The notes under the pieces were generated by a model, which did not search any database, was not told the origin of the DNA, and worked only from the letters and a program-made list of their open reading frames with translations. Positions 1 to 64,000 of a DNA stretch of 64,000 nt are shown here, piece by piece. The DNA is taken from positions 394,460 to 458,459 of the forward strand of contig JAUYID010000009.1 of the NCBI GenBank assembly GCA_030704665.1. The letters run 5' to 3'. Position 1 is the stretch's first letter. Each line of letters starts with the position of its first letter. A program made the translations under genes and the position numbers. The stretch is from a bacterium. Its GTDB lineage: Bacteria; Patescibacteriota; Microgenomatia; Woykebacterales; RBG-16-39-9b.

Positions 1-55
1 GCTCGATTTCATCCCAAGCCAGCTTCAAAGCCAAAGGTTGTTGTGTTAAAATGAG

Positions 56-805
56 GTGGCAATGTCCGGTCATTCCAAATGGAGTACTATTAAAAGACAG
101 AAAGGGGCCAATGACGCTAAACGAGGTCAAGCTTTTACTAAAGCCGGGAATGCGCTGACAGTTGCGGCTCGTGAGGGGGGAGGAAACCCCGATTCAAACT
201 TCAAATTGCGTTTGGCAATTGATGCAGCGCGGGCAGTCAATATGCCCAAGGAAAACATAGAACGGGCAATTACGCGTGCGACCGGTACCTCTGGAGAGAA
301 AAGTCTTGAAGAAGTTATTTATGAAGGTTACGGACCGGCCGGAGTGGCGATCATGATTGATGCTGTGACCGACAACAAGATAAGAACTACCTCGGAGATA
401 CGAAGCCTTCTCGAACGGGCTGGGGGTTCTCTTGGAGGCCCAGGAAGTGTAAATTACTTGTTTAAAGCAACCTCAGCAATAGATGTCAAAGCAGCAGATC
501 CAGACCAAGTTTTTTTAGCAGCTGCGGACGCCGGGGCTGAGGATGTTGAACAAAATGGAGAGTCAGTCACTGTTTACACCGTTCCTCAAAAATTAGAAGA
601 GGTCAAAGAAAAGCTTCGTGCAGCTGGTTTTGAAGTTACAGGTTGGGAAGTCAGTAAAAAGGCAGCGAGCCAAGTGGCGGTTAATGATCCAAAACAAGCT
701 GAGACAGTGCTGAATTTGGTTAACAGGCTTGAAGATCTCGACGATGTCCAGAAAGTTTATGCTAATTTCGATATATCCGAGGAGATTTTGGAGAAGGTTA
801 CATGA
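56..805 (+). CDS. yebC: YebC/PmpR-family transcriptional regulator (DUF28)
   Basis: 249-aa ORF with GTG start. N-terminal GHSKWSTIKRQK motif and overall pattern match the YebC/TACO1 family. A ruvC gene lies downstream, as in the conserved yebC-ruvC neighbourhood. Confidence 0.9.
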   Translation: MAMSGHSKWSTIKRQKGANDAKRGQAFTKAGNALTVAAREGGGNPDSNFKLRLAIDAARAVNMPKENIERAITRATGTSGEKSLEEVIYEGYGPAGVAIMIDAVTDNKIRTTSEIRSLLERAGGSLGGPGSVNYLFKATSAIDVKAADPDQVFLAAADAGAEDVEQNGESVTVYTVPQKLEEVKEKLRAAGFEVTGWEVSKKAASQVAVNDPKQAETVLNLVNRLEDLDDVQKVYANFDISEEILEKVT

Positions 806-1098
806 TTGGTTCTACTAAAGGGGAGGTTTCCTATACTAAAGCTATTTTCTCAGCCTTAATTGGTGGGGGTTTAGTATTTGTTTTTCTTGGTTTGTGGTTG
901 AGTCTGGAAGAGGGTAAACTGGTTTTTGATCCCGGAGCGCACCTTGTCTTTGCTACGGCTAAATTCTTTCATTTCTTACCGTTCTTGCACACAGAGGTGT
1001 CAGTAGTTGATTTGCTTCTTCTTGCTTTCCCTACGATTCTGGTGGCCTTGATAATAGCCATTTTGGCTAAGGTAATTTATAAACTAATTAATCGATGA
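802..1098 (+). CDS. small hypothetical membrane protein (2 predicted TM helices)
   Basis: 98-aa ORF whose start overlaps the yebC stop by 4 nt (ATGA). Hydrophobic composition; no recognisable motif. Confidence 0.4.
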   Translation: MIGSTKGEVSYTKAIFSALIGGGLVFVFLGLWLSLEEGKLVFDPGAHLVFATAKFFHFLPFLHTEVSVVDLLLLAFPTILVALIIAILAKVIYKLINR

Positions 1099-1406
1099 AT
1101 CTAAACGAAGCAGTTATTAAGACAAAAGAAGTTTCAGACTCCATGCCAGGAAAACAGTGGGAGATTTACCAAAGATTCAATGATTTGGTCGAGGAGGTGG
1201 GAGAGCTGGCCAATGCTATCCAAGTTAAAGAGGGATGGAAGAGTCCTAAGCGCTCGAAAGCTGATTTAACAGACTCAGTTTGTGATGTCCTTTACTCAAT
1301 TTTTTGTGTTGCCGCAATTTACAATTTAGATTTGGAGGAAGAGTATCCGAAAGTCCTTGCCCAAATAGAGGAGCGAAGAAAAAATGGGGACTTTAACCAT
1401 TTATGA
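1095..1406 (+). CDS. MazG-like nucleotide pyrophosphohydrolase domain protein
   Basis: 103-aa ORF that overlaps the upstream gene by 4 nt. The EEVGELANAI and KxxLxDxL helices resemble the all-alpha MazG/HisE NTP-PPase fold. Confidence 0.55.
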   Translation: MNLNEAVIKTKEVSDSMPGKQWEIYQRFNDLVEEVGELANAIQVKEGWKSPKRSKADLTDSVCDVLYSIFCVAAIYNLDLEEEYPKVLAQIEERRKNGDFNHL

Positions 1407-1512
1407 AATGGGTTATTCGTTTTCTCATAGTTTTGTTTATCTCGATAGTTTTTTGGTTCCTGTATTTTGTTATTAACTTTAAAGTTTGCTTTGGGTTTGG
1501 GTGTTAAAATTT

Positions 1513-2064
1513 ATGCTAATTTTAGGTATTGATCCAGGTACAGCGACGACCGGTTGGGGAGTCCTTAAAGTAGACGGGGCGAACGGCCGGACCAAATTCA
1601 TTGCTCGAAACTTCGGGATAATTGTTACTGATAAGGAAAGGGAAGCCCAGTACCGCTTGCTTTCTTTAAAGGAGGGGATTAGTAAGTTGATTGCCGAGTA
1701 CAAGCCCGATGTGATGAGTGTTGAGCAAATTTTCTTTGGGGTAAATCATCGGACCGCGATTGCAGTGGGTCAAGCGATTGGAGCGATTTATTTAGCCGCA
1801 GCCGAGAAGCATTTGCCGATTTTTGGCTACACTGGACTAACGATGAAACTGATGGTTGGGGGTAGTGGGCGAGCCGACAAGGAACAGGTTCAAAAAGGGG
1901 TTCTCAAATTCCTTGGAGTAAGAAAATTACCCAGTGTCAAAAGTCAGGCTGGAAAAGAATATTTTCGTTTTCGTGATGATGCTTTTGATGCTTTGGCACT
2001 TGCCCTCTGTCATCACTTTAAGACAGCTGGGCTTGACACGGGAGCAAAGATAAAGCCAAAGTAA
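1513..2064 (+). CDS. ruvC: crossover junction endodeoxyribonuclease RuvC
   Basis: ILGIDPGTATTGWGV N-terminus and DAFDALALAL C-terminal motif of the RuvC family. Start moved to the internal ATG at 1513 (MLILGIDPG), in frame with the track ORF at 1486. Confidence 0.9.
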   Translation: MLILGIDPGTATTGWGVLKVDGANGRTKFIARNFGIIVTDKEREAQYRLLSLKEGISKLIAEYKPDVMSVEQIFFGVNHRTAIAVGQAIGAIYLAAAEKHLPIFGYTGLTMKLMVGGSGRADKEQVQKGVLKFLGVRKLPSVKSQAGKEYFRFRDDAFDALALALCHHFKTAGLDTGAKIKPK

Positions 2065-2841
2065 ATGTTAAGCCTTACCAAAAGACAGAAAATTGCTATC
2101 AGTACCTTCTTTTTGGCAGCAGCAATTTTTTTGCTGCCCAATTTGACTCCCGACTACAAACTTTATGCCCTGGGGGCGATTATTCTTTTAAGCTACTTGT
2201 TGTCGGCCTGGTCGATCTTTTCTGATCTTTCTGGTTTGGAATTTCTGACTCTATTTGTTTTGCCGGTGACTTTGACCTCTAGTTTTGCTCTCTTTGTTTT
2301 CAAATTTGATCCTGAGCCGTTTTTACGCTTGTTGCTAGTAGGAGTTTTCGGGACAGTTTATTACACTATCTTGCTCGCGGAAAACATCTTTAACGTTTCG
2401 GCAGAGCGAAACATTCCTTTGCTGCGGGCGGCTACTACGGTTGGTTATCTGACAAGCCTTTTTGTCTCTTTCGCTTTCTTTTCCTTGTTGTTTAGTCTGG
2501 GGCTGTGGGGTTGGGCGTTTAGTCTTTTTGTTTTCGGGGTTGGTTTTTTCCTTTTCGGACAGGCTTTTTGGCAAATAAATCTTGAGGAAACAGACAAAAA
2601 GACCCTTTTTCGTGATTGTCTAGTTTGTGCCTTGATTCTAGCGGAATTTGCTTGGGTGCTTACTTTTTGGCCCCTATCTCCAGCAAAAGTTGGTTTAGCT
2701 CTGGCAGCCTTGGTTTACGTGCTGTTGGGGATAGTGCAGCACTTGGCCAAGGAAGATCTTTCGAGCCGAGCTTTTGTAGAATATCTTTTCGTCTCACTCT
2801 GTGTTTTCTTTCTTTTGTCAGCGACAACTAGTTGGGGATAG
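2065..2841 (+). CDS. polytopic membrane protein, unknown function
   Basis: 258-aa ORF starting immediately after the ruvC stop. About 7 hydrophobic segments. Confidence 0.5.
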   Translation: MLSLTKRQKIAISTFFLAAAIFLLPNLTPDYKLYALGAIILLSYLLSAWSIFSDLSGLEFLTLFVLPVTLTSSFALFVFKFDPEPFLRLLLVGVFGTVYYTILLAENIFNVSAERNIPLLRAATTVGYLTSLFVSFAFFSLLFSLGLWGWAFSLFVFGVGFFLFGQAFWQINLEETDKKTLFRDCLVCALILAEFAWVLTFWPLSPAKVGLALAALVYVLLGIVQHLAKEDLSSRAFVEYLFVSLCVFFLLSATTSWG

Positions 2842-3734
2842 AAGAGAGCAAAAGTCGAGTAGAGGAGTAGAGTCAAAACGGAAGAGGGGTAGATTTTTTG
2901 GAGCGCAAAAGTGATGCACTATGATATAGTAAGTTTCCACGTGTGGAAAGTATTAATACTATAGGGTCTTAAACAATCTTTACAAATCCCTGACAAAACC
3001 AAAAAAACCCGAAAGAGACTTCGTCTGACGCCCACGCGGAGAGAGTGCTAACCCCTTCTCTGTGGATAAGTGGCTCTCTTTTTACCACCTTCACAGTCTG
3101 TTTGGCTAGAAAATTTAATTTTTAGCCTGGTCTAGTGGGCTATTTTTATCCCCAACAAACCTAGCTGGTAATTATGAGTTTAGCCTGAAAATGAGGCTAA
3201 AAGCAAGGCGCTGTAAGGGCCCAGGACGGCTTTTAGATCCAAGAGATGCATCAGTAGTCGTCCGGACTTTAAATTTTAAACAAAAAAGACAGTAGGAGTT
3301 TTAGAAGTGTAGTGTCTCCTTGTTTTTCGAAGGTCTAATCTTCCACACACTCTTCTCTCGAAGCCGAATAAGCCTGGCTGAGGCTAGAGAGGTTCAGATT
3401 GTGATTACGTCGCACAATGTATCTTATCCGACGTAATCTAAGGCCCCCTGCCGAGATAGATTTTTATTTTCTTCTTTCTTCCCTTTCGTTGATTGAACTA
3501 AATTCTTCAGTAAAATCTAACGCGAATCCCCTCTAAGTTCATTCTCTAAAAATCTCTTAGTTTTACTTTAGATAAAAATCGATATTCTGGCTGACAGAAC
3601 GGTCTTTATTTGCTTATTACTTTGGGTGGGTATCCTCTACCACCCCGCTTTTGTCAGACTAAAACTAGAAAATAGATTGATAAATCAAGAAAAAAGCTCA
3701 TATTTAGCCTCAAGATTAAATTAAAGGGATAATT

Positions 3735-3778
3735 GAGAAAAAAAGCCGCGGAGGCCTAAAGGGCAGGTTTGCTTTAGG
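3735..3778 (-). terminator. putative intrinsic terminator of the LPXTG-protein gene
   Basis: On the minus strand an 8-bp stem (CCTAAAG...CTTTAGG) spans the stop codon and is followed after about 10 nt by TTTTTTTCTC. Confidence 0.4.
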
Positions 3779-4562
3779 CGAGGAAACGAGTTCGCAGTTT
3801 TCCTTCAGAGCTTCTTAACAAAAGTCCTGCTGCAAGGGTCAGTAAGACTGGAAGTACGGGAAGGCTGCTACCAGTCACAGGTAGACCACCGACATTTTCT
3901 CCGAGGACTGTCCCGGGTGTTTTAGGAGTTCCCGGCTCTTCTGGATTAGTTCCTGGTGTTGGAGTAGGTCCGACGTTGTTGTTATTGCCAGTATTTCCGA
4001 TCCCGATAGTGAAATTGATATCACCAGTGCTGATCGTTGCTTCCCCAGTATTTTTATCAGCTTCGTTGTTACCAGTGTTCAGATCAACCTGGGCTTGGTT
4101 GTTTATGTTCATCACGTTACTCTGATTGAGAGTCAAGGAGTTGTTTATATCAACCCTTGAAGTGTTGGTTGAGTTAGCACCGGTCTGGGTATTGGCGGAT
4201 GATGACGCTTCTGAGCTTCCACAACACGTTGGTGGGTTGATGTTGCTGCTGTTGAGTGTGTTATTTACAGTCAGAGAACCGTTGATGTCTCCGGTAGTGA
4301 TCGAGGCATCCCCAGTGTTTTTGCTAGCTTGGTTGCCTCCAGTGTTGGCGCTGATTTTGATTGTATTAACTACATTTGCTTCATTGTTTGAAGAAATAGT
4401 AACTTGGTTTGATGTTTCAACAGAGGCGGTATTTTCAGAATCAGCTCCAGTAGTGTCGTTGGTAGCGCTGTCAGCCAAAGCTAACGGTGCGGTCAGCAAC
4501 AGGGCTGCGATCGTGGAGCCGATAAGGGAGCTTTTTACAACTAGATTTTTCGTATGTACCAC
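3774..4562 (-). CDS. secreted cell-surface repeat protein with C-terminal LPXTG sortase anchor
   Basis: Signal peptide (LLLTAPLALADSA), then N/T/G/S-rich repeats of the form ANTGGNQASKNTGDASITTGD. The C-terminus is LPVTG plus a hydrophobic stretch plus RSSEGKLRTRF, a classical cell-wall sorting signal. Confidence 0.75.
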   Translation of the reverse strand: MVHTKNLVVKSSLIGSTIAALLLTAPLALADSATNDTTGADSENTASVETSNQVTISSNNEANVVNTIKISANTGGNQASKNTGDASITTGDINGSLTVNNTLNSSNINPPTCCGSSEASSSANTQTGANSTNTSRVDINNSLTLNQSNVMNINNQAQVDLNTGNNEADKNTGEATISTGDINFTIGIGNTGNNNNVGPTPTPGTNPEEPGTPKTPGTVLGENVGGLPVTGSSLPVLPVLLTLAAGLLLRSSEGKLRTRFLA

Positions 4563-6769
4563 CTCCCTCTGACCAATTTCAGAATTGTTTGGGCAGAGGC
4601 GGCAGTAATAATCAAGATAAAGATAAGGTTGCGCAGTGAGAGTCCACCCGAGGCTTGGTTGACGACCTGAGTAATATTTGGTGTTCCAAAGTTGTCCGAA
4701 ACACCCATGACTAAGGATTTTTTGTCTTGGCTTTCGGCACTGGCGCTCTGCTCGCCCGTGCTGCCGGGGTTGGAACCTGTATTGGAAGATCCTGTTGTGG
4801 TGTTACTACCCAGGATAGAGTTGATCACTTTATTGCTTGGGTTGTTTTTTCCGTGATCTAAGCCAGTAGAGCCAATGTTTTCTGCTGGCTTGCCGTCAGG
4901 AAAGATATCCCCATTGAAGCTTCCAAAAATATTCACAATACTTACGATCATACGAGAACCTAGAAAAGTGTTGTTCAGTATATTGAGGACGTTGGCAGCG
5001 ACGTTGACGTCTCCGGTCTTGATCGAAGCATTGCCGGTGTTCTTGCTAGCTTGGTTGCCTCCAGTGTTGGCGTTGATCTGAATATTGTTGTCAACAGTAC
5101 CTGAGTTGTTGACTTGAACAGTATTTGTGTTGTTGGCGCTAGAGTCAGCACTGTTGCTGCTGTCAGCTCCTGTTTGGTTGTTGACTGCCATCAGAGAGCC
5201 GTCAGGACCAACTACAAAGCTAAAGAAAGGAGAAGCTACTCCATCCTCATTCAGACTCATCAACTGACCAGTCCAGTTACCTAAATTGTTTACCAAAACG
5301 AGCCAGAGAGTACCGTCACTTCCAGCGGTGGTAGTGTTGGCGATGGTTGCTGTTTTAAGGTTGGCGTTGACATCCCCAGTTTGAATACTGGAGGTCCCAG
5401 TGTTTTTGTCAGCTGTATTATCACCAGTGTTGGCGTTGAGATTTATTCCGTTCAAGACGTTGGCGGTGTTGTTTACTCCAAGAGTTGAGCTGTTGTTAGT
5501 TGAGCTATCGGCAAAGTTGGCTGAATCGGAACCAGTAGTTAAGTTGGCGGCATTGAGGCTTTCCGGTGAAAAGATTGTCGAAGTTTCTCCGACTGGGGGT
5601 GGATTGAAGACAATATCTCCATTTAAGTTTCCGAAAACGTTGACTACCCCAAGCAAGAGTTCACCGGCTCCACCCAGAAAAGTGTTGTTCAAAAAGTTGA
5701 TCACGTTGACGGCAACATTGGCATCTCCCGTAGTAATCGTCCCGTCACCGGTGTTTTTACTGGCTGAGTTGTCACCGGTGTTGGCATCTAGAGTCGTAGA
5801 GTTGACCAGATTGCCGTTGTTGTCGATAAAGTAAGTGTTTGAAGTGTTGGAAGTTGCGGAAGCAGTGTTGCTACTCTCAGCTCCGGTGGTGTCGTTGCTA
5901 CTGGCTTGGCCAGTTCCAGCGGCAGTTTGGAGAACTTGAAGATCATCGAAATTCAAGATTAAGTCTCCGCTTTGATCATCCATGACATTGAAAACTTGAG
6001 CTCCCACGTTAACATTGTTACCAACGTTGATGGCGGTGAGAGTCAGGTCAGCATCCCCAGTAACAACCGAGCCGTCGCCAGTATTTTTGTCGGCAGTATT
6101 GTCACCAGAATTGGCTGTCAAAGTGGTCAGATTTTGTACATCGAGGTCGTTGTCAATATAAACATCAGTTGTGCTGTTGCTTTCTGAAGAAGCGTCGTTT
6201 TCCGAACCTGCTCCAGTGTTGGAATTGCTTGCCTCACCACTGACAGCGAGACAAGTTGAGATCGCACAAATGCTTGGATCCATTGCTCCAATTGAAACTT
6301 TGTTTGCATCTGAGCTTAGGTTGGCGACCAAACCTGCATCTCCGCTGACAACCGAGCCGTCGCCAGTGTTTTTATCTGAGCTGCTCTCACCGGTGTTCGC
6401 TTCCCCACTTGTAACGTTGAGGAGACTAGCGGTGTTGTCGACGTTGACCGAAGTATCAGAGTTAGTTGTGGTACTAGCGCTATTGGTTGAATCTGCTCCG
6501 GTGTTGGAATTGGTAGCGGCCGCGGCGGCCGCGGCTGCCTCGGCGGCGGCAGCTTCGGCTTCAGCCTTGCGGGCAGCTCTTTCGGCGGTCCATTTTTCGT
6601 ACCAGTTGTTTGGGTCATTCCAATCGATTTGGCTGCTGTCAGTTGTCGTAGTCGTAGTAGTGCCCGTCTCTCCTTCTGCTAGTACTGGGGCAACCAAACC
6701 AAAGCTTGAATAAGCTACCAAGAGTAAGCTGAGTAAAAGGCTAATTGTTTTTTGACTAAATTTTTTCAT
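4541..6769 (-). CDS. large secreted repeat protein (742 aa), paralogous to the neighbouring genes
   Basis: Signal peptide (LLLSLLLVAYSSFGLVAPVLAEG), a poly-Thr and Ala-rich linker, then at least 6 copies of the NTGDNxAxKNTGDGSVxTGDA unit alternating with NVxNxLNNTFLG segments. A C-terminal hydrophobic segment is followed by a basic tail. Confidence 0.75.
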   Translation of the reverse strand: MKKFSQKTISLLLSLLLVAYSSFGLVAPVLAEGETGTTTTTTTDSSQIDWNDPNNWYEKWTAERAARKAEAEAAAAEAAAAAAAATNSNTGADSTNSASTTTNSDTSVNVDNTASLLNVTSGEANTGESSSDKNTGDGSVVSGDAGLVANLSSDANKVSIGAMDPSICAISTCLAVSGEASNSNTGAGSENDASSESNSTTDVYIDNDLDVQNLTTLTANSGDNTADKNTGDGSVVTGDADLTLTAINVGNNVNVGAQVFNVMDDQSGDLILNFDDLQVLQTAAGTGQASSNDTTGAESSNTASATSNTSNTYFIDNNGNLVNSTTLDANTGDNSASKNTGDGTITTGDANVAVNVINFLNNTFLGGAGELLLGVVNVFGNLNGDIVFNPPPVGETSTIFSPESLNAANLTTGSDSANFADSSTNNSSTLGVNNTANVLNGINLNANTGDNTADKNTGTSSIQTGDVNANLKTATIANTTTAGSDGTLWLVLVNNLGNWTGQLMSLNEDGVASPFFSFVVGPDGSLMAVNNQTGADSSNSADSSANNTNTVQVNNSGTVDNNIQINANTGGNQASKNTGNASIKTGDVNVAANVLNILNNTFLGSRMIVSIVNIFGSFNGDIFPDGKPAENIGSTGLDHGKNNPSNKVINSILGSNTTTGSSNTGSNPGSTGEQSASAESQDKKSLVMGVSDNFGTPNITQVVNQASGGLSLRNLIFILIITAASAQTILKLVRGRWYIRKI

Positions 6770-6906
6770 TTGTTTTTCTATTCTTTCCTGGGCGGTTAAA
6801 AACCCACTTTTCCTTTTGTAAAAAATGTACTTTTAACTACCCGACCTCTTCCCGGCTCCCTGTCTCTCCGGAAAACCCGGAGAGACAAAGGGATCGGTAA
6901 CAGACA

Positions 6907-8070
6907 TTAGTTGCTGCTGTTTACATTTACGTCTACATCGACGTTGTTGTTGCTGCCATCAGCCTCGTCTCCGTTAACGGAGTTTTCGTTGGCACTGCTG
7001 GAAACTTCAACATCAACATCAGCATCACCAGTGTGCTGGTCGTCAGCTGTGTTTTTGTTGGTTTCGTTGTCACCAGTGTTTGCACTGATTTTTCCGCTGT
7101 TCTTCACGTTGGCCTCGTTGTCTTGATCGATGTCAAGATCGTTGTCAGCAGAAGCTTCAGCTTTGTTTTTTGAATCCGCACCAGTTTTTTCATTGGCGGC
7201 TTCGAGTTCAACATCACAGCAAGCGTCGACGTTTGCTGAGTTGGAGTTGGCATTGTTTTCAATTCCAACCTCAACTTTAGCGTCACCAGTGTCGACAGAG
7301 CCTTCACCAGTGTTTTTGTTTGCTTCGTTGTCTCCGGTGTTGGCTTCAACGTCTACGTCATTGCAGAGGTTGGCGTCGTTATCTTGGTCGATATCGACAT
7401 CGGTTTCTACAGATGCGTCGGCGTAGTTTTCAGAATCAGCTCCAGTGGTGTCATTGGAAGCAGAAACACTTCCACCGTCACCCCCGCTGATGCTAACTGA
7501 ATTCTCGTTTACCATATTGGCGATGCTGACAACTACTTCAGCGTCTCCAGTGGTGACGTTACCTTCACCAGTGTTTTTGTTTGCTTCGTTGTCTCCGGTG
7601 TTTGAGCTGACACTTACGCTGTTGAAAACGTTGGCCTCGTTGTCTTGATCGACATCGATGTCGTTGTCAACTGAAGCTTCAGCAATGTTCTTGGAGTCGG
7701 CACCAGTTTTGGTGTTAGAAGCTGAGACATCACCAGTACAAGCTCCACAGTTGTCAAGACTGACAGTGTTGGAGTTGGCGGTGTTGCTCAAAGAAACTGT
7801 GACGGAAGCGTCACCAGTGGTGACGGAACCTTCGCCAGTGTTCTTGTTTGCTGTGTTTCCACCAGTGTTTGAAGAGACGCTAATGTTGTTTACAATATTA
7901 GCTTCATTCTTCTGATCGATATCTACATCGTTATTAGTGCTGACTTCCGCTTCATTGTAGGAACCGTAACCCGTAGTGTCGTTGCTAGCAGTTCCCGCCA
8001 AAGCTGGAGTCAAAGAGAAAGCAAGGGATGCTACCGCAGATGCTGCAGCAGCAATTACTTTTTTGTTCAT
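6907..8070 (-). CDS. secreted acidic repeat protein (387 aa), same repeat family
   Basis: Signal peptide (ASLAFSLTPALAGTAS) and four copies of SSNTGDNEANKNTGEGxVTTGDAxVxV. Asp/Asn rich, consistent with calcium binding. SD AAAGGGGGTG lies upstream of the ATG. Confidence 0.7.
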   Translation of the reverse strand: MNKKVIAAAASAVASLAFSLTPALAGTASNDTTGYGSYNEAEVSTNNDVDIDQKNEANIVNNISVSSNTGGNTANKNTGEGSVTTGDASVTVSLSNTANSNTVSLDNCGACTGDVSASNTKTGADSKNIAEASVDNDIDVDQDNEANVFNSVSVSSNTGDNEANKNTGEGNVTTGDAEVVVSIANMVNENSVSISGGDGGSVSASNDTTGADSENYADASVETDVDIDQDNDANLCNDVDVEANTGDNEANKNTGEGSVDTGDAKVEVGIENNANSNSANVDACCDVELEAANEKTGADSKNKAEASADNDLDIDQDNEANVKNSGKISANTGDNETNKNTADDQHTGDADVDVEVSSSANENSVNGDEADGSNNNVDVDVNVNSSN

Positions 8071-8152
8071 TTGTGTTTCACCCCCTTTCGTGTTTAGATT
8101 TACTAAATTCCTAATAAATTTAGTCTCAACAATTTAGAGTGTTAAACAATTT

Positions 8153-8224
8153 CACCAAACAAAAACCGGAGGCAGAAAACCCTGAGAACAAAATAAATTT
8201 GTTCAGAGTTACCTGCCTCCGGTT
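8153..8224 (-). terminator. intrinsic terminator or attenuator hairpin (minus strand)
   Basis: An 11-bp stem (ACCGGAGGCAG/CTGCCTCCGGT) encloses a nested hairpin. On the minus strand it is followed by TTTTTGTTTGG. It lies between the consensus promoter at 8358-8387 and the start of the repeat-protein gene at 8070. Confidence 0.6.
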
Positions 8225-8357
8225 GCGGTCGGCAAAGAAATAAGTTTTGGGCAATTACTTGTTAAAAAGGAGCAGAAGATGTCGATCTCTCGTTAGTTTG
8301 TATTATGCCGCACTGTGTTCGGCGTAATCAGCGAAGAAGTTAGTCACTTCTTCTTTG

Positions 8358-8387
8358 ATTATAAGTTGCTTTCAAAAAACTTGTCAA
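8358..8387 (-). promoter_or_regulatory. sigma70-type promoter TTGACA-18-TATAAT (minus strand)
   Basis: Exact consensus -35 and -10 hexamers on the minus strand. The promoter points toward the 8153-8224 hairpin and the repeat-protein gene at 8070. Confidence 0.5.
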
Positions 8388-8414
8388 GACCCAACGGGTC
8401 TACCATAAAGCTAG

Positions 8415-8627
8415 CTATTTTAATTTGTTAATAGGCCTTGAGTAAACGTAATTAGGTCTTTTTGCTTCGGGTTTATTTGTTTTCCTGATGATTCTTTCGG
8501 TGATTTGGACGACTCGGCCTGATTCTATGTAGATTTCAATTGAACCAAATTCTTTGTTGGCCACGGCCATCTTTATCTCTTCGAGAAGACGGTCGCTTAT
8601 TGGACTAGTGGAAAACTCATCAATCAT
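8415..8627 (-). CDS. DUF2292 (YezD-like) small protein
   Basis: 70 aa. GSIEIYIESGRVVQITERI matches the conserved core of the YezD/DUF2292 family. Confidence 0.55.
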   Translation of the reverse strand: MIDEFSTSPISDRLLEEIKMAVANKEFGSIEIYIESGRVVQITERIIRKTNKPEAKRPNYVYSRPINKLK

Positions 8628-8751
8628 AATTTTAGTTTACAAACTAAATTTGTTGACTAGCTTTTTTTAATCTCCTTCGGACTCAGGTCCTTCGGTCCTT
8701 TTCTATTTCTATATAGACGGGCCGAAGGCGCTTTCGTTACGGGCTAGCTTA

Positions 8752-9312
8752 CTATCTAAAGTTTATTTGTACGGCTTGTTTTTCCCCACGTATTTCACCT
8801 AGTTCGATGGTGAAGTTTTTTTCATTACGGTCGATGACGAAAGCAACGTTGCTTCTTTTGACTGAAATTGGTCTGACTTCGACGTTGCCTTGAGAAACAC
8901 TCGGAGCGATGCGTTTGCCATCAGAGCGGACGAGACGAAACAAGTCTAGTGGTGTGGTGTAAAGTGGAACTTGATATTTGTTTTCTACTTCAAGGTAAAT
9001 AACGATAAAGGTCTTGCCGTTTCGGGCGGTGGCGTTTTGGCCCTGAACCAAAACTTTGTCGGTGATTTGGGCGTTGGTAAGTTTAATCGGAAGAGTTCCG
9101 TCGGTTGGTCGCCCATCTTTTGTGCGACCAATACTGTCAAAATTTTTCCCAATGTTGACTGAGGTTGAACTTGAAGAAGATCCGGTGTCACTTCCGATTG
9201 CGCCAAGAGCGGTCTTGCCAATGAAAAAGACGATGATGAGCCCGACAATTGCCAAAACTATTTTGCCGCGTTTTCTTGATAGAGTTTTTACTTTTTCGGT
9301 AAGTCTTGTCAT
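8752..9312 (-). CDS. membrane-anchored DUF4352-like protein
   Basis: Basic N-terminus, one TM helix, an S-rich linker and a C-terminal beta-rich domain of the kind seen in DUF4352 lipoprotein-like proteins. Confidence 0.45.
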   Translation of the reverse strand: MTRLTEKVKTLSRKRGKIVLAIVGLIIVFFIGKTALGAIGSDTGSSSSSTSVNIGKNFDSIGRTKDGRPTDGTLPIKLTNAQITDKVLVQGQNATARNGKTFIVIYLEVENKYQVPLYTTPLDLFRLVRSDGKRIAPSVSQGNVEVRPISVKRSNVAFVIDRNEKNFTIELGEIRGEKQAVQINFR

Positions 9313-9320
9313 TTTAAAGA

Positions 9321-9346
9321 TGAAAAACCAGCTTCTGACAAGCTGG
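9321..9346 (-). terminator. putative terminator downstream of the Clp ATPase gene
   Basis: Stem CCAGCTT/AAGCTGG followed on the minus strand by TTTTTCATCTTT. It lies directly 5' of the DUF4352 start codon. Confidence 0.4.
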
Positions 9347-9480
9347 GCAATTTCGTTCGGTTATTATGCGGAACGAAAAAACATTTGTCAAGTAGACAAA
9401 GGGTTCTCTATCAGCCGTAATCCTTTAACTATAAGTTTTTGGCTTATTTAAACAGCGGAAGAAGCTATAAGATAATGTAT

Positions 9481-11925
9481 TTAAGAATTTGGAACAGTGG
9501 GAAGGAGGCTTAAATTGTCGTTTTGGAAATCAAGAATGACACTGCTCCCCCGCTGCAAGGACCCTTCCAAAAGTTTTTTGGAAAGAAGAGCCTCAACTTC
9601 ATCCTGCATGAGGCGGCGCAGGCTGCGGGCCCCATAAGTTGGATCGTAGCCTTTTTTGGCCAAGAACTCGAGGGTTGCTGCTGTGACTTGGAGTTTAATA
9701 TCTTGTTGCTCCATTCTTTTGACTAGGTCAGCAAAAAGGAGTTTGACCACTTCAACTACTTCAGTTTGGGACAAAGGTTTGAAGACGATGACATCATCGA
9801 AGCGGTTGAGGAATTCAGGTTTAAAGGTGCCTTCTCTTTGGAGTTTGTCGAGCAAGGAAGTTTTGATTTGTGTGAGTGGTAGATTTGCGTTGACTGATTC
9901 GCGGATGTACTCGGCCCCCGCGTTGGAAGTAGCGATAATGATAGTATTGGTAAAGGAAATGATACGCCCTGAAGAATCAGCTGCCTTACCTTCGTCAAAA
10001 ATAGCCAAAAAAGTCTCTTGAATTTTTTGGTGCGCTTTTTCCATTTCATCAAGCAGTATCAAGGAAAAAGGTTTTGTCCTTACCGCCTCCATGAGCTGTC
10101 CCCCGCTCTCAAAACCGCTTTGTCCAGGCGGTGGACCGATGAGACGGTTGATCGAAGTCTCATTTTCAAATTCACTCATATCGAGACGAATAATTGCTTT
10201 TTCATCCCCAAAATAAGATTGCGCAAGAGCTTTGGCAGTTTCGGTTTTTCCGACTCCAGTTGGTCCGAGAAAAAGGAAAACCCCGATCGGTCGTGGGCTG
10301 GTTCGGACCATGGTGCGAGCCCGCCGAACCGCTTCAGCAACAGAAGTGATAGCCTCGTTTTGGGAGATAACCCTCTGGTGCAGCGTTTTTTCAAGATTGA
10401 GCAGTTTCTCCGCTTCTTCACCAGAAGCTAAAGCGATTGGAACCTTGGTTTTTGCAGTTAGAACAGATTCAACATCACCTGGCTCAACCACAGCTTTCTT
10501 TTTGAGGTTGACGGCGGCCGCAATTTCGTCGAGTAAGTCAATCCCTTTGCCGGGGAAAACCCGATCAGTCAAATAACGGTTGGCAAGCTCAACACAATAG
10601 GTCAAAGCTTTGTAAGTGACAGTGACCCGGTGTTTCTTTTCAATCTGAGCAAGCCTTCCTTCCAAGATACGGATCGTTTCTTCCTGGCTTGTTTCGGGAA
10701 TGTCGGTTACCTCAAAATGCTCTGAAAAGGCAGGTTTTTGTTCGATATATTGGTGGTAAGCGTTTCTTGTCGAGGTAGCAATGATTTGTAAAGCAGAGTT
10801 GGCGATTTGGTTAAAAATAAGTCCAGAAAGATCATAAGTCGCTCCAGCAATGCTTTCTATTTGGGGAATGTAAAGGACGACGTTGCCGGCATGTGAAAGC
10901 TCGTCAAAGATACTTTTGATTCTGTCTTCCAGCTCCCCACCTTGTGCTTGCGCAACTAAAGAAGTCAGGTCGAGCTGCAAAAAGCGCTTGTATTTGAGCT
11001 CTTCCGGCAGGGTTCCAACCAAAGACTTGAGGGCGAGACCGTAGATCAGAGCTTCTTTACCAATGCCGGGTTCCCCAAGCAAAATTAGATTGCGTTTACT
11101 GCCTCGACCGAGAACCTCTTCGATTTGGGTGATTTCTTTGTCGCGCCCGATCAAGGTCCCGTCAAAACTACCTTTGACCAGACCTTTGCTCAAATCGAGA
11201 GTGTACTGCTCAGTCCAGTAGGTCCAGCCTCCACTCCAGAATTCTCCCATACCCTGGCCCATACGTTTGGGAGATTTTTCCCAGAAAGGGACCGACTCCT
11301 CCCCGCGTATCCAAAAAGCAATATTGAGTAGATCGCTGCTTTTGAGCTTTTTCTGAAAAAGAGCCCGCGCCAGGAGTGGACTTTTTTCAAAGAGAGTTAA
11401 AAGTAAATCGATTTCATCGACAAAGGAGCGTTTTTCTTTTTTTGTATACTCAGCAGCGGTGGTCATCAGTTGGTTGAGGTCAGTTTTTTCATCGGCCAAA
11501 GACTTTTTCAAAGAAGCAGTTTCTTCGCGGCTAAAATCAGCCCTCGTCAAAACTTCAGCAACAAGTTTTGCTGAATCTAGAGAAGAAAAAAGTGAACCGA
11601 CCGCTTTCCAATCTGAGGTTTTAAGCAAGATTTTTGCTAGAGAAAGGCTGATAAATTTTTGGTAGTCCCCTACTTGCCCAACTCTGGCAGCTGGTTTCCA
11701 AAAAGAAAGTTTGTAGCGGTAAAAAGCTTCAAACATGACGAAGAGAATGAAAAGGGAAAAGGCTAAGTAAGGCGGTTTTTCGGTTTGTTGGGTCAGTGGC
11801 AGGATCAGCAACAAGAAAAGCACTACTCCCAGTCCACCACGGGCGACTTTGGCTGGTAGGGAGCCGTAGAAAAGGTCGAAACTGGCAATTTGAAAGATAG
11901 AAGCCTTAACGGAAGATAGATGCAT
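9481..11925 (-). CDS. Clp/Hsp100-family AAA+ ATPase (ClpC/ClpA-like) with N-terminal transmembrane region
   Basis: Two AAA modules (GEPGIGKEALI and GPTGVGKTETAKALA Walker A boxes, and the sensor-2 GARSLRR). The usual Clp-N domain is replaced by about 2 TM helices in the first 80 aa. Confidence 0.85.
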   Translation of the reverse strand: MHLSSVKASIFQIASFDLFYGSLPAKVARGGLGVVLFLLLILPLTQQTEKPPYLAFSLFILFVMFEAFYRYKLSFWKPAARVGQVGDYQKFISLSLAKILLKTSDWKAVGSLFSSLDSAKLVAEVLTRADFSREETASLKKSLADEKTDLNQLMTTAAEYTKKEKRSFVDEIDLLLTLFEKSPLLARALFQKKLKSSDLLNIAFWIRGEESVPFWEKSPKRMGQGMGEFWSGGWTYWTEQYTLDLSKGLVKGSFDGTLIGRDKEITQIEEVLGRGSKRNLILLGEPGIGKEALIYGLALKSLVGTLPEELKYKRFLQLDLTSLVAQAQGGELEDRIKSIFDELSHAGNVVLYIPQIESIAGATYDLSGLIFNQIANSALQIIATSTRNAYHQYIEQKPAFSEHFEVTDIPETSQEETIRILEGRLAQIEKKHRVTVTYKALTYCVELANRYLTDRVFPGKGIDLLDEIAAAVNLKKKAVVEPGDVESVLTAKTKVPIALASGEEAEKLLNLEKTLHQRVISQNEAITSVAEAVRRARTMVRTSPRPIGVFLFLGPTGVGKTETAKALAQSYFGDEKAIIRLDMSEFENETSINRLIGPPPGQSGFESGGQLMEAVRTKPFSLILLDEMEKAHQKIQETFLAIFDEGKAADSSGRIISFTNTIIIATSNAGAEYIRESVNANLPLTQIKTSLLDKLQREGTFKPEFLNRFDDVIVFKPLSQTEVVEVVKLLFADLVKRMEQQDIKLQVTAATLEFLAKKGYDPTYGARSLRRLMQDEVEALLSKKLLEGSLQRGSSVILDFQNDNLSLLPTVPNS

Positions 11926-12268
11926 AAATTCCCCAGAAAAAGATAAACGGTAAAACGACCCAAACTAAAAAGAGGCTGGCCTCGATTGCGATCAACCCAA
12001 CCAAGAAGAAAGCATCAAAGACCAAAAGTAAGCTTTTCAAACCTACTCCGAAAAAGGTCGCAAAGCGCGTCAAACCTTCTCGGTACTCATTTTTCCACGG
12101 TTTGAAGAAAGTTTTGAAGATCGAATCAATGGAAAGCAGCTGGAGAAAGGCGCGAAAGATGTAAATGAGGATTTGGATGAGTTCAACAGTTGCTTCGAGA
12201 AACCACCAAACGACGAAATCAATCGGGAGACGAAGCAAATAACTAGTAAAAGAAACGGCAGGCCGCAT
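11906..12268 (-). CDS. small membrane protein, unknown function
   Basis: 120-aa hydrophobic ORF that overlaps the Clp gene start by 20 nt. Confidence 0.35.
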   Translation of the reverse strand: MRPAVSFTSYLLRLPIDFVVWWFLEATVELIQILIYIFRAFLQLLSIDSIFKTFFKPWKNEYREGLTRFATFFGVGLKSLLLVFDAFFLVGLIAIEASLFLVWVVLPFIFFWGIYASIFR

Positions 12269-12323
12269 GAATTTAATTTTAACCTAATTACCCTACCGCA
12301 GCAACAAGAGCAAAATAAAAAGC

Positions 12324-12382
12324 TGTCATTCTGAAGCGAAGCTGAAGAATCTTGAGATCCTTCACTAGTCGTTCAGGATGAC
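12324..12382. repeat. ORF-less palindromic element (MITE-like derivative of the GIY-YIG element)
   Basis: TGTCATTCTGAAGCGAAGCTGAAGAATCTT followed by GAGATCCTTCACTAGTCGTTCAGGATGACG. The two arms are the left and right TIRs of the GIY-YIG elements fused without an ORF. It sits at the boundary of the GC-rich block. Confidence 0.7.
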
Positions 12383-12500
12383 GTTAGGGTGTTGAATAAG
12401 ACTATTTAAGTAACTTTCGGGTGAGTGTTCGGGAGTTCTTTCGGGTCCTTCGGGTGCGAGCTAGGTTGGTTAAAACCGTTTGTGCTCGCACCCTTGACCT

Positions 12501-13259
12501 CTACTCGATTCTCTGGAATTCGCATGGAATCCAGCCAAGTTCTACGTACTGACCTTGGACCTCACACCAGTAGTGACCATCGTTGCCAAGGACGGGTTCG
12601 GACATCAGGGTAACCCTGTCTCTTCCGTAAGCAAGGTCCGTGCGTCCATACTCATCGATGTGGAGAGGTTCACCGTTCGGTGACGCCCGAAGGATGAAGT
12701 TGTAGCCGACGAGCAACTCCTCTCCAATCTCGAAATCGGGTTTGCGCCGCGAAGGTAGTTCGGGGAAAGGACCGTACAGCTGATCGCTGTCCGAAATGTA
12801 GAAATCCAACCCTTCGACATAGACGCCGCCGCGCAGAACTATCACCGGCCAAAACCAAAAGCCGGCCGGGTACTTCTCGCTCTTACCGAGAATTTCTGGC
12901 TCTCCACGAACCTGGACGAAGTCGCCCTGATGAACGTGAAGCTGTGTCAGACAACGTCCAGGAAGATCAGGAAGGACTTCACAAGTCCAGTAAGTGGCCG
13001 GTACACGCAAAACATCCCCAACCTCGTGTTGTTGAGTCAGAGTCGGTGTGTCAACCTGATTGGCCGAGACATCTGCTTGGTTCTGACCTGTGCTCGCAGT
13101 GTTTTCCGCTTCCTCGTCACTCCCAAAGAAGAAGACGAAGACGGCGACGAAGGTAAGCGAACCGATTACAAGTAACAACCCAAAGAACCAGTCTCGCTTC
13201 CACCACGGTGTTGAGGCGGAAAGCGGAGTTTCCGGTACGCCTTGTGATACTTTACCCAT
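12501..13259 (-). CDS. membrane-anchored hypothetical protein
   Basis: Start moved to the internal Met (MGKVSQG) so that it no longer overlaps the peptidase gene on the other strand. One TM helix followed by an acidic linker and beta-rich domains. Confidence 0.45.
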   Translation of the reverse strand: MGKVSQGVPETPLSASTPWWKRDWFFGLLLVIGSLTFVAVFVFFFGSDEEAENTASTGQNQADVSANQVDTPTLTQQHEVGDVLRVPATYWTCEVLPDLPGRCLTQLHVHQGDFVQVRGEPEILGKSEKYPAGFWFWPVIVLRGGVYVEGLDFYISDSDQLYGPFPELPSRRKPDFEIGEELLVGYNFILRASPNGEPLHIDEYGRTDLAYGRDRVTLMSEPVLGNDGHYWCEVQGQYVELGWIPCEFQRIE

Positions 13260-13326
13260 GAGATCCCTCTCTTTTGAACTCTCGCTCTTGCTTGAGTGCA
13301 TTATACAACTGGTAGGCCAGTTTATA

Positions 13327-13680
13327 ATGAAGATGATGACAAACCCCGAATTTGAAGCCCTTGTCGTAGAGGCGCTGGAAGAAATACCGGCTTTCTTTAA
13401 AGAAAAACTGGACAACGTTGATTTAGTTATCGAAGATTGGCCAGAGAGAAACCCGCCGGGTCAGTTTTTGCTCGGACTTTATCAAGGAGTCCCCCAAACT
13501 GCTTGGGGACGTGGGAGTGTCACTGTTCTTCCTGACAAAATCACTATTTATCAAAAACCGATTGAAATAGTTTCAGCTGGGGATCCGGAAAGAATTAAAA
13601 CTCAGGCGATTGAAACAGTCCAGCACGAGATCGCTCATCACTTCGGGATTTCTGACGAAAGATTAAGAGAACTGAAGTAG
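13327..13680 (+). CDS. zincin-like metallopeptidase (DUF1025/SprT-like minimal HExxH protein)
   Basis: HEIAHHFG is an HExxH zinc-binding motif in a roughly 117-aa protein. Start set at the internal Met (MKMMTNPEF); the upstream extension of the track ORF lies antisense to the neighbouring gene. Confidence 0.5.
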   Translation: MKMMTNPEFEALVVEALEEIPAFFKEKLDNVDLVIEDWPERNPPGQFLLGLYQGVPQTAWGRGSVTVLPDKITIYQKPIEIVSAGDPERIKTQAIETVQHEIAHHFGISDERLRELK

Positions 13681-13683
13681 TAG

Positions 13684-14328
13684 TTATCGTCTAATTTTAA
13701 TCAAGCAAGGGTCTTCCAAATCGCTGTAAGTAGTGGCATACATCCCAAAGATGAAGTCAGAAATTAAATATTTGTGTTCTCCTCCCCTTTTATCCCAAAG
13801 GGGGTCGTTGACGTAGATATGTGTTTCGTCTATTCCAGTGACTACGTTAAAATGAAAATTGAATCTTGGTTTTTCTGAAGTGAGAAACTGGGAAGTTAGA
13901 AGTGCAATTGGCGGTTGAGCCTTTTCCAATTCTGCTCGTATATCTTCGACTGTGGGGACTCGAACGGTGACTTTCCCACCCTCTTCGAGAAATTTGAGGG
14001 TAAATTTTAGCGAGGCTTTCTCTTGTCTTTTCTTCTTCTTTAAAAGCATCTCTTCTAATCTTTTGCGTATTTGATCTTTACTCAGATCAACATCTTTTAG
14101 AGTGTAAAGAGCGGGGTTGAAAGTAACCATTTCGACCTTAAAACCAAGCTTAATTAAATGAGAGCCAAGTTGAGCGCAATAAGTACCGTTTTTGAAAACT
14201 CGAATGGACCTTTTTAAATCTGAAAAAGTGGTTGGCAATTTATAGTATCTAGTCAGCATATTTAGTACTGCTAGACCACAATCTTCAGAACCCTTTTCTT
14301 GTCGAACCAGAGGGACATTAAATTTCAT
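13684..14328 (-). CDS. peptidase C39-like (papain-fold cysteine peptidase) domain protein
   Basis: QEKGSEDCGLAVLNML supplies the catalytic Q and C, and HFNVVTGIDETHIYVNDP the catalytic His, as in C39 bacteriocin-processing-type domains. Confidence 0.6.
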   Translation of the reverse strand: MKFNVPLVRQEKGSEDCGLAVLNMLTRYYKLPTTFSDLKRSIRVFKNGTYCAQLGSHLIKLGFKVEMVTFNPALYTLKDVDLSKDQIRKRLEEMLLKKKKRQEKASLKFTLKFLEEGGKVTVRVPTVEDIRAELEKAQPPIALLTSQFLTSEKPRFNFHFNVVTGIDETHIYVNDPLWDKRGGEHKYLISDFIFGMYATTYSDLEDPCLIKIRR

Positions 14329-14517
14329 AAAATGATTGTAACACTAAAGGGAAATAGGTTCAGAAGTGGAAAAATTTTTGACTGATTATAAAGACAATAA
14401 CACAAAAAATTACCGGCAAACAAGCGGTTGATTTTTCCAATTCCCCACCGGGATAATCAAGCTAGAAAGTCGCACGTTACCAACCCGTAACGTTCTGTAC
14501 CCATTTAAGGAGGGAGT

Positions 14518-15897
14518 ATGGGTAACTCTGGCATAGCCGCGGCGAAAAGGAAAGCCTCGTCATTAAACTTGGCCGAGCTTCTTGACGATGGTAACTACGA
14601 ATACAATTTCCAACCCAGTAGCCTGGAGTTGTCGAACATCAATGTCCTGGCCCAGCCGAGGAAGACTTTCGAGAACATTGCGCTTCTGGCTGAGGACCTC
14701 GCTGCTCACCAGCTACTTCACCCGGTGATTGTAGCTGAATTCGACCGAGGCTATTGCGAACGCTACTTGTCTGCAATCAACGATATTTGGCACTCTGACT
14801 ACGACATAGACCAATTGACTAGTACCCAGACAGCAGAGGGGGAACGTTACTACGTCTTGGTTGCTGGCGAACGGCGTTATCGAGCCTTCAGCTACCTTTG
14901 GTTTGAGGGCTGTATGGTTTGTCGTGAAAAAGGGCGAATCACACCAGGCAAGTGCTTTAGGAAGCACTTTCGGACTGGAAAAATTGAAGTCAGGCTCGCC
15001 CGAAACATTCCTCCGCTACAGGCACTCTATCGGCAACTAGCCGAGAACACGCACGAGAGAGTAGCACCGCATGAGGAGGCGATCGCCATAGGTGAGACCT
15101 ATGCCCTACTCAAGCAGAGGATGCCGGAGATAAGTCCTTCTGCTTTGGCCCGTGAGATTGGTATGGGTGTAGGTAAGGTCAGCGCTGCAGTTGCCTACTT
15201 TGCTCTGCCGGAATCGATCAAGATTGCGACAGCAGCCGGAACGATTTCCTACGGGATCGCCTTGCAGCTGGCAAGACTCAACGAAGACGGTGAATCAGAA
15301 GACTCTCTACACCGTTGGGCGACTCATGCCATCGTGAATGGCGTTCATCGACGGGTTGTTGACTTCAGAGATCTAGTCGATGCCTACCTGCTGAACAAAC
15401 ACTCTGGGCAAGTAGGTCTGTTCGACGAGGAGACTGAAGAGCAGACCAAACGACAACGAAATTACCGTCAAGTGGTGGCGCGAAATTTCGTTGCTAGTTA
15501 TCACTTGGTCATCCAATACTTCACCACTGTTGAGGATCGGTTTGACGATGGGACATTGGGGGCTGCCGACTCCCCTTTCTCGATCAGCAGTCCTATCAAG
15601 GCGATTCGTAAAGCGCTCAACCACTTCGAGAGGGTGCTTTTGCATCTCAAGCGTTATCTTCCTGCGAAGGAGCGCGTCCGGGCAACGGTAGTTGTGGCAG
15701 AATTAACCGAAGCCTTGGTTGTTCAGGAGCAGGGGCGTTTCGCAGAGGAGAAGATCGACGAAATTCTACGCTCTCTGTCCTCCGAGAGTCGTATCCAAGC
15801 CGAACTGCACATTGAACAGCTGGTTCAGCTACTCTCGGGACAAAACGAACGAAGAGAAGCACAGGAAAGGGAGCTCGCAATCACAGCGGTTGGATGA
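14518..15897 (+). CDS. ParB/Srx-domain protein (ParB-like, 459 aa)
   Basis: ParB box VLVAGERRYRA and a central HTH (ALAREIGMGVGKVSAAV). No parA is adjacent. SD GGAGGGAG lies upstream of the ATG. Confidence 0.7.
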   Translation: MGNSGIAAAKRKASSLNLAELLDDGNYEYNFQPSSLELSNINVLAQPRKTFENIALLAEDLAAHQLLHPVIVAEFDRGYCERYLSAINDIWHSDYDIDQLTSTQTAEGERYYVLVAGERRYRAFSYLWFEGCMVCREKGRITPGKCFRKHFRTGKIEVRLARNIPPLQALYRQLAENTHERVAPHEEAIAIGETYALLKQRMPEISPSALAREIGMGVGKVSAAVAYFALPESIKIATAAGTISYGIALQLARLNEDGESEDSLHRWATHAIVNGVHRRVVDFRDLVDAYLLNKHSGQVGLFDEETEEQTKRQRNYRQVVARNFVASYHLVIQYFTTVEDRFDDGTLGAADSPFSISSPIKAIRKALNHFERVLLHLKRYLPAKERVRATVVVAELTEALVVQEQGRFAEEKIDEILRSLSSESRIQAELHIEQLVQLLSGQNERREAQERELAITAVG

Positions 15898-16146
15898 GGC
15901 AGAGGAGACAGGTCGGTAGCCGTGGGAACAATTACCACTACCCACGGCTACCCTCGCCTAGTTTATCCTCTCTAAGTCAGGATCTTTTTGTCATTCTGAA
16001 TGTAATGAAGAATCTCTTTTCCTTCTATCACCCTTGCAGCCAATAGTGACAAAGCTTCTAGATCCTCGTTTTCACGAGGATGACGACTATCATTATTAAA
16101 AATAAGTAATTGGAAGATGAAAAGATCTCCCTCCTTTGAGTTCTTC

Positions 16147-16356
16147 TCATTTGACAAAACCGATGATACAGCCTTCTTCCCCGTAAACCGGCACATAACC
16201 CTCGGTTCGTTTTGGAGAATTGGCCCCAAGTTCACGGTTGCAATCACGGTGCATCACCCCGTCGTAAAGCACTCGCCCACCGACATAGACTGGTGAGAGG
16301 GTCAGAACCAAGATGGTTAACCAGAGTCTTAGTAGGTCTTTGCCGGAGTTGAACAA
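16147..16356 (-). CDS. small secreted Cys-containing protein
   Basis: 69 aa with a TTG start preceded by AAGGAGGG. N-terminal hydrophobic signal-like segment. Confidence 0.3.
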   Translation of the reverse strand: MFNSGKDLLRLWLTILVLTLSPVYVGGRVLYDGVMHRDCNRELGANSPKRTEGYVPVYGEEGCIIGFVK

Positions 16357-16368
16357 ATTTCTCCCTCC

Positions 16369-16518
16369 TTACTCTAGACTGGGTGTTGCTGTTTGCTGGA
16401 CAGTTGGACTTGTCTCAGGGATAAGGTCGTCTGTTGGCGAAGTCACTAGCAAGACCAACATCAAGGTCAGTCCCACCAACAGGGTCACGCTCAGACCGAG
16501 GCGGTATTCCTTCTTCAA
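16369..16518 (-). CDS. small single-TM peptide (49 aa), not in the ORF track
   Basis: TTG start 4 nt after AAGGAGG. LKKEYRLGLSVTLLVGLTLMLVLLV. Lies tandem to the 16147 gene. Confidence 0.25.
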   Translation of the reverse strand: MKKEYRLGLSVTLLVGLTLMLVLLVTSPTDDLIPETSPTVQQTATPSLE

Positions 16519-16570
16519 ATCCCCTCCTTAACTAACATTGTTATAGGTCATTATAACACTTCGTCGGTGG

Positions 16571-17431
16571 TTAGGCACTGAAGATTGAAAGGAGAACGAT
16601 ACCAAAAAGAGTGATCACAATACCAAAGATCTCTTTTTTTCGCAGAGGATCACGAAAGACAAAATAAGCTAAAACTGCGAAGAGAGCGCTGTAGGCTCCA
16701 GCAATCGGAGCAACAACCGCTACCAGTCCCCTTTCAATACCGAGGTTATAACTAAAAGAACCAATGCCAAGAATCAAAGAATTCAAAATTAAAACTGGCA
16801 AAATTCCCTGAAAAGTGGGTTTAACCAGCTTGATTCTTCTTACTCTCATAAAAAAGTAAACAAAGACATACATGAGCTGGGAGAGAACAATCGGCCAGTA
16901 CCAGCCGAGCTCTTGGACCGGAATTTTCAAAAAAGCCCAATAGACTCCCCAACACACCATGGAGACAAGAGCAAAAAGAACCGAGCGAGAGGAAAGAAGT
17001 TTTTGAGCTTTTAAATCCTGGAAATCCAGAGATGAAATCACGATCCCGGCAAAGATAATGATAATCGAGAGACTTTGCGGCTGGTTAATCTTCTCACCGA
17101 GGAAAATTAAAGAGAGGATGACTGTCAGAGCTGCAAAGGAGCCAACCAGGGTTCCAGCCAAAGAAGCGCTCCCTTCTTTCATCGCTTCATAAAAAGTAGT
17201 TGAAGCGGCGGCGGCGACGAGGCCGAGAGCCAGATTCAGAAGCAAAAGCGCAAAAGTTAAGTTTTTTAAATCAGAAAGAAAAAAAGGAGCAAAAACGATA
17301 AAGAGAAGAAACTGGAAGACAATAAACCAGATCGTAGTTGAGTAGGGTCCGATTTTGCGGGTGGCGACCGCCCCAAAGATGTCCCCCACTCCCCAGCCAA
17401 AGAAAGCAAGAAAGGCAAAAAGAATGGCCAT
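16571..17431 (-). CDS. EamA/DMT-superfamily transporter
   Basis: 286 aa with 10 predicted TM helices and two EamA-like halves (FGWGVGDIFGAV...). Confidence 0.8.
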   Translation of the reverse strand: MAILFAFLAFFGWGVGDIFGAVATRKIGPYSTTIWFIVFQFLLFIVFAPFFLSDLKNLTFALLLLNLALGLVAAAASTTFYEAMKEGSASLAGTLVGSFAALTVILSLIFLGEKINQPQSLSIIIIFAGIVISSLDFQDLKAQKLLSSRSVLFALVSMVCWGVYWAFLKIPVQELGWYWPIVLSQLMYVFVYFFMRVRRIKLVKPTFQGILPVLILNSLILGIGSFSYNLGIERGLVAVVAPIAGAYSALFAVLAYFVFRDPLRKKEIFGIVITLFGIVLLSIFSA

Positions 17432-17525
17432 TAAAGAAAATTGTACGTTCGGATGAGGATAAAGTCAAAGACGAATGATCTCTCCCCCAACTACCAAATT
17501 GATCACCCGTCCTTTGGAGCACTTG

Positions 17526-17783
17526 TCAGCTAGCTGAGTCGTTGTCCCACCAGCTTGGGCGGTGCACACGGAAGCGTCTCTTCTTGAATTCTCGGCGGTG
17601 CTTGCGTTCAACCACGTAGAGTAGGCCGAGTGTGACAGGAATGAGCGGTAGCCAGGTAGCGATGAAAGCCTCAAACCTGCTCAGTGAGGTCACGTCGAAG
17701 AACACCGAGGTTATCATGGCAATGGTAGAGCTCAAGACTACGGCAACGACGAAGATCTCGATGTCAGTCCAGCGGCGCTTCAT
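17526..17783 (-). CDS. small membrane protein
   Basis: 85 aa with 2 hydrophobic helices and a basic C-terminus. Confidence 0.3.
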   Translation of the reverse strand: MKRRWTDIEIFVVAVVLSSTIAMITSVFFDVTSLSRFEAFIATWLPLIPVTLGLLYVVERKHRREFKKRRFRVHRPSWWDNDSAS

Positions 17784-17786
17784 GAC

Positions 17787-18086
17787 TTATCTCCCGCTTT
17801 TGACAGGTTCGAACTTGATGAAGAGCGGTTGGATGGCGTTTGGAACACGTCCGTGAGTTTTGCAGGTGACTTTCTTTTTTTCTCCGCAAAACACGCCGCA
17901 GCTGGGACAGGCAAAGCCGCGTTCCGCTCCCTCGTCGAGAAACTCGATTGTCGCTTGAGCGATCTTCTGAGCTTGTACCTTGGAGATCCCGGCTTTTTCA
18001 GCCCACTTCTCGACCTTTTCTAAAGCGGCTTGAACTCGCAGATTGGGAAAAGCCAACGGCTTCCAAGAGTTGGTGGTGGCAACCAT
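17787..18086 (-). CDS. zinc-ribbon hypothetical protein
   Basis: CPSCGVFCGEKKKVTCKTHG contains a CxxC...C...H cluster. Confidence 0.4.
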   Translation of the reverse strand: MVATTNSWKPLAFPNLRVQAALEKVEKWAEKAGISKVQAQKIAQATIEFLDEGAERGFACPSCGVFCGEKKKVTCKTHGRVPNAIQPLFIKFEPVKSGR

Positions 18087-18187
18087 TATCAGTCTCCTTT
18101 GTGAGTATTGAGTTGTTGTTTGTGATTTTAAGCTGAGGTTGATCGTTTGTCAAAGAGGTGGTGGCGGGGTGAGTGGTTTGGACTCCA

Positions 18188-18730
18188 CTACTTGGATTTA
18201 CCCCGCCTCTTTTCTCTCTTCTTTCCTCTCCAAACTTCTTCGGTGACGAGAAGGAGGAGTCCGGAAAGGACTACGATATCTCCGGGACTGGCTATCACAC
18301 CACCACGAATTAGTTTGATGACGATTTGATCTCTTAGCGCAGTAAGGTTGCCCTCACCCTCTTCGACGACAACGTTTTTTGTTTGCGGCGCCCACGCCCC
18401 AGCTTCATAGTTTAGAGCGTAATCTGAGTTGATCGCTCTAGCTAGGACGGGTCTTTCTACCGGCATGAGCCCACCGTTGGCGAGTATCACGGAAAGATTC
18501 GTAGCCAAACCCACAAACATAACCACTACTCCGAGGCGATCGCGGTAAATCCAGAGCACTATCGGAGCGCAGGCAATGGTCAAGGGGACAAGGATCCGAA
18601 CCGTCAGGTCTGTGTCCGCGAGGCGGATAGCGGCAAACTGAACTACAAGTAGTAATAGCGCCGCTACGGCACTGCAGCCCTTCAACAGTTCTCGATCTAC
18701 CGCCTGTTTCTTGGTCAGAGATCCTTGCAT
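18188..18730 (-). CDS. membrane protein, unknown function (ANGGLMPV motif)
   Basis: 180 aa with 3-4 TM helices. Confidence 0.4.
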   Translation of the reverse strand: MQGSLTKKQAVDRELLKGCSAVAALLLLVVQFAAIRLADTDLTVRILVPLTIACAPIVLWIYRDRLGVVVMFVGLATNLSVILANGGLMPVERPVLARAINSDYALNYEAGAWAPQTKNVVVEEGEGNLTALRDQIVIKLIRGGVIASPGDIVVLSGLLLLVTEEVWRGKKREKRRGKSK

Positions 18731-18969
18731 TGGCCGTTTCCTTTGCTCTCACCGCGGATTTTCAGGTAGCCGAAGACCAAAGCCGTTGGCAGCCAGCAAG
18801 CCAAGAACAGTAGCAGAATTGCCCCTGTGGCTGCCGGTCCGGTCCAGTTGACGAAGAAGGACCAGCTTAGGGTTAGAGCATACATGAGGATTAAACTTAG
18901 AAAGGTGCTCCAGATGAAAAGAGGCACTTCTTTCGCCCACTCAATCCATTCCTTGAACCAGGTTTTCAT
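18715..18969 (-). CDS. small membrane protein
   Basis: 84 aa, Trp-rich, 2 TM helices. Overlaps the downstream gene by 16 nt. Confidence 0.35.
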   Translation of the reverse strand: MKTWFKEWIEWAKEVPLFIWSTFLSLILMYALTLSWSFFVNWTGPAATGAILLLFLACWLPTALVFGYLKIRGESKGNGQCKDL

Positions 18970-19037
18970 GTGATCGACCCTCCTTGGTTATTGAATTGTT
19001 CTTGCTCATTATACAGTTTGTGGGGAAATTTTGATTA

Positions 19038-19095
19038 AAATAATAAAGGCGGTGGGCAGGGGTTAAAAAATGATTGTCTCTCCCCTGCCCGCACC
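19038..19095 (-). terminator. intrinsic terminator downstream of the Flp pilin gene
   Basis: GC-rich 12-bp stem (GGTGGGCAGGGG/CCCCTGCCCGCACC) followed on the minus strand by a T/A-rich tract. Confidence 0.5.
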
Positions 19096-19114
19096 TTTCT
19101 TCCAAATTACCGGT

Positions 19115-19294
19115 TTACCAGTCGAAGAGGAGATCAGCGATTGGTTCTCGGAAGGCGACGACTGCTGCCACGACGACGGCGACGGCGACAACTGCTATGA
19201 TCAGACCGTACTCGGCAAGCTCTTGACCACCTTCCCTCTTCAGTTTCTGACCGAAGAGTGTCAGTTGTACCCAAAGACCGAGAATCAAGTTCAT
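19115..19294 (-). CDS. Flp/Fap-family type IVb prepilin (59 aa), missed by the ORF track
   Basis: MNLILGLWVQLTLFGQKLKREGG/QELAEYGLIIAVVAVAVVVA contains the G-XXXX-EY Flp processing motif and a hydrophobic stem. SD GGAAAGGAAG lies 8 nt upstream. The track's plus-strand ORF 19070..19405 is its antisense artefact. Confidence 0.6.
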   Translation of the reverse strand: MNLILGLWVQLTLFGQKLKREGGQELAEYGLIIAVVAVAVVVAAVVAFREPIADLLFDW

Positions 19295-19337
19295 CCGGTT
19301 TTCTTCCTTTCCTTTTCCTACCTGCTTGTCTGCAGGG

Positions 19338-20486
19338 CTATTCGCTTCGACTGTCTGTGGGCGGGTCGAAGTTCGGATGCTCTTCTCCCACAGGTACTAC
19401 AGTGACGGTTATCTGGTTGGGACGCAGGTTCTCAGCCAGAGCTTCAGCGAGAGCAATAGCAGGGGCAACCTCGGATGGCCCCGTCACCTTATCATCGATC
19501 CAAACTTTGAGGACAGCTTTGAAACCGTCGTAGTCCACTAATGCAAGGTCACGGACTGCAGGGTGTGCTCCGATGGTATCGTCTACGATCGTAAGATCGA
19601 TGGGTTTGCCACTGTTGCTCTTGATCTGGAGGCGGAAATCGACGAGACTATTTTCCTCAGTGCTTGCGGTCTCACTTTCGTTCGCAGCCTCTACATGCAC
19701 TTCCCGCAAAGCTTCCAGCAAGGTTTCACCAAGTGGACTGAGCCCTTCGTCTTCGGCCGGGTCGGAGTCAGCCTGATCTCTTTCTCTTGATAGAGTCAGG
19801 GGTAGATCTTCTTCGCGCTGTAGTTCAGGGTCGACCTCTGCCTCAGCGGTCGGGCCAGACTCTTCGCCTGGAGACTGAGAGCCGTGTTCGTGTCGAAGTG
19901 ACGGAAAGAGTTCGTCGAATTGGCCAAATAGCTCCTCGAGAAACTCTAGTTTGTCGGAATTCTCCATGACCACGATGAGGGCCTCAATATCCTCGTCTCT
20001 GACACCAAAACGCTGCCCGTCGATCTCGAAGTAGAGAATCATCGAGTCGAGTCCGTCTTCCCAAAATACCCCAGCTTCGATACGGCGCAGACGCTTCTTC
20101 AAGACGCGTTTCAAGGCTTTCACCTTGAGGTCTGTTGGGCCGCGGAGCAATTCCGTCTGCTCGTACCGGCGCTTTTGGCGTCGAAGTCTCTGCGCCTCGT
20201 CCTGTTCTTTGAGTCTCTTCTCTCCTTCAGAAGTGAGTTCGTGGAGAAACTTCATGTTTCCACCAACGACTGCTGAGGGAAAGCGCTCTTGGAGTAATCC
20301 TGCAGCGGTGAGCACGCGCACATGCTTTTGGCAAGTGCGCAGATAGATCTTTACCCGCCCTTGCGTTTGGGTTGGTAGGATCTGACAAACCATTGAAGTG
20401 GTTAGTGGCCCGAGCTTGAAAGCGGCCAAGACTTCGTAGCCAATTTCCCGCATCGGCTGGACTTGTGGTAGGCGTTTGCCGTTCAT
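19338..20486 (-). CDS. hypothetical protein with N-terminal winged-helix-like domain and acidic central region
   Basis: 382 aa. The N-terminus (GYEVLAAFKLGPLTTSMVCQIL...) looks like a wHTH. Confidence 0.4.
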   Translation of the reverse strand: MNGKRLPQVQPMREIGYEVLAAFKLGPLTTSMVCQILPTQTQGRVKIYLRTCQKHVRVLTAAGLLQERFPSAVVGGNMKFLHELTSEGEKRLKEQDEAQRLRRQKRRYEQTELLRGPTDLKVKALKRVLKKRLRRIEAGVFWEDGLDSMILYFEIDGQRFGVRDEDIEALIVVMENSDKLEFLEELFGQFDELFPSLRHEHGSQSPGEESGPTAEAEVDPELQREEDLPLTLSRERDQADSDPAEDEGLSPLGETLLEALREVHVEAANESETASTEENSLVDFRLQIKSNSGKPIDLTIVDDTIGAHPAVRDLALVDYDGFKAVLKVWIDDKVTGPSEVAPAIALAEALAENLRPNQITVTVVPVGEEHPNFDPPTDSRSE

Positions 20487-20646
20487 GATCAGCTCTCCTT
20501 CACTTCACTCTTCCGTTCTTTTCGAAGTGGATCTTAGCATTTTTGGGCACAACAGGCAAATATTTACTCGCTTGGTTGCTAAAGAGAAAAGTGGTATAAA
20601 TGAACAAAAGCTCGAGGGAAGGATCCCAAGAAAGGGGAGGCTTTGG

Positions 20647-21057
20647 ATGAAGACCAAAATGTTGGCTGTCTTTACGGTCGTGTCGGTGTTCTCAGCTGTG
20701 CTTTTGGTGGTACTCTCGATGGTTCCAGTCAGCTGGACGTTCATCAGCCCAGAGCTGGACCCTCTCGCTCACATCGCGGGCGGTTTGAGCCTGACGGTCA
20801 TGGTGGGATTGGGCCTATCAACAACAACGAACCACCGGGACAACCCGCTCATCACTACGCTAAGGATTTTGGCGGCGGCTGTTTTCGCATTTGCGGTTTG
20901 GGCGGCTATTGAGGCGCTTCAGTCTTTTGTTCCCAACCACGGCCCGGAAATGGCAGATGTGAGAGCGGATCTAGCCGGAGTGTTGATTGGCTTGGCGATT
21001 TTGTTTCTGCTTGAGCCAGCCATCGCCCTTGTACTCAGGAGACAGATCGAGTCGTGA
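20647..21057 (+). CDS. VanZ-like membrane protein
   Basis: Start set at M58 after SD AAAGGGGAGG. Four TM helices. Confidence 0.45.
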   Translation: MKTKMLAVFTVVSVFSAVLLVVLSMVPVSWTFISPELDPLAHIAGGLSLTVMVGLGLSTTTNHRDNPLITTLRILAAAVFAFAVWAAIEALQSFVPNHGPEMADVRADLAGVLIGLAILFLLEPAIALVLRRQIES

Positions 21058-21060
21058 GTT

Positions 21061-21101
21061 GGCACGGTTTCCTGAGCTTCACCGTGCCCTCCCCTGTTTT
21101 T
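21061..21101 (+). terminator. intrinsic terminator
   Basis: Perfect 8-bp stem GGCACGGT/ACCGTGCC followed by CTCCCCTGTTTTT, directly after the stop of the VanZ-like gene. Confidence 0.6.
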
Positions 21102-21194
21102 GACGTCGGTAGTGAGTTGACTTTCCCACAGTTTTGTTAGAACATTGTTATAACGTAAACGTTACACTCGTCTTTCTAACAGGAGGAAGTTTTT

Positions 21195-21407
21195 ATGCGA
21201 CAAAAAATTATTAAAGTTGGCAATTCGGCTGCAGTTACCATCCCAAAAAATATTCTTGAGGAAAAAAATCTTAAGATTGGTGACTTAGCTGAGTTTGATA
21301 TTCAGTCGATTAGCAAAAAAACAAAAGTTACCCCAGAATTTGTTGAATGGGTTGATAAGTATATCGAAAACAACCGCCCAGCACTTGAAGAGCTAGCCAA
21401 CAAATAA
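21195..21407 (+). CDS. AbrB/MazE/SpoVT-fold antitoxin
   Basis: IIKVGNSAAVTIPKNIL is the swapped-hairpin AbrB-type DNA-binding motif. 70 aa; 6 nt upstream of the doc gene. Confidence 0.8.
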   Translation: MRQKIIKVGNSAAVTIPKNILEEKNLKIGDLAEFDIQSISKKTKVTPEFVEWVDKYIENNRPALEELANK

Positions 21408-21413
21408 AGCAAC

Positions 21414-21791
21414 ATGAAATATCCTTCTTTGGACGAAGTAGTTGCTTTGCATTTTCGTATTACTGAAAAGACAGGCGGTTCTCAAGGAGTTCGAGACTGG
21501 GGCCTTTTAGCCTCGGCTTTAGGTCGTCCCCAAGCGAGTTTTGCTGGTGAAGATCTCTACCCTTCTTTGGAACTTAAAGCAGCGGCTCTAATCCAGTCTT
21601 TATCCTCCAACCATCCTTTTGTTGATGGTAATAAACGAACAGCTTTAGCAACACTGGAATATTTTTTGTTTTTAAATAAAGGTGAATTAAGAGCAACACA
21701 AAGAGAAAGGGTCGACTTTACACTTTGGGTGGAGAACGAAAAACCAAGTCTCGAAGAAATTTCACTTTGGATCAAGAAACACTTTAAATAA
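21414..21791 (+). CDS. doc: Doc (death-on-curing) Fic-fold toxin
   Basis: HPFVDGNKRTALA is the Fic/Doc active-site motif. 125 aa. Confidence 0.85.
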   Translation: MKYPSLDEVVALHFRITEKTGGSQGVRDWGLLASALGRPQASFAGEDLYPSLELKAAALIQSLSSNHPFVDGNKRTALATLEYFLFLNKGELRATQRERVDFTLWVENEKPSLEEISLWIKKHFK

Positions 21792-21826
21792 CAAAATTGG
21801 GGTTGGTGGACTAGATCCCTCTCCTT

Positions 21827-22600
21827 TCAACTAGTCCAAGTGTAGTGACCGCTCGTACACGTAAAGCTTCTCTTCCCGTCTTTGTTTGTTTCGGAAAGCT
21901 CAGAGTTGCAGCTGGGACAGAGAGCTTTTCCGGAAGAAAAGATCGGCGAGATGACTCGGATCCCTGACCGCGGCGGAAGATCACTTTCTTCCCGCTGTCT
22001 TAGGGCTGATTGGGCCGGGCTTTTTGGTACGGACCGACGAGGTCGCGGTTCTGGCAGGCGCTCTCGAGGTGGTGTTGGAAGTGCGAGACTTTGCTCATAC
22101 TTGGGCCACGGCTTTTTTCGTACAACCGGTTTTTTGGTTGGGCGGCGCCAAATGTGGTAGCCGGTGTATCTTTTCAGTGGGCCGGTGACTTCGAGTTCTG
22201 TAATTTCAGGACGTGACTCGAAAAGAAGCTTGGCTACTGCACCTATTTGACGTAAGGCGCGTTCCCGAGGAATTAAGAACTCTTTGTTTAGGTCGGTTTC
22301 CAGGTCAGCCGAAAACAGTAGATCACGGAGTCGCACTTCTGAAAGAAGCGGTTTTCCGTACCAGTCTGCCTTTACTTTTCCCCCGCCGTTCTCGAATGTG
22401 AGGCGGTAGTCCCCTTCCCAACGAAAGGCTCCCTTTCCATTCAGAACAACTTTGGCGGTTCCGTCGCCTAGACGTTCAATACCAAAGAAAGTCATTCCCA
22501 GACTACCGTACATCTCGAAGTCGTGCCAGAACAACCACATCATAAAGGCAACAAAGCCAATTAGAGCGGCTGGAACGGTAAGACCAATCAGAACTTCCAT
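21827..22600 (-). CDS. membrane-anchored protein with C-terminal zinc ribbon
   Basis: Start moved to MEVLIGL (SD AAGGAGAG). The first 161 codons of the track ORF are R/S/P-rich antisense of the DUF336 gene and are rejected. One TM helix; C-terminal CPSCN...CTSGH. Confidence 0.45.
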   Translation of the reverse strand: MEVLIGLTVPAALIGFVAFMMWLFWHDFEMYGSLGMTFFGIERLGDGTAKVVLNGKGAFRWEGDYRLTFENGGGKVKADWYGKPLLSEVRLRDLLFSADLETDLNKEFLIPRERALRQIGAVAKLLFESRPEITELEVTGPLKRYTGYHIWRRPTKKPVVRKKPWPKYEQSLALPTPPRERLPEPRPRRSVPKSPAQSALRQREESDLPPRSGIRVISPIFSSGKALCPSCNSELSETNKDGKRSFTCTSGHYTWTS

Positions 22601-22745
22601 AACCCTCTCCTTGTTTAGTTTGGTTTGGATTGTAAGTTTCTTTTGGGTTGTTGTCAAAGTGAAAAATTTGAGAAAATTTGCCAATGAAAAAGGGAAGTCC
22701 TTTGCTGGGGCTTCCCTTGTTCGTGTTGTTCGCGCGGTTCGGATC

Positions 22746-23201
22746 TCAGGACTGGGCGAAGAGTCTGACACTGTTGGCCGCCTCGACGACGAGTTCGACG
22801 TCCTTCTTTGAATCGGGAACACCGGAGAAGGCAGCGACGCCGACGAAACTTTCGGGGCTGCAATCATCCAATGCGAAGAGAGCAACACCGCCTTCGAAGG
22901 TGGTCTCGATGTCCTTGCCGTGCCCGTTGCGGATCTTCTGTTCCAGCGGGCCGGTGTTGGCCTGCAGGAAGAGGGCGGTCCTAGCTTTCTTGTGCGCGGT
23001 TGCGTTGTGGCGCGGCTGCCAGTCTCCCATTGGAGTTTGAACGAGCACCTCGCCGGCCGGGTCGAGCACAATGAAGGCACCACGTCTGGGTTGCTTGCCG
23101 ATAAACTTCTCGCGAAAGTGTTCCCGTACGTAGGTTGCCATCTCCATCGCTGTCACGTCGCTGATCGAGCGTCTGATCCGAAGCTTGGACGGGTCAATCA
23201 T
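22746..23201 (-). CDS. GlcG/DUF336-family protein
   Basis: HKKARTALF...TFEGGVALFALDD...GVAAFSGVPDSKKDVELVVEAA match the conserved blocks of DUF336/GlcG. Confidence 0.6.
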   Translation of the reverse strand: MIDPSKLRIRRSISDVTAMEMATYVREHFREKFIGKQPRRGAFIVLDPAGEVLVQTPMGDWQPRHNATAHKKARTALFLQANTGPLEQKIRNGHGKDIETTFEGGVALFALDDCSPESFVGVAAFSGVPDSKKDVELVVEAANSVRLFAQS

Positions 23202-23339
23202 GTCTCTTCTCCCTCTGGAAAGCCAGATAGACTGGCGAACAAAACGTTATCGGAAATTATAGCAAAAATTGAGGCTAAAGTCAAATACTATAAGTCACTC
23301 GTAGCTGATATTTCCTACCGGAAATCAGCTACTGCGTGT

Positions 23340-23567
23340 CTTGCGTTCAAGCATAGTCTGACGACTATTTGCTTGATCTTGGGATTTTCAAAAGAAGTTG
23401 AGTTTTAAAGTCCCGCAACCACTGCGTGGTTGTAGGCTAATCTTTGAGGGCTCTATCAAGAAAAGCTTGCGTTCTACGAACTTGGGATTTTCGAAAGAGA
23501 ATAAGTTTTAAAGTCCCGCAACTGCTGCGCAGCTGTAGGCCTCTTTGAGGGCTAGATCAAGAAAAGC
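23340..23567. repeat. tandem direct repeat (about 126 bp then about 102 bp) with internal hairpin
   Basis: Both copies begin CTTGCGTTC...CTTGGGATTTTC...GTTTTAAAGTCCCGCAAC[hairpin]GTAGGC...TTTGAGGGCT..ATCAAGAAAAGC. The hairpin stems differ by compensatory changes (CCAC/GTGG versus CTGC/GCAG). Confidence 0.7.
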
Positions 23568-23618
23568 CAGGGATCCTAAAAATTGTTTTGATTGGAATAA
23601 AAACTGAGGTGTGAGGAG

Positions 23619-23648
23619 ACTCCCGTTGTTTGTTGCGCCAACGGGAGT
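23619..23648. repeat. conserved hairpin element, copy 1 (ACTCCCGTTG-N10-CAACGGGAGT)
   Basis: Perfect 10-bp inverted repeat 26 nt 3' of the TetR stop. Shares flanks GGAATAAAAA...GAGACTCCCG...GGGAGTCCCT with copy 3. Confidence 0.7.
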
Positions 23649-23673
23649 CCCTGGTCCTGTCTGGAAGAGCTCT

Positions 23674-24321
23674 TCAGTACTCTTTCAGGACAGCGCCTTG
23701 GGCAATCGAGAAGAGAGTCGCAGCGATCTCCCTGACGCTGGGTTCGGTTTCCCTGCGCAGGTGGTCAAAGGCCGCGAAGTTTGAGAGTTGGTTGAAAGTG
23801 CCAAAGCTGCAGAGCAGACAGAGCGTCCGAACCGCTTGGGCTTGGCTGACTCCCTTCTTCAGTTTTCCGGCAGAGAGGCGTTTCACCAAGTTTTCGATTT
23901 GGTGGCGCTGAAGGATCTCGAGCTCTTCTTGCGGCTGGAACTTCTCGCCCCGCAGAGTGAAGAAGCCTTCGAGACTGCGCATGATCTCGTAGTATCTGCA
24001 CCAGACTCTGACCCAAGTCTTCAGCACTTCTCGGAGTGCGACCACTGGGTCAGCGTGGAGAGAAGCTGTTTCAGTGCTATGAAGATCCCCTTCCTTGATT
24101 CGCCCGACTTCATCCTCGAAGATCGTGATGAGAAGAGCTTCCAAAGAGTGAAAGTGCTGGTAAACAGTGGGGCGGGTGAAACCGGCACTTTTGGCGATCG
24201 TCCGAATGTTGGCTGCGCAGAGACCCTCGTCTATGATCAGGGCTAGAGCAGAGTCAAGAATACGACGACGCGTCCGTGTAACAGTCTCGAGACGTTTGAC
24301 CGAGTGATACGGTCTTGGCAT
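23674..24321 (-). CDS. TetR/AcrR-family transcriptional regulator
   Basis: N-terminal HTH (RRRILDSALALIIDEGLCAANIRTIAKSAGFTRPTVYQHF) typical of TetR. Confidence 0.8.
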   Translation of the reverse strand: MPRPYHSVKRLETVTRTRRRILDSALALIIDEGLCAANIRTIAKSAGFTRPTVYQHFHSLEALLITIFEDEVGRIKEGDLHSTETASLHADPVVALREVLKTWVRVWCRYYEIMRSLEGFFTLRGEKFQPQEELEILQRHQIENLVKRLSAGKLKKGVSQAQAVRTLCLLCSFGTFNQLSNFAAFDHLRRETEPSVREIAATLFSIAQGAVLKEY

Positions 24322-24356
24322 TGCGGGTCCCTTTCTTTCCCTGGTAGTGGGTGGGA

Positions 24357-24386
24357 ACTCCCGTTGTTTGTTGCGCCAACGGGAGT
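24357..24386. repeat. conserved hairpin element, copy 2
   Basis: Identical 10-bp stems and loop to copy 1. Lies 22 nt 3' of the 24408 gene stop and 35 nt 5' of the TetR start. Confidence 0.7.
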
Positions 24387-24407
24387 CCCTGCTCTTTGTT
24401 TTTCCGC

Positions 24408-24926
24408 TTAGTCGACCAAACGCACTCCGTCAAGTGGTGGGGCGATGATCTGTCTGGCGCGAAATTCCAGGGTTACCGCTTCTTGCTCGACATTGTCAGC
24501 CTCGGAACGTTTCTTTCGTGCTTCTTCAGCCTTGACGGAGATTTGGGCGAGAAGAACGGTCCGCAGGGTCTGAAGTGTGAGAGAAACGTGAGCGTCCCAG
24601 TTGTAGGGTAGATTCTCAATCCCGCTTTCCATCCGGGCAATTCTTCCTTCTCTTCTTGAGAACAGGTACGAGAAGCTAGAATCGCTGGCGAAAGCGATCT
24701 TTAACCAGAACGACCCTCCCAGAAGTGTGAAGTAGAGCTGGTAGACTGTCGTTGCCTCAGCAGGAGGATACCGGTCCTCGTAGAAATTGATGCGGTGCAG
24801 CTCGTTGCTGAGACCAGAGAGATTGAAGATCTTGGTTCCAGCTTCCAGAGCACCTTTGTTAACGCTCGGATCAACTTCGCCTAGCGGCAAAGTGATACGA
24901 CAGCCCCTTGTCTCTTCCTGATCCAT
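24408..24926 (-). CDS. hypothetical protein
   Basis: 172 aa with no recognised motif. GC-rich codon usage like its neighbours. Confidence 0.4.
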   Translation of the reverse strand: MDQEETRGCRITLPLGEVDPSVNKGALEAGTKIFNLSGLSNELHRINFYEDRYPPAEATTVYQLYFTLLGGSFWLKIAFASDSSFSYLFSRREGRIARMESGIENLPYNWDAHVSLTLQTLRTVLLAQISVKAEEARKKRSEADNVEQEAVTLEFRARQIIAPPLDGVRLVD

Positions 24927-25059
24927 GACTCATCCCTTTCTTGCGGACTATCCGCAAAAACTTGTTCTGACACGACTATCGTGCAGATCAGAATGGATTT
25001 TACTAAAAATGGTTGGGTGATGCAACTATGGGTCTTGTGGAATAAAAATGTTGGTAGAG

Positions 25060-25086
25060 ACTCCCGTTTGTGGGCGAAACGGGAGT
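25060..25086. repeat. conserved hairpin element, copy 3 (ACTCCCGTTT-N7-AAACGGGAGT)
   Basis: 10-bp stem with a matching stem change (G to T and C to A) and a shorter loop. Lies 20 nt 3' of the 25106 gene stop. Confidence 0.65.
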
Positions 25087-25105
25087 CCCTTGATCTCTGC
25101 TTCTT

Positions 25106-25705
25106 CTAGCGGCGCCGTGTCAGCTCGCCCAGATCGATGACGTGGACTCCTCTCAGGTTGAGACCAGGTCGATGATCCTGTTGACAGGGGCGGATGTGAA
25201 GGTGGCAGTCCGGCGCGAAGCTTGGGTGTTCCTCGATCCACTTTCGGTGTGCTTCACGAACTGGCTCCATCAAGCCGGCGACGAACTCCTTCTCGAGGTG
25301 GTTCTGGGCCACATGCTGGAAGTGAGCGAAGACGTTGGTGTAGACGGTTTGGAAAGCCGGGGCTCCATCTTCCCTGGTCCAGGCTTCTTCCACCATTTCG
25401 CGTACCACGATTCGGTAGAGGGCCAAGATCTCCCGGGTCAGGGCTTCTCGATTCTCTGCCACCACGAAGTCACCTATCTCGGGGTCATTTTCGACCGCCT
25501 CCCTGACCGCGTCGATGTGATTTGTGACTCGGATGTCGCGGATAAGTCGTGCGGTGCTTTGCCCAGAGAGTGTGGGAAAAAGACCTCCCACCTCGGCCTC
25601 AACGGTGTCTGGGTTGTCCAAGAGGTAACCAAGACTGTAACCGGTTGTCACGATTGATCCTTCCTTTCGATCGCTAGGTTCCTTTTTGTGTTTAAATTTT
25701 AACAC
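25106..25705 (-). CDS. hypothetical protein
   Basis: 199 aa, largely helical. No confident family assignment. Confidence 0.4.
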   Translation of the reverse strand: MLKFKHKKEPSDRKEGSIVTTGYSLGYLLDNPDTVEAEVGGLFPTLSGQSTARLIRDIRVTNHIDAVREAVENDPEIGDFVVAENREALTREILALYRIVVREMVEEAWTREDGAPAFQTVYTNVFAHFQHVAQNHLEKEFVAGLMEPVREAHRKWIEEHPSFAPDCHLHIRPCQQDHRPGLNLRGVHVIDLGELTRRR

Positions 25706-25791
25706 ACTGCATCAACTATAGGGTAAGATGGGAGGTGGAAAGGAATTTATTTTAGAACTTGGGAGTGGAGTTGGATTTCGCTTCTGGAAAA

Positions 25792-26184
25792 TTAGGAAAT
25801 TTCTTTGATACTTCTCTTACAGTTCTTACTTCCGCAGTTGCAGGCCATCTCCATACCTGGAGGCATATCTTGAGAGTAATCGCTGGTTATTTCTTCACCT
25901 TTTTGAATAGTTCGTGTTGCTATATCAGAAAATTCTCTAGGTTCGGTATTGGCATCGCAAGAATGGTTGACGTATCTTTCAGGCTCTTGCATAGCGACAT
26001 ACTTACCGTCCTTGAAAGCAACATATTCTTGGTCTTTGTCTGAAAGTTGGGCAAACTCTTTTTTAGTCAAAAGGTGTGAGGTGTCCCACTGCAGCACCAC
26101 TTCGCCTTTGTGGAAGTTGCGAGCGGCGAAAACTCCCTGACCATCGATGTTTGAGTGTTCAAGAAAAACTTGGTCTGTTTTCAT
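25792..26184 (-). CDS. SET-domain protein (putative protein-lysine methyltransferase)
   Basis: NHSCDAN (the SET NHSC motif) plus a post-SET Cys cluster (CNCGSKNC) in a 130-aa protein. Confidence 0.75.
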   Translation of the reverse strand: MKTDQVFLEHSNIDGQGVFAARNFHKGEVVLQWDTSHLLTKKEFAQLSDKDQEYVAFKDGKYVAMQEPERYVNHSCDANTEPREFSDIATRTIQKGEEITSDYSQDMPPGMEMACNCGSKNCKRSIKEIS

Positions 26185-26585
26185 TTTACCTTGACTACAA
26201 GTTCTTCAAAACTAGTTTCGGGGTCTAGTTCTCGACTGAAGACGCGGTCTTCAAACTCGACTAGAGTCACCTCGGCGGTGATGCGCACAGTCCCTTCTTT
26301 GAGGTGGCCGCCCACTACTGAGCCATCTTTGCGGGAGACGCTGATGTGGATGTGAGACTCCCCTTCTCCGAGAGTTCCTTCGACAGAGACGATCTCCAAG
26401 TCTTCTTCAAAAACTTTTTTATCTGCCTTTTCCGGAGTGGCTCCGGGCATCCGTAAAGTTACTTGGTTCAAGCCGCCGACAATACTTATTATAGTAGAGG
26501 CCGTGATCGAGTTGTCCGCACAATATTGGAGCAAAGAGGCACGAAGTTTTTCTCTCGGGTGGAGTCGGAAGGTGTGGAATTTCAA
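26181..26585 (-). CDS. PPC-domain (DUF296) protein
   Basis: TIISIVGGLNQVTLRMPG...EIVSVEGTLGEGESHIHISVS...VVGGHL match PCC/DUF296 conserved blocks. Overlaps the SET gene by 4 nt. Confidence 0.65.
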   Translation of the reverse strand: MKFHTFRLHPREKLRASLLQYCADNSITASTIISIVGGLNQVTLRMPGATPEKADKKVFEEDLEIVSVEGTLGEGESHIHISVSRKDGSVVGGHLKEGTVRITAEVTLVEFEDRVFSRELDPETSFEELVVKVK

Positions 26586-26914
26586 AAAAGCTTACCCCCA
26601 ATTTTGGCGTCTTTGTCTGGTCGGACTAGTACTACTCTCCCCTGCTCGTCTGGGACACCTAAAGTTAAACATTCGGAAATAAAGGGGCCAATTTGTTTGG
26701 CTGGGAAGTTGACGACACCGAGTACCAACGTTCCGGTTAGTTCTTCTTTTTTGTAAAGATCGGCGACTCGAGCGCTGGATTTTTTAATACCAATTTCCGG
26801 ACCAAAATCGATAGTCAACTTATAAGCCGGTTTTCGAGCCTGCGGAAAATCCTCAACTTTAATTATCTCGCCGAGCCGAATATCGAGCTTAGAAAAATCT
26901 TCGTAGGAAATCAT
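26582..26914 (-). CDS. tRNA-binding OB-fold protein (CsaA/Trbp111-like)
   Basis: EDFSKLDIRLGEIIKVEDFPQARKPAYKLTIDFG is the tRNA-binding Myf-domain signature. Confidence 0.75.
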   Translation of the reverse strand: MISYEDFSKLDIRLGEIIKVEDFPQARKPAYKLTIDFGPEIGIKKSSARVADLYKKEELTGTLVLGVVNFPAKQIGPFISECLTLGVPDEQGRVVLVRPDKDAKIGGKLF

Positions 26915-26919
26915 AAAAG

Positions 26920-26990
26920 GAGTTTAACACTGAAAAAAGAAGCTGACAAATGGGTGGCTTTTGATCTCTCTCCTTTTTCAGAGATCGAAA
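26920..26990. repeat. about 70-nt repeat with GATCTCT...AGAGATC hairpin, copy 1
   Basis: TTTAACACTGAAAAAAGAAGCTGACAAATGGGTGGCTTTTGATCTCTCTCCTTTTTCAGAGATC. Similar to the copy at 27925-27995. Confidence 0.5.
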
Positions 26991-27014
26991 ACCTTTCAAC
27001 CAGTCTTTGATTCA

Positions 27015-27185
27015 CTAAAGTCGGGGTCTTGTGACTGGAAGATAGTACCAGCCCAGACCCAGAACGACCAGACTAACCCCGACACCACAGAGAGCAGCGG
27101 GATTATCAGGAATCTGGGTCGATAAAGCCAGTGTCACGGCCAACCCCAGAATAAATGCAGCCACAATAAGCTTCACCGCAGTCAT
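27015..27185 (-). CDS. small 2-TM membrane peptide (56 aa), not in the ORF track
   Basis: MTAVKLIVAAFILGLAVTLALS...GVGVSLVVLGLGWYYL; weak SD AGGTGG. The track ORF 27106..27339 is an overlapping artefact. Confidence 0.3.
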   Translation of the reverse strand: MTAVKLIVAAFILGLAVTLALSTQIPDNPAALCGVGVSLVVLGLGWYYLPVTRPRL

Positions 27186-27196
27186 GACCACCTACT

Positions 27197-27760
27197 TTAG
27201 GGTAGAGACCCTTCGTAGATGACAGCGTAAGTGTAGCGACCGCTCTCGGCGATGACAACCCCAATTCCGATCCGCTCGTAGTGCGGATTGAGAGTGTTGG
27301 CCCGATGAGGCAGACTCTCCCAGAGCATCTTTGCCGCACGAGTGGCCGTTCCTTCGATTGGCCAGTTGTTCCAAGCCAGATTCTCCCCCGCCCAAGCGTG
27401 TCCTATTCGCGCTTGGTCCATGAGACAGACGAAGTTGCAACCATCCGGTGGTGCGTGACCGAAGTAGTGATTGAGCGCCATGTCTTCGGCTCGATACTGA
27501 GCTACTATACTCAGAGTTGGATCGAGTCGGAGCGCGTTTCTACCAGTCCTCATTCTTTGTTCGTTGAGTAGAAGAAAGAGCTGGTCGGCCGGGTTTGCGG
27601 GTGGTGCTGGAGTCGCTGTTGGTAAGACAACCACAGTTGCGGTTGGTACCGGCTCGACTGTTGCTCCCGCGACCGCAGCTTCTTTCTTGGCTTCAGAACG
27701 GCAGGCCAGAGTCAGGAGCATCAGCCCCGTTGCGACGGCAACTATAAGTTTAGAGCGCAT
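27197..27760 (-). CDS. secreted CAP/SCP/PR-1-domain protein
   Basis: Signal peptide with LTLAC. LNEQRMRTGRNALRLDP...HYFGH...GENLAW are CAP-domain conserved motifs. Confidence 0.7.
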   Translation of the reverse strand: MRSKLIVAVATGLMLLTLACRSEAKKEAAVAGATVEPVPTATVVVLPTATPAPPANPADQLFLLLNEQRMRTGRNALRLDPTLSIVAQYRAEDMALNHYFGHAPPDGCNFVCLMDQARIGHAWAGENLAWNNWPIEGTATRAAKMLWESLPHRANTLNPHYERIGIGVVIAESGRYTYAVIYEGSLP

Positions 27761-27924
27761 GATCTCACCCTTTCAGTTGGTTGAGTCCTCACACAAGGAG
27801 GAGACTCAGACAAAACCGCCGCAATACGCAGACAGTCAAGCCTTGATACGATCTTTCTGAGTTTCTTCACGATCGACTCCTTCAGAGCCCGCTTGCTTGT
27901 TCGAAAGTGATTTTAACACTAAAG

Positions 27925-27995
27925 GTAAAGTTTGGAACTAGTTAAAAAAGGGAAAAGTGGTCGTGACCTCTCTCCTTTTCAGAGATCTCGACCTT
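27925..27995. repeat. about 70-nt repeat, copy 2
   Basis: TTTTAACACTAAAGG...AAAAAAGGGAAAAGTGGTCGTGACCTCTCTCCTTTTCAGAGATCTCGACC. Lies immediately 3' of the 28000 gene stop. Confidence 0.45.
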
Positions 27996-27999
27996 ATTG

Positions 28000-28479
28000 T
28001 CAGTTCTTGATCCAGCCGCCGGCGAAACTGCTCTCGTAGAAATCATCAGGTCCCATATAGATCCCGGCAGTTTCGTAACCGGCGAACTTACCGAAGCCGG
28101 AGTTGAACATCTCGTAGGTTTGGGAGTAGTAGACCATACCACCGTCTTCGAAGTCGATTTCTCCCCGACCGAGTCTGACTGAGTGCAGCAGTTGTCGTGA
28201 GACTTGTCTTAGAAAGGCATCCGCATCGCGTCTTGTGGTACGGAGTAAACCTCGAAGTGTCATCCCCCAGATCGGCTCTTCATCGGCAAAGACCAGTTCT
28301 TGGCTTTGGGTTACTTTGCTCCCAACAGACCAAATCTCGAAGCGGAAGCGCTTTCGGCTGTAAACCCAGACTTCGGCTCGCGGAAGCAGCACTGCCGCAG
28401 GTCGCTCGCTTTCTTTTCCCGACAAGTGGTGGTAGCGAGACTCAATGACGAAGTCGCGAACTTCTTTTACTCTTAACAT
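28000..28479 (-). CDS. hypothetical protein
   Basis: 159 aa with no motif recognised. Confidence 0.4.
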   Translation of the reverse strand: MLRVKEVRDFVIESRYHHLSGKESERPAAVLLPRAEVWVYSRKRFRFEIWSVGSKVTQSQELVFADEEPIWGMTLRGLLRTTRRDADAFLRQVSRQLLHSVRLGRGEIDFEDGGMVYYSQTYEMFNSGFGKFAGYETAGIYMGPDDFYESSFAGGWIKN

Positions 28480-28496
28480 GAGTCCAACTCCTTTAC

Positions 28497-28613
28497 TTAA
28501 GCCCGAGTTCGGTAATCAGCTCTGGCTTGACCTCTGACATTGAAGTTGCGCAGGAACCGCGCAGCCGAAAGGTTGCGCATGTCCGCTCCTGAGCCAAGAT
28601 TGACCGCTTTCAT
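28497..28613 (-). CDS. possible 38-aa basic peptide
   Basis: ATG lies 7 nt after GAGGGGG. MKAVNLGSGADMRNLSAARFLRNF. Speculative. Confidence 0.2.
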   Translation of the reverse strand: MKAVNLGSGADMRNLSAARFLRNFNVRGQARADYRTRA

Positions 28614-28659
28614 CTTGATCCCCCTCTTTCTTGATTGGAGCTATTTTAGCAGAAACCAC

Positions 28660-28680
28660 CAAACAAGAGTGTTATACTAG
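28660..28680 (+). promoter_or_regulatory. extended -10 promoter (TGTTATACT) upstream of the histidine kinase gene
   Basis: TGnTATACT lies about 25 nt upstream of the ATG. Similar GTTATAAT or GTTATAAC elements precede the genes at 49080, 21195 and 16571. Confidence 0.35.
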
Positions 28681-28702
28681 AAAAATAAGTTAATTTCAAA
28701 AA

Positions 28703-30496
28703 ATGTTTGCTGATCTGTCCATCATTTTTGACTTTCGTTTTAACCTCTACGCTCTACCTTCACTTCTGACGATCATTATTAATATTGTCCTTTTGCTTCT
28801 GATTCAGAGGCGTGGAGCAAAAAACCAAGCCAACCGTTGGTTCAGTTTGGTGCTCGGAGTTTTGGTTCTTTGGGGGATTTCGGAATTTCTCGATCGTTCC
28901 AGTGCCAACCCGACGACCTCTCTTTTTTGGGATTACGTCGGCCGTCCAGCTTGGATCGGACTGCCGACACTACTTTTTACTTTCGTTATTCATTTTACCG
29001 GCAGAGAAAGTTTTTTTCGCTCCCGCCTCAACCAGCTTCTGGTCTTTCTCCCTAGTTTGGTCTTTCTTTTTCTCGCCTGGAATACCAATGTCATTCTCAA
29101 CAACACTGTCAGCGATAACCACCCAGCTTTTTGGGGCTGGCAAATCTCACCACAAGCTGATCTCTACTCTCTTTTTCTTGTTTGGTTTAGCTTTTTGACG
29201 ATTGCTTCAGTAGGACTGTTGACCCGTTTTTATTTGCGTACCCCAGATTTGATCAACAAACGCCAAACTCTTTTTATCATCATCGGTACCTTGATTCCGA
29301 TTGTTGGTGGTTTGGTGACTGATGCGATTTTGCCAGCCTTGGGTGTAGAGACTGTTTTGCCCATTGCGGTTCTGCTTTCTTGTGGTTTGAGTCTGTCGAT
29401 TTCTTACGCGATTCTGCGTTATAGTCTTTTTGTGGTCAACCCAACACTGACTTCGGAAACAGTGCTGGATAACATGTCCGAGGCAATTTTTGTCATCCGT
29501 CCGAACAATATCGTCGAGCAAGTCAATAAAGCCATTTCGCGGCTTTTGGGTTTCAAAAAAGAAGAACTGATTGGAGCCAATGTCAGCCGAATTTTTTCTG
29601 ATCAGGAGACTTGGCAGAGATTTTCAGAAGAGATTTTGAAAAAATTGCCAGAGAAGGACGTGATCGCCAATTTCGAAACAAAATTTCGCAGCCGTCAAGG
29701 AGACAAAATACCAATCAGTTTTTCCGCAGCCGCTTTGAAGGAAGATGGACAAGTCCAAGGTATTGTCGGAATTGCTCGTGATGTGCGAGAAGAAAAACAA
29801 CTTGAGGAAATGAAACTCGATTTCGTTTCTATGGCAGCGCATCAACTCCGCACTCCCTTGACCGCTATCAGAGGCTATCTGTCTCTTCTTCAAGAGCAAA
29901 TTGCCGACAAATTGAGCCCGGATGAAAGAGCTTTTTTGACGAAAACTTCAATTGCTTCAAACCGGCTCGCTGCTTTGGTCGAAAATCTCCTTTCCGTTTC
30001 CGGAGTTGAGCACGGAGAAATCAAGATTTCCAAAAGCGAAGTCAACTGGGAGGATTTAATTGCCGAAGTGGTTGGGATTTTCAAACAAGAAGCAGAAACA
30101 CACAAAGTTGAGCTGGTTTTCCACAAACCGGAGAAGGAACTAGCCAAAATCTCGGTTGATAAATTTCGGATGAGTGAGGTTCTTTCCAATTTAATTAGCA
30201 ACGCTGTCGCTTACAACAAAGAGGGTGGCAAAGTTGAGGTCTTCGTGCGGGAAAAGGACGACCAAATCGTTACTTATGTTCGCGATACCGGCAGTGGAAT
30301 ACCAGCTGAAGATCTACCCAAACTTTTTAGCAAATTTTTTCACGTCTCCCGCTCTCTCGTGCAAGGAACCAAAGGTACCGGCCTGGGTCTCTACATTGCC
30401 AAAGGTTTGATTGAGGCACACGGAGGGAAAATTGAGGTTGAGTCAGAGCTAGGCAAAGGCAGTACTTTTTCTTTTTCGCTTCCGATTGGTAATTAA
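28703..30496 (+). CDS. sensor histidine kinase (7-TM sensor, PAS, HisKA, HATPase_c)
   Basis: H-box [20 protein letters not shown]-box [12 protein letters not shown] and G-boxes DTGSGIP / [18 protein letters not shown]. The N-terminus is polytopic. Confidence 0.85.
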
Positions 30497-30506
30497 AATC
30501 GTGTTA

Positions 30507-30839
30507 TGTCATCCTGAGCGATTAGCGAAGGATCTCGTCCCCCAAGTCTTTCCAAACCTGATTGTTGGTTTCTATTAAACTGATCTTTTTTGATCTCAGC
30601 CAACCTTTTATTCTCTTCTCGCTTTCAATAGCTTGACTTGAATTTTCAAATTCTTCAAAGAAAACAAGCTTATTCAGATTGTACTTTTTGCTAAACCCAT
30701 CGATCAGTTTATTTTTATTCTCAAAAAGTCTTCTTTTTAGATTGTTTGTAACACCTGTGTAGAGAACTCTGTTTAGCTTGTTGGTAATAATATAAACGTA
30801 ATAACTCATGAGATTCTTCAGCTCCGCCTCAGAATGACA
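30507..30839 (-). mobile_element. GIY-YIG element bounded by about 30-bp terminal inverted repeats
   Basis: Left arm TGTCATCCTGAGCGATTAGCGAAGGATCTC and right arm GAGATTCTTCAGCTCCGCCTCAGAATGACA are inverted repeats. The GIY-YIG ORF fills the space between them exactly: its ATG abuts the right arm and its last codons (EILR, stop) are encoded by the left arm. Confidence 0.7.
30522..30809 (-). CDS. GIY-YIG nuclease-family protein (95 aa)
   Basis: YYVYIITNKLNRVLYTGVTNNLKRRLFEH contains the GIY-YIG motifs and matches the COG2827/YhbQ-like small URI-domain proteins. Confidence 0.85.
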   Translation of the reverse strand: MSYYVYIITNKLNRVLYTGVTNNLKRRLFENKNKLIDGFSKKYNLNKLVFFEEFENSSQAIESEKRIKGWLRSKKISLIETNNQVWKDLGDEILR

Positions 30840-30841
30840 GG

Positions 30842-31264
30842 TTAGCCAATGTATTTGTTGAATTCGACGAAATCTTTTTTGTTGTAGTAGTAAGGAATTT
30901 GGGCGGTCAGTTTGTAGCCAAGGGACTGGTAAAATTTGACCGCCGACCAGTGTTTGCCAGTGACCAAATCAATGTTGTGGCAACCCTCTTCTTTGGCAAT
31001 TTTCTCAGCCTCTTCCATCAGAGCACGGCCGACACCCTTGCCTCTCTTGCCCTCAGCGACAATCACGACTTGAAGATCAGCTACCCCAGCCTCTATTTTC
31101 ATCTTTAGACTGCCAGCTATTTCTCCGTTCTCCTCTGCTTTCAAAACGACATACTTTTCTCTCCACTCAACATCTTGCCCGTATTTTTCCTGATCAACCT
31201 TCGCCCATTCGCGGAGATTGAACTCCTCAACTTCTTTTTCAGTTGTTGGAGTCACTTTTACCAT
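30842..31264 (-). CDS. GNAT-family N-acetyltransferase
   Basis: RGKGVGRALMEEAEKIAKEEGC is the acetyl-CoA binding motif A. Confidence 0.75.
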   Translation of the reverse strand: MVKVTPTTEKEVEEFNLREWAKVDQEKYGQDVEWREKYVVLKAEENGEIAGSLKMKIEAGVADLQVVIVAEGKRGKGVGRALMEEAEKIAKEEGCHNIDLVTGKHWSAVKFYQSLGYKLTAQIPYYYNKKDFVEFNKYIG

Positions 31265-31339
31265 AAAGCTCTACCTGGTCAGTGTAGCACGGAGTTTTGG
31301 CTAAGACAACTTAAATAAATTTCTTTTCAAAGATAAAAC

Positions 31340-31396
31340 TGTCATTCTGAAGCTAGCTTCGATTACGAAACTAAGCGAGCGGAGCTGAAGAATCTC
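31340..31396. repeat. solo left-arm copy of the TIR with internal palindrome GAAGCTAGCTTC
   Basis: TGTCATTCTGAAGC..GAGCGGAGCTGAAGAATCTC. Followed by the motif TTGCTTGTCCAA, which also occurs at about 45450 and 55625. Confidence 0.55.
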
Positions 31397-31457
31397 TTGT
31401 TGCAAACTTAACTTCTTCTTTTTGCTTGTCCAATGTAAGTTCTTAATTCTGAATTCA

Positions 31458-32810
31458 TCATTCTCCATTCTTCGTTCTTAACTTTTCCAGGTGCTCCTTG
31501 ATGTAACGTTCGTAACCGATCGCTTTTGGTTCATAATATTTTCTGCCTTTTAACCGCTGCGGCAGAAAGTCTTGTTTGACCCATCCACCTTCGAAATCAT
31601 GGGCATATTTGTAGCCCTTGCCATAGTCAATCTCTTTCATCAACTTAGTGACGGCGTTGCGTAGATGCAGTGGAACCGGCTCGTTGAGAGTAGCTCGCAC
31701 GTCACGTTGGGCCTTTTGGAGAGCGATGTAGGAAGCATTGCTTTTTGGGGTTGTTGCTAGGTAGGTTGCTGCCTGGGCAAGGTTGAGAGCAGCTTCAGGT
31801 AGACCTACATATTGTAGAGCGGTAGCGGCCGCCACCGCGATGGTGAGAGCTTTCGGATCAGCATTGCCCACGTCTTCAGAGGCAAGAATGATCATCCGTC
31901 GGGCGATGAACTCCGGGTCTTCGCCTGCTTCCAGCATTCTGGCTAGCCAGTAGACCGCCGCATCGGGATCAGAGCCACGCATGGATTTGATGAAGGCGGA
32001 AACCACGTTGTAGTGTTCTTCTCCGGTTTTATCATACAAAAGTTTTTTATCTCCCAGAGCTTGAGCAATTTTTTCTTCGCTAACTTTGCGCTCGCCGTCT
32101 CGTTGTCCGGTCAAATTGACCGCAATCTCCAGAGCATTGAGAATTGTTCGAGCGTCCCCGTTGGCGGTCCCCAAAAGTAAATCAAAGGCTTTGCTTTCAA
32201 CTTTGGGATTCAAACTACCCAGGCCCTTGGCCTTATCCCTTAAGGCACGTTTAACTAGTTCTTTAATATCGTCAACTTCCAAGCGTTCTAAAATTAAAAC
32301 CTTAGTGCGGGACAAAAGTGGAGCGATGACTTCAAAGGAAGGATTTTCAGTGGTAGCGCCGATCAAAGTAATCGTTCCGTCCTCAACGAAAGGAAGAAGG
32401 TAAGCTTGCTGGGATTTGTTCCAGCGGTGCATTTCGTCAATACAGAGAACGGTGCGCTCCCCCTTTTCCTCAGCGCGAATCTTGGCTTCGGAAATTACTT
32501 TCTTGATATCATTGACTCCGACCTCGACCGCAGAGTGAAACTCAAAGAAACTTTTGGTTTCGGCAGCAATTATCTTTGCAAGAGTTGTTTTCCCACTGCC
32601 TGGTGGCCCCCAGAAAATCAAAGAGGGAATTTGATCTTTTTTGATCAAAGTTGAAATCAATTTGCCCGGCCCAACTAGGTGATTTTGACCGACAAATTCA
32701 GCTAGAGACTCCGGGCGCAAGCGCTCGGCCAAAGGTTTTTGGTCGTTTTGGTCTTGGGGTTGGCGCAGAAGTTTTTTGGTGCGAGCTTTGCTGACAAGTT
32801 TCATACCCAT
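31458..32810 (-). CDS. rarA: replication-associated recombination protein A (MgsA/RarA AAA+ ATPase)
   Basis: GPPGSGKTTLA Walker A, DEMHRWNKSQQ Walker B and the C-terminal MgsA helical domain. 450 aa. Confidence 0.9.
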   Translation of the reverse strand: MGMKLVSKARTKKLLRQPQDQNDQKPLAERLRPESLAEFVGQNHLVGPGKLISTLIKKDQIPSLIFWGPPGSGKTTLAKIIAAETKSFFEFHSAVEVGVNDIKKVISEAKIRAEEKGERTVLCIDEMHRWNKSQQAYLLPFVEDGTITLIGATTENPSFEVIAPLLSRTKVLILERLEVDDIKELVKRALRDKAKGLGSLNPKVESKAFDLLLGTANGDARTILNALEIAVNLTGQRDGERKVSEEKIAQALGDKKLLYDKTGEEHYNVVSAFIKSMRGSDPDAAVYWLARMLEAGEDPEFIARRMIILASEDVGNADPKALTIAVAAATALQYVGLPEAALNLAQAATYLATTPKSNASYIALQKAQRDVRATLNEPVPLHLRNAVTKLMKEIDYGKGYKYAHDFEGGWVKQDFLPQRLKGRKYYEPKAIGYERYIKEHLEKLRTKNGE

Positions 32811-32861
32811 TGGTATGAGCTATCTTACTTCGGGAAAGGTTTCGGGTCAACAAAATTTGAG

Positions 32862-32891
32862 GATAGATTCTTCACTGTGCTCAGAATGACA
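32862..32891. repeat. solo right-arm TIR copy
   Basis: GATAGATTCTTCACTGTGCTCAGAATGACA, 52 nt upstream of the rarA start. Confidence 0.5.
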
Positions 32892-32963
32892 AGAGAGTTG
32901 GTTAAAGGCTAGAATTAGAGAGACCTCCTTTCTTCCGTTTTGGTCTCTTTCCTAGTCTTGCAG

Positions 32964-33368
32964 TTAGTCGTACAGACGCTCGATGCAGCTGACGATTTCA
33001 CCGACTTTGCGGTCAGTGTAGACGTTGATTCCGTAAGCTTTCTGCCACTGCCGTTGCGTAGTTTTGGGCAAGATCTGGTGAACAGCGAAAGCAATCAGCT
33101 TGCGTTGGCCAACTACTGACTCAAGATGTTCGATGGAATTGCGAATTAGGACCAGATCCGTTTCGTCCAACTGGTCAGTGATGGCGACGAAGAGAGTCCC
33201 GAGCGAGAGCTTGAGACTCAAAATCGAGGCTCGTGGGTAGTTGCCCCAGTAATGAGTCTTAAAGCCAAGCTTCTTGAGTCTGCGCCCCACTTCGCTGACT
33301 CGGGCCGGCAAGGTCAGCGAGTCCGGCAGACCTGGGATAGCCAGGATTAACTGATTGAACCAGTGCAT
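32964..33368 (-). CDS. hypothetical protein (135 aa)
   Basis: Start set at MHWFN after AAGGAGGAG. The longer track ORF overlaps the upstream gene. Confidence 0.4.
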   Translation of the reverse strand: MHWFNQLILAIPGLPDSLTLPARVSEVGRRLKKLGFKTHYWGNYPRASILSLKLSLGTLFVAITDQLDETDLVLIRNSIEHLESVVGQRKLIAFAVHQILPKTTQRQWQKAYGINVYTDRKVGEIVSCIERLYD

Positions 33369-33441
33369 GATCTTCTCCTCCTTAACCATGATCGTTGCGC
33401 TTCGGTGAGTCTTCGCTTCAGGGAAACCCTGAATGCTGAAT

Positions 33442-33867
33442 TTAGTTTGGCCAGGAACCACAGCGGGACTCGTTCGCTTTTTCCTTAAGCCAGTGAGCAA
33501 TCTCTTTTGGTTTGGAGCCAAACACCAAAAGAACCTTTTGTTTGAAGGCATCCTGAATCAAGAGTTCGTCAGGAGCTTGGTTGGAAACGAAAAGAACACA
33601 AAGGTAGTCTTTTCCGGCGTAAGCCCGCGCGAAGCTTCTGATTTGTTCAGGTGCAATGCTCGGGCGGATGGCGATTTCGATCCGACCTTTGAAAGGGAGA
33701 ATGTAGAAGTCACTGCGGAAAGTACCAACCGGAGCGCCCCAAGAGCGATTGACGTCCAGACCAAACAGAAAGCACTCTTCCATGGCTCGCTTTGCCAAGC
33801 TTCGACGAACGGTTTCTTCCGAAAACCAGTTGCCGAAAGCGAGGATGACTCGATCAGCGATGGTCAT
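33442..33867 (-). CDS. hypothetical protein (141 aa)
   Basis: No recognised motif. Forms a two-gene cassette with 32964..33368. Confidence 0.4.
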   Translation of the reverse strand: MTIADRVILAFGNWFSEETVRRSLAKRAMEECFLFGLDVNRSWGAPVGTFRSDFYILPFKGRIEIAIRPSIAPEQIRSFARAYAGKDYLCVLFVSNQAPDELLIQDAFKQKVLLVFGSKPKEIAHWLKEKANESRCGSWPN

Positions 33868-33981
33868 GACTCTGTCCTTTCACTATTCAATTAATGGTCA
33901 TTTTATCACGCCAGGGGAAATTAAATTAAAAAAAGGGTGAACTCTGAGGGGCTCGTGTCTCCTTTCAAAAAAAGAGCACCC

Positions 33982-34659
33982 TCAGAGTGAGACGGTTCTT
34001 GGTCCACGACGGCGTAGTCTCCTGTTAGTTAGAAGATCCTCAGAGAGGGTTTCCACCGGGGAGGTGTCTGAGACAGTAAAGGCCCAGCCGCAGGAGAAAC
34101 AATTCCAGATGTCTCTATCTTCCCGATCCTGGATAATTCTTCCCGCGCAGCGCTTGCAGTTCTTGGGCGGGGTAGGTCCGCGGTCGATGAAGACTGGGTC
34201 GCCAAAGTGTTGACTGACTATTTCAGCAACAGCAGCGACGACTGGTTTTCTACCTTTGGAAGTCTTGGTCTTGTCCTCGCGTCGACTTTTGGACTGCGGA
34301 ATAAGGCCTTGGTTGCGAAGAGCACCTCCAATTCGCCGCTTGATGCGGGCGATTTTCTCTTCTTCTTCCATGGGGGTGCAAACCAGTAGCTGAATCTGCT
34401 CGACCATAGACCCATAACCGGTCGTTTTCGTTTGGGGATTCGGAACAATCGTTTCAAAGACACGGTCAATATAGCCCGAGATCTTTTTGACGACATCTTG
34501 GTTACCGTAACCATAGAGAGTTTCAGCAATAACCCGCTTACTCATTCCCAACCCGTGATACCAAGCAAAGCAGGTCATCTCGACTGCTCCCAAACCCCAC
34601 GGGTTCTTCAGTTCCAAGAGCCGGACGTGCTCTTGAAGTTGGTAAGTTCTCGCAGACAC
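33982..34659 (-). CDS. putative DNA-binding protein (sigma-70 region-4-like HTH plus C-terminal zinc ribbon)
   Basis: GMSKRVIAETLYGYGNQDVVKKISGY resembles sigma region 4. C-terminal CKRCAG...CFSCG. Confidence 0.35.
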   Translation of the reverse strand: MSARTYQLQEHVRLLELKNPWGLGAVEMTCFAWYHGLGMSKRVIAETLYGYGNQDVVKKISGYIDRVFETIVPNPQTKTTGYGSMVEQIQLLVCTPMEEEEKIARIKRRIGGALRNQGLIPQSKSRREDKTKTSKGRKPVVAAVAEIVSQHFGDPVFIDRGPTPPKNCKRCAGRIIQDREDRDIWNCFSCGWAFTVSDTSPVETLSEDLLTNRRLRRRGPRTVSL

Positions 34660-34760
34660 GTCTCGCCTCCTTTCTCTTCGAGGTGGATCTTAACAGTTTT
34701 TTAGCTTTAAATCAAACCTGGAGATTCGTGTCACCACGACGGATGGTCCTGGTATCTTTC

Positions 34761-35300
34761 CTAAAGACCTTTTAGCCGAGCAACCTTGAGGATTGCAGTT
34801 ACGGAAGCAGAATGAGTGATTTCTCCCCTGTCTACCATCTCTAAAACTTTTTCAAAGGGAAATTTCTCAATTTTGATCAAGTCTGTTTCTTCGTCGGTAG
34901 GTTCCCCTTCATCGAGACCTTCGGCGAGAAACATGTGATTGGGGGCATTCAGTAAAACAGTAAGTGGGTTGACGATGCCAAGAGTAGTCCAGCGTTTGGC
35001 TATAATTCCAGTCTCTTCTTGCAATTCTCTTTTGGCAGCGTTAAGGGCAGTTTCTCCTTTATCAATACCACCAGAAGGGAGCTCATAGCTGGAATCTCCA
35101 AGCGCATAATGAAACTCTTTAATCAAATAAACTTCATTTTCTTCTGTCAAAGCAACGATTGATGAGCCACTTCCCCCAGTGACAACCCCGAAAAGACCTT
35201 CTTTGCCGTTTGGCCGAATGATTTTATCCTCTCTTACTTCAATCCAAGGATTTTTGTAAACTATTTTTGTTGTCGTTACTTCAAAAGGCCCGCGTTTCAT
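34761..35300 (-). CDS. NUDIX hydrolase
   Basis: Nudix box GGIDKGETALNAAKRELQEETGI. Confidence 0.8.
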   Translation of the reverse strand: MKRGPFEVTTTKIVYKNPWIEVREDKIIRPNGKEGLFGVVTGGSGSSIVALTEENEVYLIKEFHYALGDSSYELPSGGIDKGETALNAAKRELQEETGIIAKRWTTLGIVNPLTVLLNAPNHMFLAEGLDEGEPTDEETDLIKIEKFPFEKVLEMVDRGEITHSASVTAILKVARLKGL

Positions 35301-35303
35301 AAA

Positions 35304-35699
35304 TTAATTTTGATAAAGTTCAACCAAGATTCCGTTACAATCTTTAAAGAAGATATATCTTCCACCAAAACCGGCATCGTCTGTTTCCATCACAAACTCA
35401 ACTCCTTTACTCTTCAAATCTTTAACTACTTTATCTAAGTTTTCTACCTCAATACAAAGATGCTTAGTACCAACTGTGTGAAGATCTTCCATTAAAGTTT
35501 GCCTGTAGTTGGGTAAAGGTTTTGTGCTTTCCTCGAAGCTGAAAAGTTCAATCAGCACTTCTTTAAGTCGCAAGAGAATAATCTCCATACCTTGTTTTTT
35601 GTAGTGGTGCAGAGTTTGAAAACCCAATTTTTCATGGTACCAGCGGGATGATTCTTCGACATTATTTACGGTTAGTGCAATATGATGGGGCTTAAACAT
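35304..35699 (-). CDS. VOC/glyoxalase-family protein
   Basis: HIALTVNNVEESSRWY...HLCIEVENLD are paired beta-alpha-beta-beta-beta glyoxalase-fold motifs. Confidence 0.7.
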   Translation of the reverse strand: MFKPHHIALTVNNVEESSRWYHEKLGFQTLHHYKKQGMEIILLRLKEVLIELFSFEESTKPLPNYRQTLMEDLHTVGTKHLCIEVENLDKVVKDLKSKGVEFVMETDDAGFGGRYIFFKDCNGILVELYQN

Positions 35700-36153
35700 T
35701 ATTTAAATTGAGTTCTTGTCTAGAGTTTTCCGGAAAGTTGACGACGTCAAAAAGGACAAACTGAGTTGGTTTGATTCGGTAAAATTTGTGGGGGCGATCC
35801 GGGTTGTTCATAAATTCTAGAATCTGCTCTTGAGTAAAAATTCGATCAGCGTAGACGGAGATTGCTTTGTCGATATCTTTTTGATCGGTGAGAAGTTTTG
35901 CTACACCTTGGAGCTGCAGTCCTCTAGCAGGATCAGCTGGGGTGTGTGGTAGAACGATAGCGGCCGCTACCTTGTTATTTTTAACAACTTCAGCAGAATG
36001 ACGACGAGTGGTTGAGGAGAACCAATAAAGGTTTAGGTCTTCGTCAGCGGCAAACCAAACACTGCAAGCCCAGGGCTGCCCGTCAACAGAAGTTGCCAGC
36101 TGCATCAGTTTCGCTTCTTTCAAATACTCTTCGATCAATTTTCGCAGGTCCAT
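35692..36153 (-). CDS. pyridoxamine 5'-phosphate oxidase-like FMN-binding protein
   Basis: MQLATSVDGQPWACSVWF matches the split-barrel PNPOx/general stress protein 26 family. Overlaps the VOC gene by 8 nt. Confidence 0.7.
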   Translation of the reverse strand: MDLRKLIEEYLKEAKLMQLATSVDGQPWACSVWFAADEDLNLYWFSSTTRRHSAEVVKNNKVAAAIVLPHTPADPARGLQLQGVAKLLTDQKDIDKAISVYADRIFTQEQILEFMNNPDRPHKFYRIKPTQFVLFDVVNFPENSRQELNLNNV

Positions 36154-36202
36154 CGGAAAGATTCTACCACTTTCAAAAAGAAGCTGACAATTGAGTTATT
36201 TC

Positions 36203-36254
36203 GTCATCCTCGCGTAGGTGAGGATCTAGATTCTCAGTCAAGCTGAGAATGACA
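36203..36254. repeat. palindromic element variant (two short hairpins, GTCATCC...GAATGACA ends)
   Basis: GTCATCCTCGCGTAGGTGAGGATCTAGATTCTCAGTCAAGCTGAGAATGACA. Same architecture as the copy at 55517. Confidence 0.55.
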
Positions 36255-36260
36255 GCCTTA

Positions 36261-36959
36261 CTATTGAACTTGGGTGACGTCGTGAAGGATGATTTGACCA
36301 ACTTGCAGATCGACTTGGCGGGCTGGAATCGGAGTGTTTTGCAGATCAAAGCCCACTTTGGCAAAGGCGGTGTAGATGACGTTGTTGGTCAGAAGCGGTG
36401 GTAGAGTTTGCTGACCAAAAGTAGTTTTAAGAATATCAAGCTTAAAGACACCACTATCTACATTTATAGTCCCTTTTACTTTGATCGGAGCTGAGGTTGA
36501 AGATAGGTTGCCGGTGAAGACAAAGTTGTTGGAATCAAGGGTGAGATGAGGGTTGATGATATCAGTTTTAGTTTTCTCAAAATTCTCAGTCAGTAAAGCG
36601 TTGATTTCAGCTTCAGTAAAAGTGATTTCCGGTATTGATTGGCCGGCAGCAAGAGAGGCAATTTGGTCAGCTTTTTTTTGCGCGCTCTTGAGAGAATCGG
36701 CATTCGTCTCGACTTTGGCCGGAGTTTTAAACATAAGATTGGTTAAGACTGGGACTCGTACTAGTCCAGTGGAAGCAATAAAGTAAATGGTCAGCAAACC
36801 GATGATCGAGCCAAGGATGAGATTGCCGAGTAGCCAACCGGCGAGCATGAGGCGCAAAGTACGAAAACGTGGGGTTTTGCCTTTCTCACTTTTCGTAGTT
36901 TCAGCACTGGTGGGATTTAAAATGATTGGCTCAAGAACTGTTTCGGCAGAGTTTTCCAT
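36261..36959 (-). CDS. membrane-anchored hypothetical protein
   Basis: One TM helix followed by a beta-rich ectodomain. Confidence 0.4.
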   Translation of the reverse strand: MENSAETVLEPIILNPTSAETTKSEKGKTPRFRTLRLMLAGWLLGNLILGSIIGLLTIYFIASTGLVRVPVLTNLMFKTPAKVETNADSLKSAQKKADQIASLAAGQSIPEITFTEAEINALLTENFEKTKTDIINPHLTLDSNNFVFTGNLSSTSAPIKVKGTINVDSGVFKLDILKTTFGQQTLPPLLTNNVIYTAFAKVGFDLQNTPIPARQVDLQVGQIILHDVTQVQ

Positions 36960-37038
36960 TCTCGTCTTTAATCCTACCTTTCAAGGTCTCGGCCTGTCAA
37001 CTGCTTGATAAAAGTTGCTAAATTGTTACTATATAATC

Positions 37039-37395
37039 ATGCATGTTGCTGTTCGAGGTAAACATTTGGAAGAAAACGAAGCTTTGGAAAACCACGCTCT
37101 TGAAAAAGCAAAAAAGCTTTCTCGTTTCGCCAAAGACATCACTCGTCTGGAAATCGAGTTGATCAGTGAGCCGGCGCATCTAAAAAAAGAGGAGGACTAT
37201 ATTGTTGACGTCACTCTTCATGTCAGCGGGCATACCTTTCAGATCCGGGACTCAGAAAATGATATGTACAAGGCAATCGACAAAGCAATCGAGCGCATGA
37301 TTGAAACTCTGCGGCGAAGAAAAGAAAAGGAAGTTTTGGAGCCTCGGCGCAAGCAGAGCCAAGAAAAAAGGAAACTTCCAGTTGATTTAGCTTAG
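37039..37395 (+). CDS. hpf: ribosome hibernation promoting factor (HPF/RaiA)
   Basis: MHVAVRGKHLEENEALENHALEKAKKLSRF and HVSGHTFQ match the HPF family. Start set at the internal ATG, which is preceded by TTGATA...TATAAT. Confidence 0.8.
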   Translation: MHVAVRGKHLEENEALENHALEKAKKLSRFAKDITRLEIELISEPAHLKKEEDYIVDVTLHVSGHTFQIRDSENDMYKAIDKAIERMIETLRRRKEKEVLEPRRKQSQEKRKLPVDLA

Positions 37396-37992
37396 TTCAA
37401 TATAATCACTCTCAACTAAATTGCAAGCCTCGTCCAAAACAATTTTGGTGATTGAGCCGGTAGCTTTGTTGATCGCCTTTATTTCTTCAAGGGGCTGGTT
37501 TTTTAGTCTTAATTCAAGAGCACTGATCGGAAACTCGTGAGTAACACAGATAATTTGCCTGCCAGCATGCTTTTGGCAAATGCCGGCCGCGACTTGTTTC
37601 ATCCGTTCGGAAATTTGAGTCAGGTTTTCCCCTTGTAAGCTCGCCAGGCTATCGTTCATGAAATGCTCGTGTTCTTCGTTTTTTAAAGCTTCGTCGTACT
37701 TCAGGCTCTGCCAACCGATCATATTGACTTCGATCAAATCGTAGTCGTGAATAATATTTACTTTGGGCAAACTTTCCGAGATGATGTTGGCGGTTTCGTA
37801 GGTACGCTCCAGGGGCGAGGTGTAAATGATTTCGATTGGTTTGTCTTTGAAATATTCACCGAGTTTTTTGGCTTGCTCCCTCCCCTCACTACTTAAATGA
37901 AAACCAGGCATACGGCCATAATAGATTCCATTGGGATTTTCAGCTTGCGCGTGACGAACGAAATAGATTGTGGTTTTTGGTGATTCGGGCAT
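37387..37992 (-). CDS. histidine phosphatase (phosphoglycerate mutase-like) family protein
   Basis: IYFVRHAQAENP (RHG motif) and a downstream catalytic His region. Confidence 0.75.
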   Translation of the reverse strand: MPESPKTTIYFVRHAQAENPNGIYYGRMPGFHLSSEGREQAKKLGEYFKDKPIEIIYTSPLERTYETANIISESLPKVNIIHDYDLIEVNMIGWQSLKYDEALKNEEHEHFMNDSLASLQGENLTQISERMKQVAAGICQKHAGRQIICVTHEFPISALELRLKNQPLEEIKAINKATGSITKIVLDEACNLVESDYIELS

Positions 37993-38030
37993 TGGCTAAA
38001 TTGTCTCAGCAAAGTAAGCAAAAAGCAAGA

Positions 38031-38087
38031 AGACCAAAAACCGCGTGCAGTGCATCTTTCCTCAGTTGTTGCATCGATGCAGTGCAC
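38031..38087 (-). terminator. intrinsic terminator of the 38104 gene
   Basis: 12-bp imperfect stem GTGCAGTGCATC/GATGCAGTGCAC followed on the minus strand by GCGGTTTTTGG. Confidence 0.5.
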
Positions 38088-38103
38088 ACGGCTATTGGAC
38101 AGG

Positions 38104-39336
38104 TTAGTTGTTGTTCCTCCTCCTAAATTGCCTCATGAAAACATCTTCCGGCCGACCGATACGACGGCGAGGGCCCGGTTCTGGCAGAGGGTTGAGCATT
38201 TCACGTAGGCGTTTGTCGTTCCGTCGTGCTTCTGGTGAATCTTGTCCTGTCACCACGAAGTAAAAGACAGGGTGACCGTTTTCCGGTATCAACTGGGCCA
38301 GGGTTGACTCGAAATGCATCTCCCGAAAGGTGCGTAGCGCGTCCACCAGAAGACCCTTGCGATCCTGAGTTTTCAGGAACTCATAGCGGAGACCACCGCC
38401 AGTGATATCGCCATCTGCCTGGGCAAGCATCCGGAAGCGTCGACGCAGGGATCGGCGTGGCCCTCTCGGCATTTTGGGAAGCCGTTTCTTGATTCTGCGT
38501 TTGAACTCCTCGAGCCCAACACTCTCGACCAAGTCGTTTCTTATTCCCAGCAGAGCTCCGATTCTCTGGTCAATGATCTTGATTGTCTCCGGCCCTTCAT
38601 AGAGACCCTCTAGGTTGACATCAAGTTGGTGAGGGTCGAAGTAGCCTGACATAGCGTACTCACCTAGAAAGACCAGAGCGGCTGGGCCACCTGCCACTTC
38701 AATGGCCTGGTGGAAAGGAAAACCGGCGTGTTTTTGCACTTCTGCCGATTCCAGTGCCCCAAGCCACTTTGAGTTCTGGGAAGCTCCGGTGAGAACGTTG
38801 TGGATCTCGAGATCAACATCGAAGACTGTCATCACCTTTCTCGCCTGGAGGTACAAGATAAAGTGAATAACCTCCTCTGGTGTTGGGCCTCCCTTCTGGA
38901 CTTTGGGCTCAACCAAGTAGCCAAGTAGTCCAGGTCTGCCTCGTGGTTTGGCTCCAGAGCCTTTGATAAGGTGACAGAATGCCAAACCAACTCCAAGTTC
39001 GCTAGCCAGATCAATTTGTTCGTCAGCCAGAGCCATGACCGAGTTTGGAACCGGAACGGTGGATCCAATGACGATGACCGTACCGGCCCGTACTACTGGC
39101 AGAATATCAGCAATGATGTGCCAGGTTTCTGCCATTGGCATGACAAAGATCCAGATCAGATCCGCACCCGCAGCAGCTTCGCGATTGCTCAGAGAGCTGC
39201 TGTCAGCTGGATCCGACTTGAACAACGGTATCCCGAGCTCTTCATGCCAGGGATTGATGTCTGCTTTTGCCATGGAGCTTGAACTGCCGATGACAGCAAC
39301 AGATTTGGGTATCCAGGTTGGAACCTTGAGTGCCAA
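38104..39336 (-). CDS. hypothetical protein with Rossmann-like N-terminus and ACT-like C-terminus (TyrA-like?)
   Basis: VAVIGSSSSMAKA glycine-rich loop and a C-terminal VFYFVVTGQDSPEARR ACT-like segment. GC-rich. Confidence 0.35.
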   Translation of the reverse strand: MALKVPTWIPKSVAVIGSSSSMAKADINPWHEELGIPLFKSDPADSSSLSNREAAAGADLIWIFVMPMAETWHIIADILPVVRAGTVIVIGSTVPVPNSVMALADEQIDLASELGVGLAFCHLIKGSGAKPRGRPGLLGYLVEPKVQKGGPTPEEVIHFILYLQARKVMTVFDVDLEIHNVLTGASQNSKWLGALESAEVQKHAGFPFHQAIEVAGGPAALVFLGEYAMSGYFDPHQLDVNLEGLYEGPETIKIIDQRIGALLGIRNDLVESVGLEEFKRRIKKRLPKMPRGPRRSLRRRFRMLAQADGDITGGGLRYEFLKTQDRKGLLVDALRTFREMHFESTLAQLIPENGHPVFYFVVTGQDSPEARRNDKRLREMLNPLPEPGPRRRIGRPEDVFMRQFRRRNNN

Positions 39337-39453
39337 GGATCTCCTCCTCTCTAGTGAGTTTCACACTCACAGTTTAAGCCATCCTTGGCTGATTGGCTCG
39401 TTGGCCGGAAGTTTACTCTAGATTCGATTGTCAGTCAAATAGGGAGAGGATAG

Positions 39454-39594
39454 TTAGGTATTGGGAAGAAGACGAATGCTCAAAAAAATTCCACCGAAGA
39501 TTAAAATCAAAAGACCAAGGAAAATTAGGAGTCCCCAAAAAAGTGGATGGGCAAAGACATTGTCACTCCCAGAAGAGTGGTGTTCTGAGCTCAT
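39454..39594 (-). CDS. small 2-TM membrane peptide (46 aa), translationally coupled to the cupin gene
   Basis: Its ATG overlaps the cupin TGA (ATGA). SD GAAGGA. AHPLFWGLLIFLGLLILIFGGIFL. Confidence 0.35.
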   Translation of the reverse strand: MSSEHHSSGSDNVFAHPLFWGLLIFLGLLILIFGGIFLSIRLLPNT

Positions 39595-39953
39595 AGCCGT
39601 CCTTCTTCGCTCTTAAAATCCTTTTCTGGTCCGGAAGGAGAGAAAATCCAGAGTTGAGTAAAATTTTCAGTTGAGTTGTTCTCGTGACGATGGGTGGTAC
39701 CAGCAGGTAAATGGATACAGTCCCCTTCTTCAAGTTGAAAACGCTCTTCATCGTTCACTACGACGGTGGTACGGCCTTCAATAATATAGAGAGTTTCATC
39801 TACTTCTCGGGTGTGGTTTTCAGTTTTTTGACCTGGTTGGAAAGTGATTGAGCCGATACTGAGAGACTCTACCTCATCGACAAAAATTGCCACTTCAGTT
39901 TCAGCAGGGCCAATCGCTTTTTTACCCTGACCGCGCTTAACTACTTTCACCAT
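39591..39953 (-). CDS. cupin-domain protein
   Basis: Two cupin motifs (HTREVDETLYIIEG and GDCIHLPAGTTHR). Confidence 0.65.
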   Translation of the reverse strand: MVKVVKRGQGKKAIGPAETEVAIFVDEVESLSIGSITFQPGQKTENHTREVDETLYIIEGRTTVVVNDEERFQLEEGDCIHLPAGTTHRHENNSTENFTQLWIFSPSGPEKDFKSEEGRL

Positions 39954-40083
39954 AACTTTATTATTAAAAACTTTAGCTGCGAAAGCAAGTTTGGTTTCTG
40001 AACCAACAAAATAATTAAATTGTTCGCTATATCGTGTTAAAACTAAAGGAAAAGGAATAATTAGTTTGTCTTAAAGAAGAAAA

Positions 40084-41037
40084 CTACTTCCCTGTTTTGA
40101 AAATGACGGGAATAACGATTTTGTTTTGCTCCTTACCATCCTTGGCAGAGATTGTGAAAATTTCTATACTCCCCTGCTTTGTGCTTGGCTTTTTGTATTT
40201 GACAGTCTTGGAAAAATTCGACAGTTCCTGACCGACGGCGGTCTTGGTCGTGGTGCTGATGAGAATATTGCCGTCTTTATCTTTGATACGCAGGTTGATA
40301 ACTGCCTCGAAGACCTCGCCTTGACCACGAATTGTGACTGGGTTGGCGATAGTGTCTCCTGTCCACGGTGTCTCGACGATGAACATGCCGCTGCTTGACC
40401 AAGGCGGATCAGAGGTTCCTTCCAGGAAACGAAGGTTGTCCAAGAGAGCTTGGAGAAAGGAAGAATCAGTCGCGAAGTTTTTGATTTCCGAAGTAAATTT
40501 AAAACTAAAATGTCTTTTGAACTTGGTTAGGCTCACTACTTCAGTGCGGAAGCCAGGTTTTTTCGGGGTATTGTAAACAGCCTTTTCTGCCTCAGTTCCA
40601 GCAACTTTTAGGCTTTGCGTTTTGACGATATCAAGATTGCTGCTGACTTGGACGAGTGCAGGAGGCGCGACTTCAATTGAAACTGCCGAGGCAGAAGCAG
40701 TTGCCTGCTTTGCGCTTTGCGTAGCGACAAAAACTGATTTGAGCTCTAGAGTCAAACTTGTTCCGTTTTGGGCTTTGGAGGTGTCTTTGATTTCCTCGAC
40801 ACTACGTAGACAGAGCTGGTAGCCTTGTTTTTTGTTTTGGTAAACTACCCCACCTTGGCAGTAAGGCGTTGCTGAGTCGGTTGCGGTTTTGGGTGATTTG
40901 TTTTCCGGCAAAACCCTTTTGTTTTGCACAACATCAATAGCCCAGGCGAGAGCACCGACCACCAAAAGCATGCCGAAAGCGATGATCACAATTTCACGTT
41001 TGCGCAGGCGGATATTTTGTTTTGGTGGCGTTTCCAT
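40084..41037 (-). CDS. membrane-anchored secreted protein with C-terminal Ig-like/GerMN-like domain
   Basis: N-terminal TM helix and a C-terminal beta domain (TIRGQGEVFEAVINLRIKDKDGNIL). Confidence 0.4.
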   Translation of the reverse strand: METPPKQNIRLRKREIVIIAFGMLLVVGALAWAIDVVQNKRVLPENKSPKTATDSATPYCQGGVVYQNKKQGYQLCLRSVEEIKDTSKAQNGTSLTLELKSVFVATQSAKQATASASAVSIEVAPPALVQVSSNLDIVKTQSLKVAGTEAEKAVYNTPKKPGFRTEVVSLTKFKRHFSFKFTSEIKNFATDSSFLQALLDNLRFLEGTSDPPWSSSGMFIVETPWTGDTIANPVTIRGQGEVFEAVINLRIKDKDGNILISTTTKTAVGQELSNFSKTVKYKKPSTKQGSIEIFTISAKDGKEQNKIVIPVIFKTGK

Positions 41038-41041
41038 TTGT

Positions 41042-41416
41042 TTAGACGACCCAACTTTCCAGTTTAAAGAAAATTTGAAAAAGACTGCTTAAAAGCAAAA
41101 CTACCACTGGAATGAGGAGGTAATAAAAATAAAACGGATGTTCAAGAATCGGAGTTAGGAAAGGCACGACACTGAAGGCAAAGAGCAGAAAAGGCAGGAC
41201 CAAAAGAATGATGGCAAACTGGACAGCCGCACGTAAGGTCGGGAAAGTGCGGTGAATGAAACTTTCAAAAACGAGCCATTGTAGTAGCGTCCGGCTGAAA
41301 AGAAAAACGAGAATAAAAGCCCCCAGATTGGGCTGATAGTTGGTACCAAACTGCAAAGCAGTGGCTGAGGCAAAGATAACTGTCAAACAGTCAATAAAAA
41401 CAAAAATATATTTCAT
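41042..41416 (-). CDS. small polytopic membrane protein
   Basis: The first ATG of the track ORF is contributed by the inverted-repeat element (ATGACA), so the start is set at the downstream MKYIFV. Confidence 0.35.
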   Translation of the reverse strand: MKYIFVFIDCLTVIFASATALQFGTNYQPNLGAFILVFLFSRTLLQWLVFESFIHRTFPTLRAAVQFAIILLVLPFLLFAFSVVPFLTPILEHPFYFYYLLIPVVVLLLSSLFQIFFKLESWVV

Positions 41417-41428
41417 GGCAGTAGTAAA

Positions 41429-41529
41429 TGTCATCCTGAACTTGGTTCAGGATCTAGAGATTCCGAAACGAGTCTTCGACCGTGAGCTCAGACCGAATCG
41501 GTTCGGAATGACACAAGGACGGGATGACA
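41429..41529. repeat. composite palindromic element (two nested hairpins with TGTCATCC...GGGATGACA ends)
   Basis: ATCCTGAAC/GTTCAGGAT and ATTCCGAAC/GTTCGGAAT stems. Confidence 0.55.
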
Positions 41530-41812
41530 AGTATTAAGCAAGTCCCTTTTTATCTTAAACTAAGAAGTCCAAAACAAGCAAGAATTACAATCTTTCTGGA
41601 AACTTTGCTATCTTTCTGTTGCTTGTTTGTTGCAGGCTTTTGAAAAAAGGTGTAAAAAATTTCTCGCAGCTCATCTCTGCACCAAACCGCAAGGTTTGGA
41701 GGACAGAGTAAAATCTGGACGGCAAGGTGGGCTGCATCAAGAAAACGATCTGAAAGTTTCGTAATAGCAATATTATGAAAAAAGAAGGTCGTTTTCTTTT
41801 GTTTTCAATGAC

Positions 41813-42211
41813 TCACTTCTGAATTTGTGGGATAGAACTTTGAGGAATTTTGCGGACTTTGACTTTTTTAAAGCCCAAAGAGCTTAGTTTAGCGAGTCGA
41901 TGCAGACCATCAAGTAGGAGCCACCGATTTTTCCAAAACATGATATCAAGTGGGTGTGTTAAATCCGCTGTTTCAACTCTAGCGAGGTGTTCTTTGTGCT
42001 TCTCGGGATGAGCAAGAACCTCACTGGGTTTCAAATCATAAAACCCATTAGTTGAGCCCCAAAACGGTATTTCGAAGTGCCAAGAAAGTTCGCCTATATC
42101 CATTTCTTCTACTGGTATATTTAAGGTCCAGACTTTGCCTTCGTCCCAAGAAAAATCAAAGCCAACTTCTTTAATTATTTTTGGTAGTTGTTTTTCAGTC
42201 ATGATTGCCAA
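41813..42211 (-). CDS. hypothetical protein, possibly ParB/Srx-fold
   Basis: LLLDGLHRLAKL resembles the DGHHR motif of ParB/sulfiredoxin domains. Confidence 0.3.
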   Translation of the reverse strand: MAIMTEKQLPKIIKEVGFDFSWDEGKVWTLNIPVEEMDIGELSWHFEIPFWGSTNGFYDLKPSEVLAHPEKHKEHLARVETADLTHPLDIMFWKNRWLLLDGLHRLAKLSSLGFKKVKVRKIPQSSIPQIQK

Positions 42212-42840
42212 CCGTACTTGCCGAGAAGAGGGACAAAATAAACTAGACCATGGCTAGTTTTTTCCAATCCGCCCGCGGTTTTAACTACTTTGGTGAGTTC
42301 TTGCTCCTGCCTACTTCCGACAGGAATGACGAGTCGGCCACCAACTTTGAGTTGTTCGACGAGATTTTGCGGGATTGTTGGAGAAGCAGCAGTGACGATG
42401 ATTGCTTCGTAAAGTGCCTCAGGATTGTAGCCCTCCGAGCCGTCACCGACAACTACCGTGACATTATCAATTCCTAGTTTCATCAAACGCAATTCGGCGC
42501 TCGCTGCTAGCTCTCGTTCATACTCAACAGTAAAAACCTGCCGAGCTAGTTGGGCGAGAATCGCAGCTTGGTAGCCGCTGCCGGTGCCAATTTCGAGGAC
42601 TTTGTCGCTTGCCTTCAAATCCAGAAGATCCGTCATCAGAGCAACGAGGGAAGGTTGGGAGATAGTTTGTCCTTTGCCAATGCCCAGGGCTTGGTCAGAA
42701 TAAGCAGCCTCTCGCAGCTCTGCGGGAACAAATTTGTCTCTGGGGAGGCGCGACATCGCGTCAAGGACCGGCTTACTTATCGGTAAGTGAAAAGAACCGA
42801 CCATGTACTGTGCTTGTTTAACTTTGGGAAGAACTCTCAT
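42199..42840 (-). CDS. pcm: protein-L-isoaspartate O-methyltransferase
   Basis: GQTISQPSLVALMTDLL and VLEIGTGSGYQAAILA are PIMT signature motifs. Confidence 0.85.
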   Translation of the reverse strand: MRVLPKVKQAQYMVGSFHLPISKPVLDAMSRLPRDKFVPAELREAAYSDQALGIGKGQTISQPSLVALMTDLLDLKASDKVLEIGTGSGYQAAILAQLARQVFTVEYERELAASAELRLMKLGIDNVTVVVGDGSEGYNPEALYEAIIVTAASPTIPQNLVEQLKVGGRLVIPVGSRQEQELTKVVKTAGGLEKTSHGLVYFVPLLGKYGWQS

Positions 42841-42856
42841 TTCTAAAAATAACTTT

Positions 42857-43654
42857 TTAAGAATCTTGACTAGCTAGTTCAACTGCGCCAACGAGGGTCG
42901 AATCGGCACCAAGAGCAGGGATGGCGATCAGAGGCAGCGGGTAAATTGTCAGAAAATCGCGGATTTTTTCTACCAAAGGCTCGAAGAAAGCCTCTTTGTT
43001 GGTGGTCAGTCCCCCGCCAATTATTACAACCTCCGGTGAGAAGTGAACGATTGAATTGGTAATGCCGCGGGCGAGTCGTTCCAAGACTTTGTCCCAGTCG
43101 GGAGTACCAACGATTTCGGCTGGGTCTTTGCCGTAAAGCTCTTTTAGGCCTGTACCAGAAGAAAGTTTTTCCAAATTTTTGTTAACACCGGTGACGATTT
43201 GCTGACCACCTTCAGGATTGTAGACTCCTTTGTAGATTTGGCCGCCCGCGACTAGACCAGTACCAATTCCGGTACTGACGGTGTAATAAAGGACTGGATC
43301 CTTCTCTTTTCCAGATCCGTAAAGCGATTCCGCCAAAGCTGCCAAAGAAGCGTCATGCTCAACTTTGACTTCAAGATCAAGTTCTTGGGAAAGAATTTCG
43401 CGCAAAGGTTGGTCGCGCCAAGTTGGGAGGTTCGGCAGGGCGCGTAGCAAACCAGTTTTGGTTTCGATCGGTCCAGGAATGGCCACCCCGACTTGAGCTT
43501 TTTGGTCCCCCGCCACTTCTCGAACACGACTGACAATTTCTCGTAGAGTTTCTTTAAATTCGAGAGTGGGAAAATCAAACTTCTTGTCAACTTTTCCAAG
43601 ATTTCCAGTCGCTATACGAGTGTGAGTGCCACCGATGTCAATACCGATGTTCAT
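42857..43654 (-). CDS. ROK-family sugar kinase/regulator
   Basis: MNIGIDIGGTHTRIA N-terminal ATPase motif and ROK-type central region. The start codon abuts the TIR of the GIY-YIG element. Confidence 0.8.
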   Translation of the reverse strand: MNIGIDIGGTHTRIATGNLGKVDKKFDFPTLEFKETLREIVSRVREVAGDQKAQVGVAIPGPIETKTGLLRALPNLPTWRDQPLREILSQELDLEVKVEHDASLAALAESLYGSGKEKDPVLYYTVSTGIGTGLVAGGQIYKGVYNPEGGQQIVTGVNKNLEKLSSGTGLKELYGKDPAEIVGTPDWDKVLERLARGITNSIVHFSPEVVIIGGGLTTNKEAFFEPLVEKIRDFLTIYPLPLIAIPALGADSTLVGAVELASQDS

Positions 43655-43659
43655 AGTGC

Positions 43660-43992
43660 TGTCATCCTGAGTGACTAGCGAAGGATCTCTTCTGCTAAGT
43701 CATTCAAATTAGGGTTTTTAGCTTGAATTAAATTTATCTTTTTAATTCTTAGCCAGCCTTTAATCTTCTTTTCTGCTCTCAAAGCGTCCTCAACATTGTT
43801 AAATTCTTCAAAGAAGATCAGCTTAGTTAGATTGTACCTCTTTGTAAACCCCTCAATCAATTCGCCTTTATGCTCCAAAACTCTCCGCTCCAGGTTGTTT
43901 GTTACTCCTGTGTACAGGGAAGTATTAGTTTTGTTAGTTAAAATATAAACGTAATAACCCACTAGATTCTTCGCCTTTAGCTCAGAATGACA
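43660..43992 (-). mobile_element. second GIY-YIG element bounded by TIRs
   Basis: Left arm TGTCATCCTGAGTGACTAGCGAAGGATCTC, right arm TAGATTCTTCGCCTTTAGCTCAGAATGACA. The ORF spans from the right arm (GTG start) to the left arm (EEILR, stop). Confidence 0.7.
43675..43962 (-). CDS. GIY-YIG nuclease-family protein (95 aa), paralogue of 30522..30809
   Basis: GYYVYILTNKTNTSLYTGVTNNLERRVLEHK; about 65 percent identical to the first copy. GTG start. Confidence 0.85.
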   Translation of the reverse strand: MGYYVYILTNKTNTSLYTGVTNNLERRVLEHKGELIEGFTKRYNLTKLIFFEEFNNVEDALRAEKKIKGWLRIKKINLIQAKNPNLNDLAEEILR

Positions 43993-44013
43993 CCCCTTTT
44001 TTACCAGGGGAGT

Positions 44014-44706
44014 TTATTTCACGGTAATTGGAAAGGTTTGCTCTTCGTAGAAAAAGGTGTAGTTTTTAGTGCTTTTCGGTAGAGACCCAAAAGCTATCTC
44101 ACCACTGATAGTCTCGCCTGGTTGCACACCTTGGTCCGGAATTCGGGTGAACCCAGTCGGTTTGGTGGTGCAATCGGCGGCTCCACCTTCAGTACAGACG
44201 GTTGTCGGTGGGTCGTAAGGGTTGCCGTAGGTGTGGTTTTGGGCATCCTTAAGCTTCATGGCGAACTTTGAATAGTAAAGAGGTTGGTCGGTGTTGTTTT
44301 TGATGTCCAAAGACATGATTATCTCGAGAGTGTCATCATCAGCCAGGTTCATAGGATCATCCCATTCTTTGACACTGTTTATTGTGATTGTTAGACTGCC
44401 TATTTCCTGATTGGCACTAGCGGTTGCCTCACGCAAGGCTTTGTCGAGGAAAGCGACTTTGGCAGCTAGATCGGCGTTCTTTTTTTCAACTTTGTTCAGC
44501 TTGTCGAGCTGTGAAGTGAGAGAGTCAACTTTGCTGTTGAGGTCCTTTTTGTCTTGGCTCAAACCAGCGACAAGCCCCTGCTGCCAAAGATAAACTGCAA
44601 TCGCAGCTATTAAAGCGAGAAAAATTGAAACAGCAGCGGTGATGAGAAGGGGTTTTTTGTTCTTGGGAGTTTTGGGCTGGCTCAGGTCAACTGTCTCCAT
44701 GGGCAA
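44014..44706 (-). CDS. membrane-anchored coiled-coil protein with C-terminal DUF4352-like beta domain
   Basis: TM helix, a coiled coil (LNSKVDSLTSQLDKLNKVEKKNADLAAKVAFLDKAL) and then a beta-rich domain. Confidence 0.45.
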   Translation of the reverse strand: MPMETVDLSQPKTPKNKKPLLITAAVSIFLALIAAIAVYLWQQGLVAGLSQDKKDLNSKVDSLTSQLDKLNKVEKKNADLAAKVAFLDKALREATASANQEIGSLTITINSVKEWDDPMNLADDDTLEIIMSLDIKNNTDQPLYYSKFAMKLKDAQNHTYGNPYDPPTTVCTEGGAADCTTKPTGFTRIPDQGVQPGETISGEIAFGSLPKSTKNYTFFYEEQTFPITVK

Positions 44707-44755
44707 AAACGATTATGCTTTATTAGCTAAGTCTTGTCAATGGAAGTTGAGAGTC

Positions 44756-45343
44756 TTATTCGGGTTGATCAACTTTAAGAGCTCGGTGCTCTTCTCGGAT
44801 GTGATGACGATCTTGCCGCAGATCAGCAATCAGACCGCCGATGAGCTTGTCAGGATCAGTATCGTAAATGATAGAACACTGATGTTTGTGGGCGATTTCA
44901 GTCAGTTCTTTGATTTCGTCAGCCATGCCTCCAGTCTCTTCCAAAACAGCCAAGGGTTTACGGTCTTCAAAGGCAACGGTAAATTCGTTCAAAGTCCCCA
45001 TCCGCCCGCCGATGGTGACGACCGCATCAGCCGAGCGCGTCAAAATCAAATTTCGTCCAGAGTAACCAAAACCAGTGTAAACAATGAGATCGAAATAATT
45101 GACCGGCAGGTGGTAGCGGTAAACGTGGTCTTGGTAAGTTGAAGCTGGTGAAAAGCCGATGCTAATACCCTTCGCTTCTTTGCAGCCAACGGCAGCGTAG
45201 TGCGGTAGGCCGGTAGTAGCACCGGTGATGAGGATACAATCTCGGGCAGCAATGGCACGGCCAAGTTCTTTAGCCTTTTCGGCGTTGTCGCGGTTTAGAG
45301 TTTCTCCGGCGGCAGCACCGGAAACGCAAATCTTGAATTTCAT
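44756..45343 (-). CDS. LOG/TIGR00725-family Rossmann-fold protein
   Basis: VTIGGRMGTLNEF matches the GGxGTxxE motif of LOG/SLOG proteins. Confidence 0.6.
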   Translation of the reverse strand: MKFKICVSGAAAGETLNRDNAEKAKELGRAIAARDCILITGATTGLPHYAAVGCKEAKGISIGFSPASTYQDHVYRYHLPVNYFDLIVYTGFGYSGRNLILTRSADAVVTIGGRMGTLNEFTVAFEDRKPLAVLEETGGMADEIKELTEIAHKHQCSIIYDTDPDKLIGGLIADLRQDRHHIREEHRALKVDQPE

Positions 45344-45404
45344 GGGCAGTACTTAAAATAACTTTACCACAATTTGGCTTTTTGGGAAAAACTAAAGTCG
45401 TAGC

Positions 45405-45566
45405 TGTCACTCTGAGCGTTGAGCGAAGAATCTCTTTCTCTACTTCTTTTGCTTGTCCAAAAAGAAGTAGACAAGAAAAAGACACCCTAGAGCTGCGTCA
45501 GCTGTTGCACTAAAAGCAAAAAGACTTCGGGACTTCCTCTGGAATTCTCTCACTTCGTTCGGTCAG
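45405..45566. repeat. extended TIR-derived element (left arm, internal hairpin, degenerate right arm)
   Basis: TGTCACTCTGAGCGTTGAGCGAAGAATCTC, then the hairpin CTACTTCTTTTGCTTGTCCAAAAAGAAGTAG, then ...ATTCTCTCACTTCGTTCGGTCAG. Confidence 0.5.
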
Positions 45567-45636
45567 TTCCAGTTTCCTCTTTGTCTTTTTGCTAGTTCAA
45601 AGACGCTGTCTTCGCTAAGGCAATTTAACTTAAACG

Positions 45637-46818
45637 TTATTTGATTCCGACCCAAGAAAGGAGAAAGAGGTTGTTGTTTTTTCTTTCAACCTCGAGTTTG
45701 TCGAGAGCGTCGTTTTGCTTACCGGCAAGAAACTCGAAGCCGGAAAGTGCTTCATTGCCTTTCCAAAAGCTGACTTGATCTGTTTGCAGACGCAAGGCTA
45801 AGGACTTTTCCTTTTCAAGCCAATTCTCAGCCGCTTGTGTCACCTTGCCTATTTTGTTCTTGTCCGAGCCAAAAGTAAGCTCTGTGAAGCTGTCAAGAAA
45901 ATCGACTGCTCCGTTGACTTCCTCCAAAATATCCTGATGAAAACTCGCCATCGCCACTGGCAAATTAGCCTCATTGATCTTGTTTAAACTTTCCGCAATA
46001 GCCTTGGCTTTGGTTAGGTTGCTCTTTGCCTTTTCTTGGCTACTACCTTGCAAGGATTCAATGATCATAGAAGATAAATCAACATAGGAGTTGGCGTAGG
46101 TCAGGTAGTACTGGGCAGTTTTTTCCGCTTCATTCAAATAATCTTGGGTATCTTCGCGCACATTGTCCAGGCTATCAGCAACTGGAGCGAGACGCGCACT
46201 AGTTGAGTTTTCTTTGACCAAACTCGAGAATTTATTGACCGAGGTGAGACCATCCTCACTGACCCGTTTAGCCGCTTGGGACAGCTCCAAAAGATTGCGG
46301 TAGCCCTTCAAAGGATCCAAATCTGGGGTTGAAAAACCCTTAACATTTTTGTTTTTGGCACTAGCTGTAGCTTCGTTAACTGCTTTTTTCAAAGCTAGAA
46401 AACTTAGCTCAGCTTTTTCCCCTCCTCCCCCACCGTTGGCAGTAAGTTCGATAGTACTAACTGTGGTTGAACTTGAAGAGTTGGTTACGTAGCTATAGAT
46501 TGCTTCGAGAGATTGGTTGACTTTAGCAGTCTTGTCACTGGTTTCGGCTAGAGCCTGCCGAGTAGTTTTGATGAAAGAAAGAGCGTTTACTCGAGGTAAA
46601 ATAGCGAAGAAAGTTATCCCTGCGCCAAGAGCCAAAACAAAGGCACCTGAGGCAAGGAGAACTTTGTTGATTCCGAAGACTTTGCCGCGCCCAACCACGG
46701 TTGGAACGGTGCCCTCTCTCTGGTGAAAAAAACTGGAAGGGTGGTCCATGGGAGTGCCACAGACGTGACAGAAGTGATCAGTCGGGGCGATTTGAGTTCC
46801 ACAATTGCGGCATTCCAT
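45637..46818 (-). CDS. membrane protein with N-terminal zinc ribbon
   Basis: MECRNCGTQIAPTDHFCHVCG, then a TM helix and a long helical ectodomain. Confidence 0.45.
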   Translation of the reverse strand: MECRNCGTQIAPTDHFCHVCGTPMDHPSSFFHQREGTVPTVVGRGKVFGINKVLLASGAFVLALGAGITFFAILPRVNALSFIKTTRQALAETSDKTAKVNQSLEAIYSYVTNSSSSTTVSTIELTANGGGGGEKAELSFLALKKAVNEATASAKNKNVKGFSTPDLDPLKGYRNLLELSQAAKRVSEDGLTSVNKFSSLVKENSTSARLAPVADSLDNVREDTQDYLNEAEKTAQYYLTYANSYVDLSSMIIESLQGSSQEKAKSNLTKAKAIAESLNKINEANLPVAMASFHQDILEEVNGAVDFLDSFTELTFGSDKNKIGKVTQAAENWLEKEKSLALRLQTDQVSFWKGNEALSGFEFLAGKQNDALDKLEVERKNNNLFLLSWVGIK

Positions 46819-47226
46819 AAGCTCATCTAATTTAGACTAAAGATTGGCTGCTTGTCAAAGATTAATTAAAGAGTTGGAGATTGGTTGGGAAGGAGTGTGC
46901 GAGGTCCTTCCCGGTTGTGTGTTGTTTTGGTTACCTTCGCACTTAGGTATCTGAATCGGCTTCATCGATCTCGCCGCCGCCTTCTAGGAGGTTAAGCAAG
47001 ATGAGTTCCGGCAAGAAGAAACCGACCGTACTTCCTACTCCAAACCACAGCAAGATCTCATGTAAGGCAGGTAGCTGTCGGGGCTGGGCTGGATTGATCC
47101 AATGCGCTCTTACCAGAGCTGCGGCCAAACCCGGACCAGTGATTGCAGCTCCGCCCAAATGGAGACCCAGAATCACACGGAATGGTTTTTTCAAAGTCGT
47201 CCCTCCTAACCTTTTCTTGGCTGGCT

Positions 47227-47442
47227 TTAGCGGTTGATTGGAACGAAGAGGAAAAAAAGGCCCAAAGCCAAAATTACCCCTCCGATGGCGGTGAAGCCGA
47301 AAGCAAAACCGCTTTCCTGCCCAGAGCTGATACTAAGGTAGATGACGACGCTTCCGACTACCGCAGCTACCAAACAGGTGAGACTGAAGAGATTCCTCCG
47401 GTTCAGGTCACTCTGTCGGGTTCGACCAAGATTGCGATCCAT
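47227..47442 (-). CDS. small 2-TM membrane protein (71 aa)
   Basis: Start set at MDRNLGRT. The N-terminal extension in the track reads through the terminator palindrome and is rejected. Confidence 0.35.
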   Translation of the reverse strand: MDRNLGRTRQSDLNRRNLFSLTCLVAAVVGSVVIYLSISSGQESGFAFGFTAIGGVILALGLFFLFVPINR

Positions 47443-47528
47443 GCACTTGCTCCCCTTCTGAAAGTGAAATCCCTTTCCGATATGAAAATTATACTCTAGG
47501 GAAGCAAGGTTTATTTGTGAATTATGTG

Positions 47529-47559
47529 TGAAAAACAAAATGTCCACCCGACGGGTGGA
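47529..47559 (-). terminator. intrinsic terminator (TGTCCACCCG..CGGGTGGACA) of the 47615 gene
   Basis: GC-rich palindrome followed on the minus strand by TTTTGTTTTTC. A near-identical copy lies at 55465-55487. Confidence 0.55.
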
Positions 47560-47614
47560 CAAAGGTTATCAGGAGTGTTGGGCAGGTGTTGGACGGGCCC
47601 TCTACTCCTTTGTC

Positions 47615-47845
47615 CTACTTGTTAACACTTTTCCGAATGGTGTCCACGATCGAAAAGGTTGCATAGAGAATCGTTAAGAGGAAAAAGGATGCTCCTGCAA
47701 GAACGATCACCGAGTAACCGGGGTTGTCGAGGACGATAGCTGCGGAAGTAACAAGAAACCCATATGAAACAAGGGCGCTTCCTAGTACTATGTCGGCGAC
47801 CGGAGACTCTTTTCTGGACCCTGAGGTCCTACTTTTCTGAATCAC
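47615..47845 (-). CDS. small membrane protein
   Basis: 76 aa with 2 TM helices. Confidence 0.35.
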   Translation of the reverse strand: MIQKSRTSGSRKESPVADIVLGSALVSYGFLVTSAAIVLDNPGYSVIVLAGASFFLLTILYATFSIVDTIRKSVNK

Positions 47846-47943
47846 GATCTTTCTCCTTGAGGTAGTAGCAGAAAAAGAGGTGCGTGCTCTTTTCCTGCCT
47901 TGGGTTGTTGGAACCTATCAGACGACGCACTAGATTTTCGATC

Positions 47944-48378
47944 TCACTCCTTCCGGGCTGCGGTCTTCTTGGCGGCGGGCTTGGTTTTGACCGTCATCGA
48001 GCTGAAGCTCTTGGGCCGTCCACGTCTCTGTACTGCTTTGGTCAGGTAGCCTTCAGCCGACTGACGGACGAAGCGGCGCACCGCGGTCGAGAAGGTAAAG
48101 TGGACTCCACAGCTTGGGCAGATGAAAACGAAGCTCCAACGCGACCTTCTGAAGGTGCCGTTCAGGTCTTCGAATAGCGCATTAAGCTCCTTGGCGCGGA
48201 GATCGCTGACCTTGAGACTTTTCTCCTCGTGACCTAGCCGCAGATAGCTAGCTATATCGTAGCGGATTTTGTCCCAGCCACGGCAACCTTCGGCTTGGCG
48301 TGGACAGCTGATACGGCCGTCCATCAGAAGACCTGCCTCATCGTACTTTGCGTGTAGGGTCAGAATAAACTCAAGCAT
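47944..48378 (-). CDS. hypothetical Cys-rich protein with basic tail
   Basis: CPRQAEGC and CPSCG clusters; C-terminal KPAAKKTAARKE. Confidence 0.35.
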   Translation of the reverse strand: MLEFILTLHAKYDEAGLLMDGRISCPRQAEGCRGWDKIRYDIASYLRLGHEEKSLKVSDLRAKELNALFEDLNGTFRRSRWSFVFICPSCGVHFTFSTAVRRFVRQSAEGYLTKAVQRRGRPKSFSSMTVKTKPAAKKTAARKE

Positions 48379-48415
48379 GATTCTCCTTCTTCCTCCACCG
48401 ATCAGGTGGGCTGAG

Positions 48416-48958
48416 TCAGTCGTTGCCTGACGGTGTTGTGCTCAAGGATCGCTCAAGCGTACGGATCTCATGGCGTTGCGCCAGTATTGTTCGGCCGACT
48501 CGGTACAAGGACCGATTTCCTTGCTCGTGGATCTCATCGAGGCGGACTTTGACAAGCCCGTTTGGAGACAGTTCCCGGATCGTGGCACGTGCAACCAGGT
48601 GATACTCACCAGTGCCTCCGACAAACTTGATTCGGTCTCCAACCTTCATGGAAAAGCTCAACCGAGCTTGTTCAAGAACGTACTCCTTTAGCCCTTCAAG
48701 TTGTGTTGGTTGTCTCAGTCCCCTTGAGACGACACAATAAATGAGAGCGAAGGGTGTTAGTGCCGCTGCCATTGAACTACCAAAGAAGATGGTGGGTATG
48801 GCTAGAGGCGTAGGTATGGCCGGACCATGCTTGTCAGGCCTCATTAGCTCCCCTACCTTTTCTGGGCGAAAGATAAGGAGGTGGATAGTCAGGCCCATAC
48901 CTCCCAGAGCTGACAGAGCGAGATAGACTTTTGCTGCTCGGGCCAAAAGCCTTTTCAA
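48416..48958 (-). CDS. membrane-anchored hypothetical protein
   Basis: 180 aa with two N-terminal TM helices. Confidence 0.35.
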   Translation of the reverse strand: MKRLLARAAKVYLALSALGGMGLTIHLLIFRPEKVGELMRPDKHGPAIPTPLAIPTIFFGSSMAAALTPFALIYCVVSRGLRQPTQLEGLKEYVLEQARLSFSMKVGDRIKFVGGTGEYHLVARATIRELSPNGLVKVRLDEIHEQGNRSLYRVGRTILAQRHEIRTLERSLSTTPSGND

Positions 48959-49079
48959 GAGATCACCTCCATAGTTTCTTCCGATGATACTACTCCCGTT
49001 TCAGTTAGGAGTATTATACGTCGAGCTAGCAAACAAGAGTTATAATGAGAGCAACGAAGAGTGAGAAAGGAAGAAAGCA

Positions 49080-49466
49080 GTGAACGTGTGGATTGTGACC
49101 CAGGGACGAGGTGCAAGACGGTTCATCGAAAGATTGGCTGCTGATGAAAGCATTCACGTCAATCCAGCGATGGAAAGAAAGGGCTTGGAGACGATTCTCA
49201 AAGACCCAAAGCTCTGTGCTGAGATGGACGCGCTCATCATTCATGGCGATGTGCTTGTGAGGGCAACTTGGGTTGATCCAGAACTGATCGGTCAGTTGAA
49301 ACTCCTCTCTTTTTGGAAAGAGAAGGTCGAGGTGATCCTCTTTTTCACCAACAAACGTACTGAGTCAAGTCTGCGCCGTTTCGCGTCAGGCTTTCGTTTT
49401 GTTGCCCATCCGGCTGATCCAGGTGATCTCTACGAGCAAGTGAAAGCACTCGCGGTGCGGAGCTGA
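49080..49466 (+). CDS. hypothetical protein
   Basis: GTG start after AAAGGAAG and a GTTATAAT -10-like box. 128 aa. Confidence 0.35.
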   Translation: MNVWIVTQGRGARRFIERLAADESIHVNPAMERKGLETILKDPKLCAEMDALIIHGDVLVRATWVDPELIGQLKLLSFWKEKVEVILFFTNKRTESSLRRFASGFRFVAHPADPGDLYEQVKALAVRS

Positions 49467-49485
49467 AAGAAGGAGAAGAAGAACC

Positions 49486-49833
49486 ATGGTCAAGACCGCG
49501 ACGAAAAAGCCTGTTGGGAAGAAAGCCCGCAAGGCAGTCTCTCGGGTAGCGGGAAGAAAGATCCGTGTCCAGCGCAAGCCGAAGGTCTACCTGAACGTAG
49601 GCATTGAGGTTTTCTCCGAGGAAGACGGGAGCTTGGTGAGAGCGGCTCTTCCAAAACCAGTTCCCGAGGTTTTAGCTGCAGGCAAGATTCTTCGTAGAGC
49701 CAAACAATATGCAAAGAAGCTCTGCAAGGAAAGAGGACGCACCTTCGCTAAGGTAGGCATCAGGTACATCACGCCAGTGTCCAGTCCTTCAGGAATTGTG
49801 CGCAGTCCTCGTTCCCACAAGGGTGGTCCCTGA
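49486..49833 (+). CDS. basic (Lys/Arg-rich) histone-like hypothetical protein
   Basis: KKPVGKKARKAVSRVAGRKIRVQRKPK N-terminus. Confidence 0.35.
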   Translation: MVKTATKKPVGKKARKAVSRVAGRKIRVQRKPKVYLNVGIEVFSEEDGSLVRAALPKPVPEVLAAGKILRRAKQYAKKLCKERGRTFAKVGIRYITPVSSPSGIVRSPRSHKGGP

Positions 49834-49868
49834 TCACCCTTCCCCCTCCCTTTAATTTAAGTACGGGT

Positions 49869-50288
49869 TTAGTCGTTGAGGATTTTAAAAAGCCTTTCCC
49901 TTTCTTCTTTCGGTAGATCTAAATAGAGGGGTGTGCGGTGCTTGTCGATTTTCTCATAAATCTCATCTCCGAGTTCTCTGGGAATGATATGAAAGTGAAG
50001 GTGGTTGACGTGGATGCGGCTTTCGGCCATGTAAGGTTTAAAATTTTGACGTATCTCAGTCCCACTTGCCAATTTATCAAGAATTCTCTCTTGAAAGAGA
50101 GACAAAAAGTCTAGAATCTCACTTTTCTCTTTTTCCGAAAGTTCAATGAGTTTTTCAATGTGTCTCTTGGGGATGACCAGGAGGTGTCCGGGAGCGACGC
50201 GGGGGTTGCTGAAAATCACGTAGGAGAATTCCCCTTCTTTCAAAGTCCGGCTTTGGGTTTCTGGACTACAAAAAGGACAAATAATCAT
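49869..50288 (-). CDS. HIT-family hydrolase
   Basis: Histidine triad HVNHLHFHIIPR. Confidence 0.8.
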   Translation of the reverse strand: MIICPFCSPETQSRTLKEGEFSYVIFSNPRVAPGHLLVIPKRHIEKLIELSEKEKSEILDFLSLFQERILDKLASGTEIRQNFKPYMAESRIHVNHLHFHIIPRELGDEIYEKIDKHRTPLYLDLPKEERERLFKILND

Positions 50289-50319
50289 TTGGGTAAATAA
50301 TAACGGAACTGGAGGTAAA

Positions 50320-50428
50320 TGTCATTCTGAGCGCTTAGCGAAGAATCTAAAAGAGATCTTTCACGGAGCCTGCACTTGAGACTCTTCACTTCGTTCAGAG
50401 TGACAGAGTCGAAGTGTTCAGGATGACA
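50320..50428. repeat. nested composite of TIR-derived palindromes
   Basis: TGTCATTCTGAGCGCTTAGCGAAGAATCT, then GAGATCTTTCACGG..., then GAGACTCTTCACTTCGTTCAGAGTGACA, ending ...TTCAGGATGACA. Confidence 0.6.
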
Positions 50429-50750
50429 ACTTGGGTTTCTAGGTAATAAAAGAAGGTGAGGGTGAGGTTGCCGCCTTGAGAAATGATTCTTGGTGGCAAC
50501 CCCAGTTTGTCTCTCCGCTCCTGATACCAGCTAAGTTCAGGTTACCTCGAAAGGTGCCCGACTGCGGTTAACTCCGCGATGACAGGAACGGAGGAGACGG
50601 CGGGTGGTTGTGGCAGCGTGTCAGTGCAGAACCTTGCGGTCACTTTTGCTCATAGGTAGGGTCACCGTGAGGCGTCTGCGAACACAACCACCCTAAGACG
50701 AACGGAAGGATCCCTCTCCCGCTATCCTCCTTGCGATCCACTTCTCCTTC

Positions 50751-51101
50751 TCAGCACTTGGGCCGACTGCGTTTACCGGCCTTACTGAAACGCTTGAGCG
50801 TCCCGATCACCGGATCTTCGGCTTCTTCCGTGTTGAAGATGATGCGGCACTTCCTGCAGTAGGTGTCGGATACATTGAACGGGTCGCTAAACATCCGTAG
50901 ACCTGCCAGTAAGTCGCTGACTGCCTGCGGTAGAGAAAAGACTCGGACGTGAATTGCCAAGTCGTGTTTCCCTCTATCGACTGGACAGGGCCAGTCCGGA
51001 AGTTTGGCCATCCGTTGTTGAAGAGCCTTGCCGACTTCTCCGGTCGGGGTGATGTTTGTATCCCCACCCATTCCCCGGTTCAGCTTGGTTGCTAAAACCA
51101 T
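50751..51101 (-). CDS. hypothetical protein
   Basis: 116 aa with a Cys pair. Low confidence. Confidence 0.3.
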   Translation of the reverse strand: MVLATKLNRGMGGDTNITPTGEVGKALQQRMAKLPDWPCPVDRGKHDLAIHVRVFSLPQAVSDLLAGLRMFSDPFNVSDTYCRKCRIIFNTEEAEDPVIGTLKRFSKAGKRSRPKC

Positions 51102-51196
51102 GATCCTTCCTCTCCTTCTAACTACCGTTGATTAAAAAGATTATACTGCGAGATCGCAAACAATGTGGATATTTAAAAAAGCTTAAATTTTGCCAT

Positions 51197-51248
51197 GAAA
51201 AAGCCCGATGATCAGTGGTTGCTCACGTTGCAACTTGATCGATCGGGC
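51197..51248 (-). terminator. intrinsic terminator of the helicase gene
   Basis: Stem GCCCGAT...ATCGGGC followed on the minus strand by TTTTTCATGG. Confidence 0.5.
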
Positions 51249-51292
51249 TCCGCGCTTTTGGAATGAGGTGCGCGTTTTCCTCTTTTGTCTCT

Positions 51293-54200
51293 CTATTTGG
51301 CCGAGGTCACCTGTAGGTGATCTGGTTCTTCCATGACTTCGAGTAGGATGGCGACTTTCCGGTGAGGTCGATCAGAGATCGTGTACTCTTGCGAGACACA
51401 ACCCCAATAATCGGAAACTCCGTCCGGAATTGCCAGGAAGTTGTCCGTATCGAAGTGGTAGGTCGCACTGTCTCTTTGGAAGGCAAGAGGGTTGCCCTTC
51501 AAGTCGAGCTTGAAGCACCAGAGGCCGAACTCGTGGTAGGAGCGGTACTCTTCCTCGAGGCGGGTTTTGTTGGCTAGATAGGTCTCCCACTCCTTCTCCG
51601 CTGCTTCTTGCACTCGGCGCTCGGCTAGGGCTTCTTCGCTTGCTCGCCGGGCCTTTTCTCTCGCTTCGTCTTCCCGTCGAGCTTCTTCAGTACGGCGTGT
51701 GGCCCTACGCTCTTTGAGGTGAGCATAGTTCTGGAGCTTGCCCTCGATCGCCTCGAGACTTTCAAAGATCTCCTTCTCAAAGAAAGTCTCGTTCAGCTGA
51801 ATCTCGAGGTGAATAAGTTGGGAGCGGGTGCGCGTTATTTCCGTTTGGGAAGCGTTCCAGCTTTCCCAGTCAGTACGCAGTTCCCTCTCAATCTCGAGGT
51901 GTTCGTCCTTGAGTTCTCGGATCCGCTGTCGAAGCTTTTCGACGATAGGGACAGCTTTCTCTGCTCGGCTCGGATCCCACAGAGGAGATCTTGGGTCGAG
52001 ACAGATGCTGCCCCAACGTGTTAAAGCTTGCTCCCCGACGAAGTCGGAGACTCGCAGAAAGAGCTCTTTGTCCTCGGTTTCTGCCACACTGGTTGCTTCT
52101 CCGAGAGCTTCAAGATAGAAAGTCTCGAGTCGGGTGGGGAGGGGAGTCGAAATTACTCCTCCACTACGGCGGTTGATCAGCTCCAGCTCCCTGAGAATGA
52201 TACGGTTGTGCTCTTGACAAGGGTGGAGGTTTTGGTAACCGGCCAGATCGCGAGCAAAGCGTGCGACCACCTCTGGTCCTTGCGCTCGAGCTTCGCGACT
52301 CGTGATCGCCGTGCCGCGGAAATAGAGACTTTCCGTCACCACGTAGGCCTGATGCTGAGCCGACCAGTAAGGGTCGCCCTCAGACTTAGCGCGAATCATG
52401 TGCGGAGCGATCTCAACAATCCAGTCCGGCTTGATCGCTGTGTTGTTGCGGGCGTAGGTCTTTGCTCCCCGCTTGCCGATGGACTCAACCACATTTTCGC
52501 AAACCAGAAGGTTTGGTCCGAAGTGGAAGAGGACGCTGCCGGGGTGAATGAAGACACTGCCACGCTTGGCCATGCGGTAAGCGTAGTTCCAGTCTGCCTT
52601 GGCGATGTTCTGGATCAGTCCAGCGGCGATCGCCTTGCAGATTTTGTCGGCAACTGCCCTTTCTTCGTCAGTGCGGTCGCGGTTTTCGAGAAAACCGAGG
52701 CGGCTGAATTGGATTGGGCTGCGGTCGATGACCTCCAGCAACTGGTCACGGATGTTGATGATCTCGTCCAGTGATCGGCTGTTGAGGAAGTTTGCTTCCG
52801 CCACTTGCCGATTGCGCCCTTCCCGTTCGTACCAGTAGATGGCGTTGAGACGGGTGAGCAGATCGCTGCGCGGGTGAAGGAACTTTCTTTGGGACTCTTT
52901 CGCCTCGTACTTCTTATCGTCTTGGGGACGGAAGAAGATTTCTTTGGCGGAAAGGGCGGCGGCAATGGTGACGATTTCCTCGACACAACCGTAGTCCTCC
53001 GCTGCCAAAATCATGCGGCCGATACGCGGTTCCAAAGGAAGATCGAGCAGGCGCTCCCCGATTTCGGTAAGCGTCCTTTCCGAGGTGATCGCCTCGAAGT
53101 CGGTCAAAGCCTCCAGTGCGTGCTGGATGTTTTCCCAACTTGGGTTGTCGACGAACTCGAAATCCTCCGGCCGCGTGATTCTCAGACCGAGCATCCGCAA
53201 GACGACTCCAGAGAGATCCGTCCTTTGGATCTCTGGCTCGGTAAAGTCGGGTCGTTGGTAGTCAAATTCTTCCTCGCGAAAGAGTCGCCAACACACTCCC
53301 GGTTGCGTCCGTCCAGCTCGGCCAGCTCGTTGCGCCAGCCCAGCTTTGCTGTGCTTGCGCGGCTTGAGCGAGCCGATACCAGTGATTGGATCGAAGTTGG
53401 TCTGGTTGATCAGACCAGAATCGAGGACGTAGACGACGCCATCAATGGTGATTGAGGTTTCGGCCACGTTGGTCGCGACGATGACCTTGCGGACATTCGC
53501 CGGTTCCAAAATGCGCCGTTGTTCCTCCACTGACATCTCACCATGAGCTGGAAGACACACTAGCCCGGAAAGTTCCAATCGACCAATCAACTCGATGACT
53601 CGGTTGATCTGAGCCTTGCTCGTCATGAAGACGAGGATGTCCCCGGCTTTGCCCGAGCGGTGGATTTCCGCCACCTTGAGCGCGGCCAGGCCTTCGGGTA
53701 GAAACTCGTAGCCGAACTTGTCGCGGGCGTTGCTGCTGAAGCTTTGATCAATGTAATTGACCGAGACCTCATACATACGACCCTCGACGTTGAGAACGGG
53801 TGCCCTGTTGAAAAAGTCCGAAAACTTTTCCGCATCGATGGTCGCCGACATGACGACGACGCGCAGCTCTGGACGTACTACCAAGGCCCTTTTGACTAGG
53901 CCGAGACAGAAGTCGGTGTTGAGACTGCGCTCATGACATTCGTCCAGCACCAAGACGTTGTAGGCGCTGAAGTTTGGGTCGTTGCGGGCCTCTTGAAGAA
54001 GGATGCCGTCGGTCATGAATTTGACCAGGGTTCCCTCTGCGGTGCGGTCGTCGAAGCGAATCTTGTAGCCGACATCTTCACCGACTCGGGTTCCCAGCTG
54101 TCCGGCGACATATTCGGCTACTGAAGTAGCGGCCAGACGACGGGGTTGGGTGACTCCGATTTTGGTGAAGCCGTCCCCCACCAAGTAGAGTGGAGTTTGA

Positions 54201-54319
54201 GTGGTCTTACCGCTGCCGGTTTCGCCGACGATGATGACCACCTGATTGTTTTTCACCGCCTCGATGATCTTGTGGCGGTGAGCTGCAATGGGTAAATCAG
54301 TGCGTCCTAGCACGTGCAC
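51293..54319 (-). CDS. DEAH-box ATP-dependent helicase (HrpA/HrpB-like) with long C-terminal coiled-coil extension
   Basis: GETGSGKTTQ (motif I), DECHERS (motif II), SATIDAEKF, TNVAETSITIDGV and QRAGRAGR, plus HA2 and OB regions, followed by about 350 unassigned residues. Confidence 0.85.
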   Translation of the reverse strand: MHVLGRTDLPIAAHRHKIIEAVKNNQVVIIVGETGSGKTTQTPLYLVGDGFTKIGVTQPRRLAATSVAEYVAGQLGTRVGEDVGYKIRFDDRTAEGTLVKFMTDGILLQEARNDPNFSAYNVLVLDECHERSLNTDFCLGLVKRALVVRPELRVVVMSATIDAEKFSDFFNRAPVLNVEGRMYEVSVNYIDQSFSSNARDKFGYEFLPEGLAALKVAEIHRSGKAGDILVFMTSKAQINRVIELIGRLELSGLVCLPAHGEMSVEEQRRILEPANVRKVIVATNVAETSITIDGVVYVLDSGLINQTNFDPITGIGSLKPRKHSKAGLAQRAGRAGRTQPGVCWRLFREEEFDYQRPDFTEPEIQRTDLSGVVLRMLGLRITRPEDFEFVDNPSWENIQHALEALTDFEAITSERTLTEIGERLLDLPLEPRIGRMILAAEDYGCVEEIVTIAAALSAKEIFFRPQDDKKYEAKESQRKFLHPRSDLLTRLNAIYWYEREGRNRQVAEANFLNSRSLDEIINIRDQLLEVIDRSPIQFSRLGFLENRDRTDEERAVADKICKAIAAGLIQNIAKADWNYAYRMAKRGSVFIHPGSVLFHFGPNLLVCENVVESIGKRGAKTYARNNTAIKPDWIVEIAPHMIRAKSEGDPYWSAQHQAYVVTESLYFRGTAITSREARAQGPEVVARFARDLAGYQNLHPCQEHNRIILRELELINRRSGGVISTPLPTRLETFYLEALGEATSVAETEDKELFLRVSDFVGEQALTRWGSICLDPRSPLWDPSRAEKAVPIVEKLRQRIRELKDEHLEIERELRTDWESWNASQTEITRTRSQLIHLEIQLNETFFEKEIFESLEAIEGKLQNYAHLKERRATRRTEEARREDEAREKARRASEEALAERRVQEAAEKEWETYLANKTRLEEEYRSYHEFGLWCFKLDLKGNPLAFQRDSATYHFDTDNFLAIPDGVSDYWGCVSQEYTISDRPHRKVAILLEVMEEPDHLQVTSAK

Positions 54320-54804
54320 ACCCTTTCTACACTGCTTTCTTCTAGGTTTCGTTTGTCAACACAAGCAGAGTCCCCTTTCGGGAAGACCCACCCTGCCTGG
54401 TCCAGATTTGGCTGGACTTGCGCGCCATTTTGTCGGCGAGCCATTCTTGTCGAGCAGGGTTGCTCGGTTGCCTCTCGATTCTTTTAGAAAGAGAGCAAAA
54501 AGGTTGGCGTTGCTAAGTCATCACTTCACTCCTTGACTATTCGTTGGTTGATTTCCTCAACTTGAGGTAGCTACCTACTTTTTATGAAAAATAGACAATT
54601 ACCTCAAGAGAGGAGTTTTTCAAAGTGCGAGTTTTCTAGCCACAATTTTAGCACAAATTTAAAATAAAGTAAAGACTATAAGCCACTTTGTGGCTTGCGT
54701 AGTTACACAACTAAAGCTGCTTCTTGGCTTGTATTAACTTGGCTAACTAAGGACCTTCTATAGTCTGTCTCTTTGCTTGAAGTTGGGTCAGGTTTGGGGG
54801 ATAA

Positions 54805-55353
54805 TTGGAATCTATGGAAACTGCAACTCTGGCAGGCGGGTGTTTTTGGTGCACCGAGGCTATTTTCAAAAGGCTCAAAGGAGTGGAAAAAATTATTCCG
54901 GGCTATTCTGGTGGTAGCGTGGGCCGGCCCACCTACTATAATGTATCTGAAGGCAGGAGCGGGCACGCTGAGGCAATCCAGATAGAATTCGATCCGAAGG
55001 TTATCACCTACGAGAAACTGCTTGAAGTTTTTTTCAAACTTCACGATCCCACTACTCTCAACCAACAAGGTAACGATGTTGGGACTCAATACCGCTCGGT
55101 GATTTTTTATCACGATGAAAGGCAAAAAACAGCGGCGGAGAAAATAAAAAAACAAATTGAGAAAGAGAAGATCTATTCTAAACCCCTTGTCACTGAGGTT
55201 GTCGCCTTTGAAAAATTCTTCAAAGCTGAGGATTACCACTTGGACTACTACGCCAAAAATCCTGAGCAGCCCTACTGTCGAGTCATCATCGATCCGAAGA
55301 TAACGAAGCTGTATAAACTTTTCGCTCCCGAAATCAAAGAGAAGCAAAATTAG
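54805..55353 (+). CDS. msrA: peptide methionine sulfoxide reductase MsrA
   Basis: AGGCFWCTEAIF is the active-site GCFWC motif; followed by HDPTTLNQQGNDVGTQYRS. The start may be the Met 9 nt downstream. Confidence 0.9.
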   Translation: MESMETATLAGGCFWCTEAIFKRLKGVEKIIPGYSGGSVGRPTYYNVSEGRSGHAEAIQIEFDPKVITYEKLLEVFFKLHDPTTLNQQGNDVGTQYRSVIFYHDERQKTAAEKIKKQIEKEKIYSKPLVTEVVAFEKFFKAEDYHLDYYAKNPEQPYCRVIIDPKITKLYKLFAPEIKEKQN

Positions 55354-55458
55354 AGGGTTTTAGGCTTGCGAAAGTTTGCGAAAAGACTGTACTTGTCTTA
55401 GAAATTTTTGAGTAAATGGTTAGCCAAGTATAAAGAATTCAAAGATATGGTCAAGGAA

Positions 55459-55487
55459 TGAAAAGTGTCCACCCGTCGGGTGGACAC
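55459..55487 (-). terminator. second copy of the GTGTCCACCCG..CGGGTGGACAC palindrome
   Basis: 10-bp perfect stem followed on the minus strand by TTTTCATTCC. Confidence 0.4.
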
Positions 55488-55516
55488 TTACGAGGCAACA
55501 AAAAACTAGCCTTCCT

Positions 55517-55604
55517 CTGTCACCCTCGAGAAATCGAGGATCTAGATTCTCAGTAGAGCGCTACACACTCTGCGCTTGATTACAATCTTCAAGCTGAGAA
55601 TGAC
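55517..55604. repeat. palindromic element variant with 40-nt internal insertion
   Basis: TGTCACCCTCGAGAAATCGAGGATCTAGATTCTCAG...CAAGCTGAGAATGACG. Same architecture as the copy at 36203. Confidence 0.55.
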
Positions 55605-55722
55605 GATTAATAAGCTAGTTGCTTGTCCAAAAGAAACCTTAAAATTAAAAAGACTTCCTTTGGGAAACGGTCTTCCAGGGGGTGGAAAACCGGATCTCTC
55701 TTCCTGTCACAAGCGGTTTGGT

Positions 55723-56034
55723 TCAGGTGGTAGTGCTCGTCCCCAATCCCTTCTCAGTGTGTTGACTGAAGAAACGAACACCTCTACCGAGACTTACCGT
55801 CATGATGATCATGAGGGTCAAGCCGCCCAGCCAGTAAAAGGGTAGGTCTGTCGGCTGCTCGTACCGGCCGTGATCCATGGCAGTGTCAACGAGCCATAGC
55901 CAGATTGCGATGACGCTGGTAGCAAGAGCCAGGCTCCCCCAGATGAGCCAGAAGCGGATCAGCTGGTTCTTGATTGGCACGAACGATGCACCGAAGACGA
56001 CCAGAACCAAGAACAACGGCATGTAAGCTACCAT
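55723..56034 (-). CDS. small membrane protein
   Basis: 103 aa with 3 TM helices. Confidence 0.3.
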   Translation of the reverse strand: MVAYMPLFLVLVVFGASFVPIKNQLIRFWLIWGSLALATSVIAIWLWLVDTAMDHGRYEQPTDLPFYWLGGLTLMIIMTVSLGRGVRFFSQHTEKGLGTSTTT

Positions 56035-56103
56035 GAAAATCCTCTCTTTCCTGAACTGACCTTCCAGTAGTCAATTATACATCTTGATCCACCTTTCCCG
56101 TCG

Positions 56104-56361
56104 TTAGCCGATCCTTGTGAGCAAGAGACCGCCGGAGGCAATTGCTCCAAAGCAGAGCATGAGGACCAGCGAAACTACTGATCCTTTGAGTCTTCCCTCC
56201 TCGTTGAACTTGGTAGCCAGGCAGAGACAACTCGAGGCTACCATCAAACTGATCACCAAGATTGTTAGTCCAAGAGCGTTGAGCATCCTCGTTTTCTCCC
56301 CAGGATTTCTTGGTTGATCACTGGTACTTGATCTGGTCTTCCCGTTGGAGGTTTGCTCCAC
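56104..56361 (-). CDS. small membrane protein
   Basis: 85 aa with 2 TM helices. Confidence 0.3.
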   Translation of the reverse strand: MEQTSNGKTRSSTSDQPRNPGEKTRMLNALGLTILVISLMVASSCLCLATKFNEEGRLKGSVVSLVLMLCFGAIASGGLLLTRIG

Positions 56362-56854
56362 ACTCGAGACAGCGCACCAAGAGATTTGGGTCGAATTGAC
56401 CAGGTATGCTCACCCAACTTCCAGTCGGAGTTCTCACCTCAGTGGGATGTTTGCTCCCGTCACCGTGGACGTGAGAAAAAACGATTCTTCCCAGTCCGGG
56501 CGCGGACCCGTCGGGGGCGTGATCGATCCAGTATGGTTGCATGTTCCCTCCTTGATCTTGCTGACCAGCTCTAGCAACTGCTAGTGGGGTCTCCCACATT
56601 CGGATAAGCGTTTGCCTTTCACACTTGCGGCAGTAGGTGCTAGAGTTATTTTCGCAGGAGCTGCAAACAGCAACAGCAGGAATTAGGACAGAGCCGCAAA
56701 CTGGACAAAGATCAAGCTCTTGCACAGCAGGTTCTTCCCTGCAGCTACCGCATGGTCCCAAACCAGAGTCAAGGACCAGCGTTTCTTCGAGTTCGTCCCA
56801 GAGAACCTCATCACTGTTGTCCCGGTCGATGAGGTCATCATAGTCCTCGCCCAT
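56318..56854 (-). CDS. zinc-ribbon-rich hypothetical protein
   Basis: Start set at MGEDYDD after GAAGGAGG. Several CxxC pairs (CPVCG, CSSCE, CRKCE, CLECG). Confidence 0.35.
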   Translation of the reverse strand: MGEDYDDLIDRDNSDEVLWDELEETLVLDSGLGPCGSCREEPAVQELDLCPVCGSVLIPAVAVCSSCENNSSTYCRKCERQTLIRMWETPLAVARAGQQDQGGNMQPYWIDHAPDGSAPGLGRIVFSHVHGDGSKHPTEVRTPTGSWVSIPGQFDPNLLVRCLECGANLQREDQIKYQ

Positions 56855-56885
56855 GCTACTGCCTCCTTCGACTAGTTCAAGCGGG

Positions 56886-57083
56886 TTACTCTCGGATGAC
56901 GTCGACCTTCTGGGTAGGGTCAAAGTCAACTTGTCCCAGAACCGGTAGTTCAACGCTGACGCTGTCGGTCCTTTTCTCAACCGTGAGAACCTCTCGAGTG
57001 CTTCCATCGAGACGGTCAACGATTTGATCCCCCGCTTTGAGTTCAAAAGCCGGGATCGTCTGCTTGGTTTCAGGAAAGGGCAT
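56886..57083 (-). CDS. small hypothetical protein
   Basis: Start set at MPFPETKQ. Confidence 0.25.
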   Translation of the reverse strand: MPFPETKQTIPAFELKAGDQIVDRLDGSTREVLTVEKRTDSVSVELPVLGQVDFDPTQKVDVIRE

Positions 57084-57394
57084 CCTTTTACCTCGATTCT
57101 TTAAGCTAGTTTCCCAGTGTGGGCCAGATCCAGCAGAGCTCGATCGAGGCTGGCAAACCAAGAGCCAGGCCGATGGTCAGGGCGAGGCGGTTTCCTTTGT
57201 AGTTAAGGTAGCTCACCACCCAGCCGATGATCAGAGCGGCGCTGATGACCCCAATCACAGATATTACCAGCCCGCTCAGGTTCTCGGTTTCGAGTATTGT
57301 GTCCAACACGAGGACCGACTCCTTTCGAACTTGAGTTGGATTTCTCTCCAGTTGAGGACATTATACAATAGGTTGCGAAGCAAGAACCTACTAT

Positions 57395-57476
57395 TGTCAT
57401 CCTGAGTGTTAACGAAGGATCTCTGAGGTTCTAGCGGAATATGAACTTGAGACTCTTCGCCCTGCTAAAAGTGACA
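57395..57476. repeat. ORF-less TIR pair (left arm plus variant right arm GAGACTCTTCGCCCTGCTAAAAGTGACA)
   Basis: TGTCATCCTGAGTGTTAACGAAGGATCTC on the left. Confidence 0.6.
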
Positions 57477-57516
57477 AAGCTGGAGTTCAAAACGACAAGG
57501 CTAAAGAATCGGAAGG

Positions 57517-58692
57517 CTATTTGGCTAGTTTTTTCGAAGAGTCCACCATCTGTTTGAGGATTTTAGTAGCAGTTTTACCAGTGGCAAAAAAGGGCTGGTA
57601 TTTGATGCCAACCTTGATCGGAGTGTAGTGAACACGAACTAGCTCACCCTTATAAAAGGAATAAGTTCCCACTACCCCTTCTTGGGTTTCTGCTGACCAG
57701 GTTTGGTCAAAAATAAAATTGCCATGAGCATAGGTGATGAGCTTGCCTTTAGCGCTTGCGCTGGGCAAACCTTTCGGTTGGTAAATTTCCACTCCCTGAA
57801 CCCAATGGGGGTGGTTGCCGACCACTAGGTCAGCGCCGGAATCAATCATCAGGTGTCCCAGCTCAACTGGGTCATCTGGGGCAATGTTGCCATCTGTCAT
57901 GGGTAGAGACTCATACTCTTTGCCCCAATGAACGGAGACGACTAGGATATCAACTTTTGGTTTGGCTTTTTTTATTTCAGAGGCCAGGGCAGCTCGATCA
58001 ATTTTGACCCCGATGCCGTTGTAGGCAAGGAAACCAAAGCTGACTCCTTTGACTTTCTTTCTTCCCAGGTGCCCAAAGCCGGAATACTCAACCTTGGCCC
58101 TTTCTAAAATTTCAATCGTTTCGCTGATACCTTCGGAGCCAAAATTGCCAATGTGGTTGTTGGCTAGGCTAGCAACATCGACCCCGGCCCAGACTATTCC
58201 TTGTATATGGCGGCTGTCACCGCAGAAAGTAAAACCAGTACTGATCAAAGGACAACCTTTGATGATTGGCGCTTCAAGGTTGATCAAAGTGATGTCCCCT
58301 GCTTTGAGAAAAGCGCGGGTCTTTTCCCAGTTGTAGTGAAAATTGCCTGATTTAACCGGTGGATAGTTGGCCCCGCGTGCCGGAATGACATCACCAGTGG
58401 CAATCAGGGTAACAATTTTACTTTGGTCAAGATCAGACAAAGAAACAGGTTGCCCCGCAAAAATGTTTTCCAAAGTTAAATCAGGTGGTTTTGGCTCTGC
58501 CTTGGTGGCGACTTTAGCCGAACTAGAAGAATCGCTATTTGGGCTCAGCATGGGAGCGGTGGCAGTTTTTTTAAAAACGAAAAAGAAAACCGCTAGAGCA
58601 GTAGAAGTTAAAATAATTAAAACCCAGAGGGCAAGGTTACTTTTTCTTCCAGGCAATATCTTGACCATGGTTTTCGGCTCGAGCCAGAACAA
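57517..58692 (-). CDS. CapA-family metallophosphatase (poly-gamma-glutamate synthesis-like)
   Basis: GDVIPARG, GDITLINLEAP, ANNHIGNFG and GNHPHWVQG are CapA/PgsA-type calcineurin-like motifs. N-terminal TM helix. Confidence 0.75.
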   Translation of the reverse strand: MFWLEPKTMVKILPGRKSNLALWVLIILTSTALAVFFFVFKKTATAPMLSPNSDSSSSAKVATKAEPKPPDLTLENIFAGQPVSLSDLDQSKIVTLIATGDVIPARGANYPPVKSGNFHYNWEKTRAFLKAGDITLINLEAPIIKGCPLISTGFTFCGDSRHIQGIVWAGVDVASLANNHIGNFGSEGISETIEILERAKVEYSGFGHLGRKKVKGVSFGFLAYNGIGVKIDRAALASEIKKAKPKVDILVVSVHWGKEYESLPMTDGNIAPDDPVELGHLMIDSGADLVVGNHPHWVQGVEIYQPKGLPSASAKGKLITYAHGNFIFDQTWSAETQEGVVGTYSFYKGELVRVHYTPIKVGIKYQPFFATGKTATKILKQMVDSSKKLAK

Positions 58693-59194
58693 AAAGAAGA
58701 TCAGAAAGGCGATTTAAATAAGCAACTAAAATTGGGTTAATACTGACACTTTCAGAAAGGCTAGAGACTTCTCTTTCTGCTCGCCGACAGATGGTGCGAG
58801 CAAGATGGAGACAAGAAGCAGAGGGGGTACCGCCAGGCAGTATAAATGTATGCAGCGGGGGAAGACTTGCGTCAAAGCTATCAATACAAACCTCCAACTC
58901 AGTTAGTTTCTCCGCCTTCAACTCAAAATAACCGCCAGAAGCAGAATTCTTCATTTTTTTGGGACTAGAAAGCTCAGCCCCAATGTTAAAGAGTTCGTTT
59001 TGGATTTTCATTAAAATTTTTGCAATCTCAGGATTTTTGGCAAAACTAGTAGCGAGACCAAGAGCTGCGCTGAGCTCATCGACACTGCCGTAAGCGCGCA
59101 CGCGAGGATGGTTTTTTTTGACTCTTTCACCGCCAAGCAAGGAGGTTTGTCCTTTGTCTCCGGCTTTGGTGTAAATGGTAGATTTTTTTGTCAT
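58637..59194 (-). CDS. PduO-type ATP:cob(I)alamin adenosyltransferase
   Basis: IYTKAGDKGQTSLLGGERVKKNHPRVRAYGSVDELSAALG matches the PduO/MMAB N-terminus. ATG start chosen 6 nt inside the track's TTG start. Confidence 0.75.
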   Translation of the reverse strand: MTKKSTIYTKAGDKGQTSLLGGERVKKNHPRVRAYGSVDELSAALGLATSFAKNPEIAKILMKIQNELFNIGAELSSPKKMKNSASGGYFELKAEKLTELEVCIDSFDASLPPLHTFILPGGTPSASCLHLARTICRRAEREVSSLSESVSINPILVAYLNRLSDLLFVLARAENHGQDIAWKKK

Positions 59195-59582
59195 TGGCAA
59201 AAGGGATTATAGAAGTGTTCTTGCCTACAATTCAAGAGGTGCTTGTTTGTTGTTTGAAGAAATGGTCGGCGTATAATCAACACTGCCCCGGACGGGATTT
59301 TGGTACCAGATGCGGAGTCTCCCACGACACGCCCCTTGTTCCAAAATTAACCACGCAGCTCCTTATTCCCGGGCGGGAGGGAGGCTAGCTTGTCGGTGAA
59401 CCTGAAGGGGCAAAAACAAAAGCAAACCTACACGCGCTGCGCATCAAGTGGTCGACGTGTACTTGCTTCTTGGGGCCAAAGGTCAGTCTCTGGATTTGAA
59501 GCACACCTCCTTGGAAGATCCGCGGCCCCACCCTCCTATTTTCCCCGAACTTAAACCAATTTGCATCTTTGTGTTGTATTTT

Positions 59583-60236
59583 TTATTTAAATTCAAAAGA
59601 ATTAACGATTTTGGTGGTCAGATCGCGAGCTTCGCTGTCATCAGCTGAAACCCAAAAAGTAACTTGGACGGTTTTTTCTGTCGCGGGCAGGACGATGATG
59701 TTCAAGAAGTTTCCCGCCTTGTACTCATAAGTTGTCAAAATAGCCGGCTGACCCTTGATTTCCAAATTTGTCGTCTCCTGTTTTTTTAAACCTTCTTTTT
59801 GTTCCGTTGAAAGCTCCAGCCTCTGATCAAATTTGAGCCAGAGCTCGACCGAATCCACTCCCTTTTCGAGGCGAACTCCGGCGGGAGCAGTTCTTTCATG
59901 AGCAGTTGCTTTCCAATCCTTCGGGTAGCCAATTTGATACTTGCTAGCCTTGTCTGCAAAAGTTTGCCAGTCCTCTGGTGTTGCTGAGGAGGTGGCGACT
60001 AGAGCTTTCTTAGTTGTCGCTTGGCCGAGGTTTGGAACTAGACTTGAAACTAGAATACCCCCTCCAAAACTAAAAACTCCCAGGGTAAAAAGGAAAACGA
60101 GTCCAATCAAGACGGCTCCCCAGTGAACGTGCTTTTTCTCGGGAGAAACCATTTCAATGATTTGCGGTGAAAAAATGCCGGGATGAGGTTCGGTTGGTAG
60201 ACTTGAATTGGGCTGTTCTTCGTCCATGCATTTCAA
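59583..60236 (-). CDS. membrane-anchored hypothetical protein
   Basis: 217 aa with one TM helix and a beta-rich C-terminal domain. Confidence 0.4.
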   Translation of the reverse strand: MKCMDEEQPNSSLPTEPHPGIFSPQIIEMVSPEKKHVHWGAVLIGLVFLFTLGVFSFGGGILVSSLVPNLGQATTKKALVATSSATPEDWQTFADKASKYQIGYPKDWKATAHERTAPAGVRLEKGVDSVELWLKFDQRLELSTEQKEGLKKQETTNLEIKGQPAILTTYEYKAGNFLNIIVLPATEKTVQVTFWVSADDSEARDLTTKIVNSFEFK

Positions 60237-60307
60237 AGCATAGTAAAAACTTGTTGTTAAAGCAAGATTCTTGCTTGTCAGTCACCAGCTCTGTTAAGAT
60301 TTAGCAA

Positions 60308-60841
60308 ATGGTTGGCGACCCTTTCAACTTTGACCAAAGAACTCTCAACATCCTTGTTTATTTTGTAGTTGCGGTCTTTCTCTGGATCTTGGTTCAGCTC
60401 CTCAACAAAAGTTTGGTAAACGCAGTCACAATCGGCACACCCAGAGGTAAAAGACTGCGGACTCTTTCCTCGATCATCAAAAACACCCTTTCAACTATCA
60501 TCATCGCCTTTTTGCTGATTGAGATTCTTTCGCAGTTTGGAATTTCTTTAGCTCCAATCCTTGCTTCGGCTTCGATCATTGGCTTGGCGGTGGGCTTTGG
60601 TGCTCAGACTTTGATCAAAGACGTCATTTCCGGCTTCTTTTTGCTCGCCGAAGACCAGTTCGATGAAGGAGATGAAATTTCGGTTAACGACAAACGTGGT
60701 GTAGTTGAGAAAGTGACCCTGCGCACAGTTTGGCTGCGAGACAAAGAGGAAGCCCAGCACATCATTCCCAACGGCTCAATTGCTGTGGTTTCCAACTACT
60801 CACGCAAGAAAAAGATAGACAGGGCGGACAAAGATTCTTAA
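60308..60841 (+). CDS. small-conductance mechanosensitive channel (MscS family)
   Basis: ASIIGLAVGFGAQTLIKDVISGFFLLAEDQF is the MscS TM3 pore-helix signature. Confidence 0.7.
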   Translation: MVGDPFNFDQRTLNILVYFVVAVFLWILVQLLNKSLVNAVTIGTPRGKRLRTLSSIIKNTLSTIIIAFLLIEILSQFGISLAPILASASIIGLAVGFGAQTLIKDVISGFFLLAEDQFDEGDEISVNDKRGVVEKVTLRTVWLRDKEEAQHIIPNGSIAVVSNYSRKKKIDRADKDS

Positions 60842-60861
60842 TCACATTCCGATAATAATTC

Positions 60862-60921
60862 TGTCATTCTGAGGCGAAGCCGAAGAATCTCTTGAGATCC
60901 TTCGTTGCACTCAGGATGACA
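60862..60921. repeat. archetypal ORF-less TIR pair (MITE-like)
   Basis: TGTCATTCTGAGGCGAAGCCGAAGAATCTC-tt-GAGATCCTTCGTTGCACTCAGGATGACA. This is the GIY-YIG element with its ORF precisely removed. Confidence 0.7.
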
Positions 60922-60991
60922 AGGAGGACGGTTAATGAGACTACTGGACACTTAGCAACATGGTAGCTATGATTAAAAAAGGAGCAAATTA

Positions 60992-61405
60992 ATGTCAAGA
61001 AAAATCCTTTTGATTGAAGACGATGTGTTTGTCAAAGATATTTACATGCGCGAGCTCGTTAAAGGTGGCTACGATGTCATCCCGGCCGAAGACGGCCAAC
61101 TCGGAATTGATAAGGCCGAGTCCGAAAAGCCAGAGCTGATTTTGCTCGATATCATGCTTCCGAAGAAAACCGGGATTGATGTTCTCAAGGAAATCAGAAC
61201 TGAAGGATCTGCGGCCAAGGACATTCCTGTTTATTTGCTTACCAATCTTGGCCAGGGTTCAATCATCAAACAAGCTCTAGAAATTGGTGCGCAGGGTTAC
61301 CTTCTTAAGGCCCGTGTCCTACCCTCTCAGGTTCTAGAAGCGGTCAATGAGTTTTTCGAAAAAGGCCCGATGAAAGTTGATCTCAAAGAATTCGGTCTTG
61401 AATGA
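60992..61405 (+). CDS. single-domain response regulator (CheY-like receiver)
   Basis: LLIEDD..., the phospho-acceptor LILLDIMLP, and T...K downstream. Confidence 0.85.
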   Translation: MSRKILLIEDDVFVKDIYMRELVKGGYDVIPAEDGQLGIDKAESEKPELILLDIMLPKKTGIDVLKEIRTEGSAAKDIPVYLLTNLGQGSIIKQALEIGAQGYLLKARVLPSQVLEAVNEFFEKGPMKVDLKEFGLE

Positions 61406-61412
61406 TGAATTC

Positions 61413-61452
61413 GTCATCCTCAACTAGATTACCGATCAGGTCGGGAATGACA
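61413..61452. repeat. short palindromic element variant
   Basis: GTCATCCTCAACTAGATTACCGATCAGGTCGGGAATGACA, 8 nt after the receiver gene stop. Confidence 0.45.
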
Positions 61453-61465
61453 GGTTAAAACTAAT

Positions 61466-62497
61466 ATGTTCCCAATCGGCGAACCAGGCGAAAACCCAGT
61501 AACCCCTGAAGAAATTGTTGGTATCCCCTCCCCTGCTCCAAAAACTGAAGATGAGGAAAAAAGAAAGTCCCCGGATCGAGTCGTTCCTCCTGAAGCCCAA
61601 AAAGCTTTTGAAGACTATATCAAGACAGAGCTAACTAGAAAAGATCACCCCTTTTACTTTTCAGACGAAGAAGAAAAAGACACAGCTAATTTGTTCTTTG
61701 CTCAAAGGGGTAGCAACGGAGAGGTGGCAAGGCGTTATTTCCGTTATCTTAAAGATGATGAGTCTGATGAACCTATTAAATTTTTTACCCAAAGCACTAT
61801 GCATATTAACAAAGGTTATGCGGCTATTTACAAAGCAGATGTAGCACCAAACTCTCAAAGAGGTTATTTCCAAGGCTATATGGATAGTGACGCTACTGTG
61901 TTGAGAGCAACTCCCAAAGGACTGGATTTTGTTCGCGTCTTTGATGATCAGACCATGATACTCAACCACAATCCCGAGAATCAGCTAAATTACCTAGCTT
62001 TCCACAAGGTTGGCAATATCAAAAGTTTGAGTGAAATAATAGAGCAAGCTGATTCAACAGATGCTCAGCCAGTGGCGGCAGAAGCCCCTTCTTTTGCATT
62101 GGTTTTTTCTCCCGATACTCTGAACACAATGGTTTATGACGAAGCGGGAAATCGGAAAATTACTGAAGTGAAAATGGTTGAGGAATTCGCCGTCGATGGC
62201 AGGCGTGTTCAAGTAGCCAATGCTGGTGAAACTGTTAAACTCGTTTTTTACCTACCGGATGATCCGAACAAAGTTGACTATGAGATTACTCTACCAAGAA
62301 AACAAGAGACTGAGGAGTACTGGACTGGTGATATGAACCAGACGAAGCCAATCAGGAGATACACTTGGGAAAAGGATCTTATTCCCGAGCCTTTGCGGAC
62401 GAACGTGCATGCCCCTCAAGAACTCGATGATGCTTGGAAGCGGGCCGATCTAGCCCGAACTATTGGAATAAAAATAGAAAAGAATTTAGCTGCCTAG
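61466..62497 (+). CDS. hypothetical protein (343 aa)
   Basis: No motif recognised. Confidence 0.4.
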   Translation: MFPIGEPGENPVTPEEIVGIPSPAPKTEDEEKRKSPDRVVPPEAQKAFEDYIKTELTRKDHPFYFSDEEEKDTANLFFAQRGSNGEVARRYFRYLKDDESDEPIKFFTQSTMHINKGYAAIYKADVAPNSQRGYFQGYMDSDATVLRATPKGLDFVRVFDDQTMILNHNPENQLNYLAFHKVGNIKSLSEIIEQADSTDAQPVAAEAPSFALVFSPDTLNTMVYDEAGNRKITEVKMVEEFAVDGRRVQVANAGETVKLVFYLPDDPNKVDYEITLPRKQETEEYWTGDMNQTKPIRRYTWEKDLIPEPLRTNVHAPQELDDAWKRADLARTIGIKIEKNLAA

Positions 62498-62565
62498 AAA
62501 CCGAAAGGCGTTCTGAGGGAATTGCTTCCGTACTCAGAACGCCTGTTGGTCTCCTCCTACTTCCA

Positions 62566-62670
62566 CTACGGATACTCGTTGTAATTGCTGTTTGGGTCGA
62601 GGCCTTCGATCATGAGCCACAGACCGACCAAAGCGAGCACAAAGAGCGAGCCGATGAGTAGTTTCTTCAA
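62566..62670 (-). CDS. small single-TM peptide (34 aa), not in the ORF track
   Basis: TTG start after GGAGG. LKKLLIGSLFVLALVGLWLMIEGLDP. Confidence 0.3.
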   Translation of the reverse strand: MKKLLIGSLFVLALVGLWLMIEGLDPNSNYNEYP

Positions 62671-62706
62671 GACAGCCTCCAAGCCAATGTCTGGGCATCT
62701 GTTCCC

Positions 62707-62787
62707 TTAGTTTGGATCTTCACAGATGAACCAGATCACGAAGATGGCAAGAGCTCCAATCACAGCTCCTAGCAGGAACTTCTTCAT
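62707..62787 (-). CDS. small single-TM peptide (26 aa), not in the ORF track
   Basis: MKKFLLGAVIGALAIFVIWFICEDPN; SD GAGGAGAG. Confidence 0.3.
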   Translation of the reverse strand: MKKFLLGAVIGALAIFVIWFICEDPN

Positions 62788-62789
62788 TT

Positions 62790-62903
62790 TCAGCTCTCCT
62801 CATCCCGGTCGATTGGGTAGCGCCGGCGGTCGTCCTCCAGAGCAATGATGACGATGGTCACGCCAATTGCTGCACCGATCACTAGTGCTAGTGCTTTGAT
62901 CAC
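62790..62903 (-). CDS. small single-TM peptide (37 aa)
   Basis: GTG start after AAGGAGA. VIKALALVIGAAIGVTIVIIALEDD. Trimmed from the 83-aa track ORF. Confidence 0.3.
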   Translation of the reverse strand: MIKALALVIGAAIGVTIVIIALEDDRRRYPIDRDEES

Positions 62904-63075
62904 GCTGCCAGTCTCCTTTCTTCCCTCTCTGTGTGGGTGTTCACTATCAAGCGGAGTCTGCTCCCACCCTTCGGTCCTGGTCGGGTCGGACGCTCTTGTT
63001 TTGGGTAGAGGTAGTGGAAGAGCCAAGTTCCCCTGAGCCAACCACTGATAGTCGTTATTACGAGGAGGAGATTGG

Positions 63076-63270
63076 TCATTCCACTTCTCCTAGTCTCCAC
63101 ATTTCGCGGTGGAGAGCCGAACGGTTCCCTAATTGCGTCGCAATGAGCTTGCCACGGTGGAGAAGCCTTTCGTGCTCATCTCTAGGCGACTCGGGTTTCG
63201 GTTTCTTTCTCTCGAAGGGCCAGAAAAGGCCGAGGACTAGGGCGATACAAATGACTTTCCAGATTTTCAA
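63076..63270 (-). CDS. small single-TM protein (64 aa)
   Basis: TTG start after AAGGAGG. LKIWKVICIALVLGLFWPF. Confidence 0.3.
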   Translation of the reverse strand: MKIWKVICIALVLGLFWPFERKKPKPESPRDEHERLLHRGKLIATQLGNRSALHREMWRLGEVE

Positions 63271-63283
63271 CTCGACCTCCTTG

Positions 63284-63472
63284 TCAGAGATGCTGTTCTG
63301 GCTGCCAGACAGTGTTAGCAGCACCTGGTTCGGCGGCCGTTTCCGTTGGAGATTTCCTTTTCGGATTGGGACTTGGTCCCGAAGGCCTGAAGGGCGGGTC
63401 TCCCCAGAATTTGCCGATGACGTACCAGACACTGCCAATGATGAGCAGGGCTTGGAGCAGGGTTTTCATCAC
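63284..63472 (-). CDS. small single-TM protein (62 aa)
   Basis: MMKTLLQALLIIGSVWYVIGKFWGDPP; SD GAAAGGAG. Confidence 0.35.
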   Translation of the reverse strand: MMKTLLQALLIIGSVWYVIGKFWGDPPFRPSGPSPNPKRKSPTETAAEPGAANTVWQPEQHL

Positions 63473-63485
63473 CCTCGGACTCCTT

Positions 63486-63890
63486 TCAGTCGATGCGGTT
63501 GCCGATGTGCCGTACTTGTTGGTCAGGCTTTCCGCTGTAGAGAGCCAGGTAGAGGATCTTCCATTCGTCTTCGGGACGGAAGTCAGTTCGTGCAGACCTC
63601 TTAATTTTTCTCATCCGTCCTTGGTGTGGTCGGTTTTGACCAGAAGATTCGTCGAGAAACTCGAGAAGCTTCCAGACGAAAATGCCGATGAAGACAGCCA
63701 CTGCCAAGAGTGCAGCAGCCGGGTTGAGTATTTCCGAGCCGCTGACAATGACAAGAAGCGAAAGGCCAAGAACCAAGATTGCGGTGGCCAGGTCCCCGAT
63801 CAAGTGGGCCTCAAGGATCCTTTTGCTTGGGTTTTGGTCCTCGTTCTTTACTAGAGCAAAGATGAGGAGGTAGAACCCCAGACCTAGCAT
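63486..63890 (-). CDS. polytopic membrane protein
   Basis: 134 aa with 3-4 TM helices. Confidence 0.35.
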   Translation of the reverse strand: MLGLGFYLLIFALVKNEDQNPSKRILEAHLIGDLATAILVLGLSLLVIVSGSEILNPAAALLAVAVFIGIFVWKLLEFLDESSGQNRPHQGRMRKIKRSARTDFRPEDEWKILYLALYSGKPDQQVRHIGNRID

Positions 63891-64000
63891 CGGTGCGAAC
63901 CAACCTAGAAAGCCAGTTGCTTTTTCGGGGTCCTTGAGCTGCTCTAGGCAGATAATTGAGCTGATTCCAACTCCGAGCGCAAGTAAGCCAAGGCTGAAGG

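What the first reader, a model, noticed from the sequence alone, without database searches (positions are those of the whole stretch)
23340..23567. Tandem 126-bp and 102-bp direct repeats with compensatory stem mutations between the TetR gene and the DUF336 gene
The two copies share more than 80 percent identity, differing by a 24-nt indel. Their internal hairpins GCAACCAC-TGC-GTGGTTG and GCAACTGC-TGC-GCAGCTG differ by paired substitutions (CAC to TGC and GTG to GCA) that preserve base-pairing. This is the hallmark of a conserved RNA structure and not a neutral duplication. They sit in the 470-bp gap upstream of the DUF336/GlcG gene on the minus strand. They may be a duplicated cis-regulatory RNA or a small RNA.
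Basis: seen in the sequence. Interest (0 to 1): 0.6.

Follow-up and report, generated by a model that had tools for sequence, protein, structure and literature searches.

The report
Orphan tandem hairpin repeat upstream of promoter
Two diverged copies of a roughly 100-base non-coding segment really do sit side by side between a TetR regulator gene and a heme-binding-like gene in an uncultivated Patescibacteria genome, but the evidence that they encode a conserved RNA is thin and they look most like an ordinary, lineage-specific intergenic duplication.

Summary
The repeat is real. Copy 1 is 23340-23466 and copy 2 is 23466-23567, about 82-83% identical (blastn E 2e-21), and copy 1 has an extra 23-nt piece that completes a 30-nt hairpin. 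The quoted hairpins and the two paired substitutions exist. The claim that this is a hallmark of conserved RNA is overstated. The two compensated pairs are adjacent and all changes are transitions. At least 2 such pairs arise in 4.5% of random-mutation simulations on a fixed structure, and in 22% when RNAalifold picks the structure. Wobble evidence points to opposite strands in different helices. The core units fold no better than shuffles. Substitutions do avoid or compensate stems modestly (p about 0.002-0.006). A near-consensus sigma-70 promoter (11/12, extended -10) lies between the repeats and the HbpS-like/DUF336 gene, so they are not its 5' leader. No promoter or terminator defines an sRNA, and Rfam gives nothing. 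No further copy was found in the window, relatives' loci, genome, metagenome, viral, plasmid or phage collections. Most likely this is an old tandem duplication of a hairpin-rich spacer in a GC-rich island. Interest is low.

The parts
23340..23466 (.). Repeat copy 1 (127 nt), proximal to the HbpS-like gene. It has hairpins H0, H1, H2 and H3.
23466..23567 (.). Repeat copy 2 (about 102 nt), proximal to TetR. It lacks the 23-nt piece of H0 and has a 4-bp GTTC-TAC-GAAC hairpin instead.
23347..23376 (.). H0: a 30-nt hairpin, TCAAGCATAGTC-TGAC-GACTATTTGCTTGA. It is present only in copy 1. The Logan contig L001 ends at its edge (23376).
23381..23414 (.). H1 of copy 1: GGGATTTT-N18-AAAGTCCC. The arms are invariant between the copies and the 18-nt spacer is variable. 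There is a U.G pair on the plus strand and a C.A mismatch on the minus strand.
23484..23517 (.). H1 of copy 2: same arms and same 18-nt spacing.
23416..23432 (.). H2 of copy 1: a perfect 7-bp palindrome, CAACCAC-TGC-GTGGTTG.
23519..23535 (.). H2 of copy 2: CAACTGC-TGC-GCAGCTG. It carries two adjacent double changes plus one A-U to G.U change (an A.C mismatch on the plus strand).
23435..23467 (.). H3 of copy 1: a weak interrupted hairpin (GGC..TCTTTGA..TCAAGA..GCT).
23538..23568 (.). H3 of copy 2.
23368..23379 (.). Left arm of a 12-nt inverted repeat, TTTGCTTGATCT. It pairs 11/12 with 23554-23565 (AGATCAAGAAAA), so the two arms bracket the two-unit array.
   Evidence: I1
23554..23565 (.). Right arm of that inverted repeat.
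   Evidence: I1
23256..23284 (-). Near-consensus sigma-70 promoter of the HbpS-like gene: TTGACT-17-TATAAT with TG (11/12). It lies between the repeats and the gene.
23301..23332 (.). A 32-nt palindrome, GTAGCTGAT-AT-TTCC-TACC-GGAA-ATCAGCTAC, 17 nt upstream of the -35. It is a candidate regulator (TetR?) site, by inference only.
23619..23651 (-). Terminator-like hairpin, GGGACTCCCGTTG-GCGCAACAAA-CAACGGGAGT, starting 22 nt after the TetR stop. An identical copy is at 24357-24389 and a related copy at 25060-25089.
23674..24321 (-). TetR-family regulator gene (215 aa).
22746..23201 (-). HbpS-like / DUF336 gene (151 aa).

Best explanation
The repeat is an old, lineage-specific tandem duplication of a hairpin-rich non-coding spacer. 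There are two units with a period of 101-103 bp, and one unit later gained or kept a 23-nt piece.

It lies inside a GC-rich, probably acquired five-gene island of a Patescibacteria genome. The likely origin is slipped-strand or unequal recombination, followed by about 17% divergence. The inverted repeats were kept self-complementary largely by how DNA hairpins mutate: one intra-hairpin template-switch event can change both arms at once. Any selection for hairpin shape was at most weak.

The repeat sits between the terminator-like hairpin that ends the TetR gene and the strong promoter of the HbpS-like gene. It is therefore not that gene's 5' leader and not a recognisable sRNA gene.

Shown here: the repeat, its anatomy, the promoter position and the absence of relatives. 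Inferred: the mode of origin, the template switch and the lack of a dedicated RNA function.
For: - There are only two copies anywhere. CM and HMM searches of the window find nothing else.
- Relatives' loci have none.
- The 17-mer scans of 185,579 genomes and of the JGI metagenomes give only chance hits.
- Viral, plasmid and phage searches are empty.
- The compensated pairs are two adjacent transitions-only pairs in one 7-bp stem. P(>=2) is 0.045 under random mutation with the observed transition bias. The RNAalifold count is uninformative, at 22%.
- Template switching yields multibase compensatory changes (PMC8794818).
- Wobble and mismatch evidence conflicts between the strands.
- Core units give z -0.13 to -1.95.
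- There is no Rfam hit.
- The promoter TTGACT-17-TGnTATAAT at 23284-23256 lies downstream of the repeats. Equally good promoters sit directly before other minus-strand genes.
- There is no sigma-70 promoter or U-tract terminator within the units.
- The island has atypical GC content and orphan genes.
Against: - Substitutions avoid or compensate predicted stems more than random placement. Broken pairs are 1-2 against a mean of about 5, and the combined P is 0.002-0.006. This suggests some constraint on the hairpins.
- The H1 arms are invariant while the H1 spacer has diverged.
- A small, compact genome is expected to delete useless DNA, yet both copies survived about 17% divergence.
- No expression data were available, so transcription of the units cannot be excluded.
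Confidence: 0.4

Rival explanations
1. The units form a hairpin array in the 3' region of the TetR-containing transcript, on the minus strand. On read-through RNA they fold into stem-loops that stop or insulate transcription, or block 3' exonucleases, ahead of the independently promoted HbpS-like gene. This would work like REP/ERIC-type intergenic hairpins.
For: - The units are on the same strand as both flanking genes and directly follow the TetR gene and its hairpin.
- Canonical U-tract terminators are not enriched in this genome (23 found vs 26.3 in shuffles).
- Three consecutive island genes end in a reused hairpin without a U-tract.
- H2 of copy 2 is fully paired only on the minus strand.
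- The whole spacer folds with z -4.5 on the minus strand.
- Stems are preserved.
Against: - H1 has a C.A mismatch on the minus strand in both copies, and the consensus fold is better on the plus strand (-21.7 vs -18.9 kcal/mol).
- No U-tract follows any unit hairpin.
- There is no transcript evidence.
- The core units are not significantly stable.
Confidence: 0.2
2. The units are DNA-level protein-binding modules. The 17-bp palindrome (H2) and/or the inverted half-sites GGGAYTTT-N18-AAARTCCC would be operators or upstream sites, for the adjacent TetR or another regulator, that act on the promoter 90-310 bp downstream.
For: - The units lie upstream of the promoter and next to a TetR gene.
- H2 of copy 1 is a perfect 7-3-7 palindrome. 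By general knowledge, not tested here, that is the size of typical TetR-family operators.
- The H1 arms are invariant, with a fixed 18-bp but sequence-variable spacer. That is the pattern expected of spaced half-sites.
- The strand ambiguity of the 'structure' fits double-stranded DNA.
Against: - The two H2 palindromes differ at 2-3 positions per half-site in a symmetric way. One protein recognising both sites would not be expected to tolerate that.
- The position is far upstream for a repressor.
- A better-placed 32-nt palindrome (23301-23332) abuts the -35.
- The motif does not recur elsewhere in the window.
Confidence: 0.15
3. Each unit is a structured RNA, either a tandem pair of paralogous small RNAs or a tandem cis-regulatory element. 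It would be a three-hairpin fold of about 90 nt under selection for base-pairing.
For: - Both copies share a three-hairpin consensus with no broken pair, two compensated pairs and two wobble-compatible single changes.
- Stem-sparing substitution gives P 0.002-0.006.
- The conserved motif GCCCUC sits in the H3 loop on the minus strand and could pair with a GAGGG ribosome-binding site. This is inference only.
Against: - There are only two sequences, and one 2-bp block carries all the covariation (P 0.045).
- The strand signals are contradictory.
- z-scores are not significant.
- No promoter or terminator defines a unit.
- The near-consensus promoter of the downstream gene lies between the units and the gene.
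- There is no Rfam match at E<=10.
- No homologue was found in any collection.
Confidence: 0.12
4. The repeat is a relic of a small mobile element (MITE-like or REP-like) that inserted and then partly duplicated.
For: - A 12-nt inverted repeat (11/12) brackets the array, and the same motif ends copy 1.
- Logan contig L001 stops at 23376, at the edge of the duplicated part. The 20-nt longest shared run cannot explain this. More copies elsewhere in the genome, or a population polymorphism, are possible explanations.
Against: - There are no other copies in 64 kb or in any collection.
- No target-site duplication is present.
- No transposase, RAYT or integrase was found among 47 ORFs scanned.
- The GTAG/CTAC box is in the wrong orientation for REP.
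Confidence: 0.06

Closest known systems
Intergenic minisatellite-type tandem repeats (for example the mycobacterial MIRU/VNTR loci; from general knowledge)
   Same: Head-to-tail repeats of about 50-130 bp that lie in a spacer between co-directional genes. They are non-coding and have a low copy number.
   Different: - MIRUs are a dispersed family with many loci per genome and strain-variable copy number. Here there is a single locus with two copies.
- Polymorphism could not be tested.
- There is no sequence similarity to MIRUs.
Hairpin-bearing intergenic repeats REP/BIME, ERIC and BOX (general knowledge)
   Same: Imperfect palindromes in transcribed spacers after genes, which can act as RNA 3' stabilisers or terminators. 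The unit size is similar to ERIC (about 126 bp).
   Different: - Those families have tens to hundreds of dispersed copies and, for REP, a GTAG box 5' of the hairpin plus a RAYT gene. None of these was found here.
- There was no Rfam or sequence match.
Tandemly duplicated bacterial small RNAs (for example PrrF1/PrrF2 and OmrA/OmrB; general knowledge)
   Same: Two adjacent diverged copies of an element of about 100 nt, with shared hairpins.
   Different: Known pairs each have their own promoter and a Rho-independent terminator, and they are conserved across species. Here no promoter, terminator or orthologue was found.
Template-switch-maintained hairpins (Monttinen and Loytynoja 2022, PMC8794818)
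   Same: A multibase 'compensatory' change confined to one stem. The adjacent positions changed together on both arms.
   Different: That study inferred events on phylogenies of rRNA genes. Here the ancestral state is unknown, so the event is only inferred.

Membership tests
Any Rfam 15 RNA family | Covariance-model match at or near the gathering score | tested here: not met
   No hit inside 23340-23567 even at E<=10. No gathering-level hit anywhere in the 64-kb window.
Riboswitch / 5'-UTR cis-regulatory RNA of the DUF336 gene | The element lies between the transcription start and the start codon of the regulated gene | tested here: not met
   The best promoter (11/12, extended -10) is at 23284-23256, downstream of the repeats, and leaves a leader of about 48 nt. 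This is a prediction only. No TSS data were available.
Riboswitch / structured cis-regulatory RNA | Covariation supported across many homologues | tested here: inconclusive
   There are only 2 sequences. Two adjacent double changes give P 0.045. The shuffle control is uninformative (115/500).
Independent small RNA gene | Own promoter and intrinsic terminator delimiting the unit | tested here: not met
   There are no terminator-like sites in 23100-23750. The only promoter-like site within a unit is a 9/12 match (23391-23364) that is not conserved in copy 2.
REP/BIME (RAYT-associated) | Many dispersed copies, a GTAG box 5' of the palindrome, and a RAYT (Y1 transposase) gene | tested here: not met
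   There are 2 copies in 64 kb. The motif is CTAC-hairpin on the minus strand and hairpin-GTAG on the plus strand, which is the wrong orientation. No Y1_Tnp was found among the ORFs scanned. The rest of the genome could not be read.
MITE | Terminal inverted repeats | tested here: met
   A 12-nt inverted repeat matching 11/12: 23368-23379 with 23554-23565.
MITE | Target-site duplication and multiple dispersed copies | tested here: not met
   The flanks (..GACTA | GCCAGG..) share no duplication. No other copy was found in the window or the collections.
Integron attC / gene cassette | R'' RYYYAAC ... R' GTTRRRY at the two ends of a 57-141-nt imperfect palindrome, with IntI nearby | tested here: not met
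   No matching core sites occur at the unit ends. The 33-nt island hairpin has GTT..AAC in the inverted order and is too short. No integrase was found among the scanned ORFs.
Type III toxin-antitoxin antitoxin repeats (ToxI-like) | Tandem repeats transcribed from an upstream promoter, followed by a terminator and then an endoRNase toxin gene | tested here: not met
   The downstream gene is HbpS-like, not ToxN/AbiEii-like. The promoter lies between the repeats and the gene. Units are about 100 nt and number only 2.
MIRU/VNTR-like minisatellite | Head-to-tail intergenic repeats between co-directional genes | tested here: met
MIRU/VNTR-like minisatellite | Copy-number variation between strains, with the family present at several loci | not testable with these tools
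   Only one genome and one sample carry the locus. The Logan contig break at 23376 is compatible with this but not diagnostic.
TetR-family operator | Palindrome of about 15-30 bp overlapping or adjoining the regulated promoter and bound by the regulator | tested here: inconclusive
   H2 is a 17-bp palindrome but lies 130-280 bp upstream of the -35. A different 32-nt palindrome (23301-23332) adjoins the -35. Binding cannot be tested here.

The most novel reading that the evidence does not exclude
The units, together with the reused hairpin that closes three consecutive island genes, could belong to a so far undescribed hairpin-module system of a mobile Patescibacteria island. One form would be a tandem pair of a new three-hairpin regulatory RNA. 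Another would be hairpin-delimited gene modules that recombine or are processed at the hairpins.
Probability: 0.08. Interest if true: 0.55.

Novelty: new member of a known kind. Interest (0 to 1): 0.15.

Why it matters
If the units were a genuine structured RNA, they would be one of very few candidate regulatory RNAs specific to Patescibacteria, and they would be linked to a TetR/HbpS-like gene pair. As the evidence stands, the case is mainly a caution. Two paired substitutions between two paralogous copies are not a hallmark of RNA selection when transitions dominate and DNA hairpins can mutate both arms at once. The promoter position also matters for calling something a cis-regulatory leader.

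Tried and rejected
1. **Degenerate third or fourth copies in the flanks (23202-23339 and 23568-23673), including the idea that the units are decayed copies of the promoter.** Smith-Waterman with shuffles gave p 0.24-0.93 and p about 0.4-0.86 with permissive scoring. Rejected.

2. **Similarity of the spacer after the 199-aa gene to the 3' part of unit 1.** p was 0.015-0.03, uncorrected for several tests. Kept only as a weak lead.

3. **Small ORFs or peptide genes in the units.** There is no ATG ORF. TTG ORFs of 20-37 aa fall in different frames in the two copies. Rejected.

4. **tRNA or tmRNA.** None found.

5. **Rfam.** No hit.

6. **Homologues by exact 17-mer.** There were 26 genome and 31 metagenome hits, all with no extended similarity. 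A degenerate pattern might have reached further.

7. **Viral scans with three unit-derived patterns.** They returned 0 hits or chance hits.

8. **Plasmid and phage blastn.** No hits.

9. **Orthologous loci through the flanking proteins.**
   - DUF336 has only itself plus a 99-aa fragment, and the fragment's contig is not on record.
   - TetR has only itself plus a 36% homologue, whose 243-nt downstream region is unrelated.

10. **Relatives found through RarA (78-79% identical Woykebacteria-like contigs).** Their HbpS-like genes are 29% identical. They have a short promoter region and no unit.

11. **attC, REP, MITE and Type III TA readings.** See the membership tests.

12. **RNAalifold compensatory-pair count as evidence.** It occurs in 22% of random controls. 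Rejected as evidence.

Full report
**Observation**

The 472-bp gap between the TetR gene (24321..23674, minus) and the HbpS-like/DUF336 gene (23201..22746, minus) contains two adjacent copies of a non-coding unit.
- The repeat finder reports a 63-nt block at 83% (23375-23437 / 23478-23540) and a 26-nt block at 92% (23441-23466 / 23542-23567).
- The full-length alignment has 103 ungapped columns with 84 identities (81.6%) and 25 gap columns.
- blastn of copy 1 against the window with copy 1 masked finds only copy 2 (E 2e-21).
- In the 93-column core there are 15 substitutions, 11 of them transitions, and one 2-nt gap.
- The large indel is a 23-nt piece of copy 1 that completes a 30-nt hairpin, H0 (23347-23376). 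Copy 2 has only a 4-bp hairpin there.

Besides the two paired changes in the 7-bp stem, the 3' arm of copy 2 has a further T-to-C change. This gives A.C on the plus strand and G.U on the minus strand.

**Anatomy, read on the minus strand (the sense of both genes)**

1. The TetR stop codon.
2. After 22 nt, a strong hairpin GGGACTCCCGTTG-GCGCAACAAA-CAACGGGAGTC (23651-23619). It has no U-tract.
3. An A/T-rich stretch of 50 nt.
4. Unit 2.
5. Unit 1, including H0.
6. A 32-nt palindrome (23332-23301).
7. After 17 nt, TTGACT-17-TGnTATAAT (23284-23256; 11 of 12 matches).
8. A leader of about 48 nt with the ribosome-binding site GGGAGAAG, then the ATG at 23201.

Equally good promoters lie directly upstream of other minus-strand genes: 22657-22629, 18153-18125 and 17468-17440. 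This consensus is clearly used by the organism. On this prediction the repeats are upstream of the promoter (about -90 to -320), not in the leader of the DUF336 gene. No terminator-like site and no conserved promoter-like site delimits a unit.

**Structure**

Each unit has three shared hairpins on either strand.
- **H1** is GGGAUUUU-N18-AAAGUCCC. The arms are invariant and the spacer is variable. It has a U.G pair on the plus strand and a C.A mismatch on the minus strand.
- **H2** is the 7-bp stem that carries the paired changes.
- **H3** is a weak, interrupted stem.

The evidence on folding and strand is mixed.
- The consensus energy is -21.7 kcal/mol on the plus strand and -18.9 on the minus strand.
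- H2 of copy 2 pairs fully only on the minus strand, whereas H1 pairs fully only on the plus strand. The strand signals therefore contradict each other.
- The core units are not significantly more stable than dinucleotide shuffles: z is -1.95 and -0.13 on the minus strand, and -1.41 and -0.25 on the plus strand.
- The whole spacer is hairpin-rich (z -4.5 minus, -3.5 plus). Much of that stability likely comes from the TetR hairpin, H0 and the promoter-proximal palindrome, which persist in the centroid folds.

**Is the compensation more than chance?**

- RNAalifold applied to copy 1 plus a randomly mutated copy (15 substitutions, 11 transitions) reports at least 2 'compensated' pairs in 22% of trials. 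That count carries no weight.
- With the structure fixed as the MFE of copy 1 alone, at least 2 double changes occur in 4.5-4.9% of trials. Paired transitions always preserve pairing, which raises this figure.
- The number of broken pairs is 1-2, against a mean of about 5. The combined probability is 0.002 on the minus strand and 0.0055 on the plus strand.
- With two sequences, the shuffle control of the count of structure pairs is uninformative (115/500).

There is thus modest evidence that the stems are spared or repaired. It rests on n=2 and on one adjacent 2-bp block. Multibase compensatory changes of this kind can arise in a single replication template-switch within a DNA hairpin (PMC8794818). 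They do not by themselves show selection on an RNA.

**Relatives**

No further copy was found in any source searched.
- **Window:** pattern search, nhmmer at maximum sensitivity, and a covariance model with filters off found only the two units (118.7 and 112.2 bits). The next hit scored 15.2 bits, on the opposite strand of the same locus.
- **Genome and metagenome collections:** the invariant 17-mer gave 26 hits in the species-representative genomes and 31 in JGI metagenomes. All lacked extended similarity.
- **Viral, plasmid and phage collections:** nothing or chance hits.
- **Flanking proteins:** they are near-orphans. DUF336 matches itself plus a 99-aa fragment. TetR matches itself plus a 36% homologue with an unrelated downstream region.
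- **Organism:** it is a Patescibacteria MAG on a 938,369-bp contig. The RarA relatives that carry organism names include Candidatus Woykebacteria MAGs at 72-75% identity.

**Context**

- The five genes 21827-25705 (257 aa, HbpS-like, TetR, 172 aa, 199 aa) form a 55-63% GC island in 40-47% GC surroundings.
- Three consecutive island genes (199 aa, 172 aa, TetR) are each followed, 16-22 nt after the stop, by the same hairpin. The copies at 23619-23651 and 24357-24389 are identical over 33 nt. The copy at 25060-25089 has a different loop and a U-A to G-C change at the apical pair.
- The exact repeat explains why Logan contig L060 ends inside it.
- Logan contig L001 ends at 23376, at the edge of the duplicated core. 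The 20-nt longest shared run does not explain this.
- Canonical U-tract terminators are not enriched (23 found vs 26.3 expected).
- No transposase, RAYT or integrase was found among 47 ORFs scanned with Pfam.

**Explanations**

- **Old tandem duplication of a hairpin-rich spacer (0.40).** I consider this most likely. The self-complementarity would be maintained mainly by hairpin mutational mechanics, with weak constraint at most, and there would be no dedicated RNA function.
- **Minus-strand hairpin array (0.20).** It would terminate, insulate or stabilise read-through transcripts of the TetR operon.
- **DNA-level binding modules (0.15).** These would serve TetR or another regulator.
- **MITE/REP-like relic (0.06).**

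Arguments for and against each, and the results that would refute them, are given in the structured fields.

**Comparison with known systems**

The element works most like generic intergenic minisatellite or hairpin repeats (MIRU-, ERIC- or REP-like). It fails their membership criteria of dispersal, signature boxes and associated genes. It matches no Rfam family. It does not meet the architecture of riboswitches, sRNA genes, attC sites or Type III antitoxin repeats.

**Verdict**

The repeat is real, and the preservation of its stems is modestly non-random. The RNA interpretation is unproven, and the cis-regulatory version is disfavoured by the promoter position. The element is lineage-specific and of low general interest (0.15). 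The most novel reading not excluded is a new regulatory RNA or hairpin-module system of a Patescibacteria island, with a probability of about 0.08.

Noticed in passing
window 23619-23651, 24357-24389, 25060-25089 (minus strand): A terminator-like hairpin, GGGACTCCCGTT..AACGGGAGTC, follows three consecutive genes (TetR, 172 aa, 199 aa) 16-22 nt after each stop. Two copies are identical over 33 nt and bracket the TetR gene. The third has another loop and a compensated apical pair. Two of the three are followed by a C/A-rich tract and TTTTTATTCCA. It occurs nowhere else in the window or in viral contigs.
   Followed up: partly
window 30522-30809 (-) and 43675-43962 (-), with flanks 30497-30845 / 43650-44000: Two paralogous 95-aa GIY-YIG nuclease genes. 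Their DNA is 76-84% identical, flanks included. They are bordered by GTCATCCTGAGCGA.TAGCGAAGGATCTC and AGATTCTTC..CTCAGAATGACA motifs.
   Followed up: partly
window 12313-12337, 31329-31353, 60851-60875, 36203-36243, 55519-55559, 50364-50415, 57435-57486: Short dispersed motifs (CTGTCATTCTGA[AG]GC, GTCA[CT]CCTCG..GATCTAGATTCTCAG, ..GAGACTCTTC..AGTGACA). They look like the same family as the GIY-YIG gene borders. This may be a small dispersed repeat family of this genome.
   Followed up: no
window 21827-25705: A GC-rich island (55-63% GC) of five genes in 40-47% GC surroundings. The two genes searched (HbpS-like and TetR) have almost no homologues among 5.8 billion proteins, and the other three (257, 172 and 199 aa) have no Pfam domain. 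It lies next to a MazE/Fic toxin-antitoxin pair (21195-21791) and is probably horizontally acquired.
   Followed up: partly
window 23376 (end of Logan contig SRR13727534_352966 = L001): An independent assembly of the only sample carrying this organism breaks exactly between hairpin H0 and the duplicated core. The two copies share no run longer than 20 nt. The break is unexplained, and population heterogeneity or extra copies elsewhere are possible.
   Followed up: partly
window 23301-23332: A 32-nt palindrome, GTAGCTGAT-AT-TTCC-TACC-GGAA-ATCAGCTAC, 17 nt upstream of the -35 of the HbpS-like gene promoter. It is a better-placed candidate regulator site than the repeats.
   Followed up: no
window 3774-8070 (minus-strand ORFs 3774-4562, 4541-6769, 6907-8070): Large ORFs without Pfam domains that are built from internal repeats of 261-351 nt (7-9 copies, 60-86% identical). 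They are probably repetitive surface proteins.
   Followed up: no
loci L064 12282-12740 and L065 2429-2887, compared with L063: In related Woykebacteria-like contigs, a 152-aa HbpS-like gene sits after patatin and RarA in two samples. In a third sample it is absent from the same place. HbpS-like genes therefore seem to be variable accessory genes in this lineage.
   Followed up: no

What the first reader, a model, noticed from the sequence alone, without database searches (positions are those of the whole stretch)
23619..25086. Three copies of a conserved perfect 10-bp-stem hairpin element, each about 20-26 nt downstream of consecutive minus-strand genes around a TetR regulator
ACTCCCGTTG-(tttgttgcgc)-CAACGGGAGT occurs at 23619 and 24357, with a variant ACTCCCGTTT-(gtgggcg)-AAACGGGAGT at 25060. 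Its flanks are also conserved (GGAATAAAAA...GAGACTCCCG and GGGAGTCCCT). Each copy sits at a fixed distance after the stop codon of gene 25106, gene 24408 and the TetR gene respectively. Copy 2 is also only about 35 nt upstream of the TetR start. The stem change in copy 3 is compensatory, which argues for selection on structure. The element could be an inter-cistronic RNA processing or stability element, an unusual terminator (a U-tract follows 13-15 nt later in copies 1 and 3), or a palindromic operator for the TetR protein.
Basis: seen in the sequence. Interest (0 to 1): 0.6.

Follow-up and report, generated by a model that had tools for sequence, protein, structure and literature searches.

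The report
Conserved end-of-gene hairpin, repeated three times
Three near-identical stem-loops follow three neighbouring genes of an uncultivated bacterium; they belong to a small family of end-of-gene hairpins also found in related groundwater bacteria, and most likely mark or protect transcript ends rather than bind the nearby TetR regulator.

Summary
Three copies sit at 23619-23648, 24357-24386 and 25060-25086; none appears in shuffles and there are no further copies in the 64-kb window. Copies 1 and 2 share an exact 35-nt run.

On the gene-sense (minus) strand each stem extends to 13-14 bp through a G.U pair, which would be an A.C mismatch on the other strand.

All three upstream genes are near-orphans. 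Gene 25106 has two distant homologs (about 30% identity) in other metagenomes, and both are followed by the same hairpin base (CAGGGACUCCCG...CGGGAGUC) with a compensating upper stem.

The same stem also follows unrelated genes in a related groundwater contig and after lipA in another contig. There it is directly followed by a U-run, as in a classical terminator.

Across 8 members, four pairs covary, 91% of cells pair and a 6-bp core is invariant. No member outside the window has a TetR gene nearby. Loop length varies from 7 to 17 nt. Better operator-like palindromes lie in the 24408 upstream region.

Best reading: a lineage-specific, REP-like or terminator-type 3'-end RNA hairpin, multiplied locally. 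It is a new member of a known kind, of modest interest. Why the sequence itself is so conserved is not explained.

The parts
23616..23651 (-). Hairpin copy 1 (W1), extended 13-bp stem, loop GCGCAACAAA, 22 nt after the TetR stop codon
   Evidence: Fold with flanks: -29.2 kcal/mol, z = -3.7.
24354..24389 (-). Hairpin copy 2 (W2), 13-bp stem with a G.U pair, same loop as W1. It lies 18 nt after the stop of gene 24408 and 32-35 nt before the TetR ATG.
   Evidence: I24; -32.7 kcal/mol, z = -5.2
25056..25090 (-). Hairpin copy 3 (W3), 14-bp stem, loop CGCCCAC, 15 nt after the stop of gene 25106
   Evidence: I15; -22.4 kcal/mol, z = -4.8
25091..25099 (-). Conserved single-stranded 5' flank CAGAGAUCA of W3. 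The same flank is seen in L090 (CAGAGAUCA), L003 (UAGAGAUUA) and L086 at 2790 (UAGAGAUCUCA).
23593..23603 (-). U-rich tail TTTTTATTCCA, starting 15 nt after the W1 stem
25038..25048 (-). U-rich tail TTTTTATTCCA, starting 11 nt after the W3 stem
25106..25705 (-). Gene 25106. The ORF is 199 aa; the source annotates 181 aa from the GTG at 25651. It belongs to a 3-member family of unknown function with a conserved C-terminal W..HPSFxPxxHLHxxP motif. All three members are followed by the hairpin.
24408..24926 (-). Gene 24408, 172 aa, an orphan with no homolog and no family hit
23674..24321 (-). TetR-family regulator, 215 aa (PF00440). Apart from the match to itself in the source record, its only homolog is 36% identical.
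24997..25025 (-). Weak promoter-like site TTGCAT-17-TAAAAT (8 of 12 matches) downstream of W3, candidate promoter for 24408-tetR. Read by eye, below the scan threshold.
   Evidence: not listed
24941..24986 (-). Two palindromes around an ATAGT centre: CTGCACGATAGTCGTGTCAG (24967-24986) and TTGCGGATAGTCCGCAA (24941-24957). They are better candidates for the TetR operator than the hairpins.
   Evidence: inference from position and shape only

Best explanation
The three elements are sense-strand RNA stem-loops of a lineage-specific family of conserved end-of-gene hairpins, of the terminator or REP-like type.

W3 is the resident hairpin of the 25106 gene family. W1 and W2 are younger local copies that share 35 identical nt. 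They probably arose by duplication or recombination of a hairpin-plus-tail module when the 24408-tetR segment was put together.

Proposed working (inferred, not shown):
- The hairpin forms in the nascent mRNA 15-22 nt after the stop codon.
- At W1 and W3, which carry a downstream U-rich tail and are followed by promoter-like sites, it ends or strongly attenuates transcription and protects the 3' end from exonucleases.
- At W2, which has no U-run and no promoter before tetR, transcription reads through at least in part. The hairpin then acts as an intercistronic attenuator and stabiliser that favours the upstream gene over tetR. This is what has been shown for E. coli REP325 in the yjdMN operon.
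For: Shown directly:
- The repeat is real and local.
- In all three copies the stem extends to 13-14 bp on the minus-strand RNA through a G.U pair, which is an A.C mismatch on the plus strand.
- Homologs of gene 25106 (P0006, P0007; about 30% identity to it and to each other) carry CAGGGACUCCCGCC...GGCGGGAGUCCUCUG downstream.
- The same stem follows an unrelated small gene in L086 (GACUCCCGUC..GACGGGAGU UUCUUUUAUC), another in L086 (AGACUCCC..GGGAGUCU UUCUUUUUC) and lipA in L003 (AGGGACUCCCGUUG..CAACGGGAGU UUUUUG). These are canonical intrinsic-terminator shapes.
- On the 8-member alignment, 91% of cells pair, 4 pairs change on both sides (reached by 4 of 500 shuffles), slid controls pair at 39-55%, and there are 9 G.U cells in the lower stem.
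- All 8 members have the same orientation relative to the upstream gene.
- Such hairpins occur once in 1.34 Mb of unrelated genomes, against 3 in the window and 3-4 in 12.5 kb of L086.
- L086 is a relative: its C39 peptidase is 53% identical to the window's.
- Other genes in the window also end in strong hairpins without a U-run.
- No promoter-like site lies between W2 and the tetR ATG. A strong one (23284-23256) follows W1 and a weak one follows W3.

Precedent: REP325 acts as both a partial terminator and an upstream-mRNA stabiliser (bioRxiv 10.64898/2026.03.23.713779).
Against: - None of the three window copies has a U-run next to the stem. It starts 11-15 nt after the 10-bp stem in W1 and W3 and is absent in W2, so they fail the classical intrinsic-terminator definition.
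- Terminator-like sites are not enriched in this region.
- A plain terminator does not explain the invariant 6-bp core ACUCCC/GGGAGU.
- Nor does it explain the conserved unpaired flank YAGAGAUYA, which is shared across genes whose proteins are only about 30% identical. By contrast, the 3' flanks of the 53%-identical C39 genes are not conserved.
- There are no expression data.
- The rest of the 938-kb source contig could not be searched.
- The promoter after W3 matches only 8 of 12 positions.
Confidence: 0.6

Rival explanations
1. A REP/REPIN-like mobile DNA palindrome. The hairpin would be a multi-copy element spread as single-stranded DNA by a RAYT/IS200-type tyrosine transposase encoded elsewhere in the genome. 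Any effect on transcripts would be secondary.
For: - An invariant core and conserved flank occur behind unrelated genes in several genomes.
- The family is strongly enriched over unrelated genomes.
- Assemblies break at the element in L005 and at the end of the L001 contig, where two copies abut.
- The window holds other repeated palindrome families.
Against: - Only 3 copies occur in 64 kb, all within 1.5 kb, with no diverged copies.
- All copies are single and in direct orientation, not inverted pairs.
- All 8 members are in sense orientation.
- No Y1 transposase or other recombinase was found among the 60 ORFs scanned in the window, and no such Pfam hit is listed in L086.
- There is no conserved GTAG-type 5' tetranucleotide.
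- The copy behind the 25106 family sits at an orthologous position in three genomes.
Confidence: 0.15
2. A sequence-specific binding site on RNA or DNA for a dedicated lineage-specific protein, possibly the 25106-family protein itself, for example for autoregulation through its own 3' UTR.
For: - All three known family members are followed by the hairpin.
- L090 and L086c hairpin elements are 82% identical, while the adjacent proteins are 30% identical.
- The unpaired flank CAGAGAUCA is conserved.
- The core never varies.
Against: - The same hairpin follows unrelated genes: lipA in L003, small genes in L086, and 24408 and tetR here.
- About 4 of 10 terminator-like hairpins in L086 are of this type, so co-occurrence with three family members could be chance (roughly 0.06).
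- The protein has no recognisable nucleic-acid-binding fold or family. The AF2 model has pLDDT 55.7 and is all-helical, and Foldseek, Pfam and PDB searches give nothing.
Confidence: 0.1
3. A recombination site of a cassette system (attC-like). Each unit of gene plus hairpin would be a cassette captured by site-specific recombination at the hairpin.
For: - Three consecutive, co-oriented, unrelated orphan genes are each followed by the same palindrome.
- A 35-nt exact direct repeat brackets tetR.
- GC3 of the block 22746-25705 (0.57-0.73) is higher than that of its immediate neighbours, though other genes in the window reach 0.56-0.62.
- L086 shows an array of small orphan genes with repeated intergenic modules.
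Against: - There are no RYYYAAC/GTTRRRY boxes at the stem base.
- The stems are perfect, with no extrahelical bases.
- The element is 30-36 nt, against 57-141 for attC.
- No integrase was found in the window.
- The genes in L086 have their own promoters and U-run terminators.
Confidence: 0.05
4. A palindromic operator bound by the neighbouring TetR-family repressor.
For: - The element is palindromic.
- Copy 2 is 35 nt upstream of the tetR ATG.
- Copies lie upstream of 24408 and of the HbpS-like gene as well.
Against: - Family members in L086, L090 and L003 have no TetR gene nearby.
- The only TetR homolog locus has no such hairpin.
- Half-site spacing varies from 7 to 17 nt, while the arms covary to keep pairing.
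- The distance to the downstream start codon is 35, 133 or 417 nt, but the position after the upstream stop codon is constant.
- No promoter overlaps any copy.
- Two 13-17-bp palindromes centred on ATAGT lie between the weak promoter and the 24408 start.
Confidence: 0.03

Closest known systems
REP (repetitive extragenic palindromic) elements of Enterobacteria and Pseudomonas, e.g. REP325 in yjdMN and the malE-malF REP
   Same: - Short GC-rich extragenic palindrome, repeated with conserved sequence.
- Placed in 3' UTRs and between cistrons.
- Shown in E. coli to act as a partial terminator and as a stabiliser of the upstream mRNA.
- Families are conserved between related genomes.
   Different: - Only three clustered copies in 64 kb.
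- Perfect rather than imperfect stems.
- Single copies in one orientation, not inverted pairs (BIME/REPIN).
- No GTAG-type motif and no RAYT found.
- Genome-wide copy number is unknown.
Rho-independent (intrinsic) terminators
   Same: - GC-rich stem-loop shortly after the stop codon on the sense strand.
- Relatives of the same hairpin family (L003, L086 at 2790 and 4594) carry the U-run directly after the stem.
   Different: - In the window the U-run is displaced by 11-15 nt (W1, W3) or absent (W2).
- Stem sequence, not only structure, is conserved between unrelated genes and genomes. Ordinary terminators do not show this.
Uptake-sequence pairs forming terminators (Neisseria DUS, Haemophilus USS)
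   Same: A fixed 10-12-nt sequence occurs as an inverted pair forming terminator stems after many unrelated genes, with variable loops (own knowledge).
   Different: - DUS/USS occur about once per kb and also as single copies inside genes.
- Here the 7-9-mers occur almost only in the three hairpins within 64 kb.
Integron attC sites, including clusters of attC sites lacking an integrase (CALIN)
   Same: A palindromic repeat follows each of several co-oriented, unrelated small genes.
   Different: - No R/L boxes and no extrahelical bases.
- Too short.
- No integrase found.
- Genes in the related array have their own promoters and terminators.

Membership tests
REP / REPIN | Short GC-rich extragenic palindrome | tested here: met
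   10-14-bp stems, all intergenic
REP / REPIN | Many dispersed copies per genome | tested here: inconclusive
   3 clustered copies and no others in 64 kb. The rest of the 938-kb contig is not available. There are 3-4 copies in 12.5 kb of relative L086.
REP / REPIN | Associated RAYT (Y1 transposase) and a conserved 5' GT[AG]G; inverted pairs | tested here: not met
   No Y1_Tnp or other recombinase among the 60 ORFs scanned in the window. No conserved GTAG at a fixed position. All copies are single and co-oriented. A RAYT elsewhere in the genome cannot be excluded.
Intrinsic terminator | GC-rich hairpin on the sense strand downstream of the stop codon | tested here: met
Intrinsic terminator | U-run within 0-2 nt of the stem | tested here: not met
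   W1: U5 starts 15 nt after the stem. W3: 11 nt. W2: none. The feature is met in relatives L003, L086 at 2790 and L086 at 4594.
Intrinsic terminator | Transcripts end there | not testable with these tools
   No RNA data
TetR operator | Palindrome with fixed half-site spacing overlapping the regulated promoter | tested here: not met
   Spacer is 10, 10 and 7 nt here and 8-17 nt in relatives. No promoter-like site overlaps any copy.
TetR operator | Co-occurrence with the regulator gene in related loci | tested here: not met
   Hairpin occurs without TetR in L086, L090 and L003. The TetR homolog locus L004 has no hairpin.
Integron attC | R''/R' boxes (RYYYAAC...GTTRRRY), extrahelical bases, 57-141 nt | tested here: not met
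   Read directly from the sequence: the stem base is AGGGACUCCC/GGGAGUCYC, the stems are perfect, and the element is 30-36 nt.
Integron attC | IntI integrase nearby | tested here: not met
   None in the window. Integrase-less clusters (CALIN) are known, so this feature alone does not exclude membership.
DNA uptake sequence (DUS/USS) | About one copy per kb, including inside genes | tested here: not met
   GGGAGTCCC occurs only in the three hairpins. ACTCCCG occurs 6 times in 64 kb, 3 of them in the hairpins.
Any Rfam family | Score at or above the gathering threshold | tested here: not met
   No hit at gathering threshold in the window. Only chance-level hits (E > 3) in 23150-25150.
CRISPR array | Repeats at regular short spacing with spacers of similar size | tested here: not met
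   Spacing is 738 and 700 nt, and the intervals hold whole genes.

The most novel reading that the evidence does not exclude
The invariant ACUCCC/GGGAGU core and the conserved unpaired flank YAGAGAUYA could be the recognition site of a dedicated protein in this poorly sampled, probably ultra-small groundwater lineage. That protein could be a hairpin-specific recombinase or transposase, or the 25106-family protein (HPSF..HLH motif). It would move or shuffle small orphan genes together with their terminator-promoter modules. This would account for cassette-like arrays such as the one in L086 and for the three-fold repeat here.
Probability: 0.1. Interest if true: 0.7.

Novelty: new member of a known kind. 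Interest (0 to 1): 0.3.

Why it matters
If the main reading holds, this is an undescribed family of end-of-gene hairpins in an uncultivated lineage with no close reference genome; RarA reaches at most 57% identity to anything in GTDB. The stem sequence, and not just the fold, is kept behind unrelated genes and across genomes.

That makes it a practical marker for transcript ends and operon borders in such genomes. It is also a small natural example of one hairpin sitting both at unit ends (with a U-rich tail) and inside an operon (without one).

The sequence-level conservation is unexplained. It is the only part that could lead somewhere new, namely a dedicated binding protein or a mobility mechanism.

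Tried and rejected
- Exact-motif scans of public collections: 0 hits in genome contigs. Three hits in metagenome contigs: one is a chance hit in coding sequence (L002), one is a true relative (L003), and one is a tandem pair at a contig end (L001). Twelve hits in viral contigs lack the conserved flank and are judged chance.
- The source genome could not be reached. Exact look-ups of the TetR protein failed. Only a 2.3-kb Logan contig was found.
- Word-indexed homolog searches for all three genes returned essentially only the query itself. Only the exhaustive HMMER search found the two 25106 homologs. Its other two hits are repeat artefacts: P0005 is a eukaryotic sushi-repeat protein and P0008 is a tandem repeat.
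- RarA relatives reach at most 57% identity across many phyla, so no close genome exists for synteny.
- Single-sequence AF2 models of the two orphan proteins were poor (pLDDT 55.7 and 39.2). Foldseek, PDB-profile, Pfam, PHROG and PADLOC searches gave nothing usable.
- An HUH-nuclease idea, prompted by the invariant HLH motif, was dropped. There is no invariant tyrosine and the prediction is all-helical.
- blastn of the 2.1-kb block against plasmids and phages gave no match. The viral scan with the 25106 family found none.
- Homology between the regions downstream of W1 and W3 beyond TTTTTATTCCA is weak; 20 of 300 shuffles reach the score.
- A literature search for the motif string returned only unrelated eukaryotic papers.
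Full report
**1. Observation**

No shuffle of the window gives even one match.

Copies 1 and 2 share an exact 35-nt run (23619-23653 = 24357-24391). Copy 3 differs in the loop (7 nt against 10) and in the top pair, which changes from G-C to U-A on both sides.

A covariance model built from the three copies (R1), run over the whole window with filters off, finds only these three. The next best hit has E = 0.33.

An independent Logan assembly of another read set (L005) is identical to window 24362-26698 and stops inside copy 2, as a de Bruijn assembler does at a repeat. The feature is real and is not an assembly artefact.

**2. Anatomy**

All three copies lie after consecutive minus-strand genes:
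- gene 25106, 199-aa ORF, annotated as 181 aa
- gene 24408, 172 aa
- a TetR-family regulator, 23674-24321

On the minus-strand RNA each stem extends to 13-14 bp: AGGGACUCCCGUUK / MAACGGGAGUYYCY. In every copy the extension uses a G.U pair, which would be an A.C mismatch on the plus strand. Folds with flanks give -22 to -33 kcal/mol, with z from -3.7 to -5.2.

The spacer from the stop codon to the extended stem is 22, 18 and 15 nt for W1, W2 and W3.

W1 and W3 are followed after 15 and 11 nt by the same 11-mer, TTTTTATTCCA. W2 is not.

Promoter context:
- No promoter-like site lies in the 35 nt between W2 and the tetR ATG. tetR is therefore most likely transcribed through W2 (inference).
- A strong sigma-70-like site (TTGACT-17-TGnTATAAT, 23284-23256) follows W1 and serves the HbpS-like gene.
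- A weak site (TTGCAT-17-TAAAAT, 25025-24997; 8 of 12 matches, read by eye) follows W3.
- After that weak site come two palindromes around an ATAGT centre, at 24967-24986 and 24941-24957.

**3. Surroundings**

Sixty ORFs of the window were scanned against Pfam. They are ordinary chromosomal genes: YebC, RuvC, ClpB-type ATPase, RarA, a histidine kinase, PCMT, a DEAH helicase and others, plus several domains of unknown function. No integrase, transposase or Y1 (RAYT) enzyme was found.

There are no tRNA genes and no Rfam family at gathering threshold. Only chance-level hits occur in 23150-25150.

GC3 of the four genes 22746-25705 is 0.57-0.73. The flanking SET, tRNA-binding and Fic genes have 0.29-0.42, but GC3 varies widely along the window.

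Many other genes here also end in strong hairpins 10-30 nt after the stop codon, some with a U-run and some without. Consensus terminator sites are not enriched.

**4. Public collections**

The exact motif is absent from 185,579 species-representative genomes. It occurs three times in the metagenome collection.

RarA reaches at most 57% identity to anything in the genome collection, spread over many phyla. The source record is labelled only 'MAG... [bacterium]' and has a 938-kb contig. The lineage therefore has no close reference, and the rest of the genome could not be searched.

All three genes are near-orphans in the word-indexed search. TetR has a single 36% homolog, and that locus has no such hairpin.

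**5. Relatives: the key result**

An exhaustive HMMER search found two true homologs of gene 25106, P0006 and P0007. All three proteins are mutually about 30% identical and share a C-terminal W..HPSFxPxxHLHxxP motif.

Their loci are L090 (a 688-nt metagenome contig) and L086-L089 (Hainich groundwater, 0.1-um fraction). Both carry directly downstream:
- CAGGGACUCCCGCC-(17-nt loop with a small upper stem)-GGCGGGAGUCCUCUG

The stem base is the same as in the window. The upper stem is changed on both sides (GUU/AAC to GCC/GGC).

L090 also shares the unpaired flank CAGAGAUCA with W3.

L086 comes from a related organism: its C39 peptidase is 53% identical to the window's. Yet the 3' flanks of those two peptidase genes are not alike, at 46% in a global alignment. 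The two hairpin elements behind the 30%-identical P0006 and P0007 genes, by contrast, are 82% identical.

The same stem also follows unrelated genes:
- L086 at 4594: GACUCCCGUC..GACGGGAGU, then UUUCUUUUAUC
- L086 at 2790: UAGAGAUCUCAGACUCCC..GGGAGUCU, then UUCUUUUUC
- L086 at 2289: a degenerate version
- L003: UAGAGAUUAGGGACUCCCGUUG..CAACGGGAGU, then UUUUUUG, 12 nt after lipA

The L003 flank was not part of the search pattern, so its match shows real relatedness.

About 4 of 10 terminator-like hairpins in the 12.5 kb of L086 are of this type. In 1.34 Mb of unrelated genomes (the RarA loci) the relaxed pattern occurs once.

**6. Structure test**

The test used a MAFFT alignment of the eight sense-strand members (A6) with the 13-pair helix.
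- 91% of cells pair, against 39-55% when the partner columns are slid.
- Four pairs show changes on both sides; 4 of 500 shuffles reach this.
- Six pairs (ACUCCC/GGGAGU) never vary.
- The three lowest pairs hold 9 G.U cells.

G.U pairs and the uniform orientation (8 of 8 sense to the upstream gene) point to a structure read on the sense strand as RNA.

The members are few and partly related by descent. The counts are therefore supportive, not proof.

**7. Mechanism**

Shown:
- A conserved family of sense-strand hairpins placed after stop codons.
- Relatives that have the full intrinsic-terminator shape.

Inferred:
- In the window the hairpins act at transcript 3' ends.
- W1 and W3, with a U-rich tail and followed by promoter-like sites, would end or attenuate transcription and shield the 3' end.
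- W2, with no tail and no promoter before tetR, would be read through in part. It would work as an intercistronic attenuator and stabiliser that raises 24408 relative to tetR.
- This dual action has been demonstrated for REP325 in the E. coli yjdMN operon (bioRxiv 10.64898/2026.03.23.713779).

W3 looks like the resident copy, because its flank matches the orthologous L090 copy. W1 and W2 are identical to each other and so are recent copies or have been homogenised by conversion. W1 additionally shares the tail with W3. This suggests that a hairpin-plus-tail module was duplicated when the 24408-tetR segment arose or was inserted.

Confidence in this overall reading is about 0.6.

**8. Rival readings**

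- **Mobile REP/REPIN-like DNA element (about 0.15).** It would explain the sequence-level conservation and the contig breaks. Against it: no transposase was found, the copies are few and single, and all are in sense orientation.
- **Dedicated binding site, possibly for the 25106-family protein (about 0.1).** All three family members carry the hairpin, but so do unrelated genes. The protein has no recognisable fold.
- **attC-like cassette site (about 0.05).** The layout is suggestive, but every attC feature that could be tested fails.
- **TetR operator (about 0.03).** It is contradicted by the relatives, by the variable spacing with covarying arms, by the position, and by the better palindromes near the 24408 start.

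**9. Comparison with known systems and novelty**

The element works like REP elements and terminator hairpins. It fails strict membership tests for REP (no RAYT, no inverted pairs, copy number unknown), for the classical intrinsic terminator (no adjacent U-run in the window copies), and for attC, DUS/USS, CRISPR and every Rfam family.

It is best filed as a new member of a known kind: conserved repeated end-of-gene palindromes.

What remains unexplained is why the core and an unpaired flank are kept so strictly behind fast-evolving genes.

**10. Limits**

- There are no RNA data.
- Only 64 kb of the genome is available.
- Only four outside loci carry family members.
- The promoter after W3 is weak.
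- The TetR operator candidates rest on shape and position alone.

Noticed in passing
window 23365-23575 (minus strand): Two tandem units of about 103 nt, 86% identical. Each has a central hairpin that differs by compensating changes (ACAACCAC-GCA-GUGGUUG against ACAGCUGC-GCA-GCAGUUG). They lie between hairpin W1 and the strong promoter of the HbpS-like gene. No Rfam match. Possibly a structured RNA or a regulatory repeat.
   Followed up: partly
window 30502-30839 and 43655-43992; related ends at 12319, 45400, 50315, 60857: A repeat of about 335 nt (about 83% column identity in the pairwise alignment, flanks included) bounded by the inverted ends TGTCATCCTGAG...CTCAGAATGACA. It carries a 95-aa ORF that by eye looks like a small GIY-YIG nuclease (not tested). 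The same end motif is scattered through the window, so this is a MITE-like or selfish-gene family.
   Followed up: partly
window 47542-47560 and 55467-55485: A second repeated perfect hairpin, GTCCACCCG-N-CGGGTGGAC, in two intergenic regions. None of 100 shuffles gives it.
   Followed up: no
window 24941-24957 and 24967-24986 (minus strand): Two palindromes around an ATAGT centre (TTGCGGATAGTCCGCAA and CTGCACGATAGTCGTGTCAG), between a weak promoter-like site and the start of gene 24408. They are plausible operators of the TetR regulator.
   Followed up: partly
window 24354-24405 (plus strand): Read on the plus strand, hairpin W2 is followed at once by UGCUCUUUGUUUUUCC. It therefore fits an intrinsic terminator better in the antisense direction. 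A 9-of-12 promoter-like site at 24209-24237 (plus strand, inside tetR) points towards it, so a short antisense RNA over the tetR start is conceivable.
   Followed up: no
window 25106-25705; L086 6001-6543; L090 54-596: A three-member protein family of unknown function with an invariant C-terminal motif W..HPSFxPxxHLHxxP. No Pfam, PDB or fold match.
   Followed up: partly
L086 1-12543: An array of small co-oriented orphan genes. Each has its own promoter module (AATTTGCCCACTTCTTT..AGTGCTAAnAT, three copies) and a hairpin-plus-U-run terminator. The intergenic modules are repeated between unrelated genes.
   Followed up: partly
window 22686-22722 and L086 about 1588-1620: A second terminator stem type (AAGGGAAG...CTTCCCTT followed by a U-run) is shared by the window and the related contig.
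   Followed up: no
window 3774-8070 (minus strand): Three large ORFs built from diverged repeats with periods of about 261-267 nt and 285-351 nt. No Pfam hit for the two ORFs that were scanned.
   Followed up: no
window 21195-21791 (plus strand): A MazE-like antitoxin plus a Fic/Doc toxin pair with low GC3 (0.29-0.31), about 1.8 kb from hairpin W1.
   Followed up: no
L001 1120-1169: Two abutting copies of an ACTCCCGTTT / AAACGGGAGT hairpin at the very end of a 1.2-kb metagenome contig. Possibly a clustered multi-copy relative of the family in another organism.
   Followed up: partly

What the first reader, a model, noticed from the sequence alone, without database searches (positions are those of the whole stretch)
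30507..30839. A GIY-YIG nuclease gene sits exactly between about 30-bp terminal inverted repeats, like a compact autonomous mobile element
The 95-aa GIY-YIG ORF occupies the whole interval between the arms TGTCATCCTGAGCGATTAGCGAAGGATCTC and GAGATTCTTCAGCTCCGCCTCAGAATGACA. Its ATG abuts one arm, and its last codons (EILR plus stop) are encoded inside the other. Small YhbQ-like GIY-YIG proteins are usually annotated as housekeeping endonucleases. This arrangement instead suggests a selfish ORF-plus-TIR unit. A second copy with the same structure is at 43660-43992, and many ORF-less derivatives are present elsewhere in the window.
Basis: seen in the sequence. Interest (0 to 1): 0.85.

Follow-up and report, generated by a model that had tools for sequence, protein, structure and literature searches.

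The report
Ssn ssDNA nuclease between hairpin repeats
The small GIY-YIG gene flanked by inverted hairpin repeats is real, but it belongs to the Ssn nuclease / hairpin-repeat system published in 2025, here in a tiny candidate-phyla bacterium, and whether such units actually move is still unproven.

Summary
Two 95-aa GIY-YIG ORFs (30522-30809 and 43675-43962, minus strand) each lie exactly between two inverted ~30-nt units, TGTCATYCTGAG..GAAGRATCTC. About ten further ORF-less sites carry the same units. Each unit is its own hairpin, and compensatory changes across 99 distinct copies from many phyla support this. In 80 homologous loci from other species, 72 have a unit beside the gene and 42 have one on both sides.

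The system is already described. Chenal et al. 2025 (PMC11893778) defined the Ssn family: 94-aa single-domain GIY-YIG nucleases that bind NTS/SRM hairpin repeats as ssDNA only and cut just upstream. Their genes are typically flanked by those repeats. The repeats match the "CGTC/TGTC-tagged REPs" of Di Nocera 2013.

The window protein aligns end to end with the Neisseria gonorrhoeae homologue (39% identity, E 6e-26). It keeps Y6, Y17 and E64.

The mobile-element reading is only partly supported. Orthologous sites do differ by presence or absence. However, there are no target-site duplications, the two copies are only 63% identical, and each homologue examined sits at one fixed locus.

New details: a CPR host, start and stop codons embedded in the arms, and a hairpin variant that the published SRM search pattern misses.

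The parts
30507..30536 (+). SRM-like hairpin unit (stem ATCCT/AGGAT). It forms the 3' arm of element 1 and holds the last 4 codons and the stop codon of the ORF.
30522..30809 (-). ssn-like GIY-YIG nuclease gene 1 (95 aa)
30810..30839 (-). SRM-like hairpin unit (stem ATTCT/AGAAT). It forms the 5' arm of element 1 and abuts the ATG.
43660..43689 (+). SRM-like hairpin unit, 3' arm of element 2 (encodes EILR plus stop)
43675..43962 (-). ssn-like GIY-YIG nuclease gene 2 (95 aa, GTG start, 63% identical to gene 1)
43963..43992 (-). SRM-like hairpin unit, 5' arm of element 2
12324..12384 (.). ORF-less doublet with the (+) unit directly joined to the (-) unit. Its C-type arm would still encode EILH plus stop and closely resembles the 3' arm of element 2.
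15989..16085 (.). ORF-less doublet: (+) unit 15989-16016, 41-nt spacer, (-) unit 16058-16085 (perfect-stem variant)
31340..31396 (+). Solo unit with a 27-nt insertion in its loop
32864..32891 (-). Solo unit
36202..36254 (.). ORF-less doublet joined at TCTAGA. Both units have fully Watson-Crick stems.
41429..41513 (.). ORF-less doublet: (+) unit 41429-41456 and a (-) unit with a long loop
45405..45434 (+). Solo unit (one stem mismatch)
50320..50428 (.). Composite site: (+) unit 50320-50349, plus a (-) unit at 50378-50405 that appears to be nested in the loop of a degenerate (-) unit ending at 50428
57395..57476 (.). ORF-less doublet with a 25-nt spacer. The (-) unit is degenerate.
60862..60921 (.). 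ORF-less doublet: (+) unit, TT, (-) unit. As ssDNA it folds at -14 kcal/mol (z = -4.3).

Best explanation
Both loci are members of the Ssn / SRM system. Each encodes a 95-aa single-domain GIY-YIG nuclease of the Ssn family, nested between two inverted copies of its cognate hairpin repeat. That repeat is an SRM, a TGTC-tagged member of the 'CGTC REP' superfamily, and it is also scattered as ORF-less doublets and solo units through the intergenic regions of this candidate-phyla (Woykebacteria-like) genome.

By analogy with characterised SsnA, the protein should bind the unit only when the unit's (+) strand is single-stranded and folded. The fold is TGTC, a 5-bp stem, a tandem G.A, a GC-GAA-GC mini-hairpin, then the matching half-stem and CTC. 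The protein should then nick a few nucleotides 5' of the TGTC tag.

In these two elements the tags face outward. The predicted cuts would therefore fall just outside each end of the unit, on opposite strands.

What the sequence shows: the architecture, the hairpin, the family membership, and the conservation of the association. What is inferred: ssDNA cleavage by these particular proteins, dependence of repeat spread on the nuclease, and the role in this organism, which could be restriction of incoming or exposed ssDNA, or a domesticated or slowly moving selfish module.
For: Family membership:
- Both ORFs match GIY-YIG only and have a single domain.
- Y6, Y17, R27 and E64 are invariant and H31 is nearly invariant (90% or more) in 30 homologues. 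Y6A, Y17A and E64A are the substitutions that abolish SsnA cleavage.
- The protein aligns without gaps over 94 aa with the N. gonorrhoeae 94-aa homologue (39% identity, E 6e-26). That homologue is flanked by canonical NTS repeats, CGTCATTCCCGCGCAGGCGGGAATCTAG.
- The AF2 model has pLDDT 94, and its nearest folds are UPF0213 (1zg2) and Slx1.

The repeat:
- 16 motif hits against 0.75 expected.
- On an alignment drawn with a sequence-only model, 99% of cells are paired, 5 of 7 pairs show compensatory changes, there are 89 double-change cells against 21.9 in shuffles (0 of 500 reach this), and slid controls give 19-45% paired.
- Only 7 of 689 cells are G-U, which fits DNA rather than RNA.
- The nearly invariant GTC before the stem and the C after it are the positions the paper found critical for cleavage and for binding.

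The association:
- A unit lies within 120-150 nt in 51 of 79 upstream flanks and 63 of 78 downstream flanks. Both flanks have one in 42 of 80 loci, and neither does in 8 of 80.
- Chance expectation is about 0.03 per flank, my estimate from the shuffled-sequence hit rate.
- Unit density peaks within 300 nt of the gene.
- These figures agree with the published 71% and 42%.
- Nucleases flanked by ATTGC-stem hairpins are each other's nearest relatives across phyla (permutation 1 of 300).

Literature: PMC11893778 and PMC3733652.
Against:
- The published degenerate SRM pattern does not match the window's units. It gives 1 hit in the window and 7 hits in 5 of the 80 loci, whereas the Neisseria NTS matches. 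The hairpin is therefore a diverged variant, and specificity cannot be assumed to transfer.
- Identity to the Neisseria homologue is only 39%.
- CDD cd10448 membership could not be checked directly.
- The nearest-neighbour DNA energy model gives single units only -1.7 to -3.6 kcal/mol with non-significant z-scores. The structure therefore rests on covariation rather than on predicted stability.
Confidence: 0.82

Rival explanations
1. Autonomous mobile element. In this reading the arm-ORF-arm unit is a compact transposon, the GIY-YIG nuclease is its transposase, and the ORF-less doublets are its non-autonomous, MITE/REPIN-like derivatives. Movement would go through ssDNA hairpin cleavage, as in IS200/IS605 and RAYT-REPIN. 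This overlaps with the best explanation rather than excluding it, because it adds a claim about mobility.
For: - The doublets are built from the same two arm types as the ORF-bearing units. The C-type arm of doublet 12324-12384 keeps the long loop and the EILH-plus-stop reading of the gene-bearing arms.
- One unit appears to be nested in the loop of another at 50349-50428.
- Presence or absence differs at orthologous sites.
- Tandem amplification of units occurs next to the gene, for example 10 copies with a 68-nt period in L080.
- Nuclease and hairpin type co-vary across phyla, which implies joint transfer.
- With tags outward, the predicted cuts fall at both outer ends.
- The authors of PMC11893778 note the resemblance to an insertion sequence.
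Against: - No target-site duplication or conserved target was found at nine doublet sites.
- No two units in the window are identical, and the two genes are 63% identical.
- Identical proteins found on about 24 contigs each always lie in a single context.
- In Neisseria and in the dnaA-recF locus the tags face inward, (-) gene (+), so the geometry is not constant.
- Transposition has never been shown for any Ssn.
Confidence: 0.3
2. Homing-type selfish gene. In this reading the nuclease gene invades the centre of pre-existing doublets. Empty doublets are its target sites, and insertion splits the palindrome and so protects the occupied site.
For: - In both window elements a 273-nt cassette sits exactly at the doublet centre, and start and stop signals are borrowed from the arms.
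- Empty doublets are joined by 0-2 nt at that same point.
- In Planktothrix the gene lies inside an array of doublets that is intact in other strains.
Against: - The characterised enzyme cuts upstream of the tag, not at the doublet centre, and only in ssDNA.
- There is no DNA-binding domain of the kind found in GIY-YIG homing endonucleases. The TIGR01453 score is 17-22 bits against a cut-off of 56.
- In other phyla the gene has its own ribosome-binding site, its own stop codon and variable spacers to the arms.
- The window copies are old.
Confidence: 0.1
3. RNA-level regulatory hairpins. In this reading the units are mRNA stabilisers, attenuators or translational controls that happen to flank a housekeeping nuclease gene.
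For: All units are intergenic. The purine-rich 3' half (GAAGGA) lies where a ribosome-binding site would be for the two ORFs. No separate promoter or terminator was found for the ORFs, so they are probably co-transcribed with neighbouring genes.
Against: - Solo units occur in both orientations relative to the flanking genes.
- G-U pairs are almost absent.
- There are no Rfam matches.
- SsnA does not bind RNA.
- The tight gene-repeat association across phyla is not explained by this reading.
Confidence: 0.05

Closest known systems
Ssn nucleases with NTS/SRM repeats (SsnA of Neisseria meningitidis; Chenal et al. 2025, Nat Commun 16:2388, PMC11893778)
   Same: - A GIY-YIG protein of about 94 aa with a single domain and Y6/Y17/E64 conserved.
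- Full-length homology to the Neisseria homologue.
- A directional hairpin repeat with a (C/T)GTC tag before the stem and a conserved C after it.
- The gene is flanked by repeats, and hundreds of intergenic copies are implied.
- The association holds across phyla at similar frequencies.
   Different: - The stem and interior of the hairpin differ: a 5-bp stem, a tandem G.A, and a GCGAAGC-like mini-hairpin, instead of ATTCCCGCG..CGCGGGAAT.
- The published SRM search pattern misses the units.
- The tags face outward, (+) gene (-), rather than inward as at the Neisseria gene.
- The ORF has no spacers, and its start and stop lie at or in the arms.
- The host is a ~1-Mb candidate-phyla bacterium with at least two diverged paralogues in 64 kb.
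CGTC-tagged REPs (Di Nocera et al. 2013, PMC3733652; includes dRS3 and Rickettsia RPE-4/6)
   Same: A terminal CGTC tag that is often TGTC. Stems that begin with A-T and T-A. A short loop and a short unpaired 3' tail. Mostly head-to-head dimers, in intergenic positions.
   Different: That paper reported no dedicated enzyme for these repeats. Its tail consensus is CCA, whereas here the tail is CTC. CPR genomes were not surveyed.
RAYT / REP-REPIN systems and IS200/IS605
   Same: A small nuclease gene flanked by inverted hairpin repeats that are also dispersed as doublets. Recognition of ssDNA hairpins. No target-site duplication. The gene is mostly single-locus and vertically stable.
   Different: The enzyme is a GIY-YIG nuclease rather than an HUH/Y1 transposase. 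The tag is (C/T)GTC rather than GTAG. Strand transfer has not been demonstrated.
Bacterial UPF0213 / Slx1-like stand-alone GIY-YIG proteins (PDB 1zg2; E. coli YhbQ type)
   Same: This is the closest solved fold. It is a minimal single-domain GIY-YIG protein.
   Different: The PDB sequence search found no match at E 0.01 or below. I found no repeat association recorded for those proteins in the sources I read. The window family keeps the C-terminal Asn (N83), which Dunin-Horkawicz 2006 assign to the UvrC+ lineage.

Membership tests
Ssn nuclease family (cd10448) | Single-domain GIY-YIG protein of about 90-100 aa | tested here: met
   95 aa. Only PF01541 covers residues 3-77. The AF2 model is a single compact domain.
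Ssn nuclease family (cd10448) | Homology to characterised SsnA, with catalytic Y6, Y17 and E64 | tested here: met
   Gapless alignment over 94 aa, 39% identity, E 6e-26, with the NTS-flanked N. gonorrhoeae 94-aa homologue. Y6, Y17 and E64 are invariant. Identity of that homologue to NMV_0044 itself was not verified.
Ssn nuclease family (cd10448) | Assignment to CDD cd10448, or placement in the Ssn clade of a GIY-YIG phylogeny | not testable with these tools
   No CDD library or reference tree is available here.
Ssn nuclease family (cd10448) | Gene flanked by directional hairpin repeats (SRM) that are also dispersed in the genome | tested here: met
Ssn nuclease family (cd10448) | Repeat matches the published SRM search pattern HGTCWYN(0-2)YYVSBRHN(0-5)WNVSBRGN(0-2)RNCYNB | tested here: not met
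   Only 1 window unit (16058-16085) and 7 units in L001-L080 match, whereas the Neisseria NTS matches. The HGTCWY tag and the C after the stem are shared. The interior differs.
Ssn nuclease family (cd10448) | Cleaves ssDNA only, upstream of the repeat, and in a strand-specific way | not testable with these tools
   This needs biochemistry.
CGTC-tagged REP superfamily | Unpaired CGTC/TGTC tag, an 8-9 position stem starting A-T then T-A, a short loop, a short 3' tail, and head-to-head dimers | tested here: met
   Column statistics and pair counts. Nine of 12 sites are doublets with tags outward. The tail is CTC rather than CCA.
RAYT / REPIN | HUH-Y1 (IS200/IS605-type) transposase | tested here: not met
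   The flanked gene is GIY-YIG only.
Classical IS / MITE with TIRs | Target-site duplication flanking the terminal inverted repeats | tested here: not met
   No direct repeats were found at nine doublet boundaries.
GIY-YIG homing endonucleases (I-TevI type) | Nuclease domain plus a linker and a C-terminal DNA-binding domain, with a model hit above cut-off | tested here: not met
   95 aa in total. TIGR01453 scores 17-22 bits against a cut-off of 56. I-TevI ranks only 21st among fold matches.

The most novel reading that the evidence does not exclude
Ssn-SRM units are true ssDNA-hairpin transposons, or REPIN-like replicators. Under this reading the GIY-YIG Ssn nuclease is the long-missing mobilising enzyme of the CGTC/TGTC-tagged REP superfamily. 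The outward-tagged arm-ORF-arm units seen here would be the autonomous form, and the heterotypic ORF-less doublets the non-autonomous form. That would make this a second, independent invention of the RAYT-REPIN lifestyle, built on a different nuclease fold.
Probability: 0.3. Interest if true: 0.7.

Novelty: new member of a known kind. Interest (0 to 1): 0.3.

Why it matters
The finding extends the recently described Ssn/SRM system to an ultra-small candidate-phyla genome. It also shows a very compact form, 333 bp with the start and stop codons set in the hairpin arms, and a hairpin variant that the published search pattern does not catch. Surveys using that pattern therefore undercount the association.

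The comparative evidence gathered here bears on a question the 2025 paper left open: whether these nuclease-repeat pairs spread as mobile elements or are domesticated. The relevant evidence is the compensatory changes, the co-variation of hairpin type and nuclease across phyla, the presence/absence alleles, and the local tandem amplification.

Each diverged Ssn-hairpin pair is also a candidate site-specific ssDNA-cutting reagent.

Tried and rejected
- **Rfam.** The whole-window scan at gathering thresholds and a permissive local scan gave nothing relevant. No tRNAs were found.
- **Hammerhead-like CUGA..GAA core.** I rejected this by inspection, because the conserved positions do not fit.
- **CRISPR-like reading of the 68-nt periodic arrays.** Rejected, because the spacers are identical, so these are plain tandem repeats.
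- **Target-site duplications.** None were found.
- **Recent transposition.** Exact-protein look-ups for two multi-contig homologues returned a single context each.
- **Polymorphism between L097 and L101.** The intergenic difference is unrelated to the units.
- **Defence and phage libraries.** PADLOC gave no hits and PHROGs only weak ones.
- **PDB sequence search.** No hits.
- **Thermodynamic support for single-unit hairpins.** Not significant under the DNA nearest-neighbour model.
- **Early literature searches.** GIY-YIG combined with REP, RAYT, YhbQ, COG2827, transposase or the motif strings found nothing. The link came only through Di Nocera 2013 and the dRS3 term.
- **An earlier impression I withdrew.** I first thought ORF-less doublets share a left/right arm order with the genes. 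This is meaningless, because an ORF-less doublet has no intrinsic orientation. What holds is that each doublet pairs two different stem types.

Full report
**Observation**

The window at 30507-30839 holds a 95-aa ORF on the minus strand (30522-30809). Its ATG directly follows the 30-nt arm at 30810-30839. Its last four codons (EILR) and the stop codon lie inside the arm at 30507-30536. A second locus at 43660-43992 has the same layout. In both, exactly 273 nt separate the arms.

Both ORFs are GIY-YIG domains (PF01541, E about 1e-16). They are 63% identical to each other. tblastn finds no further copies or remnants in the window.

The arm motif TGTCATYCTGAG, with up to one mismatch, occurs 16 times against 0.75 expected. 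A sequence-only profile finds 16 strong and about five weaker units at 12 sites. Nine of those sites are doublets of one (+) and one (-) unit with the TGTCA ends outward. Two doublets contain the ORFs, and three sites are solo units. All sites are intergenic.

**What the arms are**

Each ~28-30-nt unit is a hairpin in its own right: TGTC, a 5-bp stem beginning A-T and T-A, a tandem G.A/A.G, a two-pair inner stem closing a GAA-like loop (often the GCGAAGC mini-hairpin), then the matching half-stem and the tail CTC.

I built a profile with no structure information and used it to collect 150 units (99 distinct) from the window and from 80 loci of other species. On that alignment:
- 99% of cells form standard pairs.
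- Five of seven pairs show changes on both sides.
- There are 89 double-change cells against 21.9 in shuffles, and 0 of 500 shuffles reach that value.
- Shifting the 3' partner by 1-3 columns drops pairing to 19-45%.

Stem variants ATTCT/AGAAT, ATCCT/AGGAT, ATGCT/AGCAT, ACCCT/AGGGT, ATTGC/GCAAT and others all occur. G-U pairs are nearly absent (7 of 689 cells), which points to DNA rather than RNA.

The nearest-neighbour energy model gives weak, non-significant energies for single units. Doublets fold well as long hairpins (z about -4). The case for the unit hairpin therefore rests on covariation.

**The gene-repeat association elsewhere**

The protein has 760 detected relatives at 55-70% identity in Cyanobacteria, Chloroflexi, Ignavibacteria, Nitrospinae, Omnitrophota, Acidobacteria, Firmicutes, Proteobacteria and Patescibacteria. 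Many end in DSSLRSE, DPSLRSG or EILR, and some start with VILSAAKDL or MSSRAERGIS. These are the repeat unit read in different frames.

In 80 loci fetched from one genome per species, I applied a strict test that requires GTCA plus a perfect 5-bp stem:
- A (+) unit lies within 120 nt upstream in 51 of 79 loci.
- A (-) unit lies within 150 nt downstream in 63 of 78 loci.
- Both are present in 42 loci and neither in 8.
- I estimate the chance expectation at about 0.03 per flank from the shuffled-sequence hit rate.

Unit density peaks within 300 nt of the gene and then falls to about one per 4 kb. Nucleases flanked by ATTGC-stem hairpins are each other's closest relatives although their hosts span several phyla (permutation 1 of 300). 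This suggests that nuclease and hairpin are transferred or evolve together.

**Tests of mobility**

The window genome is a relative of Candidatus Woykebacteria. Syntenic contigs from relatives (ROK 63% identical) have a 54-nt DUF4352|ROK spacer with no gene and no unit. Four such contigs contain no units at all.

In Planktothrix agardhii plasmids about 92% identical in flanking DNA, one strain has the gene inside an array of 98-nt doublets. The array lies between a PglX/MmeI gene and drmA. Two other strains have the intact three-doublet array without the gene.

So presence or absence at orthologous sites exists. Against recent movement:
- No target-site duplications were found.
- No two window units are identical.
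- The two genes are old paralogues.
- Two homologues, each read on 24 contigs, sit in one fixed context each: dnaA-dnaN-S4-[gene]-recF-gyrB, and SLT-[gene]-RF1.

**Identification**

Di Nocera et al. 2013 (PMC3733652) described 'CGTC-tagged REPs'. Their features are a CGTC tag often changed to TGTC, stems starting A-T and T-A, short tails, and head-to-head dimers. They occur in alpha-proteobacteria, Neisseria (dRS3), Rickettsia and other groups, and the authors concluded they lack a dedicated transposase. The taxa where plasmid and chromid records carry homologues of the window protein overlap that list: Rhizobium, Sinorhizobium, Sphingobium, Azospirillum and Neisseria.

Following dRS3 led to Chenal et al. 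2025 (PMC11893778). Their findings are:
- SsnA of N. meningitidis is a 94-aa single-domain GIY-YIG protein (cd10448).
- It binds the hairpin repeat NTS (CGTCATTCCCGCGMAVGCGGGAATCYRG) only as ssDNA and only on one strand, and it cuts a few nucleotides upstream.
- Y6A, Y17A and E64A abolish cleavage.
- The three bases before the stem matter for cutting, and the C after the stem matters for binding.
- 71% of homologues have such repeats nearby, and 42% have them on both sides.
- The NTS-ssnA-NTS layout is likened to an insertion sequence and to RAYT/REP, with a domestication hypothesis.
- In Neisseria the enzyme lowers transformation by NTS-containing DNA.

The window protein aligns without gaps over 94 residues with the NTS-flanked N. 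gonorrhoeae homologue (39% identity, E 6e-26). It shares the invariant Y6, Y17 and E64. Its predicted fold is closest to UPF0213 (1zg2) and Slx1. The nearly invariant GTC before the stem and the C after it in the units are the positions the paper found critical.

**What differs from the published cases**

- The published degenerate SRM pattern matches only one window unit and 7 units in the 80 loci. This clade's hairpin, with its G.A interior, is a variant that the published search would miss.
- Here and in most of my loci the tags face outward, (+) gene (-): 32 loci against 8 in the opposite arrangement. At the Neisseria gene and at the dnaA-recF locus they face inward.
- In this CPR genome the ORF has no spacers. 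It borrows its last codons and stop from one arm, and probably its ribosome-binding purines from the other.
- No separate promoter or terminator is seen, so co-transcription with the upstream gene is likely. This is an inference.

**Verdict**

This is a genuine, well-supported feature and a new member of a known kind, the Ssn/SRM system. Its most likely mechanism is strand-specific ssDNA nicking next to the hairpins. The selfish-transposon reading remains an open hypothesis that these data neither establish nor exclude.

Noticed in passing
L080:2252-2891 (also L069, L009, L028, L051): Tandem arrays of unit plus spacer lie directly beside the ssn gene. In L080 there are ten copies with a 68-nt period and near-identical spacers. 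This is local amplification, not a CRISPR-like array.
   Followed up: partly
L108:1176-2095 versus L109:2676-3120 and L110: In Planktothrix agardhii plasmids the ssn gene sits in a defence island between a PglX/MmeI methyltransferase-restriction gene and DISARM drmA. Other strains have the same doublet array without ssn, and they carry a PIN toxin-antitoxin pair instead.
   Followed up: yes
L107:1300-1960 (Sinorhizobium meliloti, between hflX and mazG): The GIY-YIG homologue is flanked on both sides by direct copies of a longer, different palindromic repeat (..CATCCCTGTGCTCGTCACAGGGAT..). My unit model does not detect it. It is probably another CGTC-tagged REP class.
   Followed up: partly
L087:2860-3420: An ssn homologue is inserted between the S4-domain gene and recF in a dnaA-dnaN-recF-gyrB origin-region cluster. 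The hairpin tags face the gene, (-) gene (+). The locus is identical on 24 contigs from many samples.
   Followed up: partly
window 50349-50428: A complete 28-nt unit (50378-50405) appears to lie inside the loop of a second, degenerate unit. This would be a unit-into-unit insertion. The unit at 31340-31396 carries an unrelated 27-nt loop insertion.
   Followed up: partly
window 41000-47000 versus L081, L083, L085, L086: Gene order around ROK is conserved with Woykebacteria-like relatives. However, the window lacks the MIP channel gene present in three of the relatives, and one relative has an HhH-GPD glycosylase gene in place of the ssn element.
   Followed up: no
window, all doublets; L109:2711-2998: Every doublet pairs two different stem types, most often ATTCT with ATCCT, in both the CPR window and the cyanobacterial plasmids. 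No doublet is therefore a perfect long palindrome.
   Followed up: partly
window 1-64000: Cumulative GC skew rises steadily across the whole window, and no tRNA or Rfam-recognised RNA gene occurs in the 64 kb.
   Followed up: no
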